DNA of 64,000 bases from Heterodontus francisci (taxonomy: Eukaryota): the NCBI RefSeq assembly GCF_036365525.1, contig NC_090404.1, positions 13,110,550 through 13,174,549 of the forward strand. The letters are read 5' to 3'. A program made the position numbers and the translations under genes. The notes below the pieces were generated by a model. That model searched no databases. It was not told the DNA's origin and saw only the letters and a program-made list of their open reading frames with translations. Of this stretch, positions 1-64,000 are shown piece after piece; the stretch's first letter is position 1; each line of letters begins with the position of its first letter.

Positions 1-300
1 GAGAAGCTCCTCAGACTGGCAAAAGATGGGAAGTGGTGTTCCACAGGGAGCAATGCTGAGACCACTGTTATTCACCATTTAGATAAACTATTTGGACTCA
101 GAAATACAATTTTGAAATTTGGCAGAATTACTGTAAACCACAGATAAGAAATCCCAATGAACAAAACTTTGTGGCACAGCTCACTAAGTCTTTAATTTAA
201 TAGCAGAATAAACAAGGACACTGGGAAGAAATCAACCACGTTATTTAGTCATTTATTAGTTACCAAATGGGGAGATATAGCTAATACTGAGGAAGACTGC
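1..300 (+). mobile_element. Highly decayed CR1-type LINE RT fragment
   Basis: From about position 33 it reads SGVPQGAMLRPLLFTI*INYLD, the SGVPQGSVLGP motif region of CR1 RT. Confidence 0.5.
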
Positions 301-454
301 GACTAAATCCTGATGTCTAACATGCACGCATCAATAAAATAGGGAATTCCTGGAAACACGCTGCAGGTCCTTTTTAATCTGGAGATGAAACCTCTGTGGT
401 ATAATTGTCCCAGCAGTTAACAGGTCCCTGTGAACTCCTCCATTTGCTATATTA

Positions 455-1395
455 TGGGGACAATAAAAAACTTGCAAGTATTGTGAACGGTGAGGAGGGT
501 AATATAGAATTTCAAAAGAACATGAACAGGTGAAATGGCAAAAGCACATAGACAGGTTGGTGGAATGGGCAGACATGTGGCAGATGAAATTTAATGCAGA
601 GAAGTGTGAAGTGATTCACTTTGGTGGAAACAACGCAAAGAGACAATACAAAGGGTACAATTTTAAAGGGGGCACAGGAGCAGAGGGACCAGGGTGTATA
701 TGTGAATAAATGATTGAAGGTGGTGGGACAAGTTGAAAGTGTGGTTAATAAAGCATACAGCAACCTAGGCTTTATCAATAGGTGCACAGAGGACAACAGC
801 ATAGAAGTTATGTTAAACCTGTATAAAACACCATTCGGCCTCAACTGGAGTACTGCGTCAAGTTCTGGGCACCATACTTCAGGAAGGATGTGAAGGCATG
901 AAAAAGGGTACAGAAAAGATTGATGAGAATGGCTCCAGGAATTAGGAAATTCAGTTATGTGGATAGATGTTAGAAGTTGGGACTGTTTTCCTTGAAGAAA
1001 AGGTTGCGAGGAGATTTGATAGAAGTATTCAAAATCAAGAGGGGTCAGGACAAAGTAGATAGAGAGAAACTGTTTCCATTGGTGGAAGGGTCAAGAACAA
1101 GAGGGCACAGATTTAAGGTAATTGGCAAAAAAAAAAGCAATGACAACATGAGGAAAAACTTTTTCCTGCAGTGAGTAGTTGGGATCTGGAATGCACTGCC
1201 TGAGAGTGTGGTGGAGACAGGTTCAATCAATATATTCAAGAGGGAATAGGAGTATTATCTGTAAAGAAAGAATGTGCAGGGCTACGAGGCAAAGGCGGGG
1301 GAGTAGCACGAGGTAAATAGCTCCTTCAGAGAGCCAGCACAGACACAATGGGCAGAATGGCCTTCTTCTGTGCTGTAACCATTCTATAATATTGA
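455..1395 (+). mobile_element. CR1 LINE 3' fragment, degenerate
   Basis: Broken WQMKFNAEKCEVIHFG, LEYCVKFWAP and RLRGDLIEVFKI motifs. CR1-type tail ggcagaatggccttcttctgtgctgtaaccattctat. It splits the ZNF-downstream element (300-452 and 1396-2150). Confidence 0.85.
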
Positions 1396-2150
1396 CGCAG
1401 TTTTTAAAACCAATTTATTTTAAACCGGTTTATCTTAAATAAGTTAACACTTGTCTTAAATTGCTAGCGTCGGGACTATCCTAAAAATGTATTAAAGCTT
1501 GGCACAATAATTACCACAGGCATTTTCAGACTGGAAATTTAAACCTGCCGTTTCACTTTCAGTCCGGAACAGATCACAGTTTTACACCAGTCTCTGATTT
1601 GACAGCACATTTCCAGCATTCACTGTTGTTCTTCCTGACTCTAAACACACAGTTGTAAAGGAGCCTTCTGTTCTGTGCCCAGGAGCTCTGAACCGTGGAG
1701 GTGAGCGGCTGGAACACATTTCTTACGCTCCTCAGGATTAACCCACAAGGAGAATTTGCTGTCAGTGACGAGAGACGAGAAAGACCAATGTGTCATTTGT
1801 CCCTCTCAGTGTGGTCCTGAAGGACTGTGTCCAGGCTGAAGTTCTGTTCCTGTCGTATGATCCTCCCCCCAGATTGTCCTTTCTGAGCTCCAGCCAGGTG
1901 ATGCTAAACACTCAGGTGGGAAAGACAAAAATCTACAACAATGTGTTTCAAACAAAGCTGATTTATTTCAAATCTATCCAGAATATTAAACACAAGCCCA
2001 GTTAGTGGGTTTATTATCATCAGAAATAATCCCCAACTGTCACAATAGAAACACAGAAAATATATAGGCTTGACATGTTACTTGATATTTATCCAGGATA
2101 TTAAACAGCAGCTCATTTACATGGATTATTAATATCAGCAGAAACAAATC
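1396..2150 (-). repeat. ZNF-associated 3' conserved element, copy A (continues at about 300-452)
   Basis: Reverse complement aligns by eye with 28680-29300, 45955-46925 and 55930-56740. It is always 3' of, and co-oriented with, a ZNF gene. Confidence 0.85.
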
Positions 2151-2227
2151 CCAACTGTCAGAGTGAAGATGGTTCAGTTCTGGATGTGATTAACAGCAAC
2201 AATAACAGCAGAATCCAACCCTTACAG

Positions 2228-2997
2228 TCACTTGTGAATTTGCTGGTGTGTCAGCAGGGAGGGTGACTGAGTGAATCTTTTCCGACATGCGGAGCAGGTG
2301 AACGGTCTCTCCCCAGTGTGAACCCGCTGGTGTGTCAGCAGATCCCTTTTACTTTTAAAGGTCTTCTCACAGTCAGAACATTTGAAAGGTCTCTTATCAG
2401 TGTGAACAAGTTGATGTGTCAGAAGGTGGGATGACCGAGTGAATCCCTCCCCACACACGGAGCAGGTGAACGGCCTCTCCCCCGTGTGAATGTACTGGTG
2501 TTTCAGTAGTCTGGATAATCGAGTAAATCCTTCCCCACATACGGAACAATTGAATGCACTCTCTCTAGTTCACACTCTCTCCAGTGTGAACGCGCTGGTG
2601 TGACAGAAAGTTAGATGAATGACTAAATACCTTCCCACACACGGAGCAGGTGAACGGCCTCTCCCCAGTGTGACTGCGCCAATGTGTTTCCAGCTTTGAT
2701 GAGGAACTGAATCCCTTCCCACAATCCCCACATTTCCACAGTTTCTCCGTGATGCCGGTGTCCTCCTGTATCTCCAGGTTGGGTGATCAGTTCAAACCTC
2801 ATTCACACACAGAACACCTGAACGATTTCTCCCAACTGTGAATGGTGCAATGTTTCTTCAGGCCATGTAACTGGTTAAAACATTTCTCCTATATTAAAAA
2901 GCCAATGATATTCAGCTCCTGATGTATTGAATCTGTCAGATTTTGATGTGATGTGTGCTGTGAGTTCCCCGTCTGAAAATCCTCCCATTCTCATACC
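2228..2997 (-). pseudogene. C2H2 ZNF pseudogene A
   Basis: HTGERPF-linked fingers. Frameshift/duplication near 2560-2580, in-frame TGAs near 2787-2801, acceptor ttttccag|g at 2998/2997, no ATG at the MEKPW position (ACG). Confidence 0.85.
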
Positions 2998-3062
2998 CTG
3001 GAAAAGCAGTTTCCAAAGTCAGTATAGATTTGAAATTCAGAAGAGAATTCTAGTTTCTTTCA

Positions 3063-3710
3063 TTTTATAATTCATTCATGAGATGTGAGCATCACCGAAA
3101 AGCCAGCATTTATTGCCCATCCCTAATTGCCCTTGAGAAGGTGGTGGTGAACTGCCTTCTTGAACCGCTGCAGTCCAAGTGGGGGTAGGTATACCCACAG
3201 TTCTGTTAGGAAGGAAGTTTCAGGATTTTGACCTGCGGCAGTGAATGAACGGCGAGATAGTTCCAAGTCAGGATGGTGTGTGACTTGGAGGGGAACTTGC
3301 AGGTGGTGGTGTTCCCATGCATTTGCTGCCCTTGTTCTTCGAGGTGGTAGAGGTTGCAAGTTTGGAAGGTGCTGTCTAAGGAGCCTTGGTGCATTGCTGC
3401 AGTGCCTCTTGTAGATGGTACACACTGCTGCCACTGTGCATCGGTAGTGGAGGGAGTAAATATTTGTGGACAGGGTGCCAATCAAGCAGACTGCTTTGTC
3501 CTGGATGGTCGAGCTTCTGGAGTGTTGTTGGAGTTGCACCCATCCAGGCAAGTGGAGAATATTCCATCACACTCCTGACTTGTGCCTTGTAGATGGTGGA
3601 CAGGCTTTGGGGAGTCAGGACAAACCTGGGCAATTTTCCACATTGCTGGGTAGGTGCCACATTGCCATTGTAGCTGTACTGGAACAGCTTGGCTAGGGTA
3701 CGGCAAGTTA
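3063..3710 (-). mobile_element. 3' fragment of a CR1-group LINE (same family as 4955-8393)
   Basis: KAQVRSVMEYSPLAWMGA motif and tail gggcaattagggatgggcaataaatgctgg. Confidence 0.85.
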
Positions 3711-3714
3711 TGGA

Positions 3715-3880
3715 GCACAAATTTTCTTTATTATCAACCATATGACCAATCATTGTTATCACCTGGAAACTTCTTAATCAGAGCCCCTACATTTAAGGCT
3801 AAATCATTGATATATAACCATAAAAGTAAGCAGCCTAGTGCTGAGTTCTGTGGAAACCCAACTTGGTAAAGGCTTCCAGT
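3715..3880 (-). mobile_element. CR1 fragment in the 3' UTR of ZNF B, shared with ZNF H (53580-53720)
   Basis: Reverse complement matches gactggaagcct...tatatagcaatgatttagacttaaatgtagg at 53580-53700. Confidence 0.65.
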
Positions 3881-3940
3881 CAGAATTTAATTTTAGCTGT
3901 GATTAACAGCAGCAATAACAGCAGAATCCAAACCCTGCAG

Positions 3941-4690
3941 TCACTTGTGAACTCGCTGGTGTGTCAGAAGGTTGGATGATCGATTAAATCCCTCTCCACA
4001 AATGGAGCAGGTGAACGGCCTCTCCCCAGTGTGAATGCGCTGGTGTCTCAGCAGGACGGATGAATGAATGAATCCCTTCTCACACACGGAGCAGGTGAAC
4101 GACCTCTCCCCAGTGTGACTCCGCTGGTGAGTCCGAAGGTGAGATGACTGAGTGAATTCCTTCCCACAAATGGAGCAGGTGAACGGCCTCTCCCCAGTGT
4201 GGATTCTCTGGTGTTTCAGTAGGTTGGCTGACTGAGTGAATCCCTTCCCACATACGGGGCAGGTGAATGGCCTCTCCCCAGTGTGAACTCGCTTGTGTCT
4301 CAAAAGCTTGGATGCTTCAGTGAATCCCTTCTCACACACGGAGCAGATGAATGGCCTCTCCCCAGTGTGACTGCGTCGATGAGTTCCCAACTGGGATGGG
4401 GAAAGGAATCCCTTCCCACAGTCCGCACATTTCCATGGTTTCTCCGTGGTGTGGGTGTCCTTGTGTCTCTCCAAGTTGGACACTCACTTGAAACCCTGCC
4501 CACACACAGAACACGTGTACGGTTTCTTCCCGATGTGAATGGCGTGATGTTTTTTCAGGCTGTGTAACTGGTTAAAGCTCTTTCCACAGTCAGTGCACTG
4601 GAACACTCTCACCCGGATGTGTGTGTCTCGGTGCTTTTCCAGTCACACTGATATTTGAAATCTTTTCCCACAGAGAGAGCAGGCAAACAT
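3941..4690 (-). pseudogene. C2H2 ZNF B: 9-finger frame from ATG 4690, interrupted only by two TGA codons; the 6 C-terminal fingers are intact
   Basis: ORF 3941-4483 has six fingers and no ATG. The upstream frame MFACSLCGKRFQISV*LEKH... is continuous except for TGA at 4645-4643 and 4486-4484. Acceptor ttttacag|g at 4786/4785. The promoter region is replaced by a LINE at about 4950. Confidence 0.75.
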
Positions 4691-6301
4691 TTCTCCTTCC
4701 ACATTCAGGTCCTGGTGAATTGAGCGACTGTCAGATCTTGACGTGAGGTTTGGCTTGAGGTTGCAAATCCTCCCCTTCTAATCCCCTGTAAAAGGAGTTT
4801 ACAAAAGTTATCACTCACAGTGCAGGCTAGAAATTCAGAACAGACAATTCTAGCTTCCATGGAACATTCTTTCCTCTCTTGTTCACCCAAAGCTGTAAAT
4901 CCTCGACCCACACACTCTCCCTGTGCTGAAATCCAAACCCATCACAGCACACTGGGGAGGTGATGACATAGTGGTATTGTCACTGGACTAATAACCTAAA
5001 GTATTGCTCTCGAGACATGGGTTCAAATCCCACAAGGTAGAATTTAACTTCAATTAATAAATCTGGAATTAAAAAGCAAGTCCAATGATGGCCATGAAAC
5101 CATAGTCGTAAAAACCCCATCTGGCCTACATGTAACTCCAGGCAATGTGTTTGACTCTGAAATGGCTGAGCCAGCCACTCAGTTGTATCAAACCACTACA
5201 AAGCCAATAAGGATTGAAACTGGATGGACCACCCTGCATTGACCTAGGCACCATCACCCACCAGCAAAGCTGGCAGCACAGTGGTATACAATTAGGAAGG
5301 AGTTATACAGGGAGTACTCATCAATGATTCCAGACCCCATGAAATCTCATTGTATCAGACCAAACATGGGCAAGGAAACCTCCTGCTGATTACCACCCAA
5401 TGCCCCTGCCCCCTCAGCTGATGAATCAGTACTCCTCCATACTGCACAGCACTTGGAGCAAGCAAGGGTGTAGAATGTATGCTGGTGTACTCATCAGCAA
5501 TAGTGGCTTGGTAGCACCATTACTGGCCAAGTCCTAAAGGATATAGTTGCTAGACTGGGTCTGCGGCAGGTGCTGAAGGAAAAACATGCTTGACCTCGTC
5601 CTCACCAATCTGCCTGTCGTAGATGCAGTTGGCCATGACAGTGTTGGTAGGAGTGACCACCACACAGTCCTTGTGGAGACTAAGTTCTCTCTTCACATTG
5701 AGGATACCCTCCATCGTGTTCTGTGGCAGTACCACCGTGCTGAACGGGATAGATTTCAAACAGATCTAGCAATGCAAAACTGGGTATCTGTGGGGCAGCA
5801 GCAGAATTGTACTCAACAACAACCTGTAACCTCATGGGGCAGCATATCCTCTACTCTACCATTACCATCAAGCCAGGGGATCAACCCTGGTTCACTGAAG
5901 AGTGCAGAAGGGCATGCAAGGAGCAGCACCAGACATACCTCAAAATGAGGTGTCAACCTGGTAAAGCTACAACCCAGGACTACTTGCGTACCAAGCAGCA
6001 TGTGATAGACAGAGCAAATTGATCCCACAACCGACAGATCAGATCTAAGTTCTGCGATCCTGCCAGATCCAGTCATAAATGGGGGGGGGGGGGGTGCAAT
6101 TAAACAACGAACAGGAGGAGGTTGCGCCACAAATATCCCCATTCTCAATGATGGGGGAGCCCAGCACATCAGTGCAAAAGATTAAGGCTGAAGCATTTGC
6201 AATAATCCTCAGCCTCCAACTCAGTTCCCCAGCATCACAGATGCCAGTCTTCAGCCAATTGGATTCATTCCATGCGATATCAAGAAACGACCGAAGGCAC
6301 T

Positions 6302-6834
6302 CGATCCTTGTCTTGAGAGAGAATGGGTAAGCATCAGTGGTTTGTGGAGCAGCGCCTGGAGTGGCTATAAAGGCCAATTCTAGAGTGACAGACTCTTCCA
6401 CAGGCGCTGCAGATGAAGTTGGTTGTCGGGGCTGTTACACTGCTGTCTCTTTTCCTGCCAGCTGCTGAGTCTCTTTGTCCCGCCTCTCTTCAGCCCCGCC
6501 TTTATAGCTGTCCGTCAGCTCTGGCGATCGCTGGCAACTCGTGGTCAATGTCACAAGACTTCATGTCGCGTTTGCAAACGACTTTAAAACCGAGACGTGG
6601 ACGGCCGGTGGGTCTGATACCAGTGACGAGCTCGCTGTACAATATGTCCTTGGGGATCCTGCCATCTTCCACATGGCTCACATGGCCAAGCCATCTCAAG
6701 CGCTGCTGGCTCAGTACGGCATACATGCTGGGGATGCTGGCTGCCTTGAGGACTTCTGCGTTGGAGATACGGTCCAGCCACCTGGTGCCAAGTATTCTCC
6801 AGAGACAGCGAAAGTGGAATGCGTTCAGACATCA
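6302..6834 (-). mobile_element. RTE-clade LINE 3' fragment nested in the LINE
   Basis: RLRWLGHVSHVEDGRIPKDILYSEL...GRP motif. TSD gaaggcact at 6293-6301 and 6835-6843. Confidence 0.85.
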
Positions 6835-7351
6835 GAAGGCACTGGACACTGCAAAGGATATGGGCCCTGACAACATTCCAGCAATACTACTGAAGATATG
6901 TGCTCCAGAATTTGCCGCGCCCCTAGCCAAGCTGTTTCAGTACAGTGACAACACTGGCATCTACCCAGCAATGTGGAAAATTGCCCAGATATGTCCTGTG
7001 CACAAAATGCAGGAGAAATCCAACCCGGCCAACTACCGCACCATCAGTCTACTCTCAATCATCAGTAAATTGATGGACGGGTCGTAGACAGTGCTAGCAA
7101 GCAGTACTAGCTCAGCAATAACCTGCTCAGTTTGGGTTCCGCCAGGGCTACTCAGCTCCTGACCTTATTACAGCCTTGGTTCAAACATGGATTAAAGAGC
7201 TGAACTCGAGGTGAGGTGAGAATGACTGCCCTTGACTTCAAGGCAGCATTTGACAGAGTGGGCCATCAAGGAACCCTAGCAAAACTGGAGTCAATGGGAA
7301 TCAGGAGGAAAATTCTCCCCTGGTTGGAGTCATACCCAGCACAAAAGGGAG

Positions 7352-8329
7352 ATGGTTGTGGTTGTTAGAGGTCAATCATCTCAGCTCCAGGACATCACTG
7401 CAGGAGTTCCTCAGGGTAGTGTCCTAGGCCCAACCATCTTCAGCTGCTTCATCAATGACCTTCGTTCAGTCATAAGGTCAGAAGTGGGGATGTTCACTGA
7501 TGATTGCACAATATTCAGCATTATTCACGACTCCTCAAATACTGAAGCAGTCCATGTTGAAATGCAGCAAACCCTGGACAATATCCAGGCTTGGGCTGAT
7601 AAGTGGCAAGTAACATTCACGCCACAAAAGTGCCAGGCAAGGACCATCTCCAACAAGAGAGAATCTAACCATCTCCTCGTGACATTCAATGGCATTACCA
7701 TCGCTGAATCCCCCACTATCAACATCCTAGGGGCTACCATTGACCAGAAACTGAACTGGAGTAGCCATATAAATACCGTAGCTACAACAGCAGGTCAGAG
7801 GCTAGGAATCCTGAGGCGAGTAACTCACCTCCTGACTCCCCAAAGCCTGGCCACCATCTACAAGGCACAAGTCAGGAGTGTGATGAAATACTCTCCACTT
7901 GCCTGGATGGGTGCAGCTCCAACAACACTCAAGAAGCTCGACACCATCCAGGACAAAGCAGCCCGCTTGATTGGCACCCCATCTACAAACATTCACTCCC
8001 TCCACCACCGACGCACAGTGGCAGCAGTGTGTACCATCTACAAGATGCACTGCAGAAATGCACTAAGGCTCCTTAGACAGCACCTTCCAAACCCGCGACC
8101 TCTACCAACTAGAAGGACAAGGGCAGCAAATACATGGGAACACCACCACCTGCAAGTTCCCCTCCAAGTCACACACCATCCTGACTTGGAACTATATCGC
8201 CGTTCCTTCACTGTCGCTGGGTCAAAATCCTGGATCTCCCTTCCTAACAGCACTGTGGGTGTACCTACCCAAAATGGACTGCAGAGGTTCAAGAAGGCAG
8301 CTCACCACCACCTTCTCAAGGGCAATTAG
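7352..8329 (+). CDS. Open C-terminal half of LINE ORF2 reverse transcriptase (fragment)
   Basis: 325-aa ORF with GVPQGSVLGPTIFSCFIND and FTDDCTIF. Confidence 0.8.
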   Translation: MVVVVRGQSSQLQDITAGVPQGSVLGPTIFSCFINDLRSVIRSEVGMFTDDCTIFSIIHDSSNTEAVHVEMQQTLDNIQAWADKWQVTFTPQKCQARTISNKRESNHLLVTFNGITIAESPTINILGATIDQKLNWSSHINTVATTAGQRLGILRRVTHLLTPQSLATIYKAQVRSVMKYSPLAWMGAAPTTLKKLDTIQDKAARLIGTPSTNIHSLHHRRTVAAVCTIYKMHCRNALRLLRQHLPNPRPLPTRRTRAANTWEHHHLQVPLQVTHHPDLELYRRSFTVAGSKSWISLPNSTVGVPTQNGLQRFKKAAHHHLLKGN

Positions 8330-9059
8330 GGATGGGCAATAAATACTGGCCAGGCCAGTGACGCCCACATCCCATGAATGAATAAAAAAAAAATCAGCAA
8401 TGACAATTATAAAGATCAGATCATTTCAAAGGCTCTCACATGCAGTATCTGTGGAGGAGTTTTACTAAATCAGATCCAAAAAGGGTGAAATGATGCAGAA
8501 AATATTCTACACAGGGGCGGTTCAAAGGAAATCCAGATGTGTGTAAAGTTCAGTCTATGACACCCACAAGCCGTGCACTCAAACAGAACAAGCTTGGGGT
8601 TTCTTCTTATTCTTTTTACAGTGGAAGCAAAAAAAAACACATTAAATATCAATATCTGAGTCAGAAATCCAGGCCAAAGCTTCCGGTGTAACAGTGTGGA
8701 TATGGTGTAGGCTGCCTGTGAATTTCCTCTGAGGACAGTGTTTGACCATGTTCTCCAGGGTCTGTTTAGGAGCTCTGCAGTCCCATGATGGAGATGCTTT
8801 AATCTTCCTGCTATGGAGAAGATGGCAGCAGTCACCATGAATGGGTCTGAGGCTGTTCTCGGATGGATGATGACAGCCTTCTCGTGGCTCACCCTGTTCC
8901 ATCATCTTAGATCACAACTAACATCATCTCAAAGGACACCAAACTTGTTAAATCAACCTCCTGGTGAGAGCAGCAAATGAAACAGTCCTCTTCAGGACCA
9001 GAGAAAACCACATGTCTGGTCAACCACCCAAATATGTCAACTTAACATCGAAGGCATCT

Positions 9060-9300
9060 CTCACACAAAATTCCAACATCTCCAAAGCTTACCCTCCCAA
9101 CACCTCTCCGCCTCTCTACCTCGCTTTCCTCCTTTATGACACTCATTAAAACCTATCTTTCTAACCCAGCTTTTGGTCATCTGACCTAACATCTTCTTAT
9201 GTGGCTCCATGTCAAGAGTTTTTTTTTATAATGCTCTTGTGAAGCACCTTAGAATGTTTTATTATGTGAAAGGTGCTATATAAAAATATAAGTTGTTGTT
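9060..9300 (+). mobile_element. L2 LINE 3' tail
   Basis: cttttggtcatctg...gtgaagcacctt...aaaggtgctatataaa...gttgttgtt tail, as at 43780-44010. Confidence 0.7.
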
Positions 9301-9584
9301 TACTCAGGGTTGTTGTCCTGGTTCTTTAAGAAACACATATCAAACACATCCACCAGTTTGATTCAAGTGAACATCTTACAGGTTTTGACCTAGCTGTTTG
9401 CAATGACCCTCCCAATAAGCCAGGCCTGTTACATCAAACTAAGCATTGAAGGCTTCACTGAACTGAAGGAGACCCAGTATTGCACAGCAATACGTGTAGG
9501 AGAGTGAACAATCTCCAATGTCTCCAAACCACCACTCATACAGTGACCTGAGCCACTGCTCCCTCCTCGTCAACATCCATCAAT

Positions 9585-9670
9585 CCATCTCGGAGACTTT
9601 AATATCCACCAAATAATGTGGGGCAATGTAGACGTCAACTATAATGGAGAAGTAATTGTACAGTGAGTTT
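9585..9670 (+). mobile_element. AP-endonuclease motif remnant of an old non-LTR element
   Basis: Reads LGDFNIHQIMWGNVDVNYNG, resembling GDFNAHxxxWG. Confidence 0.45.
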
Positions 9671-9919
9671 CATTGGAGAATAAATTCTCCTTTTTGATGC
9701 TAAGAGTTGAAATACATTCCATTCCTCAAGGTGGCAGGGAGAATCTAAGCCAGATCTATGTTTATTCTCCAAGGATAGCAAAGGAAATCCAATCAGCAGG
9801 ACCCTTTTCAAATGGATTAGTAATCACAGACCCCCACCCCCCCCCCCCCCCCCCCTACCTAAATGATACTATAAACTCCTTGTACATTTATATTTCTGAA
9901 TGTAAAGCTCATCAGTGTC

Positions 9920-10244
9920 CTGTTTGCATCTTGGAGGCCAGGAGTTGGAAATCCATGTGAAGAAGTTCACGGTTTTGATGAACTTTATGAATATTCGGTG
10001 CCATCTTTGCTGAGCGGACTGCCTAGTAAATCTGTGAGATCTATCTTTGTTGCATCTGATAATTAATAATTAATGTGTAATCTTTAAGCCTAGTGATTTA
10101 CCTGTTATTTCATGCTCTATTTACGTTGATTTTGATTTGAGTGTTATAATAAAATTTATGAAAATGAAATCTTGTCTGTTTGTTTTTCTATTGGGGCCAG
10201 TTGATAAATTCATTTGTTTTGGTGATCTCCATGGAGATCATAAC
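9920..10244 (+). mobile_element. Internally deleted solo-LTR-like element (paralog of 57450-58722)
   Basis: tgtt...cataaca termini, AATAAA at about 10148. Matches 58410-58720; about 960 bp is missing at a tgtt microhomology. Confidence 0.55.
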
Positions 10245-11489
10245 ACCTTGCTCCATAACTATCAGGAATAGAAGGTCCCCGTATTGTGAGAGGAGCCTCA
10301 GGGCGTCAGTCTCAATGACCCTGTAAAGTAGAGGAACAAATGAGCGAGAGGAGGCCATTCAGCTCCTCGAGCCTGTTTCACCATTCAATTACCTCATGAT
10401 TGATCAATATCTCAACTACATTTATTTGGTTTGGCTCCATATTATTTAATAACCCTACCCAACAAAAATATATCCAATACAAGTTTTGAAATTCACTCTA
10501 TCTACTTCTCACTGTCAGTCTGTCACTCTCCCTCTTTCTCTCTCTCTGTCTATCGCTCGTGGTCTCATTTTCTATGACACTGACACTGATTCTCCACTTC
10601 AGACACAGAGTAGCTGCTACTCCAAAGGTCAACACAACACCCAAGATGAGCCCAGGGCTGTGACCACATACAGACACAATTAGACCAATGTTCCCAGTCA
10701 TTTCCAATCAGGGTCCGTGAAGCTGATGTGGATAGCAACAATATTAACCAGAGTGGAAGGAAATTGAATTCATCCTGGTGTGAGTCAGGTACTGACATAA
10801 AGCCCCACTGATCTTCCCTTTTTGTGATATCAACATCTCCTTACTACAAGTGTTAGGAAAAGGCTGACTTCTGTTCATCAAAAAAATGCTAATTTATCTG
10901 GATATATAAAAATTGCCATAATACAAATCCCCATTTAATTTTAAACATGAATGAAATTATGTTTAGCTGTGGGTTTATAATGTTGGCACCTTCAGAGAGT
11001 CTCATCGACCTAAAGACTTCTGTTAAATCCTGAGTGGATTTAAGTTTAAACCAGGTTTGCAGGCATGATGCTCTATTCACACATCGAAGATGAGAGAGAT
11101 GCTGTGGGACACAGACTAAGTCCAGTAGCTGAAAGGGAAAGACTGGGATTTGTGTTTAGTGACCCCGGGCGTGTTAGTGATACCTTCCCTGGATCCCAAG
11201 GCTAGGAGAGGCACTCTGGAAGGTATGGGGAGCTGGGACTTGTCCATGAGAGTATCCGAAGATATGATAACTGAAATAATCTAGAGTGAGAAAGGAGAAA
11301 AGGCTCAAAAATGGAGCAGTCATTAACAGGACGTCAACTATTCTCCTCTTATCTTGGAGAAATTAAGGACCCGACAAAGTGTGTTTGAAACAACATTAAT
11401 TCATTTGAGCGTTATCAGTATATTAAACTCCAGCCCAGTTATAAGGGGTTATTAACATCAGCAAAAATAAACCTCAGCTATCAACATGA

Positions 11490-11767
11490 ACATAGTTCAA
11501 TCCTGGATGTGATTCACAGCAGCAATTACAGCAGAATCCAACCCCAGCTGCCACTGTGAACCCACTGGTGTTTCAGCAGATGGGATAACTGAGTAAATTC
11601 CTTCCCACACATGGAGCAGATGAATGGTCTCTCCCCAGAGTGGGTGAGTTGGTGTTTCAGCAGATCCTTTTTTAAAGCACTTCTCACAGTCAGAACATGT
11701 AAAAGGTCTCTGATCACTGTGTACAAGTTGATGTTTAGTGAGCCGGGATGACTCAGTAAATCCCTTC
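11490..11767 (-). pseudogene. 3' remnant of a C2H2 ZNF gene truncated by an LTR-like element
   Basis: [38 protein letters not shown] plus the family 3' tail; ends abruptly at tgtaag 11768. Confidence 0.8.
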
Positions 11768-13518
11768 TGTAAGAGTTCTGGGTCTTATTAACTGTAACAC
11801 TGTCAGTCTTTACCCAATTAATAATGATTTGTCCTTTTGAGAAAATGCAGGTAATAAGAGATAATCTGGTGCAATATCAGGAAACATTTATTAAGTAACA
11901 AAAGTAATACTTATCAAAAGTTAGGCAGCGACTTTACTGACTCAATGCAGGTCTTGCCTCCTGATTCAGCCTTGGGTGCAACTTGACACTTGATCTCCTC
12001 TGTCACTTCGGGTATGCAGTCTCCAAATTCACACTTTGCACCGTGAAGCTGCCGGCGAGTCTTCCCTTTCTGGTGCACTGCGCATGCTCATGATTAGTGG
12101 CGTTCCGGGCAGTGCATGATCAGCCTCCGATTGGTTCATGCAGACAATGATCAGCCTCCGATTGGTTCATGCAGACAATGATCAGCCTCTGAGTGGTTCA
12201 GGCAGTGCATGATCAGCCTCCGATTGGTTCAGGCAGTGCATGATCAGCTTCCGAGTGGGTCAGGCAGTGCATGATCAGCCTCTGACTGGTTCAGGCAGTG
12301 CATGATCAACCTCCGATTGGTTCAGGCAGTGCATGATGAGCCACTGATTGTTCTTTTTTCGAGTGGCAGTCACCTGCGGATGTCACTTCCTGAATGGTTC
12401 CCTCAGATGTCAGTCACGTGCGGAACAGTACCCCTTATTACAGCATTTTTAGTCCTTTTGTTGAATTTAATGGTTTTCTATGAAGATAATAGTGCCTCAT
12501 GAAATGCAGTACTCATCATTATAAAGTCTCCTTGTCCATTTAACTGAGATGAGAAAGCAGTATGGTGTAGGGTGCCAATCATTCTTTGAGGCGCATCGTC
12601 CTCAGTGTTAAATTAATGTATCAGTATCAATATCGCAGCTCCTATAGAATTCTCATTAAAACAGGGGCTTTATCATTGTTAAGGCTGAAAGGGCTGTATC
12701 ACTAGTGTGGGATGTTGAAGGGACCTGCCAGTGATTGGTACGAGTTAATTAAAAGTGAACAACATAACAAAATAAAACAATGACACATTACACAGCCTCA
12801 AGATGAATACAGAAATTACAAAACTACCTCATACATAAAATCTATACATATGTATGAAACCAGCATGTAAAGACAATCAGTGTGTAAAGATGACGTAGCA
12901 AGATACACTTACGAAATACAGCAGGATACACTCAATGAATACATAAGTAACAAGAGCAAAAGGAAAAAGACTACATAACTACAAAACTAATTACAGAACT
13001 TAATTCTTAAGCTTACAGAACCAAAGTAATACATAGGGCTATTCTATAATTCAAAAGAAAATGACTGCTTCTTTTTGAGGCATTGCTGCACAATTAACAA
13101 GTGAATGCCTTATGAAAAGAACTAACTAATTTAAAACACAGAACTCAAGGCTGAAGGCTCTGACAGTTGTTTTATATATCAGGTATAGATGATAAGTTTG
13201 AATGGTTAAGGAGTTTGTGTCCGGACACAGCTCCAGACACTGGACCATCCAATCTTGACTGTCTTCACAGCAATAACTCTGTGATTAAACCACAAACTGT
13301 AGTTTTACATGCAGGCCTCGGCCGTGTGGTATGTTTCACCTGTTAGATAAGAATTCAGCGACATCTTCACAGATAAAGATGCAGTCACATGGGAACAGTG
13401 TCCGACACAGATTATAATTAAGAATAATATATTAGGTTATTCGATTAATACAATTTGATTACTGATTATTACATATAACAGGACTACAAGCTAATTATTA
13501 AACAAGATTTTTACTACA
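11768..13518 (-). mobile_element. Solo-LTR-like element of about 1.75 kb (paralog at 58722-59854)
   Basis: Inverted termini tgta...taca. On the minus strand: an ETS-like caggaagtg, a CCAAT array, gcatgcgcag, then AATAAA near 11887-11892. Confidence 0.6.
12109..12352. repeat. 31-bp tandem repeat, about 7.8 copies, CCAAT-containing
   Basis: Unit gcagtgcatgatcagcctccgattggttcag starts at 12109, 12140, 12171, 12202, 12233, 12264, 12295 and 12326. Confidence 0.95.
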
Positions 13519-14335
13519 ATCTGAGTGGGACTGACCTCACTTGGCTCCACTCAGACCTATCCAATCATAGCCAAAGAATCTCTAGCAATAGCTTCTCTTC
13601 TCACCCTGTTACCTTTGGAGTTTCCCAAGGATCTATTGATGGCCCCTTCTATCCCTCATCTATCTGCTGCCCCCTTGGTGCCACCATCTGAAGACATGGC
13701 ATCAGGTTCCACACGTACACTGAAGACACCCATCTCTACCTCACCACCATCTCTCATGACCCCTCCAGTGCTTCTGTGTTGTCAGCCTACTTGTCTATTC
13801 CAATGGTCTCTGACTGACCTCCACCCTGCTTAAACTTGAGCTCATACAAACTCTGCTGCCTTTTACCCCAACCATCACAAAGTCCCACACATCCATCACT
13901 ACTGTGCTCACTGACCTACAATAGCTCCAGGTCCACCAATGCCTCCATTTTAAAATTCTCATCTTGGGTTCAAATCCCTTCAAGGCCTCACCCCTCCCTA
14001 TATCTGTAACCTCCTCCAGCCGTACAAGCCTCAACTCTGCATTCCTCCAACTCTCATCTCTTACACATCCCTCACTCTCTCTGTCCCATTGGCTGTGCAT
14101 TTAGTCATCGGTCCTAAGCTCTGGAATTCCCTCCTTATACCTCTCTGCCAGTCCACATCTCTCCTCCTTTAAGACTCTCCTAAAACCTACGTCTTTGACC
14201 AAGCTTTTAGTCAGCCCTCCTAATATCCTCTTCTTTAGCTCAGTGTTAATTTTTGTCTGATTTGTGAGTTTAAGCTTCTGAGATGCACCTTGGGACACTT
14301 TCCTACCTTAAAGTTGCAATGTAGATGACAGTTGT
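13519..14335 (+). mobile_element. Old L2 LINE 3' part (duplicated at 35640-36665 and 59855-60675)
   Basis: GVSQGS-like motif, LTDLQWLQVHQCLQFKIL-like motif and L2 tail; the three copies align. Confidence 0.75.
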
Positions 14336-14776
14336 TTTTAAAATCACATTATAACAGACTGGGGAAGCTGGTATTAAAATAATATCTGGGTACACGGAGT
14401 TAGGTTGCAGATCAGCCATGATCTCATTGAATGACAGAACAGGATTGAGGGGCTGAATGGCTGACTCCTGTTCCTATGTCCCGAAAAAACTTGGACTCAA
14501 ACACAGCTGATGAATAGTCATGGTAGAACTGGAGAGAAGGCAGTGCAACAGGAAACCAGCTCTTGAGCAGAGTTAGACAGCTGGGGGACGTCTGAAGAGA
14601 AATTTCATAGGAATTGGAGGAAGGCCATTCAGCCCTTTGAGTCTGCTGCACCTTCAATTAGATCCTGGTTGATCGATTAATTATCAACAGAATCAAACCT
14701 CAACTATCAGAATGAAGATGGTTCCATCCTGGATGTGATCAACAGCAACAATAACAGCAGAATCTAACCCCTGCAG

Positions 14777-15763
14777 TCACTTGTGAACTCGCTGATGTTT
14801 CAGCAGGTGGGATAACTGCGTGAATCCCTTCCCACACATGGAGCAGGTGAACGGCTTCTCCCCAGTGTGAACTCGATTGTGTGTCAGAAGGTTGGATGAG
14901 TGATTAAATCCCTTCCCACACACGGAGCAGGTGAACGGCCTCTCTCCAGTGTGAACTCGCTCGTGTGTCAGAAGGTTGGATGATCGATTAAATCCCTGCC
15001 CACAAATGGAGCAGGAGAACGGCCTCTCCCCTTTGTGAACGCACTGGTGTGTCATAAGGTTGGACGATTGATTAAATCCCTTCCCACACACGGAGCAGGT
15101 GAATGGCCTCTCTCCAGTGTGAATTTCCTGGTGTCTCAGTAGGCTGGACAATTGATTAAATCCCTTCCCACACATGGAGCAGATGAACGGTCTCTCCCCA
15201 GTGTGAACGCGCTGGTGTGTCAGCAGGTTGGATGAAGTCGTAAATCCCTTCTCACACACAGAGCAGGTGAACGGCCTTTCCCCGGTGTGAACTCTCTGGT
15301 GTGTCAGCAGGTGGGATGACTGAGTGAATCCCTTCCCACACTCAGAGCAGGTGAATGGCCTCTCCCCAGAGTGAGCTCGCTGGTGTGTCAGCAGGTGGGA
15401 TGACTGAGTGAAGCCCTTCCCACACTCGGAGCAGGTGAATGGCCTCTCCCCAGTGTGACAGTGCTGATGAGTTTCAAGCTTCAACAGACAACTGAATCCC
15501 TTCCCACAGTCCCCACATTTCCATGGTTTCTTTGTGGCACGGGTGCCCTTATGTCTCTCCAGGTTGGTTGATAAGTTGAAGCCTTGGCCACACACAGACC
15601 ACGTGCAAAGTTTCTCACCGCGGATCTTTGGTTTGAGTTTCCCGTCTGTAGGTCCTCCCCTTCTAATACCCTGTTTCTCCCCACTGTGAATGGTGCGATA
15701 TTTTTTCAGGCTGTGTAACTGGTAAAAGCTCTTTCGACAGTCAGTGCACTGGAACACTCTCAC
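14777..15763 (-). CDS. C2H2 ZNF C: open 328-codon frame with 9 intact fingers; start codon uncertain
   Basis: Nine CxxC-x12-HxxxH fingers with TGERPF linkers. No 5' ATG in this exon frame (ACA at the MEKPW position; upstream ATG frameshifted). May be a pseudogene or need splicing. Confidence 0.65.
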
Positions 15764-16254
15764 TCGGGCGTGTGTGTCTCGGTGCTTTTCCAGTCACACT
15801 GATGTTAGAAATCCTTTCCCACAAACAGAACAATCATTTCTCCTTCCACGTTCAAAGGCCGATGATATTCAGGTCCTGATGAATCGAGTGACTCTGTCAG
15901 AGCTGGACGTGATCTTTGGTTTGACTTTCCTATGTGCAAATCCTCCCCTTCTAAACCCTAAAAAAAGGAGTTTACAAAATTCATCACAGTCAGTACAGGA
16001 TAGAAATTCAGAACAGACAATTCTAGTTTCTATGGAACATTTTTTCCTCTCTTGTTCTCCCAAAGCTGTAAATCCCCGTCCCACTCACTCTCCTTCCCCT
16101 CTGTGCTAAAATCCAAAAACATCACACCATTTCTTTCCTCCACTGACAGTTTTCTCCCTCCCTCTACTCCAACTGGGTTCAGTTCTCCAGCCCCTGTATG
16201 CAGAGTGAGAATCAAATTAATGAGTCAATGATTTTCTGTCTTGGTCACTGGGAC

Positions 16255-16580
16255 ACTAAAGCCCCGCCCACTCGGTGTCGTCACCAAGATGGCCGCGCAT
16301 GCGCTCTGCTCCCCGTTCAGCCAAGATGATGGCCATTAGCTGCCTGTTCCCAGGAAAAAGCCCCGGAGCAGCTAACGCGGGACCTGGAGGTTCTTATTCG
16401 GGACTTTAGACCTACACTAGGTGTTTCTGAAGTCTACCCGCCCAGCCGCCGGCTCCATTCCTCCCCTGCGCCTCGCTGACTCTCACCTGCTGCAAAAGCG
16501 TATCCAGCACTCGCACAGCTCTGATCAAAGTAACACTACGCATGCTCCAAATACTGTCCAGCACTGCGCCTGCGCCCTCT
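16255..16580 (-). promoter_or_regulatory. CpG-rich promoter and exon 1 of ZNF C
   Basis: GC box gccccgccca, YY1-like caagatggcc, NRF1 gcgcatgcgc. Donor cag|gtgaga after 16487. Paralogous to 38460, 51650 and 62400. Confidence 0.7.
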
Positions 16581-16669
16581 GGTATGAATTTCACAGAATG
16601 GTCACAGTACAGAAAATGACTGTAATAAATATTCTACAAAGACAGTCCTGAGTCTTTCAATGCCGTGAG

Positions 16670-16920
16670 CTATCTATCTATAATTCTACCATTTTAAGGT
16701 CGGTGTTAACTTACTTCAAGTAAACTGTTTAAGATAAATTGGTTAACGTCTGCATGAAAATATCAGATGGGGAAGTTCACAGGTTCCTGTTAACTGCTGG
16801 TACAATTATGCAACTGACATTTGATCTCCAGATAAAGAAAGACCTGCAGCGTGTTTCCACGAATTCTCTGTTTTATTGAAGTGAGTATTACACACCAGGA
16901 TAACTAAAAATACACAACCT
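16670..16920 (+). repeat. Distal part of the ZNF-associated 3' element
   Basis: Matches 56500-56740 and the reverse complement of 310-450 (ctgttaactgctgg...gacctgcagcgtgtttcca). Confidence 0.7.
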
Positions 16921-16954
16921 AGAATCACAGAATTGTTACAGCATGGAAGGAGGC

Positions 16955-17320
16955 CGAGGGGTGACTTAATTGAGGTGTTCAAAATTATGAGGGGCCTACA
17001 CAGAGTAGACAGGGAGGTCCTGTTTCCCTAGGTCAATTACCAGGAGGCACAGATTTAAGATGAATGGTAGAAGGATTAGAGGGGACATGAGGAAAGACTT
17101 TTTCACCCAGAGGTGGTGGGGTTTTGGAATTCACTGCCAGGAATGGTGGTGGAGGCAGAAACCGTCAACTCATTTAAAAGGTCCCTGGACATGCACCTGA
17201 AGTGCTGTAGCCTGCAAGGCTACGGACCAGGTACTGGAAGGTGGGATTAAATTTTTCGGCTGGCGCAAACACGATGGGCTGAATGACCTCCTTCTGTGCC
17301 GTAATTTTTCTATGGTTCTA
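16955..17320 (+). mobile_element. CR1 3' end
   Basis: RGDLIEVFKIMRG motif and tail gggctgaatgacctccttctgtgccgtaa...ctatggttctat. Confidence 0.8.
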
Positions 17321-17354
17321 TGGAGTCTATTCGACCCATTTTGTCTGCACTGGC

Positions 17355-17510
17355 TCTCTCACTGGTGTCTCAGCCATTGGGGTTAATTTCTTCCCACACA
17401 CACAATATTTAAACAGCCTCTCTCTGGTGGGGGAATACACTGATTATGCTTCAGCTGCTTAGAACTTTTAATGATCTTCCCACAGTCAGTGTTCAAAGGA
17501 ACTTTTCTGA
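17355..17510 (-). pseudogene. Very old ZNF finger remnant
   Basis: Reads TDCGKIIKSSKQLKHNQCI...VCVGRN...LRHQ. Confidence 0.45.
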
Positions 17511-17809
17511 TGTGGGAAACACCCAAGGCAGGTAGAACATGTGTTAGATACAGAGTAAATCTCCCTCTACACTGTCCCATCAAACACTCCCAGCCCATAA
17601 TAAGCAGGTTGGTTACGAGGCACTGCAATTATGTCATAAAACAGCTCCAATCAGCCCAGCTGGTCTTCTCCTCCCTTTAAAAGAGGAGAGCTGGGACATC
17701 CTGTCTCAAAACACATCCCACTCTGTTCATACTGAGATTCCCAGGGACATCCAGTCTCCTGTTTGCTTAAAAAGTTGCCAAAAAAGTAATAAGCCTTAGG
17801 ATTGGGAGC

Positions 17810-18878
17810 ATTTTACAATTCAGCTAGGGAGGACCAAGAAACTGACAAGGAAAATAGAATATGAAAGTAAACTAGCGAGAAACATAAAATGGACTGTAAA
17901 AGCTTCTGCAGGTATGTAAAAAAGGAAAAGATTAGCAAAGCCAAATGTGGGCCCACTACAGACAGTTAGTTGATTCATATCCTCCCATCTATGAAAGATG
18001 GTGGACTTACAGCAAATAATCCATTTAAGTGGGGTGTCTTCTCTTGTTTCACTTTTGTTGATGGCTGTGAAGGCCAATCCTTGAGGGGCAGGTTCTGCCA
18101 CAAGTGCTGCAGGTGAAGCAGCCAAGTGACGCTGTGAGTTGTTATAACTGAGTTTCTGTGTGAGTGACTAGCACAGCATCATCAGTGTAGAGGAGTTCTC
18201 TGATCAGGCAGAGACAGGAGAATTTATAACAGGCAATAAGGAACTGGCAGAGAAACTAAACAAATATTTTGTGTCTGTCTTCACAGAGGAAGATACAAAA
18301 AGCCTCCCAGGAATACTGGAGAACCAAAGGACTAGTGAGAATGAGGAGCTGAAAGAAATTGGTATTCATAAAAAAGTAGTACTGTAGAAATTACTGGGAC
18401 TGAAAGCTGATACATCCCCTGGACCTGATGATCTACATATACTGTTGAAAGAGGTGGCTGTAGAGATAGTGGATGCGTTGATGGTCATCTTCCAAAATTC
18501 AATAGATTTTGGAATGATTCCTGCAGATTGGAAGGTAGCAAATGTAACACCACTATTTAAAAAAGGAGGGGGAGAGAAAACAGGGAAACTACAGACCTGT
18601 TAGCCTGACGTCAGTAGTAGGGAAAATGCTAGAATCTATTGTAAAGGATGTGATAACTGGACACTGAGATAATAATGGTAGGATTGGGCAGAGTCAACAT
18701 GGATTTATGAATGGGAAATCATGTTTAACAAATCTGTTAGAGTTTTTTGAGGATGTAGCTAGCAGAATAGATAAGTGGGAACCAGTGGATGTGGTGCATT
18801 TGGATTTTCAGAAGGCTTTCAATAAGGTCCCACACAGGAAGTTAGTAAGCAGAATTTGTGCACATGGGATTGGGGGGG
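17810..18878 (+). mobile_element. CR1 ORF2 internal fragment
   Basis: NYRPVSLTSVVGK, QHGFMNGKSCLTNLLEFF and LDFQKAFNKVPH motifs. Confidence 0.85.
17966..18208 (-). mobile_element. Internally deleted RTE fragment nested in CR1
   Basis: LIRELLYTDDA joined directly to the C-terminal CSTCGRTCPSRIGLHSH. Confidence 0.65.
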
Positions 18879-18879
18879 G

Positions 18880-20960
18880 TACTCCAAATGATTTGGGATA
18901 TTACTGGTAAGTGTCCAGGACAAATCACGTAGAATGGCCCATTGAATCTGTGCTGGCTCTCTCTAAGAGCAACTCACATAGTCCCACTCCTACACCTTTT
19001 TCCCGTAGCTCTGCAAATTTTATCTGTCCAGGTAATTATCCAATTCACTTTTGAAGGCCTCAATTGAATCTGCCTCCACTACACTCTGAGGCAGAGCATT
19101 CCAGATCCTAACCACTTGCTGCGTAAAAAAATTTTCCTCACATTGCCATTGCTTCTTTTGCCAATCACCTTAAATCCGTGTCCTCTGGTTTGTATGCCTT
19201 CCACCAACAGGAATAGTTTCTCCCTCTCTGCTCTGCCAAGACTCTTCATGATTATGAACAATTTTACCAAATTTCCTCTCAACTTTCTCTTCTCTCAGGA
19301 GAACAGCCCCAGCTTCTCCACATAAACTGAATTCCCTCATCGCTGGAACTATTCTCGTAAATTCTTTTTGCATCCTCTGTAATGTCTTCACATCCTTCAT
19401 AAAATGTGGTGTCCAGAATTGGACACAATACTCCAGTTGGGGCCAAACCAGTGTTTCATAAAGGTTCACCATAACCTGCTTGTTTTTGTACTCTATTCCT
19501 CTATTTATAAAGCCCAGGATCCCCTATGCTTTAGTAATCACGTTCACACCTGCTACTCTCCCTTTTATTCTAAATTACTATTTGTAAGGTGAAGGTAGAT
19601 CAGGAACAGGAGTTAGTGAAGAGGGTGACGGTAATAACCAGGCAGACTTACTCACCAGGAAAGCTGCTGTGGAGAGGATTCAATGGGATCCACCCAAAGC
19701 ACAATCACTGGCACCGGTACGACAGACTCGTTATACCTGATTTAAAAACTTGTCAGGACACTGACCCTGATGTGACTATTGTCAAAGAGGCCGTACACCA
19801 CGGAAAAGACTTTCCTTCGTCTCTCACACCAAGTAAGGACTCACTCATCCTCCATGATGAGGTTTTGTATCACGATTGGCTCTAATTTGACTTGGGTCAC
19901 ACCTCTCTGCCTCAGGAAAGAATAATTTTTGTTTATGCATAAAATTGGGGGCATATTTCTGTTTCTTGAGTCCTTGATACGCTAAAAATTATTATTGGTG
20001 GCTGATGATGCACCAGGATGTCCATCACCACCTGAACCTGTACCTCATCCGTGCCCAAATGAATCCAGACCCACCAAAAGAAAGGTCCCAATGGTGAATG
20101 ACGGTCCTGGGAAGCATTGCAGATTGATTATACAGGCCCACTACCCACAGTAAAAGGAGTGCACGGGTATATCCTGGTAGTTTTGATATGTTTACCCAAT
20201 GGATTGAAGCTTTCCCAGCCTGTAAAAATGTTGCAGTAACTATAGCTAAAGTCTAATAGGAACAGATCTTTACCAGATGGGGTTTTCTGAAAAGAACAGA
20301 GAGTGATAATGGTTCTCATTTCACAGCAGAAGTAATACAACAGCTCTGTTGTCTTGTCAGTGTAGAACAACATTTCCACATGCTGACCACCCAGCGTCTA
20401 GTGGGATGGTCAAGCTCTTTAATCATTCCATAGAAACAGCACTGAAAAAGCTGTCATAAAGGAAGCTGATGATCTGGTCAAGGACAATGACTGGGTCACT
20501 GCCTTGCCTGGCGTCTTAAGGACCATTCGTGTCACTCCTGTTCACTCCCCCAGTCACAGCCCATTTCAGCTCATGACGGGTTGCCAAATGCAGATTGTGC
20601 CCCCCAGTGAGGTCCCATTCCCCATTGTTACTCTTCAGTCTCTCGGCCAGTTTCTCCAGAACCTCCAACAAACCTTAGCATCCTCACTGTTACATGCAGC
20701 AGAGAAGATGGGTTCTGCCCATCTCAACACCACCAGGAGTAATCACCCATCCATTACATTAACTGCTCAATGGGAGATGAAGTAATGTTAAAAACATTTT
20801 TAAAAGGGGTGGGACTGGGAAACCAATTGGGAAGGTCCATATGATCTTCTGGATAAATGGGTGAAAAAAGCCTTCAATTGAGTATTCAGAAACAAGGGAA
20901 GGAAGCAGAATATCTGTGCTACCCAGAGGATCAGTGTAAACTGTACACAATGAAAAGGTC
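18880..20960 (+). mobile_element. Decayed retrovirus-like pol fragment (RNase H end plus integrase), interrupted by a CR1
   Basis: KVK..S...GNNQADLLTRKAA; YWW..M.QDV zinc-binding region; WEALQIDYTGPLP, DMFTQWIEAFP, SDNGSHFT and HPASSGMV, with stops and frameshifts. Confidence 0.8.
18926..19570 (-). mobile_element. CR1 3' fragment inserted in the retroviral fragment
   Basis: LEYCVQFWTPH motif. The flanks rejoin (caggacaaat|tactattt) as in the uninterrupted copy at 44500-44555. Confidence 0.85.
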
Positions 20961-21499
20961 AGTTAATTCAATGGAGAATAAAAACTGTCTTTGATTTTAT
21001 CCAAACAGGATAAGATGTGGATGGTAATTGTGCTCCTGGACTGTATCTTGGCTGAAGTTCTGTTCCCGCCATACCATCCTGATTTGGAGATATATCGCAC
21101 TCACACTGCAGTGATTCAAGAAGAAAACCCATTATCACCTTTTCAAGGGGCAACTGGGGATTGGTGACATATGTAAGTCTTGCTAATGAAGCCCATATCC
21201 CAAGAAAGAATGGAAAAAATCGGTATATGTAAAATATATTAAAAGGCTCTACGTAAGTAACTCCTCCTAAAATAATACGCCTTGTTAAGCAACCTAATCT
21301 CCCTTAAAATGTCTCACATTGGCAATTGTTGGGCCCGACTGGGCTCAAAAGTATTCGGGTTTAAACCAACAACTTCCCCTCCATCTCCACTCCAACTCAA
21401 ACTGATGCAAAAAAACAACACCTGCACAGGAGGTCAGGGACTGGCTTCGGCATTCAACACCCACCCTGATACAAACTTAATTGGACCGTTCTCATTTGC

Positions 21500-21636
21500 C
21501 AGTTCTGATGAAGGGTCACTGATCTGAAACGTCAACTCTGCTTCTCTCTCCCCAGATGCTGCCAGACCTTTTGAGTATTTCCAGCATTTCTTGTTTTTAA
21601 TTCAGATTTCCAGCATCTGCAGTATTTTGCTTTTAT
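21500..21636 (+). mobile_element. Penelope-like terminal repeat fragment with a hammerhead-ribozyme-like core
   Basis: CTGATGA (21505-21511), stem gggtc/gatct, GAAAC-GTC (21526-21533), followed by cagatgctgccagacct...tttccagcatctgcag. Confidence 0.65.
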
Positions 21637-21697
21637 CTTAAACTGTGGAAACTGTGTTTCCAGACTCAGTTCTGTGAGCAATGCCTGCAATAAAACA

Positions 21698-21826
21698 AAA
21701 GCAAAATAGTGCAGATGCTGGAAATCTGAAATAGAAAGAGAAAATGCTGGGAATATGCAGCAGGTCAGACAGTATCTGTGGAGAGAGAAACAGAGTTAAC
21801 GTTTCAGGTCGCTGACCTTCCGTCAG
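21698..21826 (-). mobile_element. Second Penelope-like terminal fragment in inverted orientation, with a 15-bp TSD
   Basis: Reverse complement reads ctgacggaaggtcagcgacctgaaacgtta. gcctgcaataaaaca is duplicated at 21683-21697 and 21826-21840. Confidence 0.7.
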
Positions 21827-21854
21827 CCTGCAATAAAACACTTGCCGAGAGCCA

Positions 21855-22180
21855 CTGACTAATGGCGGCCGCAGTTCCCATAATGCCGTGCGCCCTAGAA
21901 AGTGCTCCAACGCTGATTTCACCATGTGCTGAGAGTGCGCATGTTCTCCAGGGCCAGGCGCGGGGCATTCTGGGCGGCTTCAGTCCTGTCCTTTATTGCG
22001 AGTGGGACTCAGTGGAAACTGGAAACGGGAAGCAGCGGGTAGGATGGGGGAAGACGCTGATTGATTGCCCTGGGAAGCTACAGGAAGAAGCTCAGAGGCC
22101 GGAGGGCCAAGGGAGCAGCGACCTCTGCAAGCAAGCGCGACCTTTGAGGGCTGCAACCTGAGGCTGCCAGTCAGGTGAGT
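21855..22180 (+). promoter_or_regulatory. CpG-rich promoter and non-coding exon 1 of a plus-strand ZNF (D and/or E)
   Basis: YY1-like aatggcggc; two opposed ZNF143/Staf-like sites (21875-21892 plus, 21959-21975 minus); donor cag|gtgagt at 22174/22175; paralog at 39110-39235. Confidence 0.65.
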
Positions 22181-22226
22181 CAGTGTGAACCCCTGGTAAA
22201 CTATTTATCATTTCAAAGTAAAATCA

Positions 22227-24134
22227 ATGTTTCTTTTATCAACAAAACACTTGAATATTTGTCAGTATTCCTGGAATTCCTATTCCGAGTTTCAGAATTA
22301 TAGCTGGGGGAAAGGAAATTATGATGCGATTAGGCAAGATTTAGGATGCGTAGGATGGGGAAGGAAACTGCAGGGGATGGGCACAATCGAAATGTGGAGC
22401 TTATTCAAGGAGCAGCTACTGCGTGTCCTTGATAAGTATGTGCCTGTCAGGCAGGGAGGAAGTTGTCGAGCGAGGGAGCCGTGGTTTACTAAAGAAGTTG
22501 AAGCGCTTGTCAAGAGGAAGAAGAAGGCTTATGTTAGGATGAGACGTGAAGGCTCAGTTAGGGCGCTTGAGAGTTACAAGCTAGCCAGGATGGATCTAAA
22601 GGGCGAGCTAAGAAGAGCAAGGAGAGGACACGAGAAGGCATTGGCGGATAGGATCAAGGAAAACCCTAAGGCTTTCTATAGGTATATCAGGAATAAAAGA
22701 ATGACTAGAGTTAGATTAGGGCCAATCAAGGATAGTAGTGGGAAGTTGTGTGTGGAATCAGAGGAGATAGGGGAAGCGTTAAATGAATATTTTTCGTCAG
22801 TATTTACAGTAGAGAAAGAAAATGTTGTCGAGCAGAATACTGAGATACAGACTACTAGGCTAGATGGGATTGAGGTTCACAAGGAGGAGGTGTTAGCAAT
22901 TTTGGAAAGTGTGAAAATAGATAAGTCCCCTGGGCCAGATGGGATTTATCCTAGGATTTTCTGGGAAGCCAGGGAGGAGATTGCAGAGCCTTTGTCCTTG
23001 ATCTTTATGTCGTCATTGTCGACAGGAATAGTGCCGGAATACTGGAGGATAGCAAATGTTGTCCCCTTGTTCAAGAAGGGGAGTAGAGACAGCCCTGGTA
23101 ATTATAGACCTGTGAGCCTTATTTCGGTTGTGGGTAAAATGTTGGAAAAGGTTATAAGAGATAGGATTTATAATCATCTTGAAAAGAATAAGTTCATTAG
23201 CGATAGTCAGCACGGTTTTGTGAAGGGTAGGTCATGCCTCACAAACCTTATTGAGTTTTTCGAGAAGGTGACAAAACAGGTGGATGAGGGTAAAGCAGTG
23301 GATGTGGTGTATGTGGATTTCAGTAAGGCGTTTGATAAGGTTCCCCATGGTAGGCTATTGCAGAAAATACGGAAGTATGGGATTGAAGGTGATTTAGAGC
23401 TTTGGTTCAGAAATTGGCTAGCTAAAAGAAGACAGAGGGTGGTGGTTGATGGCAAATGTTCATCTTGGAGTTTAGTTACTAGTGGTGTACCGCAAGGATC
23501 TGTTTTGGGGCCACTGCTGTTTGTCATTTTTATAAATGACCTGGATGAGGGTGTAGAAGGGTGGGTTAGTAAATTTGCAGATGACACGAAGGTCGGTGGA
23601 GTTGTGGATATTGCCGAAGGATGTTGTAGGTTACAGAGGGACATAGATAGGCTGCAGAGCTGGGCTGAGAGATGGCAAATGGAGTTTAATGCGGAAAAGT
23701 GTGAGGTGATTCACTTTGGAAGGAGTAACAGGAATGCAGAGTACTGGGCTAATGGGAAGATTCTTGGTAGTGTAGATGAGCAGAGAGATCTTGGTGTCCA
23801 GGTACATAAATCCCTGAAAGTTGCCACCCAGGTTAATAGGGCTGTTAAGAAGGCATATGGTGTGTTAGCTTTTATTAGTAGGGGGATCGAGTTTCGGAGC
23901 CACGAGGTCATGCTGCAGCTGTACAAAACTCTGGTGCGGCCGCACCTGGAGTATTGCGTGCAGTTCTGGTCACCGCATTATAGGAAGGATGTGGAAGCTT
24001 TGGAAAGGGTGCAGAGGAGATTTACTGGGATGTTGCCTGGTATGGAGGGAAGGTCTTACGAGGAAAGGCTGAGGGACTTGAGGTTGTTTTCGTTAGAGAG
24101 AAGGAGGAGGAGAGGTGACTTAATAGAGACATAA
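22227..24134 (+). CDS. CR1 ORF2 reverse transcriptase fragment (635 aa; the first about 24 codons are flank)
   Basis: KSPGPDGIYPR, NYRPVSL, QHGF, SGVPQGSVLGP, FADD and LEYCVQFWSP motifs; frameshift near 24130. Confidence 0.85.
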   Translation: MFLLSTKHLNICQYSWNSYSEFQNYSWGKGNYDAIRQDLGCVGWGRKLQGMGTIEMWSLFKEQLLRVLDKYVPVRQGGSCRAREPWFTKEVEALVKRKKKAYVRMRREGSVRALESYKLARMDLKGELRRARRGHEKALADRIKENPKAFYRYIRNKRMTRVRLGPIKDSSGKLCVESEEIGEALNEYFSSVFTVEKENVVEQNTEIQTTRLDGIEVHKEEVLAILESVKIDKSPGPDGIYPRIFWEAREEIAEPLSLIFMSSLSTGIVPEYWRIANVVPLFKKGSRDSPGNYRPVSLISVVGKMLEKVIRDRIYNHLEKNKFISDSQHGFVKGRSCLTNLIEFFEKVTKQVDEGKAVDVVYVDFSKAFDKVPHGRLLQKIRKYGIEGDLELWFRNWLAKRRQRVVVDGKCSSWSLVTSGVPQGSVLGPLLFVIFINDLDEGVEGWVSKFADDTKVGGVVDIAEGCCRLQRDIDRLQSWAERWQMEFNAEKCEVIHFGRSNRNAEYWANGKILGSVDEQRDLGVQVHKSLKVATQVNRAVKKAYGVLAFISRGIEFRSHEVMLQLYKTLVRPHLEYCVQFWSPHYRKDVEALERVQRRFTGMLPGMEGRSYEERLRDLRLFSLERRRRRGDLIET

Positions 24135-24460
24135 GATAATCAGAGGGTTAGATAGGGTGGATAGTGAGAGTCTTTTTTCCCCGGATGGTGATGACAAACA
24201 CGAGGGGACATAGCTTTAAGTTGAGGGGTGATAGATATAGGACAGATGTTATAGAGGTAGTTTCTTTACTCAGAGAGTAGTAGGGGCGTGGAACGCCCTG
24301 CCTGCAACAGTAGTGGACTCGCCAACTTTAAGGGCATTTAAGTGGTCATTGGATAGACATATGGATGAAAATGGAATAGTGTAGGTCAGATGGTTTCACA
24401 GGTCGGCACAACATCGAGGGCCAAAGGGCCTGTACTGCGCTGTAATGTTCTATGTTCTCT
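22299..24460 (+). mobile_element. Young 5'-truncated CR1 LINE
   Basis: Nearly uninterrupted ORF2 and tail gggcctgtactgcgctgtaatgttctatgttct. The empty site is visible at 39350-39385 (tttcaga|cacttcagtg). Confidence 0.92.
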
Positions 24461-25189
24461 ATACTTCAGTGTCAAGTGGACCAGGTGTTTAAAGGTCGTT
24501 CATTTCCCTATTTCCATGTTGCTGTTGGTTCAAGATACAGAGATTGATTTCCCCCTCATTATCTAGCTGTTTGTGATATTTAGTGAGACAAACTCTCACA
24601 TTTCTGCACATTTATTAGTTAAACAAACATCCTTTCTGTTAGCAATGAGACCCATTCTGTCCTGGGGGAGATGCCTGGTGGCTTCAGCCTTTAAAATTCT
24701 TATCCTTGTGTTTAATTCCATCCCTGGCCTCACCCCTCCCGATCTCTGTGACCTGCTCCAGCCCTCTTAATAAGGAGAAACTGTTTCCAGTGTCAGAAGG
24801 GTCAGTACGCAGATTGAAGGTAATTGGCAAAAGAACCAGAGGCAACATGAGGAAAAACAAGTTATGCATTGAGTTGTTATGATCTGGAATACACTACCTG
24901 AAAGGGTGGTAGAAGAAAATTCAATAGTAACTTTCAAGAGGGATAAATACTTGAATTGGAAAGATTTGCCAGACTATGGGGAAAGGACAGGAGAGTGGGG
25001 CTATATTACATAGCTCTTTCAAAGAGACGGCATGTGCATGATGGGCTGAATGGCCTCTTGTGCTGTGTCATTCTATGATTTTATTGAATTTTGCGTTCCT
25101 CCAATTCTGGCCTCTTACTCATCAATAACCTGCTCACCTATACTCGGTTTGGGCTTCACCAGAGCCATTCAGCTGCCCGACGACCTTAC

Positions 25190-27915
25190 AGCACTGACCC
25201 ATACGTGGACAAAACAGCTGAATTCCCGAGGTGAGAGTGACTGCCCTTGACATCAGGGCAGCATTTGACCAAGTGTAGCATTAAGGAGCCCGAGTAAAAT
25301 TGTCGTCAATCGGAATCAGGATAGAAAAGAAACTCTGGCTGGAGTCCTACTTAGCACAAAGGAAGGTGGTTGTGGTTGTTGGAGGCCAATAATCTCAGCC
25401 CCACGATATTGCTGCAGGAGTTCCTCAGTGCAGTGTCCTAGACCCAACCATCTTCAGCTACTTCATTAATAACCTTCCTTTGTCAGAAATGAGGATTGTT
25501 GTAGCTGATTGCACAGTGTTCAGAACCGTTCACATGCCTCAGATAATGACATAAGAACATACGAATTAGGAGCAGGAGGAGGCCACTCGGCCCCTCGAGC
25601 CTGCTCCACCATTCAACAAGATTATGGCTTATCTTTTTGTAACCTCAACTCCACATTACCACCTACCCCCAATAACCTTTCACCCCCTTGCATATCAACA
25701 ATCTATCTACCTCTGCCTTAAAAATATTCAAAGACTCTGCTTCCACCCCTTTTTGAGGATGAGAATTCCAAAGACTCACAACACTCTGAGAGAACAAAAG
25801 TTCTCCTCATCTCTGTCTTCAATGGGCGACCGCTTATTTTTGAACAGTAACCCCGAGTTCTCAATTCTCCCACAAGGGGAAACATCCTTTCCACATCCAC
25901 TCTGTCAAGACCCCTCAGGATCTTATACATTTCAATCAAGTCGCCTCTTACTCTTCTAAACTCCAGCGGATACAAGCCTAGCCTGTCCAGCCTTTCCTCG
26001 TAAGACAACCCACCCATTCCAGGTATTAGTCTAGTAGAACTGCTTCAAACACATTTATATCCTTCCTTAAATAAGACCAGTACTGTACACAGTACTCCAG
26101 ATGTGGTCTCACCAATGCCCAGTATAGCTGAAGCATAACCTCCCAACTTTTGTATTCCATTCCCCTTACGATAAACGATAACATGCTATTAGCTTTCCTA
26201 ATTACTTGCTGTACCTGCATACTAACTCTTTGCGATTCATGCACTAGGACTCTGCATCTCCGAGATCTGCAATCTCTCAATGTTTAGATAACATGCTTCT
26301 TTTTCATTCTTCCTGCCAAAATGGACAATTTCACATTTTCCCACATTATACTCCATTTGCCAGATCTTTGCCCACTCACTTAACCTATCCATATCCCTTT
26401 GTAACCTCCTTATGTCCTCTTTGCAGGTTACTTTCCTACCTCTCTTTGTGTCATCAACAAATTTAGTTACCATACCTTCGGTCCTTTCCTCTAAGTCATT
26501 TATATAAGTTGTAAAAAGGTGAGGTCCCAGCACAGATCCCTGTGCCACACCACTCATTACATTTTGCCAACCAGAAAATGACCCATTTATGCCTGCTCTG
26601 TTTCCTGTTAGCTAGCCAATCTTCTATCCATGCCAATATGTTACCCCCTACACCATGACCTTTTATTTTCCGCAATAACCTTTGATGTGGCACCTTATCA
26701 AATGCCTTCTAGAAATCTAAGTACAATGCATCCACCAGTTCCCCTTTATCCACAGCACATTTTACTTCTTCAGAGAACTCCAATAAGTTGGTTAAACATG
26801 ATTTCCCTTTCACAAAACCATGTTGACTCTGCCTGATATCCTTGAATTTTTCTAAATGTCCTGCTATAATTACTTTAATAATAGCTTCTAATATTTTCCC
26901 TAAGACAGATGTTAAGCTAACTGGCCTGTAGTTTCCTGCATTCTTCCTCCGTTTTTGAATGGAGGAATTACATTTGCTATTTTCAAATCTCACGGAACCT
27001 TCCCCGAATCAAGGGAACTTTGGAAAATTAAAACAATGCATCAACTATCTTGCTAGCCAGTTCTTTTAAGCCCTTAGGATGAAGTCCATCAGGACCCGGG
27101 GACTTGTCAGCCCACAGCCCCAACAAGTTGATCAGTACTGCAGTCTGTGCATGCATGCAGCAAGACATGGGCAACATTCGAGGTTGGGCTGAAAAGTGGC
27201 AAGTAACGTTCATGCCACACAAGTGTCAGGCAATGGCCATCACCAACATGACAGAGTCTAACCAATTCCCCTTGACATCCATAGTCGAATCTCCCATCAT
27301 CTACATTGACCAGAAACTGAACTGGACCAGCCACCTAAATACTGAGGCGACAAGAGCAGGTCAAAGGCTGGGAATTCTGCGCTGAGTAACTCACCTCTTG
27401 TCTCCCCAAAGCATGCCCGCTGTCCACAAGGCACAAGTCAGGCGTGTGATGGAATACTCTCCACTTGTCTGGATGGGTGCAGCTCCAACAACACTCAAGA
27501 AGCTCGTCACCATCCAGGACAAAGCAGCCCGCTTCATCAGAAGCCCATCCACCATGTTGAACATTCACTCCCTCCACCGCCACAGTGGCAGCAGTGTCTC
27601 CCATATACAAGATGCACTGCAGCAATGCTCCTTCAACAGCACCTCCCAAAACCACAATCCCTACCACCCACAAGGGTAGCAGGTGCCTGGGAATACCACT
27701 GACTTCAAATTGCCCTCCAAGTTACACACAATTCTGACTTGAAAATATTTTGGCATTCCTTCACTGTCACTGGGTCAAAATCCTGGAACTTGCTACCTAA
27801 CAGCACTGTGGGCAGCAACAGTTCAGGAAGGTGGCTCACCATCTCAAAGGCAATTCGGGATGGGCAATAAATGCTGGCTTTGCAGTGATGCTCAGATCCC
27901 ATGAATGGATTATGA
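25190..27915 (+). mobile_element. CR1-group LINE fragment (family of 4955-8393) split by an antisense CR1
   Basis: 25190-25550 matches 7140-7530 and 27135-27915 matches 7540-8380. Confidence 0.8.
25550..27135 (-). mobile_element. CR1 3' portion, degenerate
   Basis: KSPGPDGLHP, NYRPVSL, GVAQGSVLGP, FVDD and LEYCVQYWS motifs on the minus strand. Confidence 0.88.
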
Positions 27916-27985
27916 CAAGAAAGAAACTAGAATTGTTTATTCTGAATTTCTATTCTGTACTGAATTGTGGAAACTGCTTTGACAG

Positions 27986-28574
27986 GGTATTGGAACGGGA
28001 AGATTTGCAGATGGGGAACTCACAGCAAACATCACCTCAAAATCTGACTCACTCAGTATATCAGGAGCTGAATGTCATTGGCTTTTTAATATAGAAGGAG
28101 AAATGTTTTAACCAGTTACATGGCCTGAAGAAACATTGCATCATTCACAGTTGGGAGAAATCGTTCAGGTGTTCTGTGTGGGAATGAGGTTTGAACTGAT
28201 CACCCAACCTGGAGATACAGGAGGACACCGGCATCACGGAGAAACCGTGGAAATGTGGGGACTGTGGGAAGGGATTCAGTTCCTCATCAAAGCTGGAAAC
28301 TCATCGGCGCAGTCACACTGGGGAGAGGCCGTTCACCTGCTCCATGTGTGGGAAGGGATTCACTCACTCATCCAACCATCCGAGACACCAGCAAATTCAC
28401 ACTGAGCAGAGTTCATTCGTCTGCTGCCTGTGTGGGAAGGTATTCAGTCATCCATTGAACCTTCTGAGACACCAGCAAATTCACACTGGGGAGAGGCTGT
28501 TCACCTGCTCTGTATGTGGGAAGGGATTCACTCAGTCATCCTACCTGCTGTCACACCAGCGAGTTCACATGTGA
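27986..28574 (+). pseudogene. C2H2 ZNF D, truncated (4 fingers); inverted paralog of ZNF A
   Basis: Acceptor tttgacag|g. The same deletion and TGAs as ZNF A (gaatgaggtttgaactgatc). ACG at the MEKPW position. Confidence 0.8.
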
Positions 28575-28679
28575 CTGCAGGGGTTAGATTCTGCTGTTAT
28601 TGTTGCTGTTAATTACATTCAGGACTGAATCTCGTTCATTCTGACAGTTGGGATTTGTTTCTGCTTGTGTTATTAAACA

Positions 28680-29300
28680 GCAGCTCATTTATATGGATTA
28701 TTATTCTGGATAAATGTCAAATAACATGTCAAGCTGTGTTTTAAACACATTGTTGTAGATTTTTGTCTTTCCCACCTGAGTGTTTAGCATCACCTGGCTG
28801 GAGCTCAGAAAGGACAATCTGGGGGGAGGATCGTACAGCAGGAACAGAACTTCAGCCTGGACACAGTCCTTCAGGATCACACTGAGAGGGACAAACGGCA
28901 CTTTGGTCTTTCTCGTCTCTCTTCACTGAGAGTAAAGTCCCCGTGTGGGTTAATCCTGAGGTGTGTAAGAAATGTGTCCCAGCCGCTCTCTTTCAGGGTC
29001 AGAGCTCCTGGGTACTGTACAGAAGGTTCCTTTACAGCGGTGTTTGGAGTCAGGAAGAACTCCAGAATGTTGGAAACGTGCTGTCAAATCAGAGATTGAT
29101 GTAAAACTGTGGATTTTTTGTGAATGAAAGTGAAATGGCTGGTTTAAATTTCCAGTCTGAAAATGACTGTGGTAATTATTCTACCAAGCTTTAATGTGTT
29201 TGTAGGATAGCTCATCGATTACCAATTTAAGACAATTGTTAACTTATTTAAAATAACCCCATTTAAAATAAATTGGTTAAACACTGTATGAACATTATAG
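28680..29300 (+). repeat. ZNF-associated 3' conserved element, copy B
   Basis: Aligns with copies A, C and D; AATAAA near 29267. Confidence 0.85.
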
Positions 29301-29724
29301 AATCATAGAATAGTACAGCACAGAAGGAGGCCATTCAGCCCCTTGTGTCTGTGCTGGCTGTCCGAGAGTGTGGTGGAGGCAGGTTCAATTGAGCCGTTCA
29401 AGTAGGAATTGGATTGTTATCCGAAAAGGAAGAATGTGCTATGGGGAGAAGGCAGGGGAATGACTGTGATAAACTGTTCTTTCGGAAAGCCAGCACAGAC
29501 ATGATGGGCAGAATGGCTTCCTTCTGTGTTGTAACAATTGTGTGGTCTAAGCAAGGTTCTCTATACATTTAATAGTACTTCCCTGCTGTTACATTTAAGT
29601 CCTCTCGTTGAACCTGGGGACTTCCTTTGCTCTCTTTATAGCTTTATAAACGTGTGTTGTTGCTTTTAGTGATTTACGTGGGTGTATTCCAGATCTCTTG
29701 CTCCTCCGCTCCTTTTAATTTCTT

Positions 29725-30155
29725 ACATTCTATTTACAATTTATATCAATGACTTAAATGAAGGGACCGAATGTATGGTAGCTAAATGTACTGATGACAC
29801 CAAGATAGGAAGGAAAGTATGTTGTCAAGAGGAGGTAAAGAGTCTGCAAAGGGATATAGACAGGTTCAGTGAGTGGGCAAAAATTTAGCAGATGGAGTAT
29901 AATGTGAGAAAATGTGAACTGGTTCACTTTGGCAGGAAAAATAGAAAAGCAGTATACTATTGAAATGGAGAGAGATTGCAGAACTCAGTGGTACAGAGGG
30001 ATCTGGGTGTCCTGGTAGATGAATCACAAAAGTTTACTATGCAGGTACAGCAAGTGATTAGGAAGACAGATGGAATGTTGATGTTTATTGCAAGGGGAAT
30101 TGAGTATAGAAGTAGGGAGGTTTTACTGCAGCTGTACAGAGCCTTGCTGAGACCA
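29725..30155 (+). mobile_element. CR1 RT fragment
   Basis: LFTIYINDL, TDDTKIG and QRDLGVLV motifs. Confidence 0.8.
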
Positions 30156-31290
30156 TAGAGAACCATAGAAAGTTTACAGCACAGAAAGAGAGCACTTGGC
30201 TCTTCATGTCTGTGCCGGCCGAAAAATAAGCCACTCAGCCAAATCACACTTTCCAGCATTTGGTCCACAGCCTTGCAGCTTACGGCACTTGAGGTACATA
30301 TCCAGACTCCTTTTCAATGAGCTGAGGGTTTCTGCCTCTACCACCCTTTCAGGCAGTGAGTTCCTGACCCCCACCACCCTCTGGGTGAAAAAAAACATTT
30401 ACTCATCTCCCCTCTAATCTTTCTATCAATCACTTTAAATCTATGACCCCTCGTCACTGACCTCTCTGCTAAGGTGAATAGGCCCTTCACCTCCACTCTA
30501 TCCAGGCCTCTCATAATTTTGTACATTTCAATCAGATCTCCCCTCAGCCTTCTCTGTTCCAAGGAGAACAACCCCAGCCCATCCAATCTTTCCTCATAGC
30601 TGCATTTTTCCAGTCCTGGCAACATCCTCGTAAATATCCTCTGTACCCTCTCTAGTACAATTACATCATTTCTGTAACGAGGTGACCAGAACTGCACACA
30701 GTACTCAAGTTGTGGCCTAACCAATGAGTTATACAGTTCCAGCATAACCTCCCTGCTCTTATATTGTCTACCTCGGCTAATAAAGGAAAGGATTCTATAT
30801 GCCTTCTAACCACCTTATCGACCTGTCCTGCTACCTTCAGGGATCTGTGGACATTCACTCCAAGTTCCCTCACTTCCTCTACACCTCTCAGTATTCTCCC
30901 ATTAATCATGTATTCCTTTGCCTTGTTTGACCTCCCCAAATGCATCACCTCACACTTCTCTGGGTTGAATTCCATTTGCCGCTTTTCTGCCCATCTGACC
31001 AGCTCATTGATATCTTCCTGCAGTTTATAGCTATTCTCGTCACTATCAACCATACGGCCAATTTTGTGTCATCTGCAACCTTCTTGATCATGCCCCCTAC
31101 ATTTACTTCCTAATTGTTAATATATACCACAAAAAGCAGGGGACCCAGTATAGAGCCCTGAGTAATGCTACTGGAAACAGCCCTCCAGTCGCAAAAAAAA
31201 AACTGTCAACAATTACCCTTTGTTTCCTGCCACTGAGCCAATTTTGTATCCAGCTTGTGACATTCCCCTGAATCCCATGGGCTTTGTCTT
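30155..31290 (-). mobile_element. CR1 3' portion
   Basis: LEYCVQFWSP and RRLRGDLIEMYK motifs; same subfamily as 39390-40600. Confidence 0.88.
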
Positions 31291-31497
31291 GCATAGGTCC
31301 AGACCAGGTGGCAGCTCCCTTCACTGAAGGATGTTAGTGAACCAGTTGGGGTTGTACGACAATCCAACAGCTGTCATGATCAATATTTCCGAGTGCCGGC
31401 CTCTCAAATTCATTCAACTCAATTTCACATCCTGCCTGTGTGTTTTTGTGGGTTCCATCTCACTTTTCCTTTTTCCTTTTTTAAATTCATTTTACAG

Positions 31498-32382
31498 GGC
31501 ATTAGAAGGGAAGTATGGACAGACAGGGAAACTCAAAGCAAATATCACATCAAGATCTGACAGAGATGCTTAATTCATCGGTATCTAAATATCATTGACC
31601 TTTGAACATGGAAGCAAAAAGATCTGTTCATGGTGGGGAGAAACCGTACACATGTTCTGTGTGTGGACGAGGCTTCAGTCGATCATCTGGCCTGTCGAAA
31701 CACAAGCGCAGTCACAGTAGGGAGAAACCGTGTAAATGTGGGGAATGTGGGAAGGGATTTAATTACCCGTTTGATCTGGAAAGTCATCGATGCACTCATA
31801 CCGGGGAGAGACCAGTCACCTACTCCGTGTTTGAGAAGGGATTCACTTATTCATCCACCCTGCTGAGACACCAGCAAATTCACACTGGGGAGAGGGGATT
31901 CACTCGCTCTGTGTGTGGGAAGAGTTGCATGTTTTACTCTGCCGTGCTGAGACAACAGCAAGTTCACAATGATGAGAGACAGTTTCATTGTGCTGACTGT
32001 GACATGAGTTTTAAGAGCTGAAATGCACTGAGTGAGCACCAGCACATTCACACTGGTTACACATTGTTCAGCTGCTCTCACTGTGGGAAGAGGTTCGGGC
32101 AAACGTCCAGCTTGTTGATACACCAGTGAGTTCACACCGGGGAGAGGCCTTTCAAATTCCCAGACTGTGGGAAGTGCTGGGGAGCTGACGCACCTTCAGC
32201 CAGTTCACACTGAGGAGAGACCGTTCAGGTGCTCTCACTGTGGGACTGGCTTCAGGCGATCAGCTGACCTCACTGTACACCAACGTACTCATACTGGGGA
32301 GAGGACATTCACCTGTTCCATGTGTGGGAAGGGATTTACTCATTCATCCACCCTGCTGAGACACCAGCGAGTTCACAAGTGA
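31498..32382 (+). pseudogene. C2H2 ZNF E, disrupted
   Basis: Acceptor ttttacag|g, ATG 31608 ([16 protein letters not shown]), degenerate fingers, stops at 32019 and about 32128, later frameshifts. Confidence 0.8.
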
Positions 32383-32579
32383 CTGCAGGAGTTGGATTCT
32401 GCTGTTAATCAGATCAAGGACTGAACCATGTTCATCCTGTCAGGTGGGATCTGTTTCTGCTGATGTTAATAAACTCCAGCCCAGTTAGAAGGGCTAATAT
32501 TCTGGACAATTGCCAAATCAGCTTTATATGAAACACAGTGTGTCAATTCTTTTTAACATATCTAAGACAAGATAGTTCC

Positions 32580-32825
32580 TTTCAAAGTGCTCTCCCTGTA
32601 GTTTCAAGGGAAGCAGTTTGTGCACAGCAAGATCACACAAACAGCAATGAGGTGAGTGACTGCTTAATCAAGTTTTTATGGTGGTGTTGGTTGAAGCAGG
32701 AATGTTTGTCCCACTGCACCAGGAGATCTCCCCTGTGGACACTATGTGGAGTTGGTGAAGTCTCCTGAGATGAGAGTGGAGCAGATCGAGCTGTGGGACC
32801 TGCAGTGTACTTTGAACAATCAGTG
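32580..32825 (-). mobile_element. Decayed Deu-domain (AmnSINE1/SacSINE1-like) SINE fragment
   Basis: tgcacagcaagatcacacaaacagcaatg...gttggttgaagcaggaat resembles the reverse Deu domain; recognised from memory only. Confidence 0.4.
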
Positions 32826-33198
32826 GTCTCTCCTCATAATTCACTGGGGACAGAGGGTGATGAAAAGACATTGTTGGTCACAAGACTGCTGTTTTCACTG
32901 TAATTGTGAGATGGAACTGTGATCAAAACAGATGTCTCCTGAAGTTGACTTGGATTAATATTCCTGTCTTTTTTCTTCTGGAAATCTCAGGGTATATCAC
33001 AGTTTTCCACAGCCTTACAGACACTTCGTCAACTCCAAGTCACAGCTGACAGTTAAATTACCTGAGGGCTGAATGGACTCTCGAAACTCTCTCACTGTGT
33101 ATTGTAAAAGAATGGGATCAGGCCTATCCTAAACCATCTTTTCTTCAATTCATTTCTTTCCTGTATATATATTTCTCATTGACTGTTCAATGTGTGTT

Positions 33199-33793
33199 CT
33201 TCTTCTTCTTTGGCCTCCTTGTCTCGAGAGACAATGGGTAAGCGCCTGGAGGTGGTCAGTGGTTTGTGGAGCAGCGCCTGGAGTGGCTATAAAGGCCAAT
33301 ATTAGAGTGACAGACTCTTCCACAGGTGCTGCAGAAGAAATTGTTTGTCGGGGCTGTTACAGTTTGCTCTCCCCTTGCGCTTCTGTCTTTTTTCCTGCCA
33401 ACTAAGTCTCTTCAACTCGCCACACTTTAGCCCTGCCTTTATGGCTGCCCGCCAGCTCTGGCGATCGCTGGCAACTGACTCCCACGACTTGTGATCAATG
33501 TCACAGGACTTCATGTCGCGTTTGCAGACGTCTTTAAAGCGGAGACATGGACGGCCGGTGGGTCTGATACCAGTGGCGAGCTCGCTGTACAATGTGTCTT
33601 TGGGGATCCTGCCATCTTCCATGTGGCTCACATGGCCAAGCCATCTCAAGCGCCGCTGACTCAGTAGTGTGCATAAGCTGGGGATGTTGGCCACCTCGAG
33701 GACTTCTGTGTTGGAGATACGGTCCTGCCACCTGATGCCAAGTATTCTCCGGAGGCAGCGAAGATGGAACGAATTGAGATGTCGCTCTTGGCT
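33199..33793 (-). mobile_element. RTE-clade LINE 3' fragment
   Basis: RRLRWLGHVSHMEDGRIPKD...RFKDVCKRDMK motif, (aag)n tail, 10-bp TSD aatgtgtgtt at 33189-33198 and 33794-33803. Confidence 0.9.
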
Positions 33794-35639
33794 AATGTGT
33801 GTTAATAAATGAATTTATCCATCTGGTTAAGTCAATTTGATCCCCCTTTATACTGTTCCCCTAACTCCAGTTTGCTCCAATCAGTAAATTTCAGATAACT
33901 AGAAGCCGCTCCACCCACTGTTCTGTATTTCTCTGTTTGAAATGAATTGTACAAAAACCAGTGTCCCAGACGAGACCCCTGCAGAATTCTCTTTTCAATG
34001 AACAAACCACTTCTAACTTCCGGTTGGTCATTTTGACATTAAAGAAATAACAGTCGTTACGACCAAGGCGGGAGTTAATTGTTAATTCAGATCCACTACT
34101 CCACAGGTCACAGGATATTAAGAAAGTTTCCCACATACCAAAGAATAGCTAAATTAGACACTCTGTTTGTCCCCCAGAATAAAGGACACCAAACCAGGTT
34201 CCTTTAAACAACAGTAACTATTTATTAGAAAATAAATAATAAGTCTGAACACTAACATAGGAATATAGGAGCAGGAGTAGGCCATTCAGCCCATTGCGCC
34301 TGCCTCGCCATTCAATACGATCGTGGCTGATCATCCACTTCAATGCCTTTTCCCCCACACTATCCCCTTATGTCATTGGTATTTAGAAATCTGTCAATCT
34401 CTGCTTTAAATATACTCAATGACTGAGTTTCCACAGCCCTCTGGGGTAGAGAATTCCAAAGAGTCCCCCTCTTTTGTGAAGACAGGCGCAAAGTATTCAC
34501 CTCTCATTCAACTGCTTAGGACTCACAGCAACAACACAGAAGTAGAAACTTTCTGCAGGTTCCAGGGTTTCCCAAAACATAGGAGGCAATAGGAACCACA
34601 CTGGATGCAGGAATTCTTTCGAGACAGGAGCCAATAGAAATCTGCCACCTTTCAAATGCAGGATTTCTTTTCAAGAGATGCAGGTTTCCTTCAGAGAGAG
34701 AGGTCTTTTCTCTGGTCTCCCGGCAGGTCACAGCCAGATTTCAAAAATGCCTGCTCCTTGTCCAACTCACTGGTCCTTTACAATCCGAAAGTGAACCTAA
34801 ACTTCGACTATCAAGTCACACGACAATCATAAATCTTGACCTATCCCCTGCTGAATTTGGAAACAGGTGCCTTGCAGTATTTCACTCAATCCAAACTCAA
34901 GTTTCAGCACTCAATGTCCACAGAAAAATCCTTTTCTGTTTTTTTTTTAAAACACAGAATTCTAAGTTTTTAAATACAAAACAAAGCCTTGTAACACTGT
35001 TCAATTTGATATTTCATTGTAACCAATTCGCAACTATTCACCACTCCAATAATCAGCAGAAAAAGCAAATCTTACATTCAAAACATTTGATTTCAGTTCA
35101 GTGGGTTCTGATTCTCACTTTACAAGCTGGAAGTGACATCAGTGATGGAGTTACAAAAATACCCAGCTTATTTCAAGAGTGCAGTCTGAGACTCAGGCCT
35201 GGAGTTTCCTCTCGTCAGCACAATCTCACTTTTACATAATGTTTTAAGCTTCGTTAATTATTTGTGCCCAGACTGCACGTCTCTCTGTGTGAAAATGCCA
35301 AGGAAACTCCAGGTCTGGATGTGGTGTACAGGGCAGTTCAACTACTGCTGGATACAACTGCAACATTATTACCTTTAAAGCAATCACATTCTGTGTAACT
35401 GAGGCCATTGATCTGTGTCCAGTTATTTCAGTCAAGTTCCAGTTACTATCCTCCAGTCCTCATGAAAGGCCACACTGTTATACACCTAATGATATCCAGA
35501 ATGCTGAAACCAACATTGAGGAAAAAAACCACAAAATGACTGCAGGCTCAGCAGAATATCAGTAAAATTTTTCAGCCTTAGAGTTAGATGATTTTCAGTG
35601 TTTATTTTCACCGTTTTATTCAAATACATTTTATTTTTA

Positions 35640-36665
35640 TATGCCACCCAAATCCGTCCCTACCTTTCCCGTAACTCCATGTTTGATCCTTGCCAATCAG
35701 GTTTCCATCCCTGCCACAGCACTGAAACAGCTCGAATCCATGCCACAAAGGACATCCTCTGTGACTGTGGGACACTATCCTTCCTCATACTTCCTGACCT
35801 CCCAGTTGACACCACACCATCCTCCAAAGCCTCTCCTCCAAACCCAGTTAAGTGGCACTGACCTCACTTGGCTCCACTCAGATCTATCCAATCATAGCCA
35901 AAGAATCTCGAGCAAAGGCTTCTCTTCTCAACCCGTTACCGTTGGGAGTTTCCCAAGGATCTCTCGATGGCCCCTTCTATCCCTCATCTATCTGCGGCCC
36001 CTTGGTGCCACCATCTGAAGACATGACATCAGGTTCCACATGGACACTGATGACACCCATCTCTACCTCACCACCACCTCTCTTGACCCCCTCCAGTGTT
36101 TCAGTGTTGTCAGTCTGTTTGTCTATTCTAATGCTCTCTGACTGACCTCCACCCTGCTTAGACTTGAGCTCATCCAAACTCTGCTGCCTTTCACCCCAAC
36201 CATCACAAAGTCCCACTCATCCATCACTACTGTCCTCACTGACCTACAACGGCTCCAGGTCCACCAATGCCTCCAGCTTAAAATTCTCATCTCGGGTTCA
36301 AATCCCTTCAAGGCCTCACCCCTCCCTGTATCTGTAACCTCCTCCAGCCGTACAACCCTCAGAGAACTCTGCATTCCTCCAACTCTGGCCTCTTACACAT
36401 CCCTCACTCTCTCTGTCTCATTGGCTGTGCCTTCAGTCAGCAGCCCTAAGCTCTGGAATTCCCTCTCTATACCTCTCTGCCAGTCCACATCTCTTCTCCT
36501 TTAAGATCCTCCTAAAAACCTACGTCTTTGACAAAGCTTTTAGTCAGATCTCCTAATATCCCCTTCTTTAGCTCAGTGTCAATTTTTGTCTGATTTGTCA
36601 ATTTTAGCTTCTGAGACGCACTTTGGGAAGCTTTCCTACCTTAAAGGTGCAATGTAGTTGACAGT
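35640..36665 (+). mobile_element. L2 LINE 3' part (longest copy of the duplicated L2)
   Basis: FDPCQSGFHPCHSTETA motif continuing into the sequence shared with 13519 and 59855. Confidence 0.8.
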
Positions 36666-37154
36666 CGTTTTCAAACATTACAACAGACTGGGGAAGCTAT
36701 TAAAATAATATCTGGGCACACGGAGTTAGGTTGCAGATCAGCCATGATCTCATTGAATGACAGAACAGGCTAAATGGACGACTCCTGTTCCTATGTCCCT
36801 AATAAACTTGGCCTCAAACACAGCTGATGAATGGACAGTCATGGGAGAACTGGGGAGAAGGCAGTGCAACAGGAAACCAGCACTTGAGCAGAGTTATAGA
36901 GTGGGGGAAGTCTGGGGAGAAATTTCAGAGGAACTGGAGTAGGCCATTCAGCCCATCGAGCCTGCTGCACCATTCAATTAGATCCTGGCTGATCAATTAG
37001 TCACCACTCCCTTGAAGAAATCAAGATTTATTTGACATTTATCCAGAATATTAAATTCCAGCGTTTTCTTTTCAACAGAAAGAAACCCTCAACTGTTGGA
37101 ACGAACAGAGATTCAGCCCTGGGTGTAATTAACAGCAAAATCCAACCCCTGCAA

Positions 37155-37829
37155 TCACTTGCGAACTCGCTGATGTCTCAGCAGTTGTGATGATTTTGTG
37201 AATCCCTTCTCACTCAAGGAAGAAATGTACGGCCTCCCGTCTGTGTGAACTCGCTGGTGTTTCAGCAGGGTGGACGATCGATTAAATCCCTTTCCACAAA
37301 TGGAGCAGGTGAACGGCCTCTCTCCAGTGTGAATGCGTTGGTGTCTCAGCAGGAGGGATGCATCCATGAATCCCTTCTCACATACAGAGCATATAAACGG
37401 CCTCTCCCCGGTGTGAACACGCTGGTGTGTCAGAAGCTGAGATGAATTAGTGAATCCTTTCTCACACACTGAGCAGGTGAACGGCCACTCGCCAGTGTGA
37501 ACTCGCTGGTGTGTCAACAGGTGAGATGACTGAGTGAATCTCTTCCCACACAGGGAGCAGGTGAACGGCCTCTCCCCAGAGTGCACTCGCTGGTGGCTCA
37601 GCAGATGGGACGACTGAGAGAATCCCTTCTCACACACTGAGCAGGTGAACGGCCTCTCCCCGGTGTGAATGCGCTGATGTCTCATAAGTTTGGAGGCTTC
37701 AGTGAATCCCTTCCCACACACCGAGCAGGTAAACGGCCTCTCCCCTGTGTGACTGCGCCGATGAGTTTCAAGCTGGGATGGGTAACTGAATCCCTTCCCA
37801 CAGTCCCCACATTTCCACTCTTTCTCCAT
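37155..37829 (-). CDS. C2H2 zinc-finger protein F (224 aa; 7 intact fingers plus 1 degenerate)
   Basis: accATGg start ([14 protein letters not shown]) and TGERPF linkers, with no interruptions. Confidence 0.8.
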   Translation of the reverse strand: MEKEWKCGDCGKGFSYPSQLETHRRSHTGERPFTCSVCGKGFTEASKLMRHQRIHTGERPFTCSVCEKGFSQSSHLLSHQRVHSGERPFTCSLCGKRFTQSSHLLTHQRVHTGEWPFTCSVCEKGFTNSSQLLTHQRVHTGERPFICSVCEKGFMDASLLLRHQRIHTGERPFTCSICGKGFNRSSTLLKHQRVHTDGRPYISSLSEKGFTKSSQLLRHQRVRK

Positions 37830-38459
37830 GGTATGAGCGTCCCTGTGTCTCTCCAGCTTGGACAATCATTTGCAGCCTCACCCACACACAGAACATGTGT
37901 ACGGTTTCCCTCCACTGTGAACGATGTGATGTTTTTTCAGGCTGTCCAACGGGTTAAAGCTCTTTCCACAGTCAGTGCACTGGAACACTCTCACTCAGCT
38001 GTGTGTGTTTTTCCAGTTACACTGATATTTCAAACTTTTTTTTTTCCACAGACACAGCAGGCAAATATTTCTCCTTCCACAGATCATCAGATTCTGAGGA
38101 ATTCAGTGTCTCTGTCAGATCTTGACGTGACGTTTGGTTGAGTTTCCAGTCTGCAAATCGTCTCCTTCTTACACCCAGTAAAAGGAGTTTACAAAATTCA
38201 TCACTGTCAATACAGGATAGAAATTCAGAACAGGTAATTCTAGTTTCTGTGGAACATTTTTTCCTCTCTTGTTCCCCCAAAGCTGTAAATCCCCGTCCCA
38301 CACACTCTCCCTCCTCCCTGTGCTGAAATCCAAATCCATCGCACCATTTTTTTCCTCCACTGTCAGTTTTCTCCGTCCCTCTACTTTGGCTGGGTTCAGT
38401 TCTCCAGCCCCTGTGACAATCAAATCAATAAGTCAATGATTTTCTCTCCTGGTCACTGG

Positions 38460-39235
38460 GACCCGGAAGCCCCGCCCAGTCTGTGTCGTCACCAAGATGG
38501 CCGCGCATGCTCTCCTCGACGAGCTCAGCCGTGTTCCCAGGAAAAAGCCTCGGAGCTGCAAACGTGGGATCTGGAGGTTCGTATTCGGGGCTGACGGCCT
38601 ACACTATGTGTTTCTGAAGCCTCCTCGCCGGCTCCATTGCGCCTCGTGCCGACTCTCACTCCTGCAAAAACGTCGCCAGCACTCGCACAGATCGCAGTCT
38701 GATCAAAATGCAGTTGAGAACAGAAACCTAAAGCCCCGCCAACTCTGTTGTTTTAGTCACAGGATGGCCGCGCATGCGCTCCTCTGCACATTGCCCCCTA
38801 TAAAAATGGCGGTCGTTAATCCTGGCTCCATCACCGGGGATGCCCCGCAGGATACACACGTGACCCGCAATAGCTTTCTCTCTCAGCTGCTGCTGAGCCC
38901 CGCCCACTCAGTGTTCCTGCACTAAGGCGCTGTTAACCTGCGCCTGTTACCTGGAGAAGCCCCGCTCGGTGCAAATAGTGATGTGAAATAGTTTAGTTTA
39001 TAAATTGAATCCTGTTTCTCTCACTGTATTTCCCAACTGAGATTCATGACCTCATTTGTTTTCTTCCTCTGAGCCCCTGAACTCCCTCTGACAGGGTCAT
39101 GTTACCGAGAGCTGATTGATTGTCCTGGGAAGCAACAGGAAGAAGCTCAGAGGCCGGAGGGCCAAGGGAGCAGCGGCTTCTGGAAGCAATCGCGGCCTTT
39201 GAGGACTGCAACCTGAGGCTGTCAGTCAGGTGAGT
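38460..39235. promoter_or_regulatory. Candidate bidirectional CpG promoter between ZNF F (minus) and ZNF G (plus)
   Basis: GC-box/YY1/NRF1 module present twice (38465-38515, 38730-38785), aaaatggcgg near 38803, minus-strand donor near 38659, plus-strand donor cag|gtgagt at 39229/39230. Confidence 0.7.
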
Positions 39236-39389
39236 CAGTGTGAACCCCTGGCAAACTATTTATCATTTCAAAGTGAAATCAACGTTTCTTTTATCAACAA
39301 AACACTTCAACATTTGTCAGTATTTTGTTTTCCTGGAATTCCTATCCTGAGTTTCAGACACTTCAGTGCCAAGTGGACCAGGTGTATAA

Positions 39390-42300
39390 GAATCATTGAA
39401 TCATACAAATTTAAGGCACAGAAAGAGGCCACTTGGCCCATTGTGTCTGTGCCGGCCGAAAAATGAGCCACCCAGTCGAATCCCACCTTCCAGCATTTGG
39501 TCTGTAGCCCTGCAGTTAAGGCACTTGAGGTGCATATCCAGACTCCTTTTGAATGAGTTGAGGGTCTCTGCCTGTACTACCCTTTCAAGCAGTGAGTTCC
39601 AGACCCACACCACCCTCCGGTTAAAAGTTTTCCTCATCTGTCTAATCTTTTTACTAACCACTTTAAAGCTATGCCCCTACTCACTGACCTCTCTGCTAAG
39701 GTGAATAGACCCTTCACCTCCACTCTAACCAGGCCCCTCACAATTTTGTACATTTCAATCAGATCTCCCCTCAACCTTCTCTGTTCCAAGGAGAACAACC
39801 CCAGCCTATCCAATCTTTCCTGTTAGCTGCATTTCTCCGGTCCCAGAAACATCCTTGTAAATCTCCTCTATACCCTCTCTAGTACAATTACATCCTTTCT
39901 GTAATGAGGTGACCAGAACTGCACACAGTACTCAAGTTGTGGCCTAACCAATGAGTTATACAGTTCCAGCATAACCTCCCTGCTCTTATATTGTCTACCT
40001 GGGCTAATAAAGGAAAGGATTCCATATGTCTTCTGAACCACCTTATCGATCTGTCCTGCTATCTTCAGGGATCTATGGACATTCACTCCAAGGCCCCTCA
40101 CTTCAACTCTCCCGTTAATCATGTATTCCCTTGCCTTGTTTGATCTCCTACCTCTCTGGGTTGGATTCCATTTGCCACTTTTCTGCCCACCTGACCAGTC
40201 CATCATTATCTTCCTGCAGACTACAGTTATCCTCCTCGTTATCCACCACATGACCAATTTTTGTGTTGTCTGCAAACTTCTTGATCATGCCCCCTACATT
40301 TACATCCAAATCGTTAATTTATACCACAAAAAGCAGGCGACCCAGTACTGAGCCCTGCGGAACATCACTGGAAGCAGCTTTCCAGTTGCTAAAACACACA
40401 TAAACAAATACCCTTTTGTTTCCTGCCACTGAGCCAATTTTGTATCCAGTTTGTTACATTTCCCTGGATCCCATGGGCTTTTATTTTTTTAATTAGTCTG
40501 CCAAAGGAGGGCCTTGTCAAAAGCCTTGCTAAAATCCATGTAGACCACATCAACTGCACTACTCTCATCAATCTTCCTTGTTACTACTTCAAAAAATTTG
40601 ATCATTAGTTGGACAACATCTTCCCTTAACAAATCCATATTGACTATCCCAGATTAATCCATGCTCTTCTAAGTTATCCTGTCGCTCAGAAGGGATTCCA
40701 ATAATTTTCCCACTACTGAGGTTAGATTGACTGGCCTATAATTATTCGGTCTATCCTTCGCTCCCTTTTTAAATAGAGGTACATTGTTGGCAGTTCTCCA
40801 ATCCTCCAGCACCACACCTGTATCCAGTGAGGACTGGAAAGTGATGGTCAGGCTGTTTCCTCTCTCTTGCTGCTTTTAACAGCCTATGGTACATTTCATC
40901 TGGCCCTGATGATTTATCAACTTTCGAGGCTGCTAATCCCGTTAATACTTCCTCTCTCCCTATGTTTATCACATCCAATACTTCACACTCCTCCTCCTTA
41001 ACTACAATATCTGCATCGTCCCCCTTTTTTGTGAAGACAGACGCAAAGTATTCACCTTGCTTTCTTCAAACCTCTAGAGAATACAGGCCGTTTCCCCAAT
41101 CCCTCTTCATAGGACAGGCCTGCCATCCCGGGAACAAGTCTAGTGAATCTTTGTTGCACTCCCTCTATGGCAATAATATCCTTCCTAAGGTAATGGGGCC
41201 AAAACTGTACACAGTACTCCAAGTGCGATCTAACCAAGGTTCTATACAATTGAAGCAAGACTTCACTACTCCTGTACTCAAATCCTCTTGTGATAAAGGC
41301 TAATATACCATTAGCCTTCCTAATTGCTTGCTGCACCTGCATGTTAGCTTTCAGTAACTTATTGACAAGGAAACTCTGGTCCCTCTGTACATCTACACTT
41401 TCTAATCGCTTACCATTTAAGAAATACTCAGCACATCTGTTCCTCCCAAAGGGGATAACCTCACATTTTTCCACATTATATTCCATCTGCCATGTTCTTG
41501 CCCGCTCACTAAGTCTGTTCAAATCCCCTTGAAGGCACTTTGCAATATCTGCATCGTCTCCCTCTTTTGTGAAGACAGACATAAAGTATTCATTAAGAAC
41601 CATGCCAACATCTTCCGCCCCTACACATAGGTTACCTTTTTGGTCTTTTTCCTTTGTTACTTTTCCTCTTACGCTGAATGTATTGATAAAACATATTAGG
41701 GTTCACCTTGATTTTGTCTGCCAATATTCTTTCATGCCCTTTCTTAGCTTTCCTAATTTTCTTTTGGATTTCACCCCTTCACTTTCTATACTCCTCTCTG
41801 CTTTCTGTATTCTGGAGATCTCTGTGTCCGACATTCGCTTTCCCTTTCTGCTTTATGTTAAGTTGCAAGCTCCTTGACATCCATGGGGCTCTAGATTTGG
41901 CCCGTCCCACCTTTTTTTGTGGAAACGTGTTTTCTCTGAAGCCCTTGAATTTCCCCTGTGAATGCCTCTCACTGTTCTGACACTGATTTACCTTCAGGTA
42001 GCTGTTTCCGGTCCATTATCACTAAATCACTCCTCAGCTCAGTAAAATTTGCCTTTCCTCAATTGAGAACTCTAACTCCTGTTCTGTCCTTGTCTTTTTC
42101 CATAATTATGTGAAAACTGACTGAATTATGATCAATACCACCAAAATGCTCTCCCACTGCAACTCCTTCCACCCACCCAGCTTCACTTCCTAAAACTAAG
42201 TCTAAAACAGTGCCCTCTCTTGTTGGACTTGCTAGATACTGGCCAAAAAAAGTTCTTCTGAATGCAGCTCAAGAATTCTGTTCCCTCAATTACTTTCACA

Positions 42301-43720
42301 TTAAAACTGTCCCAGTTAATATTGGGGTAATTAAAATCCCCTACTATTACTGCCCTATTGTTCTTGCACTTCACAGATATTTGCCTGCATATCTGCTCTT
42401 CTATCTTCCTCTGACAGTTTGGGGATCTACAGTACACTCCCAGCAGCGTGAGTGCCCCTTTTTTGTTCCTTAGCTCAATCCATATGGCCTCATTACATGA
42501 ACCGGCGCAGTGGTTAGCACCACAGCCTCACTGCTCCAGCGACCCGGGTTCAAATCTGGGTACTGCCTGTGTGGAGTTTGCAAGTTCTCCCTGTGTCTGC
42601 GTGGGTTTCCTCCGGGTGCTCCGGTTTCCTTCCACAGCCAAAAGACTTGCAGGTTGATAGGTGAATTGGCCATTATAAATTGCCACTAGTATAGGTAGGT
42701 GGTAGGGGAATATAGGGACAGGTGAGGATGTGGTAGGAATATGGGATTCGTGCAGGATTAGTATAAATGGGTGGTTGATGGTCGGCACAGACTCGGTGGG
42801 CCGAAGGGCCTGTTTCAGTGCTGTATCTCTAAATCTAAAAAAAAATCTAAATATCATCCTTCCTCACAGCTGTAATTGTTTCTTTGACCAAAATTACCAC
42901 TCTCCCCTCCTTTCTTATTCCCTCTCTCTATCATGTGTGAAAACCCTGTAACCAGGAATGTTGAGCTGCCATTCCTGTCGCTCCTTAAGCCATGTTTCTG
43001 TAACGGCTATGATATCATACTGCCACATGTCTATCTGTGCGCTCAGCTCACCTGCTTTATTTGCTGTACTCCTTGCATTGAAACAGATACCCTTGAGCAC
43101 TGCCAAACTCTTTTTTTTTTTTTCTAACCTTTGTTTCCTCTGTCTTCCAGACTCATCCACTAATTTTCATCCTTCCATTTTCATTTCTAATTTTGTCCCA
43201 ATTGAGTTTACCCTCAGGACCCCATCCCCCTGTCAAACTAGTTTAAACCCTCCCCAACAGCACTAGCAAAATGTCCTCATTAAACTCTGTCCCGGCTCTG
43301 TTCAGGTGCAACCCATCCAGCCTGTACAGGTCCCATCTCCCTCAGAGCCGGTCCCAATGCCCCAAGAATCTAAAGCCCTCCAACCTGCACCAACTTTCCA
43401 GCCACACATTCATCTGTCTTATTCTTCTATCTTGATACTCACTTGTGCGAGGCACTGGGAGTAATCCGGAGATTACTACTTTTGAGGTACTGCTTGCTAA
43501 TTTCTTACTCAGCCCTAAATTCTGACTGCAAGACCACATCCCTCTTTCTACCTATGTTGTTGGTGCCAATGTGGACCACGACTGCTGGCTGTTCACCCTC
43601 CCCCCTCAGGATGCTCTGCAGCTGACCCTGGCATCAGGGAGGCAACACACCATCCTGTATCCATGTCTGTGGCCACAAACGCCTGTCTGTTCCCCTGACT
43701 ATCGAATCTCCTATCACTAT
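39390..43720 (-). mobile_element. Nearly full-length degenerate CR1 (ORF1 esterase plus ORF2 EN/RT) with nested insertions
   Basis: ORF1 KVVISGLLPVPR...WCRLEGFRFLGHWD; EN FNARS...IIAVTETWL and IVGDFNYPNINW; RT motifs. Extra CR1 piece at 41055-41542. Confidence 0.85.
42503..42835 (+). mobile_element. tRNA-derived V-SINE (HE1-like)
   Basis: A box ggcgcagtggttagc, B box gggttcaaatc, V domain gcgtgggtttcctccgggtgctccggtttcct, CR1-type tail gggccgaagggcctgtttcagtgctgtatctct. Confidence 0.88.
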
Positions 43721-43779
43721 CTGTGCTCATCTAATTCTAGCATCTTGTTTCTCCCTGATTTTTAATTGCTTCACCACTT

Positions 43780-44010
43780 GTGGCAGTGCTTTCAGTTGTC
43801 TGGGCCCTAAGCTCTGGAATTCCCTCCTTAAATCTCTCTGCCTCAATTTCCTCCTTTACGATGCTCGATTAAACCTCCCTCTTTGACCAAGCTTTTGGTT
43901 ATCTGACCTAATGTGGTTTGGTGACCAATTTTGCTTTATAACATTCCAGTGAAGTGCCTTGGAATGTTTTATTACATTAAAGACGCTATATAAATACAAG
44001 TTGTTGTTGA
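43780..44010 (+). mobile_element. L2 3' tail
   Basis: ggccctaagctctggaattccctc...gctatataaatacaagttgttgttg. Confidence 0.75.
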
Positions 44011-44640
44011 GGGCTGGATTCATTTGAGCAGAGGATGAGACACAGGTTCAGGTGGTGATAGACATCCTGGAGCATCATCGACCACCAATAATAATTATGT
44101 AACATATCGAGGACTCGAAATGGAAACGTGCCCCCAATTAGATACATAAACAAAATTAATTCTCTTCTGAGGCATAAAGTGTGACCCAAGTCAAGTTAAA
44201 CACATCCTTGTTTACAAAACCTCATCATGTAGGACGAGTGAGTCCTCACTTGGTGTGAGAGACGAGGGAAAGTCTTTCCCGTGGTGTACGGCCTCTTTGA
44301 CTATAGCCACACCAGGGTCGGTGTCCTGATAGGTTATTAAATCAGGTATAACTGGAGTCTGCCGTACCAGTGCTAGTGATTGTGCTTTGGGTGGATCCCA
44401 TTGTATCCTCTCCATAGCAGCTTTCCTGGTGAGTAAGTCTGCCTGGTTATTACCGTCACCCTCTTCACTAACTCCTGTTCCTGATCTACCTTCACCTTCC
44501 AAACAGCAATTTGTCCTGGACACTTCCCAGCAATATCCCAGATCGTTGGGAGTGGTGGGTGAGTGGTTTCCTTTCTGCTGTGGAGAAGCCATGTTTTTGC
44601 CAGAGAGGTAGATATTCTGTGAGGGAATTACAACCAAAGG
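44010..44640 (-). mobile_element. Second, shorter copy of the retrovirus-like RNaseH/integrase N-terminal fragment
   Basis: GNNQADLLTRKAAME...YYWWSMMLQDVYHHLNLCLI; aligns with 18880-20075. Confidence 0.8.
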
Positions 44641-44850
44641 AGCTGTCAGAATAGATGGTGATTCTGTCAGTAATGGTTTAAGGGCTGTGAGCCAGTTGGA
44701 TTTTTACAACATTCTGGCAGTTTTCACGGCCATTTTCTGGTGTCGGCCTCAAAATTTACTAGATTCATTCAGCTCAATTTCACAACCTGCTTTTGTGGGG
44801 GTTTTCATTCTCTCATGCTCCCTTTTCCCTTTTTAAAATTAATTTTGCAG

Positions 44851-45682
44851 GTATTAGAAGAAGGGGAGGATTCACAGACGGGGAGCTGAAACCAAACATC
44901 ACTTCAACATCTGACAGTCATTCACTTCATCAGGATGTGAATATCATCAGCCATTGAACAGAGAGTCATAGAGAGATGCAGCACTGAAACAGGCCCTTCG
45001 GGCCACCAAGTCTGTGCCGACCATCAACCACCCATTTATACTAATCCTACATTAATCCTACATTAATCCCATATTTCCTACCACCTACCTACACTAGGGG
45101 CAATTTACAATGGCCAATTTACCTATCAACCTGCAAATCTTTGGCTTTGACATGGAAGGGAAAAGCACCGTTCACAGTGGGGAGAAACTGTATACGTGTT
45201 CTGTGTGCGGACGAGGCTACAGCCATTGATCTGGTCTATCAAGGCACAAGCACAGTCACACTGGGGAGAAACTGTGTAAATGTGGGGACTGTGGGAAGGG
45301 ATTTAGTTACCCATTTGAGCTGGAAATTCACCAGCGCATTCACACTGGGGAGAGACCGTTCACCTGCTCAGTGTGTGACAAGGGATTCACTGATGTCTCT
45401 GCCCTGCTGAAGCACCAGCGAGTTCACACAAATGAGAGACCTTTTAAGTGCCCAGATTGTGGGAAATGCTATAAAAGTTCTGGGGAACTGGCGTATCATC
45501 GTGTTCACACTGACGGGAGACCGTTCAGGTGCTCCCACTGCGGGACTGGGTTCAGGTGATCAGTTAACCTCACTGTACACCAGCGGAGTCACACTGGGGG
45601 GAGGCCATTCATCTGCTCTGTGTGTGGGAAGGGTTCCACTCGGTCATCCCACCTGCTGAGATACCAGCGAGTTCACAAGTGA
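44851..45682 (+). pseudogene. C2H2 ZNF G, disrupted (paralog of E)
   Basis: Acceptor ttttgcag|g, SINE insertion, ATG near 45151 ([12 protein letters not shown]), frameshift near 45225, stop at 45557. Confidence 0.8.
44960..45145 (-). mobile_element. 5'-truncated V-SINE inserted in the ZNF G exon
   Basis: Reverse complement of the SINE 3' half, flanked by ttgaaca/tttgaca. Confidence 0.8.
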
Positions 45683-45954
45683 CTGCAGGGTTTGGATTCT
45701 GCTCTGATTGCTGTTGATAACATCCAGGACTGAACTATGTTCATTCTGACATAGAAATCATAGTCATGGAAATTTACAGCACAGAATGAGGCCATTCAGC
45801 CCATTGTGTCCATGCTGGCCAACTAGTAGCCATCCAGCCTAATCCCAATTTCCAGTTGTTGGTCTGTAGCCCAGTAGGTTATGGCACTTCAGCTGCATAT
45901 GCAAGTACTTTTTAATGTTATCATGGTTTCTGCCTCTACCATCCTGTCAGACAG

Positions 45955-46925
45955 TCAGGTTTGTTTCTGCTGGTGTTAAACTCCAGCCCAGTTATAGGGA
46001 TTATTAATATTCTGGGAAACTGAAATATATCAGCTGTGTTTTAAACACATTGTTGTAGATTTTTGTCTTTCCCACCTGAGTGTTTGGCATCAGCTGGCTG
46101 GAGCTCAGAAAGGACAATCTGGGGGGAGGATCGTACGGCAGGAACAGAACTTCAGCCTGGACACAGTCCTTCAGAGTCACATTGAGAGGGACAAACGGCA
46201 CTTTGGTCTTTCTCGTCTCTCTTCACTGACAGCAAAGTCCCCGTGTGGGTTAATCCTGAGATGTGTAAGAAATGTGTCCCAGCCGCTCTCTTCCATGGTT
46301 CAGAGCTCCGAGGCACAGAACAGAAGGCTCTTTTACAACTGTGTTTAGAGTCAGGAAGAACAACAGTGAATGCTGGAAACGTGCTGTCAAATCAGAGACT
46401 GATGTAAAACTGTGATCTGTTCCTGACTGAAAGTGAAGGGCGGCGCAGTGGTTAGCACCGCAGCCTCACAGCTCCAGCGACCTGGGTTCAATTCTGGGTA
46501 CTGCCTGTGTGGAGTTTGCAAGTTCTCCCTATGTCTGCGTGGGTTTCCTCCGGGTGCTCCGGTTTTCTCCCACATGCCAAAGACTTGCAGATTGATAGGT
46601 TAATTGGCCATTATAAATTGCCCCTAGTATAGGTAGGTGGTAGGGAAATATAGGGACAGGTGGGGATGTGGTAGGAATATGGGATTAGTGTAGGATTAGT
46701 ATAAATGGGTGGTTGATGGTCGGCACAGACTCGGTGGGCCGAAGGGCCTGTTTCAGTGCTGTATCTCCAAAACTGAAAAACTGAAACGGCAGGTTTAAGT
46801 TTACAGTCTGAAAATTACTGTTAATACTATGAAGATTTAACATGGCAGATCTGAGTCCACTATTGTAATGCAACTTTAAAATAAATTGGTTAAAACCTGC
46901 ATAAAAATAGCAGATTGAGGAGTTC
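45955..46925 (+). repeat. ZNF-associated 3' conserved element, copy C (split by a SINE)
   Basis: Aligns with A, B and D; resumes at about 46780 (tgaaacggcaggttta). Confidence 0.85.
46438..46770 (+). mobile_element. Full-length V-SINE (HE1-like)
   Basis: Same structure as 42503-42835; absent from copies A, B and D of the host element. Confidence 0.9.
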
Positions 46926-47164
46926 AGGAGCAGCAGCCGGAGCCAGGAAGTGAGTGTGGGGACAGCACAGGACTGAACTGCAGGCAGGCAGCTCCGCAGC
47001 ACTTTAAGCAGGGAGAATGGGTCAAGACCACAATTAGAGAGCACAGCAGTTTGTACCTAGGGGACGGGGGAGCAGGGCAACTGGAGCCCAACTGACTGCA
47101 AATGGTTTGAAATAAAACTGATTTTATTAGAGAGTTTGGATCTTCAGTGCATTCTAGATCACTG

Positions 47165-50100
47165 AATTTATATAGCACCTTTTATGCAATCCCGCTTCAT
47201 AGGAGTGGTAGAAAGCAAAATTTGATACTGAGCCACATAAGGAGAAGTTGGGGCAAATGGTCAAAAGTTTGGTCAAAGAGGTAGGTTTTAAGGAGCATCT
47301 TATAAGGAAGAAAGAGAACGAGAGAGATGGAGATGTTTAGGGAGGGAATTCCAGAGCTAAGGTCCAGACAGCTGAAGGTGTGGTCACCAATGGTGGAGCA
47401 ATTAAAATGGGGATACTCCAGGCACCAGAAATAGATGAGCGCAGAAATCTCAGATGGTTGTGTGGGTGGAGAAGGTTACAGAGGACTTTAAAAAAAAAAA
47501 AAAAAAATTAAAATGAGAATTTTAAAATCGAGATATGATTTAACTGGGAGCCACTGCAGGCCAGTCAGCATGGGGGTGATGGGTGAACGGGATTTGGTGC
47601 AATTTAGGACACTGGCAGCAAAGTTTTTGATGTCAATTTTACAGATGGTAGAATAGAGTCATAGAGTCCTACAGCATAGAAACACGCCCTTCGGCCCACC
47701 GCGTCCGTGCCGACCATAATGCCTATCTATACTAATCCCACCTGCCTGCATTAATCCCTCTATGCCTTGCTCATTCAAGTACCTGTCCAGATGCCTCTTA
47801 AATGTTGCTACTGTTCCTGCCTCCACGACCTCCTCAGGCAGCTCCTTCCAGATACCCACTATTCATTGTGTGAAAAATGTACCCCTTTGATCCCCTTTAA
47901 ACCTCCTCCCTCTCACCTTAAATCTATGCCCTCTAGTTTTAGTCACCCCGACCATAGGAAACAGACTCTGGCTGTCTACCCTATCTATGCATCTCATAAA
48001 TTTTATATACCTCTACCATGTCTCCTCTCAGCCTCCTTCGCTCTAGGGAAAACAGACCCAGCCTATCCAATCTCTCTTTATAACTCAAGCCCTCCAAACC
48101 AGGCAACATCCTTGTGAATCTTTTCTGCACCCTCTCCAGCTTAATCACATCTTTCCTGTAGTGCAGCGACCAGAACTGCACACAGTACTCCAAATGCGGC
48201 TTAACCAACGTTATGTACAACTGTAACATGATGTCCCAACTCTTGTACTCAATGTCTTGGCCGATGGAAGGCAAGCATGCTATACGCCTTCTTCACCCTT
48301 TCTACCTGTGTTGCCACTTTCAGGGAACTATCTACTTGCACCCCAAGGTCCCTCTGCTCAACAACACTCCCCAGCGCCCTGCCATTCACTGTATATGTCG
48401 TGCCCTGGTTTAACTTCCCAAAATGCATCACTTCGCACTGTCTGCGTTAAATTCCATTTGCCAATCCGTTGCCCACTTTCCCAGTTTATCTATAATACTG
48501 TTGTAACCTTAGACAACCTTCTTCACTGTCCACTATACCACCAATTTTGGTGTCATCTGCAAACTTACTAATCATGCCCCCTACATTCACATCCAAGTCA
48601 TTCATATATATGACAAACAACAGAGGGCCGATCGCCGATCCCTGCAGCACACCACTGGTCACCAGCCTCCACTACCACCCTCTGCCTCCTATCACCAAGC
48701 CAATTTTGTATCCAATTGGCTAGCTCACTCTGGATCCCTTCTGGACCAGCCTACCATGCGGGACCTTCTCAAAGGGGGAGGTCAGCCCAGCAGTGTGTTA
48801 AATATTCAGGTCTGGAAGTATTGAAGGCATGAATGGGCATTTCAGCAGCAGATGAATTAAAATGGACAGAGTCAGGTGATGTTACAGAGGTGGAAGTAGG
48901 TGATCTTAGTGATGATGTGCATATTGGTCGGAAGCTTTTATCGGGTCAAATATGACACCAAGGTCTGGTTCAGCACAGAGTTGTCAGGGAGTTTGTGTTA
49001 AGTGAGCAGAGTTTGGAGCAGGGAATGAAAACAGGATCTTGGGTCTTCCCAATGTTTAGTTGTAGGATATTTCTGCCTATCCAGTACTGGATGTTGGTAA
49101 GGCAGTCTGATGATTAGCAATGGTGGAGGAGTCCAAAGAGGTAGAGCTGGGTTATGGTCAGCATAATGTGAAACTTGACGCTGTGTTTTCACATGATATC
49201 ACTGAGGGGCAGGGTGTAGATGAGAAATGGGAGTGGCCAAGGATAAATCCTTGGGGAACATGAGAGGTAACAGTATGAATGGGAAGAGAAACCATTGCAG
49301 GTGATTCTCTGCCTACAATTAGATAGATAAGAATGGAACCATGTGAGGCAGTCCCACCCAGCTGGATGACAATGGAGCAGTTCTGGAGGAGGATGGTGTG
49401 GTCAACCATGTCAAAGGCTGCAGACAAGTCGAAAAGGACGAGAAAGGATAGTTTACCTTTGTCACAGTCACATAGGATGCCATTTGTGACTTTGATAAGT
49501 ACCGTCTCAATATTGTGGTCGTGGCAGAAATCTGTTTGGAGGGATACAAACATAGAGTCCTGGAAAAGATGGATACAGATTTGGAAGGTGACAGCACATT
49601 TAAGGACTTTGGAGCAGAAAGAGAGATTGGAGATAAGATGGTAGTTTGCAAGGACGGTGGGTCAAGGGTATAATATCAGTTAACATGGAACCAGGAAGGA
49701 AACTTGAGTGGTCGGAGAGGGCATGAGTTGAGGTGGAGAGAAACAAGAAAAAGATATAAGGTTAGGGTACAGGGGAACATTAGGGGAAGTTTGGCCCAAT
49801 GGGCTGGGGGGAAGACAGGGAAGCAGCAGAATGGATAGACTCAATCTCACTGATAGTTGGAGTTGAGGGAGGAGGAGACAGGATAGAGGGGTTAAGAAGA
49901 TGGTTTGCAGTGGAGAAGGGATCCTGGAATAATGAGCAGTTTTAGCAGATGAGAGCAGATCTGATAGTTCTTTATGTGGTCCATCAAGAACTGGCAATGA
50001 ATGGCTTAAACAGTTCTCTGGCCTATAAGTTCAAATCTCTGTCTGTTGGACTGAAGGGAGTGGAGATGAGGGCTGTACCGGGGGAATGACCAGGGTGAGA

Positions 50101-50555
50101 GAGAATGGTTTTAATGGGGACTAAGGCATCAAAAGTGGAGGTGAGGGTGTGGTTGAACAGATCAATAGCTACAGAAACGTGGTGAATGCAGGGTCAAATG
50201 TTAGACAGTTGGGATTTTGAAAGCGCAGTTGTAAGTGAATTGGGAGAGATATTTTTCCAGGGGCAGTCACAGATGGAAGTAGGGTTGGGTGGGAAAAGGG
50301 GATGTGAGGGGAGAGTGATACATGGAAGTGATCAGAAATGGCCATATCTGTGATTGATACAATGGGAGTAACGAGATTGCTTAAGGTAACAAGGTCGAGG
50401 TGGTGGCCATGTATATGGATGGGGGAGTTAACATGGAGGGAGAGATTAAGGGAGGATTGGAGGGCAGTAAATTCAGAGGAGAGAGCAGGATGAGTTGAGG
50501 TGCAGTTGAAATCAACAAGAATGAGTAGTCGCTTGGTGCAGAAGGTGGAGAACAT
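47165..50555 (-). mobile_element. Degenerate L2 LINE (EN to tail), interrupted by a CR1
   Basis: ETVLIKVTNGIL...LFDLSAAFDMVDHTILL, HVPQGFILG, LDLV...ISDH motifs; tail near 47170. Confidence 0.8.
47655..48775 (-). mobile_element. CR1 3' portion
   Basis: LEYCVQFWSLHY and RRLRGD motifs; tail gggccgaagggcgtgtttctatgctgtaggactctatgactct. Confidence 0.88.
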
Positions 50556-51024
50556 TAAAGATATTTCAGTGTGAAAATTGGCACAGTACTGCCATTTGAG
50601 GAAGAGTGTTCCAAACTTTTATCACCTTTTTGTTTGTAGAAGTGTTTCCTAACTTCACTCCTGACAGATCTGGCTCTGATTTCAAGACTATCTCCCCTAG
50701 TCCTGGACTCAGCAACCAGTGGAAATAGGGTAGATAGTTTCTCTCTATCAGTTACCTTTAATATGTGGAAAACTTTGATCAAATCACCCCCTAAGCTTTA
50801 AATTCCAGGGTATATAACCTAGTTTGTGTAATCTCTTGTCCTAATTTAATCTTTAGAGTCCAGTTAACATTCTGGTGAATCTAGATAGTATTCCTTCCAT
50901 AGGGAGAGATAAACTTTCACATGGTGTACTTGATGTTGTTGTTAGATGGTAAAGATGGAGGTGGGAGTGTGTAGAATGGGGAATTTATAGCTAAGGAGGA
51001 ACAGGAAGGGACAAAATGATCTAT

Positions 51025-51620
51025 ACAAACTAGAATCGTCTGTTTTGAATTTCTATCCTATACTAAGGCAGCAAATGTTGTAAAAATAATTTTACGAGAA
51101 TTAGAATAGGGATATGAATATACGAATTAGGGGCAGGAGAAGGCCACTTGGCCCCTTGAGCCTGCTCCACCATTCAACAAGATCATGGCTGACCTGATTG
51201 TAACCTCAACTCCACATTCCCGTCTACCCCCTTGCTTATTAACAACCTATCTACTGCTGGCTTTAAAATATTCAGAGTGCTTCCACTGCCTTTTGAGGAA
51301 GAGAGTTCCAAAGATTCACGAACCTCAGAGAGAAAAAATTCTCCTCATCTCTGCCTTAAAGGATTTACATATGGTAACTTCAAATCAAACATGGCATCAA
51401 GATCTAACAGAGTCACTTGATTCATCAGGACCTGAATATCGTCGGTTTTGTGATATAGAACGAAAAAGCACCAATCACAAGGTGAGAAATAGTGCACATG
51501 TTCTGTATGTGAACAAACCTTCAACCAATTGTATGGCCTGGTGAGACGCCTGCGCCCACCTGAATTAATAGCATGGGGACTCTGGGAACAGATTCATTTG
51601 CCGTCTGAACTGGAACGCAG
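51025..51620 (+). pseudogene. Old remnant of a ZNF exon 5' region, with a CR1 tail inserted at about 51115-51360
   Basis: Reads SNQTWHQDLTESLDSSGPEYRRF, followed by a decayed first finger. Confidence 0.65.
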
Positions 51621-51649
51621 AAAATTATTTCCCATTTATGACCTAAGGA

Positions 51650-52050
51650 AATGGCTGTACCCAGCATTCCAGACGGAAGTGAATGTGCCCTAGTCACACT
51701 AACAGGAGCTCAGTGCGCAGGCGCAATGCTGGACAGCATCTGGAGCATGCGCAGTGTCACTGATCATAGCCGAGCGAATGTTGGAGAGGGCTTTATAGCA
51801 GGTGAGAGTCGGCGGGGCGCAGGGGAGGAATGGAGGAGCCAGCAGATGGGCGGGGAGGCTTCAGAAACACCTGGTGTAGGCCGAAAGTCCCAAATAAAAA
51901 CCTCCAGATCCCGCGTTTGCAACTCAGGCGATTTTTCTCGGAAGCGGTCCCGATATCGGCCGCCATCTTGGCTGAGCGGAGAGCAGGCCGCATGCGTGTC
52001 AAATTGGTGATGACGCAAAGAGTGGGCGGGGCTTCAGGGTCCCAGTGCCC
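51650..52050 (+). promoter_or_regulatory. CpG promoter and exon 1 of ZNF H
   Basis: ETS cggaagtg, NRF1-like gcatgcgc, donor cag|gtgaga after 51801, then ccgccatcttg (YY1), cgcatgcg and tgggcggggc. Confidence 0.72.
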
Positions 52051-52678
52051 AGGACAGAAAATCATTGACTCATTGATTTGATTCTCACTCTGCAACACAG
52101 GGGCTGGAGAACTGAACCGAGCTAGAGTAAAGGGAAGGAGAAAACTGGCCGTGGAGGAAAGAAATGGTGCGATGGGTTTGTATTTCAACACCGGGAGGAG
52201 AGAGAATGTTCGGGACGGGGATTTACAGCTTTGGGGGAACAACAGAGGAAAAATATTCTATGAAAACTAAAATTGTCTGTTGTGTATTTCTACCCTAGAC
52301 TTGCAGTGATGGCTTTAGTAAACTCCTTTTACGGTGGATTTGAAGGGGACGATTTGCAAACTCAAACCACATCACGTCAAGAACTGACAGTCACTTAATT
52401 CGCCAGGGCCTGAATATCATCAGCCTTTGAATGAGGAAGGAGAAATGTTTGTCTCTTCTGTCTGTGGGAAAAGATTTCAAACATCAGTGTGACTGGAAAA
52501 GCACCGAGACACACACACCCGAGTGAGAGTGTTCCAGTGCACTGACTGTGGAAAGAGCTTTAACCAGTTAGACAGCCTGTGTACCATTCACATTGGGGAG
52601 AAACTGTGCACGTGTTCTGTGTGTGGATGAGGCCTCAACTGATCATCCAAGCTGGAGAGACACAAGAATACCCACACC

Positions 52679-53521
52679 ATGGAGAAACCATGGAAATGTG
52701 GGGACTGCGGGAAAGGTTTCAGTTACCCATCACTGCTGGATACACATCGCCGCAGTCACACAGGGGAGAGGCCATTCACCTGCTCTGTCTGTGGGAAGGG
52801 ATTCACTGAAGCATCCCATCTTTTGAGACACAAGCACATTCACACTGGGGAGAGGCCGTTCACCTGCTCCATTTGTGGAAAAGGTTTTAATCAATCATCC
52901 ACCTTGCTGACACACCAGCGAGTTCACACTGGGGAGTGGCCATTCACCTGCTCAGTGTGTGAGAAGGGTTTCACTCGGTCATCCCACCTACTGACACACC
53001 AGCGAGTTCACACTGGGGAGAAGCCATTCACCTGCTCAGTGTGTGAGAAGGGATTCACTGAAGCATCCCACCTGCTGAGACACCAGCGCATTCACACTGG
53101 GGAGAGGCCGTTCACCTGCTCCACTTGTGGGCAGGGATTTAAGCAATCATCCCACCTGCTGACGCACCAGCGAGTTCACACTGGGCAGTGGCCATTCACC
53201 TGCTCCATGTGTGGAAAGGGATTTACTAATTCATCCCACCTTCTGACACACCAGCAAGTTCACACAAGGGAAAGGCGATTCACCTGCTCAGTGTGTGAGA
53301 AGGGATTCATTAATTCATCCCTCCTGCTGAGACACCAGCGCATTCACACAGGGGAGAGGCCGTTCACCTGCTCCATTTGTGGAGAGGGATTTAATCGATC
53401 ATCCACCCTGCTGTCACATCAGCGAGTTCACACTGGGGAGAGGCCATTCACTTGCTCCGTGTGCGGAAAGGGATTCACTCAGTCATCCAACCTGCTGAGA
53501 CATCAGCAAGTTCACATGTGA
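52679..53521 (+). CDS. C2H2 zinc-finger protein H (280 aa, 10 fingers)
   Basis: caccATGg start and ten intact fingers with TGE(R/K/W)PF-type linkers. Confidence 0.88.
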
Positions 53522-53914
53522 CTGGAGGGGTTGGATTCTGCTATTATTGCTGCTGTTAATCATATCCAGAACTGAATCTTGACTGGAAGCCTGTTTCCAC
53601 AGGGTTCTCAGCATTAGGCTGCTTGCCTTTCAAGGTTATATAGCAATGATTTAGACTTAAATGTAGGAGCCATGATAAGAAGTTTGCAGATGATACAAAA
53701 AATGATCATGTCCTTGATAATAAAGAAGAAAGCTGTAGAGTACAGAAAGATATCAATGAATTCATCAGGTGGGCTGAGAAGTGGCAAATGGAATTGAATC
53801 TGGAAACGTGTGAGGTAATGCTTTTGGGGACGGCAAACAAGGCAAGGGAATGCACAATAATATGGTAGGATGAAAAGTGTTGAAGGACAGAGTGTATAAA
53901 AGTAGGGCGATTAT

Positions 53915-54232
53915 TTATTTAGAGATACAGCACTGAAACAGTCCCTTCGGCCCACTGAGTCTGTGCCGACCATCAACCACCCATTTTATACTAATCCTAC
54001 ATTAATCCCATATTCCTTACCACATCCCCACCATTCTCCTACCACCTACCTACCTACACTAGGGGCAATTTACCTATCAACCTGCAAGTCTTTGGCTGTG
54101 GGAGGAAACCGGAGCACCTGGCGGAAACCCACACAGTCACAGGGAGAACTTGCAAACTCCACACAGGCAGTACCCAGAATTGAACCCGGGTCACTAGAGC
54201 TGTGAGGCTGCAGTGCTAGCCACTGCGCCACC
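53915..54232 (-). mobile_element. V-SINE (HE1-like)
   Basis: Reverse complement of the 46438 element, inserted in a CR1 fragment. Confidence 0.88.
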
Positions 54233-54559
54233 CAAATTATGCTGGAACTGGATAAAATACTAGTTACAGCACCACCCCGCTCCCCCCACCCCCAGCTAGA
54301 GAACAGTGTACAGATCTGGTCTCTGCATTAATCAACTTTAAAATAAGACAAGATCTAATAATTAGCATAAAACTAAAGCCAATTTGCTAATTTATCATAT
54401 AATTACAGTCAGTGTTCAAATAATCAATCAGATCCAGGGGATAAAGTTAAATAACAAGCGATAGTGACAATAAAGTATTCTGAATTTTTCAGTAAATTAA
54501 AATCTGAGATATATAGATAATAGTTCAGCAAAACATTTCAGTTAACACTGTATACACAA

Positions 54560-55920
54560 TAAAGTGACATCAGCACAAAGTGAACAGCTGATCGGTGAGT
54601 AGCTGATGAGTTTTTATTTATTTAAATCGTCAGTTTATTCCAGTTAAGTCAATTAATAGTCTAATAAATAAAGGAATGGCAGGGCATCTCAGTCTGGTGG
54701 AGGGAACATCCTGTTCCATGTGGGATCCCCAGAAACTTTTCATGTCCTGGACAACCACATGTGCAGGAAGTGTTGTCAGCTGGAGCTGCAGGAAGCAAAG
54801 GGTAATGATCAAGAGATGTTTTTGTGACTGGAAGGCTGTTTCCAGTGAAGTTCCACATGGTTCAGTACTTTATCAATATTAGTGTCAATATGTATCAATA
54901 ATTTAGACTTTAACGTCAGGGGCACGATTAAGATGTTGGCAGTCTTGTGGTTGATAGTGAGGAAGAAAGCTGTCGACTGCAAGAAAATATCAATGGACTG
55001 GTCAAGTGAGCAGAAAATTGACAAATGGAGTTCAATTCAGAGAATTTGGGGAAGGCTAACAAGGCAAGGAAATACAATATTACTGGTAGAATACTGAGAA
55101 GTATAGAGGAACAGAGAGACCATGGAGTGGATGTTCACAGATCTGTGAAGGTAGTAGGACAGGTAGATAAAGTGGTTAAGAATGCATACGGGATAATTTC
55201 CATAATTAGCCAAGGCATACAATATTAGAGCAGAGGGTATTTCCAGCATTTTCTGTTGATAAAAGGTCACAGACCTGAAACATTAACTCAGTTTTCCTTT
55301 CCACAGAAGCTGCTGGACCTGCTCAGTATTTCCAGCAGTTTCTGAAAGAGCAGGGAGGTTATGCGAGACCTGAATACAACACTAGTTGGACCACAGCTAG
55401 CGTACTGCATACCGTTCCGGAGTCATTGCATCACAGGATAGGTGTAATCACACCAGAGAGGTTACAGAGGAGATTTATGAAGATGTTGGCAAGACTGGAG
55501 AATTTTAGCTATGAGGAAAGATTAGATAGGCTGGGGTTGTTTTGGTTGAGAGAAGATTTAATTGGGTTGAATAAAATTAGAGGGCCCTAGAGAGTGGATA
55601 GGAAGGACTGATTTCTTTTAGCAGGGAGGATAATAACCAGGGGAACATATATTTTAAGTAATTCGCAGAAGCCTTAAAGCGAAGTTGAGAAATCATTTCA
55701 CCTGGGGGTGGGGGGGAGTTGGTGGGACCCACTGCCTGAAAGGGTAATAGAGGCAGAAACCCTCATCACAATTTAAAAAAAAAACATTTGGATATGCACT
55801 TGGGTTTCTGTAACTGACAGGGCAATGGACCAAGAGCTGGAAAGTGGGATTAGGCTGGATAGCTCTGTTTTTGGCCAGCATAGATACGATGGGCTGAATG
55901 GCCTCCTGCTCCATAAGTTT
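54560..55920 (+). mobile_element. Internally deleted CR1 (ORF1 start joined to RT 3' end) with a Penelope-like insert at about 55240-55345
   Basis: TSCSMWD...HMCRKC-type ORF1 start, EVPHGSVL, CR1 tail at about 55890-55915. Confidence 0.7.
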
Positions 55921-55929
55921 TTTATTCTG

Positions 55930-56740
55930 AAAGTTAGGGTTTATTTCTGCTGATGTTAATAACCACTCTACCTGGGCTGAAATTTACTATTCTGGATAGA
56001 TTAGAAATAATTCAGTTTTGTTTTAAACGCATTATTGTAGATTTTTGTCTTTCTCACCTGAGTGTTTAGCATCACCCGGCTGGAGCTCAGGAAGGACAAT
56101 CTGGGGGGAGGATCGTACGACAGGAACAGAACTTCAGCCTGGACACAGTCCTTCAGGATCACACTGATTGGAACAAACAGCACTTTGGTCTTTCTCGTCT
56201 CTGTTCACTGACAACAAAGTCCACATGTGGGTTAATCCTGAGGTGTGTAAGAAATGTGTCCCAGCTGCTCTCTTCCACGGTTCAGAGCTCCTGGGCACGG
56301 AACATAAGGCTCCTTTACAACTGTGTTTAAAGTCAGGAAGAACAACAGGTGAATGCTGGAAACGTGCTGTCAAATCAGAGACTGGTGTAAAACTGTGATC
56401 TGTTCCTGATGAAACGATGGTTTAAGTTCCCAGTCTGAAAATTACTTGTGTAATTATTCTATGAACATTTAACATGTTTGTGTGACAGTCCTGAGTCCAT
56501 CATTTTAAGACAAGTGTAAACTCATTTAAAATAAAACCCATTTAATATAAATAGATTAAAGTCCACATTAAAATATTACTCAGAGGAGTTTACAGGAGCC
56601 TGTTAACTGCTGGCAGAATTACACAACAGACATTTGATCACCAGATAATGAAGGACCTGCAGTGTGTTTCCAGGAGTTCCATGCTTTATTGATGTGTGTG
56701 TGTTAGACACCAGGATAACTAAAAATAAATGACCCGGAAC
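55930..56740 (+). repeat. ZNF-associated 3' conserved element, copy D (longest uninterrupted copy)
   Basis: Aligns with A, B and C; AATAAA near 56530. Confidence 0.85.
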
Positions 56741-57449
56741 ATGCACATGGATGCAATCCCGACAGTTACTCTGGGCTTGCTCCCACTGTGAAACTCCACC
56801 ACTGACCCTGCTGAAGGTTGTAGGCTCAGGGAGTGGGGCTTCCAGGAGTGGACTGTAAGAAAGCTGGGTTTCAGTATCCTTATAAATATATGGTGAGGAA
56901 CCAGAGAAATCCTTACTAAGGAACTGTCTGGGGTTTTACCTGCCAGTGAAGGTGTAGGGGTGAATCATTCCCGAACTGTCTTACATTGAACCCAGTTTGG
57001 ATCAACATACGAATTAGGAACAGAAGTAGGCCATTCGGCCCCTCGTGCCTGCTCCGCCATTCAAAAAGATCATGGCTGATCTGTTTGTGTCTCAAATTCC
57101 ACACTCCCATCTACATGATGAATTCAGTTTACAGGAGAATAGGGACAAATATCACCCACAATTGAGGGAAACAAAAAGCAGCGATTAAAGAGGCTAAGAG
57201 ATGGTGCACAATTGTGGTAATAATAGTAAAAGCTTTTCCAGCCAAATCAGGAATCAGAGACGTAGTAACATAGAGTTACAGAGAATTACAGTGAGTACAG
57301 AGTTACATCGAATCAACAGCAGTGATTTTCAAAGATTTTTGGTTGAAGGACCCCTTTCAAATGGATTAATAATCACAGACCCCCCACTTAAATTCTACTA
57401 TAAACTCCTTGTACATTTACATTTCTGAATGTAAAGTTCATCAGTGTCC

Positions 57450-58722
57450 TGTTAAAGGGACTTGCAGGAAAGTTTGCCAGGACTTTCCGATATAGTGAAC
57501 GTTGATGTGATTGGTGATGTAAAAACTTTAATCCTCCCTTCAGCTGAAAGGTAACCTGACAGGAAATATGCACTGAGTCTCATTGTAAAATTAATTTTTC
57601 AATGAAAATGATACATGTGAGTATTAACTCAGCTTTATATCACCTCCCAGTGGGACCGTCCTGTCGGTGCTGGGTCAGGCTCTGTCCAGCTCCACCAACC
57701 CCGGTAACATGGGTCATCTTGACATCCATGTGTGAGAAAGACAATCCCAGATCTGATTTGCTCCAAATTGAATATCATGTTTCATATTTCACACCTGGGA
57801 ATGGTTTGTTTATTGAGGGTAGGATCATCATTACAATGACAACACACACTGTGTCCACCCATCATTCTCCCCGGACTCACCATCGTCTTGCAGTTGGGAT
57901 TATGTATCTATGAAGAGGAGGTTGTTGCCCTGTCTTGACCACCCTGAATACTCTTGTGTGCAGACTTTTATCTGAACAGTTGACTTGTTGAATGTACTAT
58001 TAGGTGCAAGGACCTGTTTTTTTTTGAGACAGTCATTTACTGGAAAATGAAACTAAAAGCTTCAGAGTTCTGGGAAGTCAGAACCAGGTTAAATGAAATA
58101 GTCATGTGACCAGAGCTATTCAATGGTCAGATCACAGGTCTGCAGTGTGGAAGCAAGCTGCAGGCTGTTGTTCTTCCAGACAAGCTGTTGGTTTTTCAAG
58201 ACAGGCTGCAAAAAGGGAAGACTTGTTTCTGGGAGCTGGCCCTTGGCAAATATGAGTTGCTACAGCTGCTTTCAGTGACTTAAAGAGTTATGGGTGGAAC
58301 CAGGCCATGAAAACTGCTGTGAGCAGGACTGAGGACATTGAGAAGTGACAAGCCTGAAACATTATAGGGAAGACTGCAACACTCGCGATTGGCGAGGAGA
58401 CAATAAATCTGTGTTTGCATCTTGGAGGGCAGGAGTTGGAAATCCACCTGAAAAAGTTCATGGTTTTGAGGAACTTTATGACTATTCGGTGCCATCTTTG
58501 TCGAGAGGACGGCCGTGTAAATCTGTAAGGTCTATCTTTGTTGCATCTGATAATTAATGTGTAATCTTTAAGCAGATATATCACGAGTTACCTGTTAGTT
58601 CATGTGCATTTATGTTGCTTTTGATTTGAGTGTTAACGTTTATGAAAGTGAAATCTTGTCCATTTGGTCTTTCTATTGGGGTTGGTCAGTAAATACTATT
58701 CTTTTGTTTTGGTGATCTCCAC
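57450..58722 (+). mobile_element. Solo-LTR-like element (longer paralog of 9920-10244)
   Basis: Starts tgttaaaggg after a flank shared with 9795-9920; its 3' part matches 9924-10230. Confidence 0.5.
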
Positions 58723-59854
58723 AGGCAGTGACTTCACTGGCTCAGTGCGGATCCTGCCTCCCGATTCAACCTTGGGCACAAGTTGACACATGGTCTCCTC
58801 TCTCTGTCAACAGGCATGTACTCTCCAACTTCACACTCTGCACGCCGTGTTGCTGGCAGCTAGTCTTTTTAATCCTTTCTGGTGCACTGCCTATGCCTAT
58901 GATTAGTGGTGTTCCTAGTGTCTCATTGGTTCAGGCTGTGCGTGAACAGCCTCTGATATGGTTCTTTAGAGTGGCAATCACCTGCGGATGTCACTTCCTG
59001 ATTGGTTCCCTCAGGTGTCAGTCACCCGTGGGACAGTACCCCTCATTACAGCATTTTTCTTTTTGTCCTTTCATTAAATTTAATGGTTTTCTACTAAGAT
59101 TCTATGGCGCCTCCTGATATGCAGTACCCATCATTATACAATGGCACATTACACAGCCTCAAGATTAACACAGAAATTACAAAACTACTTCATGCATAAA
59201 ATCTACACATAACATGTATGAAACCAGTGTATAAAAACAATCAGTCTGTAAAGATGACATAACAAGATACACTTACGAAATACAGCAGGATACACTCAAG
59301 GAATACAGGCTCATAAGTAACAAGAGCAAAAGGAAAAAGACTACATAACGACAAAATTAATTCCTAAGTAATACATAGGACTGTTCTATAATTCAAAAGA
59401 AAGTGATTGATTCTTTTCAAGGCATTACTGTGCAATTAACTAGTTAATGCCTTATTAAAAGAACTAACTAATTTAAAACACAGAAGTCAAGGCTGAAGGC
59501 TCTGACAGTTGTTTTATTTATCAGGTATACCTTACAAGTTTTAATGGTTTGTGTCCAGACTCAGCTCCAGACACTGGACTATTCAACCTTGACTGTCTTC
59601 ACAGCAATAACTCTGATTAAACCACAAACTGTAGTTTTACATGTAGGCCTAGGCCATGTGGTATGTTTCACCTGTCAGATAAGAATGCAGCTACATCTTC
59701 ACAGATAAAGATGCAGTCACATGGGAACAGTGTCCGACACAGATTACAATTAAGTGGAATATAATATATGGTTAATTGACTAATATAATTCAACTACTGG
59801 AGTATGACAAATAATTGGACTACAAGCTATTAATTAAACAAGGATTTTACTACA
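58722..59854 (-). mobile_element. Paralog of the LTR-like element at 11768-13518, without the repeat expansion
   Basis: Aligns with 11923-13518 and ends ttttactaca at the same L2 junction. Confidence 0.6.
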
Positions 59855-60675
59855 AGCTGAGTGGGACTGACCTCACTTGGCTCCACTCAGAAGTATCCAA
59901 TCATAGCCAAAGAATCTCGAGCAATGGCTTCTCTTCCCAACCCGTTACCATTGGAGTTTCCCAAGGATCTATCGATGGCCCCTTCTATCCCTCATCTATC
60001 TGCTGCCCCTTGGTGCCATCATCCAAAGACATGACATCAGGTTCCACATGTACACTGAAGATACCCATCTCTACCTCACCACCACCTCTCTTGACCCCCT
60101 CCAGTGTTTCAGTGTTGTCAGTCTGTTTGTCTATTCTAATGCTCTCTGACTGACCTCCACCCTGCTTAGACTTGAGCTCATCCAAACTCTGCTGCCTTTT
60201 AACCCAACCATCACAAAGTCCCAGTCATCCATCACTACTGTGCTCACTGACCTACAATGGCTCCAGGTCCACCAATGCCTCCAGTTTAAAATTCTCAACT
60301 CGGGTTCAAATCCCTTCAAGGCCTCACCCCTCCCTATATCTGTAACCTCCTCCAGCCGTACAACCCTCAGAGAACTCTGCATTCCTCCAACTCTGGCCTC
60401 TTACACATCCCTCACTCTCTCTGTCCCATTGGCTGTGCATTTAATCATCGGCCCTAACCTCTGGAATTCTCTCCCTATACCTCTCCGCCAGTCCACATCT
60501 CTCCTCCTTTAAGACCATCCTAATAACCTATGTCTTTGACCAAGATTTTAGTCAGCCCTCCTAATATCCCCTTCTTTAGCTCAGTGTTAATTTTTTTCTG
60601 ATTTGTGAGTTAAAGCTTCTGAGATGTGCCATGGGAGACTTTCCTACCTTAAAGGTGCGATGTAGATGACAGTTG
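59855..60675 (+). mobile_element. L2 3' part (third copy)
   Basis: Aligns with 13519-14335 and 35850-36665. Confidence 0.78.
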
Positions 60676-61182
60676 TTTTAAAAATCACATTACAACAGAC
60701 AGGGGAAGCTGGTATTAAAATAATATCTGTGTACAGAGAGTTAGGTTGCAGATCAACCATGATCTCATTGAATGACAGAACAGGATCAAGGGGCTGAATG
60801 GCTGACTCCTGTTCCTATGTCCCTAATAAACTTGGACTTAAACTCAGCTGATGAATGGAAAGTCATGGGAGAACTAGGGAGAAGGCAGTGCAACAGGAAG
60901 CCAGCACTTGAGAAGAATTAGACAGTTGGGGAAGTCTGGGGAGAAAGTACATAGGAACTGGAGTAGGCCATTCAGCCCATCAAGCCTGCTGCACCATTCG
61001 ATTGGATCCTGAGTGATCAATTAATCTCCCCTCCTCTGAAAAAATTAAGATTTATTTGACATTTATTCAGCCCAATTATAGGGGTTATCATCAGGAGAAA
61101 GAAACCACAACTGTCAAAATGAACAGGTTCAGTCCTGGATGTGAGTAACAGCAGGAATAACAGCAGGATTCAACCCTTGGCA

Positions 61183-62102
61183 GTCAATCATGAACTTGCT
61201 GGTGTCTCAGCAGGTGGGATTAATTTGTGAATACTTTCCCACACACTGAGCAGGTGAATGGCCTCTCCCCAGTGTGTACTTGCTGGTGTCAGAAGGTGGG
61301 ATGATTAACTAAATCCCTTTCTACAAACAGAACAGGTAAACTGTCTCTCCTCAGTGTGAATGCGCTGGTGTCACAAAAGGTTGGATGCTTCAGTGAATCC
61401 CTTCTTACACACTGAGCCGGTGAAAGACCTCTCCCTGGTGTGCCAGAAGGTGGGATGAATTAGCGAATCCCTTCCTACGCACTGAGAAGGTGTACAGCCT
61501 TTCCCTGGTGTGTCAGCAGGGTGGACGACTGATTAAATCCCTTCCCACAAATGGAGCAGGTGAATGGCCTCTCCCCAGTGTGAACTCGCTGGTGTTTCAG
61601 CAGGAGAGATGAATAAATGAATTCCTTCTCACAGTTGGAGCTGTGGTAAATGGCCTCTCTCCGGTATGACTGCGCCAATGAGTTTCCAGCTTGGATGGGC
61701 AACTGAATCCCTTCCCACAGTCCGCACATTTCCACGGTTTCCCCGTGGCGTGGGTGCCATTATTGTCTCTCCACGTTGAATGATAAGTTGAAGCCTCGTT
61801 CACACACAGAACCCATTTACCGTTTCTCCCCACTGTGAATGGTGTGATGTTTTCTCAGGTGTGTAACTGGTTAAAGCTCTTTCCACAGTTAGTGCTCTCA
61901 TTCAGGTGTGTGTGTCTGTGTGCCTCGGTGCTTTTCTAATCACAGTGATGATTGAAATCTTTCCCCACAAACAGAAAAAACATTTCTCCTTTCAAATTCG
62001 AAGGCCGATGATATTCAGATCCTGATGAATCGAGTGACTGTCAGATCTTGATGTTATGTTTGGTTTCAGTTTCTTGACTGCAAAATATTCCCTTCTAAGA
62101 CC
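61183..62102 (-). pseudogene. C2H2 ZNF pseudogene I
   Basis: Multiple deletions and frameshifts in the finger array; acceptor tttgacag|g is intact at 62103/62102. Confidence 0.85.
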
Positions 62103-62399
62103 CTGTCAAAGGAGTTTATAAAAGTCATCACTAAGTCCAGGATAGAAATTCTGAACAGACAATTCTAGTTTTTATGGAAAATGTTTTCCTCTCTTGTTCC
62201 CCCAAAGCTGTAAATCCGCATCCCACACACTCTCCCTCCTCCCTGTGCTGAAATCCAAACCCATTGCATCATCTGCACCATTTCTTTCCTCCACCGCCAG
62301 TTTTCTCCCTCCCTCTACTCTGACTGGGTTCAGTTCTCCAGCCCCTGTGTGCAGAGTGAGAATCAAATCAATGAGTCAATGATTTTCTCTCCTGGTGAC

Positions 62400-62750
62400 T
62401 GGGACCCTGAAGCCCCGCCCACTCTGTGTGTCGTTACCAGGATGACCGCGCATGCGCTCTGCTCCCCGCTCAGCCAAGATGGCGGCCGTTCACCTGGGCC
62501 TGTTCCCGAAAAAAAGCCCCGGAGCTGCAAAGCTGGGACCTGGGGGTTCTTATTCGGGGCTTGCGGCCTACACCAGGTGTTTCTGAAGCTTCCCCACCGG
62601 CTCCATTCCTCCACTGCGCCTCGCGGCCTCTCACCCGCTGCAAAAGCGTCTCCAGCACTCGCACAGCTCTGATGAAACTGACACTACGCATGCTCCAGCT
62701 GCTGTGTAGCACTGCGCCTGCTCGCTGTGAATAGGGCACATTCACTTCCT
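62400..62750 (-). promoter_or_regulatory. CpG promoter and exon 1 of ZNF I
   Basis: gccccgccca, cgcgcatgcgc, caagatggcggc, donor cgg|gtgaga near 62635, ggaagtg near 62745. Confidence 0.7.
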
Positions 62751-63029
62751 TACCGAATGCCGGGTAAGAGGTCCGCCATTGAAACTGTTAATTGTGGAAT
62801 CGTCAATGAATTTCTAAGGATCCTGGATGTGATTAATAACAGCTTTGGATAAATTTGCCTCAGAGGGAGTGCAATGAAGGCCCCATCACCTCTCGCGACC
62901 TGCCTTGCCTCTTTGGGTGGCGAAGCGGGGAACAATCAAACGTGGGAGCGAGTGGCCGAGAGAAGGGAAACGGCGTGACCTGGAGCTAGCGGCTGGAGGG
63001 GGACGGAGAGCGAGCAGGGAACAATCGGC

Positions 63030-64000
63030 CGCTGGACAAAGTCTCTATCACGAGGGACAAAGTATTTGACAAACGAATGGGGCTAAAGGCAGACAAGTCG
63101 CCAGGACCTGAAGGCCCGCATCCAAGGGTTTTAAAGGGAATGGCTGCAGAGATAGTGGAGGCATTGGTCGAAATATTCCAGAACTCACTGGATTCCGGGA
63201 GGGTCCCAGCAAATTGGAAAACCGCTAATGTGACGCTCCTGTTCAAGAACGGAGGGAGACAAAAAGCAGGAAACTATAGGCCAGTCAGCGTAACATCCGT
63301 CATTGGGAAAATGATAGTTCATTATTAAGAAAGAAATAGCAGGACATTTAGAAAAGCTTAACACAATCAAACAGAATCAACATTGTTTTGTGAAAGGGAA
63401 ATTATGTTTGACAAATTTGCTAGAGTTCTTTGAGGATATAACAAGTAGAGTTGATAAAGAGGAACTGGTAGATGTAGTGTATTTGGATTTCCAGAAGACA
63501 TTCGATTAGGTACAACATAAAACATTATTGCACAAGATAGGAGTTCACAGTATTGGGGGTAATGTATTAGCATGGATTGAGGATTGGTTAACTCACAGGA
63601 GAGAGAGAGTCAGGCTTAATGGGTCTTTTTCAGGTTGGAAAGACGTAACTAGTGGAGTGCCACAAGGATTAGTCCTAGGGCCTCAATTATTTACTATCCA
63701 TATTTAGGACTTGGAGGAGGGAGCAGAATGTAATAGATCCAAATTTGCTGACAATACAAAAATAGGTGGGAGAGCATGTTGTGATGAGGACATAAGGAAT
63801 CTGCAAGGGGATATAGATAGGTTGACTGAGTGGACAAAAACTTGGCAGATGTAGTTTAATGTAGGAAAGTGTGAGGTCATGCATTTTGGTAGGAAGAATC
63901 AAAAGACAGACTATTATTTAAATGAGAGACACTCCAAAAGAGTGCAGCACAGAGGGATCAGGGTGTTCTTGTGCATGAAACACAAAAAGTTAGCATGTAG
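63030..64000 (+). mobile_element. CR1 ORF2 RT internal fragment, running off the window
   Basis: KSPGPEGPHPR, NYRPVSVTS, SGVPQGLVLGP and KFADNTKIG motifs. Confidence 0.85.

Follow-up and report, generated by a model that had tools for sequence, protein, structure and literature searches.

Stop-codon readthrough in vertebrates has been described for genes that end in UGA followed by CUAG, among them AQP4, MAPK10, OPRK1, OPRL1, VDR, MDH1 and LDHB (PMC4132726; bioRxiv 10.64898/2026.07.14.738498), and CUAG is the validated vertebrate readthrough motif (PMC4132726). When the CUAG motif was mutated in a deep scan, readthrough fell for 764 of 765 changes, and CU at positions +4/+5 was common to all active variants (bioRxiv 10.64898/2026.07.14.738498). 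Reporter measurements put UGA-CUG at 2.05% in COS-7 cells (PMC5829715, Table S1) and at 1.84% in the HEK293T control, the fourth highest among 16 UGA-CNN contexts; the same source gives 2.85% for UGA-CUA, 0.31% for UGA-UUG in a mammalian reporter, and a UGA median of 0.19% (PMC5829715). Structure-stimulated readthrough, of the alphavirus or gammaretrovirus type, is reported with a conserved stem or pseudoknot that starts at least 8 nt after the stop (PMC13517186). Comparative readthrough screens exclude first stops that are sense in relatives, as possible nonsense substitutions (PMC5100048). New stops also arise by mutation, the change from CGA to TGA being about ten times commoner than changes of other codons to stops in the data of PMC10471768.

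Here we analyzed a 64-kb stretch of DNA, referred to as the window, in which an initial annotation had noticed a frame-preserving peptide behind the terminal TGA-CTG of zinc-finger gene copies and had proposed a programmed readthrough isoform with a functional tail. Its premise that UGA followed by C is leaky is correct, as the reporter values for UGA-CUG indicate. We nevertheless consider it probable that the copies inherited the shared tail as part of one gene end whose stop codon is labile, in a family undergoing CpG decay, and that no dedicated stop-skipping is involved.

A zinc-finger gene cluster with a shared gene end

The window contains a cluster of tandem C2H2 zinc-finger genes amid LINE fragments. 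The gene end is present in ten copies by blastn, with A, B, R, C, F and I on the minus strand and D, E, G and H on the plus strand (Table 1), and every DNA-level statistic given here refers to these ten copies within the 64-kb window. All copies have the tandem C2H2 architecture, i.e., C-x2-C-x12-H-x3-H arrays with TGERP-type linkers. Frame analysis identified two ATG-intact genes, H (280 aa, 10 fingers) and F (224 aa, 7 fingers and a degenerate last one); B, C and D have an open reading frame with ACG or ACA at the usual start site, while A, R, E, G and I carry frameshifts or in-frame stops. Copies E, with in-frame TGAs and a frameshift, and G, with in-frame TGAs, are clear pseudogenes. Pfam assigned ten PF00096 stretches to H, which opens with its first finger. 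A KRAB domain was absent from the best 25 of 38 families listed for H and from the 14 families for the horn-shark model P0004, and the upstream ORF at 51642-52007 matched 0 families. The tree of the copies (195 columns) was star-like with supports of 24–60; it orders no events, and the deletions in E and F are indistinguishable as one event or two.

Table 1. Coordinates of the gene-end copies and of associated features within the window
Feature	Position	Strand	Basis
Copy H, C2H2 ORF from ATG to TGA, 280 aa, 10 fingers	52679..53521	+	frame analysis and Pfam
H, first stop TGA-CTGG (TGA 53519-53521), 17-codon tail (53522-53572), second stop TGA (53573-53575)	53519..53575	+	
H, in-frame upstream ORF to TGA-CTG (52490-52492), then relic fingers	52445..52678	+	
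H, decayed LINE reverse-transcriptase piece (presumably CR1-type) replacing the family 3' UTR	53581..53850	+	tblastn
Copy D, TGA, 17-codon tail, TGA; upstream frame open, usual start ACG	28572..28628	+	
D, shared 3' UTR homology beyond second stop, ATTAAA at +101	28629..28722	+	
Copy B, TGA, 15-codon tail, early TAA; upstream frame open, usual start ACG	3893..3943	-	
Copy C, TGA, second stop changed to GGA, 27-codon tail; upstream open without usual ATG	14693..14779	-	
Copy E (pseudogene), TGA, 13-codon tail, 12-nt deletion	32380..32424	+	
Copy F, TGA-TTG, 13-codon tail, same 12-nt deletion as E; ATG-intact, last finger degenerate	37113..37157	-	
Copy G (pseudogene), TGA, 16-codon tail, 3-nt deletion	45680..45733	+	
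Copy A (pseudogene), TGA, tail codon 2 is TAA	2174..2230	-	
Copy I (pseudogene), TGA, tail with +1 insertion	61129..61186	-	
Remnant R, TGG at stop position, out of finger frame; tail without stop or indel	11497..11553	-	

The usual start site (52679-52681 in H; 37829, minus strand, in F) reads ATG in F and H, ACG in A, B, D and I, and ACA in C. The ACG of B has A at -3 and G at +4, and among shark models both TTEKPWKC and TMEKP occur at this site. Either the ATG was made by CpG decay or ACG serves as a near-cognate start, and B and D may not be pseudogenes. A short upstream ORF recurs in H (52445-52492) and, on the minus strand, in B (4645), C (15796), F (38019) and I (61942). It shares the reading frame of the main ORF in H and B and may be a regulatory uORF. 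The shared stop of this upstream ORF is TGA-CTG in B, C and H, TGA-TTA in I and TAA in F, and relic fingers follow; those of H contain two further TGA at Arg-type positions. Two more features were recorded on the minus strand: a 21-nt fragment of tail DNA at 62823-62843, upstream of the copy I promoter, which is perhaps a remnant of another gene end, and a tandem repeat of ~40 nt at about 12140-12360, upstream of remnant R, which shows up as a repeating peptide on translation.

The tail behind the stop codon and its extent

The tail peptides and coordinates reported in the initial annotation were all correct, for H, D, B, C, G, E and F as well as for the TAA in A and the +1 insertion in I. The tail-start pattern occurred at 9 sites in the window versus 0.00 expected from 100 shuffles. 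The first stop is TGA in 9/9 stop-bearing copies, with CTG next in eight of them, and the 17-codon stretch shared by paralogous C2H2 copies between the terminal TGA and the second stop is real. The peptide is mildly hydrophobic (GRAVY 0.64) and ends in polar residues. It belongs to no family in Pfam, and its Atlas matches were all below 0.9 and driven by the fingers. A full-text literature query with two tail pieces, its scope excluding most subscription papers, found no paper on the motif, and none of the papers listed for shark zinc-finger clusters named it in the title or the first part of the abstract.

Conservation had seemed to be confined to the tail, but homology passes the second stop in 8/10 copies, continuing for ~40–100 nt in A, R, C, D, E, F and I and for 18 nt in G. 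AATAAA or ATTAAA hexamers lie at +89 to +131 in D, E, F and I, and the shared homology reaches them. In H and B, conservation appears to end with the tail because a LINE piece begins at 53581 in H and is shared by B. This piece, which we take to be of CR1 type, has 41% identity over 93 aa (E=1e-18, tblastn) to the LINE ORF at 22200-24134, and B shares H's downstream DNA at 78% over 223 nt. The LINE-derived replacement of the 3' UTR is common to H (53581-53850) and B (about 3720-3890, minus strand), and on sequence similarity the two would be sister duplicates, lying near opposite ends of the window and inverted relative to each other. The ORF at 22200-24134 is itself a LINE reverse-transcriptase frame with 644 codons open, apparently a young insertion.

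The end of the tail shifts even in open-frame copies, giving 15 aa in B and 27 aa in C (range 13–27 aa). The statement that the tail is broken only in clear pseudogenes is true as such, but E and G, which account for two of the three deletions that keep the frame, are clear pseudogenes as well. Breaks inside the tail were found in 0/5 open-frame copies versus 2/5 pseudogenes (Fisher P=0.44; P=0.17 with R counted as broken). The TGG of remnant R, which had been read as a sense codon at the stop position, lies outside the finger frame, with a 1-nt deletion just upstream; adjacent bases are changed too, and we rejected it as a sign of an ancestral Trp. An origin of the TGA from a 1-nt insertion in the H-S-D linker (CAC AGT GAC) was also considered, and the shifted frame was not finger-like.

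Relatives with a sense codon at the stop position

We built a tail profile from seven window tails and conducted two protein searches. The closest named relatives of the tail were gene models of Heterodontus francisci (horn shark), which points to a shark-like fish as the source of the DNA, and the motif recurs as a C-terminus in shark zinc-finger genes. Seven natural in-frame tails were recovered, with Arg in four, Gln, Cys and Ile in one each and Trp in none at the stop position; 5/7 end exactly at the second stop. Four of them are horn-shark segments (two with Arg, one with Gln and one with Ile), located at the C-terminus of P0003, in P0004, in P0005 and inside P0003, the internal segment reading HQ-R-LQELDSAVHQIKD, i.e., Arg at the stop position. 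The relatives without a species name are P0008 (Arg), P0011 (Cys) and P0012 (Arg). The representative search gave 8 matches, with the tail in P0004, P0005, P0008, P0011 and P0012; P0007 and P0009 were left out, and P0010 was dropped as an unrelated repeat. P0006, among the four matches of the other search, is without the tail. P0012 joins one finger and the in-frame tail to a receptor-like membrane protein and is probably a fused gene prediction. The sense-codon relatives are automated, fused gene models chosen by tail search, which give no frequency among genes; they show a sense codon in the DNA, and speak neither for protein production nor for commonness.

With full-length H as the query, three named cartilaginous-fish proteins stood among the 120 listed matches, none with the tail; ordinary-sized shark multi-finger proteins were absent from these matches, and no tail frequency follows from them. 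A tail-focused query of proteins of 154–492 aa gave 11 candidates, none scored, and a tail-only query was too weak to use (E>600 in a local test).

Copy E and residues 1–202 of horn-shark P0003 are collinear at 76% (59–63% for the next best copy), and the short tail HQ-R-LQELDSAVHQIKD follows in P0003. These residues are the orthologue of copy E; they have an Arg where E has the stop and share its short tail, so that the 13-residue tail is older than the split of the two species compared. Copy E (31566-32424) is a decayed orthologue, at 76% over 203 aa, of a horn-shark gene that is intact and has distinctive fingers, a case of lineage-specific loss. The first stop is thus not kept as a stop in the orthologue of E (Arg), E being the only copy whose orthologue was identified. 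The models with Arg, Gln and Ile at the stop position support the alternative that the initial annotation had also raised, namely that the tail was coding until CGA changed to TGA, or that the site switches between these two codons.

Origin of the terminal TGA

The Arg codon of the HQRVH motif reads CGA in 18 cases, CAA in 7 and TGA in 1 (45 motif matches), and seven horn-shark CGA-type Arg positions are now CGA (3), TGA (2) and CAA (2) in copy E. CpG decay is active in these zinc-finger genes, and the residues at the stop position (Arg 4, Gln 1, Trp 0) would fit CGA as the hub of these changes. Under a model of single-step TGA loss, at least four Arg among five has a probability of about 0.06 and the lack of Trp one of about 0.18, with matches that are maybe non-independent. 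Other shared TGA occur at Arg-type positions in the same genes, one of which is also TGA-CTG and a stop in 5/5 copies. The TGA-CTG of the 5' relic is followed by a frame-preserved peptide that is cut by further TGAs, and it mimics the tail at a place where readthrough could give no product in B, F and H.

At the terminal site 9/9 codons are TGA, with no CGA or CAA, for which independent decay has a probability of about 1e-5. Since this is too improbable as independent decay, the terminal TGA is old and has been kept: either it was fixed before the cluster radiated, the tree being star-like, or it was kept by selection. The simplest account would be an early change from CGA to TGA, after which some genes retained or regained the older state.

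Constraint on the tail

The 33 distinct changes in the tail comprise 11 synonymous, 20 non-synonymous and 2 stop-making ones. The initial annotation had seen many synonymous differences, but their number is at chance level, with 9.4±1.9 expected by position shuffling (P=0.27; P=0.61 and 0.71 for frames +1 and +2). Omega was about 0.79 overall, which is not significant, 0.67 in the five open copies (7/17 synonymous, P=0.23) and 0.86 in pseudogenes, and the gap between the last two is not significant either. As a control, 31 internal fingers of open genes had 31/75 synonymous changes versus 20.1 expected (omega about 0.52); this finger-scaffold control reached P<0.05 in 41/60 tail-sized subsamples, i.e., a power of about 70%, and the binomial power of the tail codon test was 0.94 for omega 0.3 and 0.52 for omega 0.5. 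The last finger alone gave 22 synonymous changes versus 19.2 (P=0.20 whole, 0.13 scaffold). Because the last finger itself carries no significant signal, the copies as a set are near-neutral and the test is weak. Strong purifying selection on the tail is unlikely, and mild selection is compatible with the data. A new in-frame stop was observed in two copies versus 1.99 expected neutrally, and the tail is open in all five open-frame copies.

Three of the four tail indels are multiples of three (binomial P=0.11), versus 1/7 downstream by hand count (Fisher P=0.088, or 0.18 if the 12-nt deletion is one event). This excess can be explained by repeats, as the microhomology caveat of the initial annotation had anticipated: the strongest internal repeat of the tail, 8–9 nt long, has an offset of 12, the length of the E/F deletion, and the next best repeats (B-type tail) are 5 nt at offsets 9 and 3. 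Since the repeats are spaced at 12, 9 and 3 nt, a slippage deletion leaves the frame intact without selection. Of the deletions that keep the frame, those of E and G affect pseudogenes and that of F a gene. The 3-periodic internal repeat may be a legacy of coding.

The distance from H to C, F, I and B is 0.172 in the tail, 0.187 in the last finger, 0.195 in the first coding finger, 0.168 in the 5' UTR/intron and 0.133 in the relic fingers, and the promoter of H gave 0.152 (three copies). The upstream-ORF/relic-finger region is the best conserved part measured, and the tail is conserved no better than the genes' own 5' non-coding DNA. Divergence from the column majority affects 45/483 tail sites, compared with 98/834 in the last finger (Fisher P=0.20) and 44/347 in the next 54 nt (P=0.14). 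In a column permutation with the same 8 copies, the tail (0.087) lay below the next 54 nt (0.127) with a one-sided P=0.039, and a free-window scan of the same dip gave P=0.055–0.34. Among the signs of constraint, this lower divergence of the tail is the strongest, although still weak.

These results bear on the proposal of functional readthrough, according to which UGA-CUG was kept since a few per cent of ribosomes add a 17-residue effector or degron tail, constitutive in sense-codon paralogues and dosage-limited in those with TGA. By analogy with mammalian reporters, trace readthrough of about 1–2% is likely for the UGA-CUG copies, well above the UGA median; CU at +4/+5 is kept in 8/9 copies, and the mild hydrophobicity of the tail and the weak constraint trends (P 0.04–0.17) point in the same direction. 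The horn-shark models encode the tail as protein, and the second stop is as old as the tail. Yet the contexts are CUGC in six copies and CUGG, CUGU and UUGC in one each, with CUAG in 0/9, and nearly every mutation of CUAG in the deep scan lowered readthrough (bioRxiv 10.64898/2026.07.14.738498). Copy F, one of the two ATG-intact genes, has TGA-TTG, the context with 0.31% in the reporter; tail length varies from 13 to 27 aa among open-frame copies, and the sense codon in relatives is an exclusion criterion in comparative screens (PMC5100048). No significant synonymous excess was seen, new stops are at the neutral level, conservation equals that of 5' non-coding DNA, and Pfam and Atlas gave no match beyond the fingers. 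We found no significant coding signature and no covarying RNA structure in these copies, so that the programmed readthrough proposed at first is unsupported, and we regard functional readthrough as unlikely. If the motif were functional, it would be a candidate effector for the KRAB-less zinc-finger proteins of cartilaginous fish and the first family-wide vertebrate case of readthrough.

A related reading takes the 17-residue motif as an effector or stability module of a KRAB-less shark zinc-finger family that is tuned gene by gene at one codon, with full inclusion with a sense codon, about 2% with UGA-CUG and near none with UGA-UUG. This is quite unlikely in our judgment; if true, it would constitute a family-wide readthrough switch in many vertebrate paralogues, set by CpG mutation.

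RNA structure, splicing and other recoding

The stretch could also be constrained as RNA or DNA, with the open frame incidental, through a hairpin covering the stop, a 5' splice site or a binding site in the 3' UTR. Divergence is 0.07–0.08 from -11 to +42 versus 0.13–0.14 on either side, a dip that is not significant with a free window. Minimum-energy folding of B, C and D yields a hairpin over the stop (+1 to +29), in which 85.5% of cells pair; however, compensatory changes were found in 0/11 of its pairs and in 0/27 pairs of the longer consensus fold, and fold z-scores ranged from -0.27 to -3.73 with structures differing between copies. This recurring hairpin overlaps the stop, unlike the downstream elements of structure-stimulated readthrough. 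Rfam gave 0 matches at the gathering threshold over the 64 kb, SECIS included, and a tRNA scan found none in the window. In copies ending in Lys, the terminal stop forms part of a sequence resembling a 5' splice site, CAA/GTGACT (53511-53524 and the homologous positions). Horn-shark P0006 leaves the finger array exactly after HK, the stop-equivalent point, an exit that a putative donor CAA/GTGACT would give. Overall, we judge constraint of this kind to be decidedly unlikely.

Other recoding of the UGA, by selenocysteine insertion or by A-to-I editing to UGG in the local hairpin, is highly improbable: the stop's A is paired in the predicted hairpin in 10/10 copies and Cys stands at the stop position in one relative, P0011, but the window has neither an Rfam match (SECIS included) nor a tRNA, Trp is absent from the seven natural sense versions, the predicted hairpin is short (about 10 bp), and ADAR disfavours G as the 5' neighbour.

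A probable inherited gene end with a labile stop

The tail makes up the opening 54 nt of a gene end that descended by duplication from one ancestral shark zinc-finger gene, within a shared block that extends between the last finger and a point about 100–150 nt beyond the first stop. The first-stop codon is labile in the family, as it is TGA here and, according to the automated models, sense in several horn-shark genes, in which the same 17 residues form an ordinary C-terminus ending at the second stop. Most likely it arose when methyl-CpG deamination turned an Arg CGA into TGA at an early stage of the family, so that a relic of the coding tail stayed behind in the 3' UTR; a later loss of the stop in single genes would give the same picture. 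Copies with TGA would terminate normally nearly always, and a leak of about 1–2%, as in mammalian reporters, would be a by-product of the following CUG. The leaked form would be cleared or irrelevant, a general pathway for clearance being described in PMC10364623. Nothing seen in this analysis indicates selection for a leaked product.

The frame looks preserved because the stretch is short, seldom mutates to a stop and has repeats 12, 9 and 3 nt apart. Against the inherited gene end stand the dip between tail and downstream DNA, the indels in multiples of three, and the open tails and omega of the open copies, all of them weak trends (P 0.04–0.17), together with the LINE boundary in H and B, which lies 5 nt after the second stop and spared the tail (one event). 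The most likely reading is ordinary turnover of a gene family with a shared gene end, in which the stop was gained or lost. As a caution, conservation among paralogues and repeat-driven deletions can mimic a readthrough signature.

Comparison with known systems

The clustered, fast-turnover multi-finger genes with many pseudogenes resemble the KRAB-ZNF and cyprinid FiNZ-ZNF families (PMC10547256). In that source's description, with which we compared them, KRAB and FiNZ are N-terminal, acidic and on an exon of their own, FiNZ having 28 residues, whereas the tail motif sits at the C-terminus, is mildly hydrophobic and, in this cluster, follows a stop. The SGTA-BAG6-RNF126 system clears incidental readthrough products and by analogy could remove a leaked hydrophobic tail (PMC10364623); as presented there it is quality control and no programmed degron, and the tail here ends in polar residues.

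Like the UGA-CUAG genes, the copies have UGA, CU at +4/+5 and a short open extension to a second stop that is kept across species. Unlike them, they have CUGC, CUGG, CUGU or UUGC as the context, a sense codon at the first stop in relatives and no significant coding signature, and they belong to a young multi-copy family with at least half pseudogenes rather than to single-copy orthologues. New stops by CGA-to-TGA change, and stop loss that recruits a downstream stop, correspond to scenarios a and c in Fig. 4 of PMC10471768. The locus shares with the cases shown there the Arg or Gln in relatives, the TGA here, the downstream stop that ends the sense-codon genes and CpG decay elsewhere in the genes; it differs in that the change is seen across paralogues of one expanding family and may have run in either direction. 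The locus behaves like an ordinary C-terminal gain or loss of a stop (PMC10471768) and not like the UGA-CUAG genes, from which it departs in the motif and in the conservation of the first stop.
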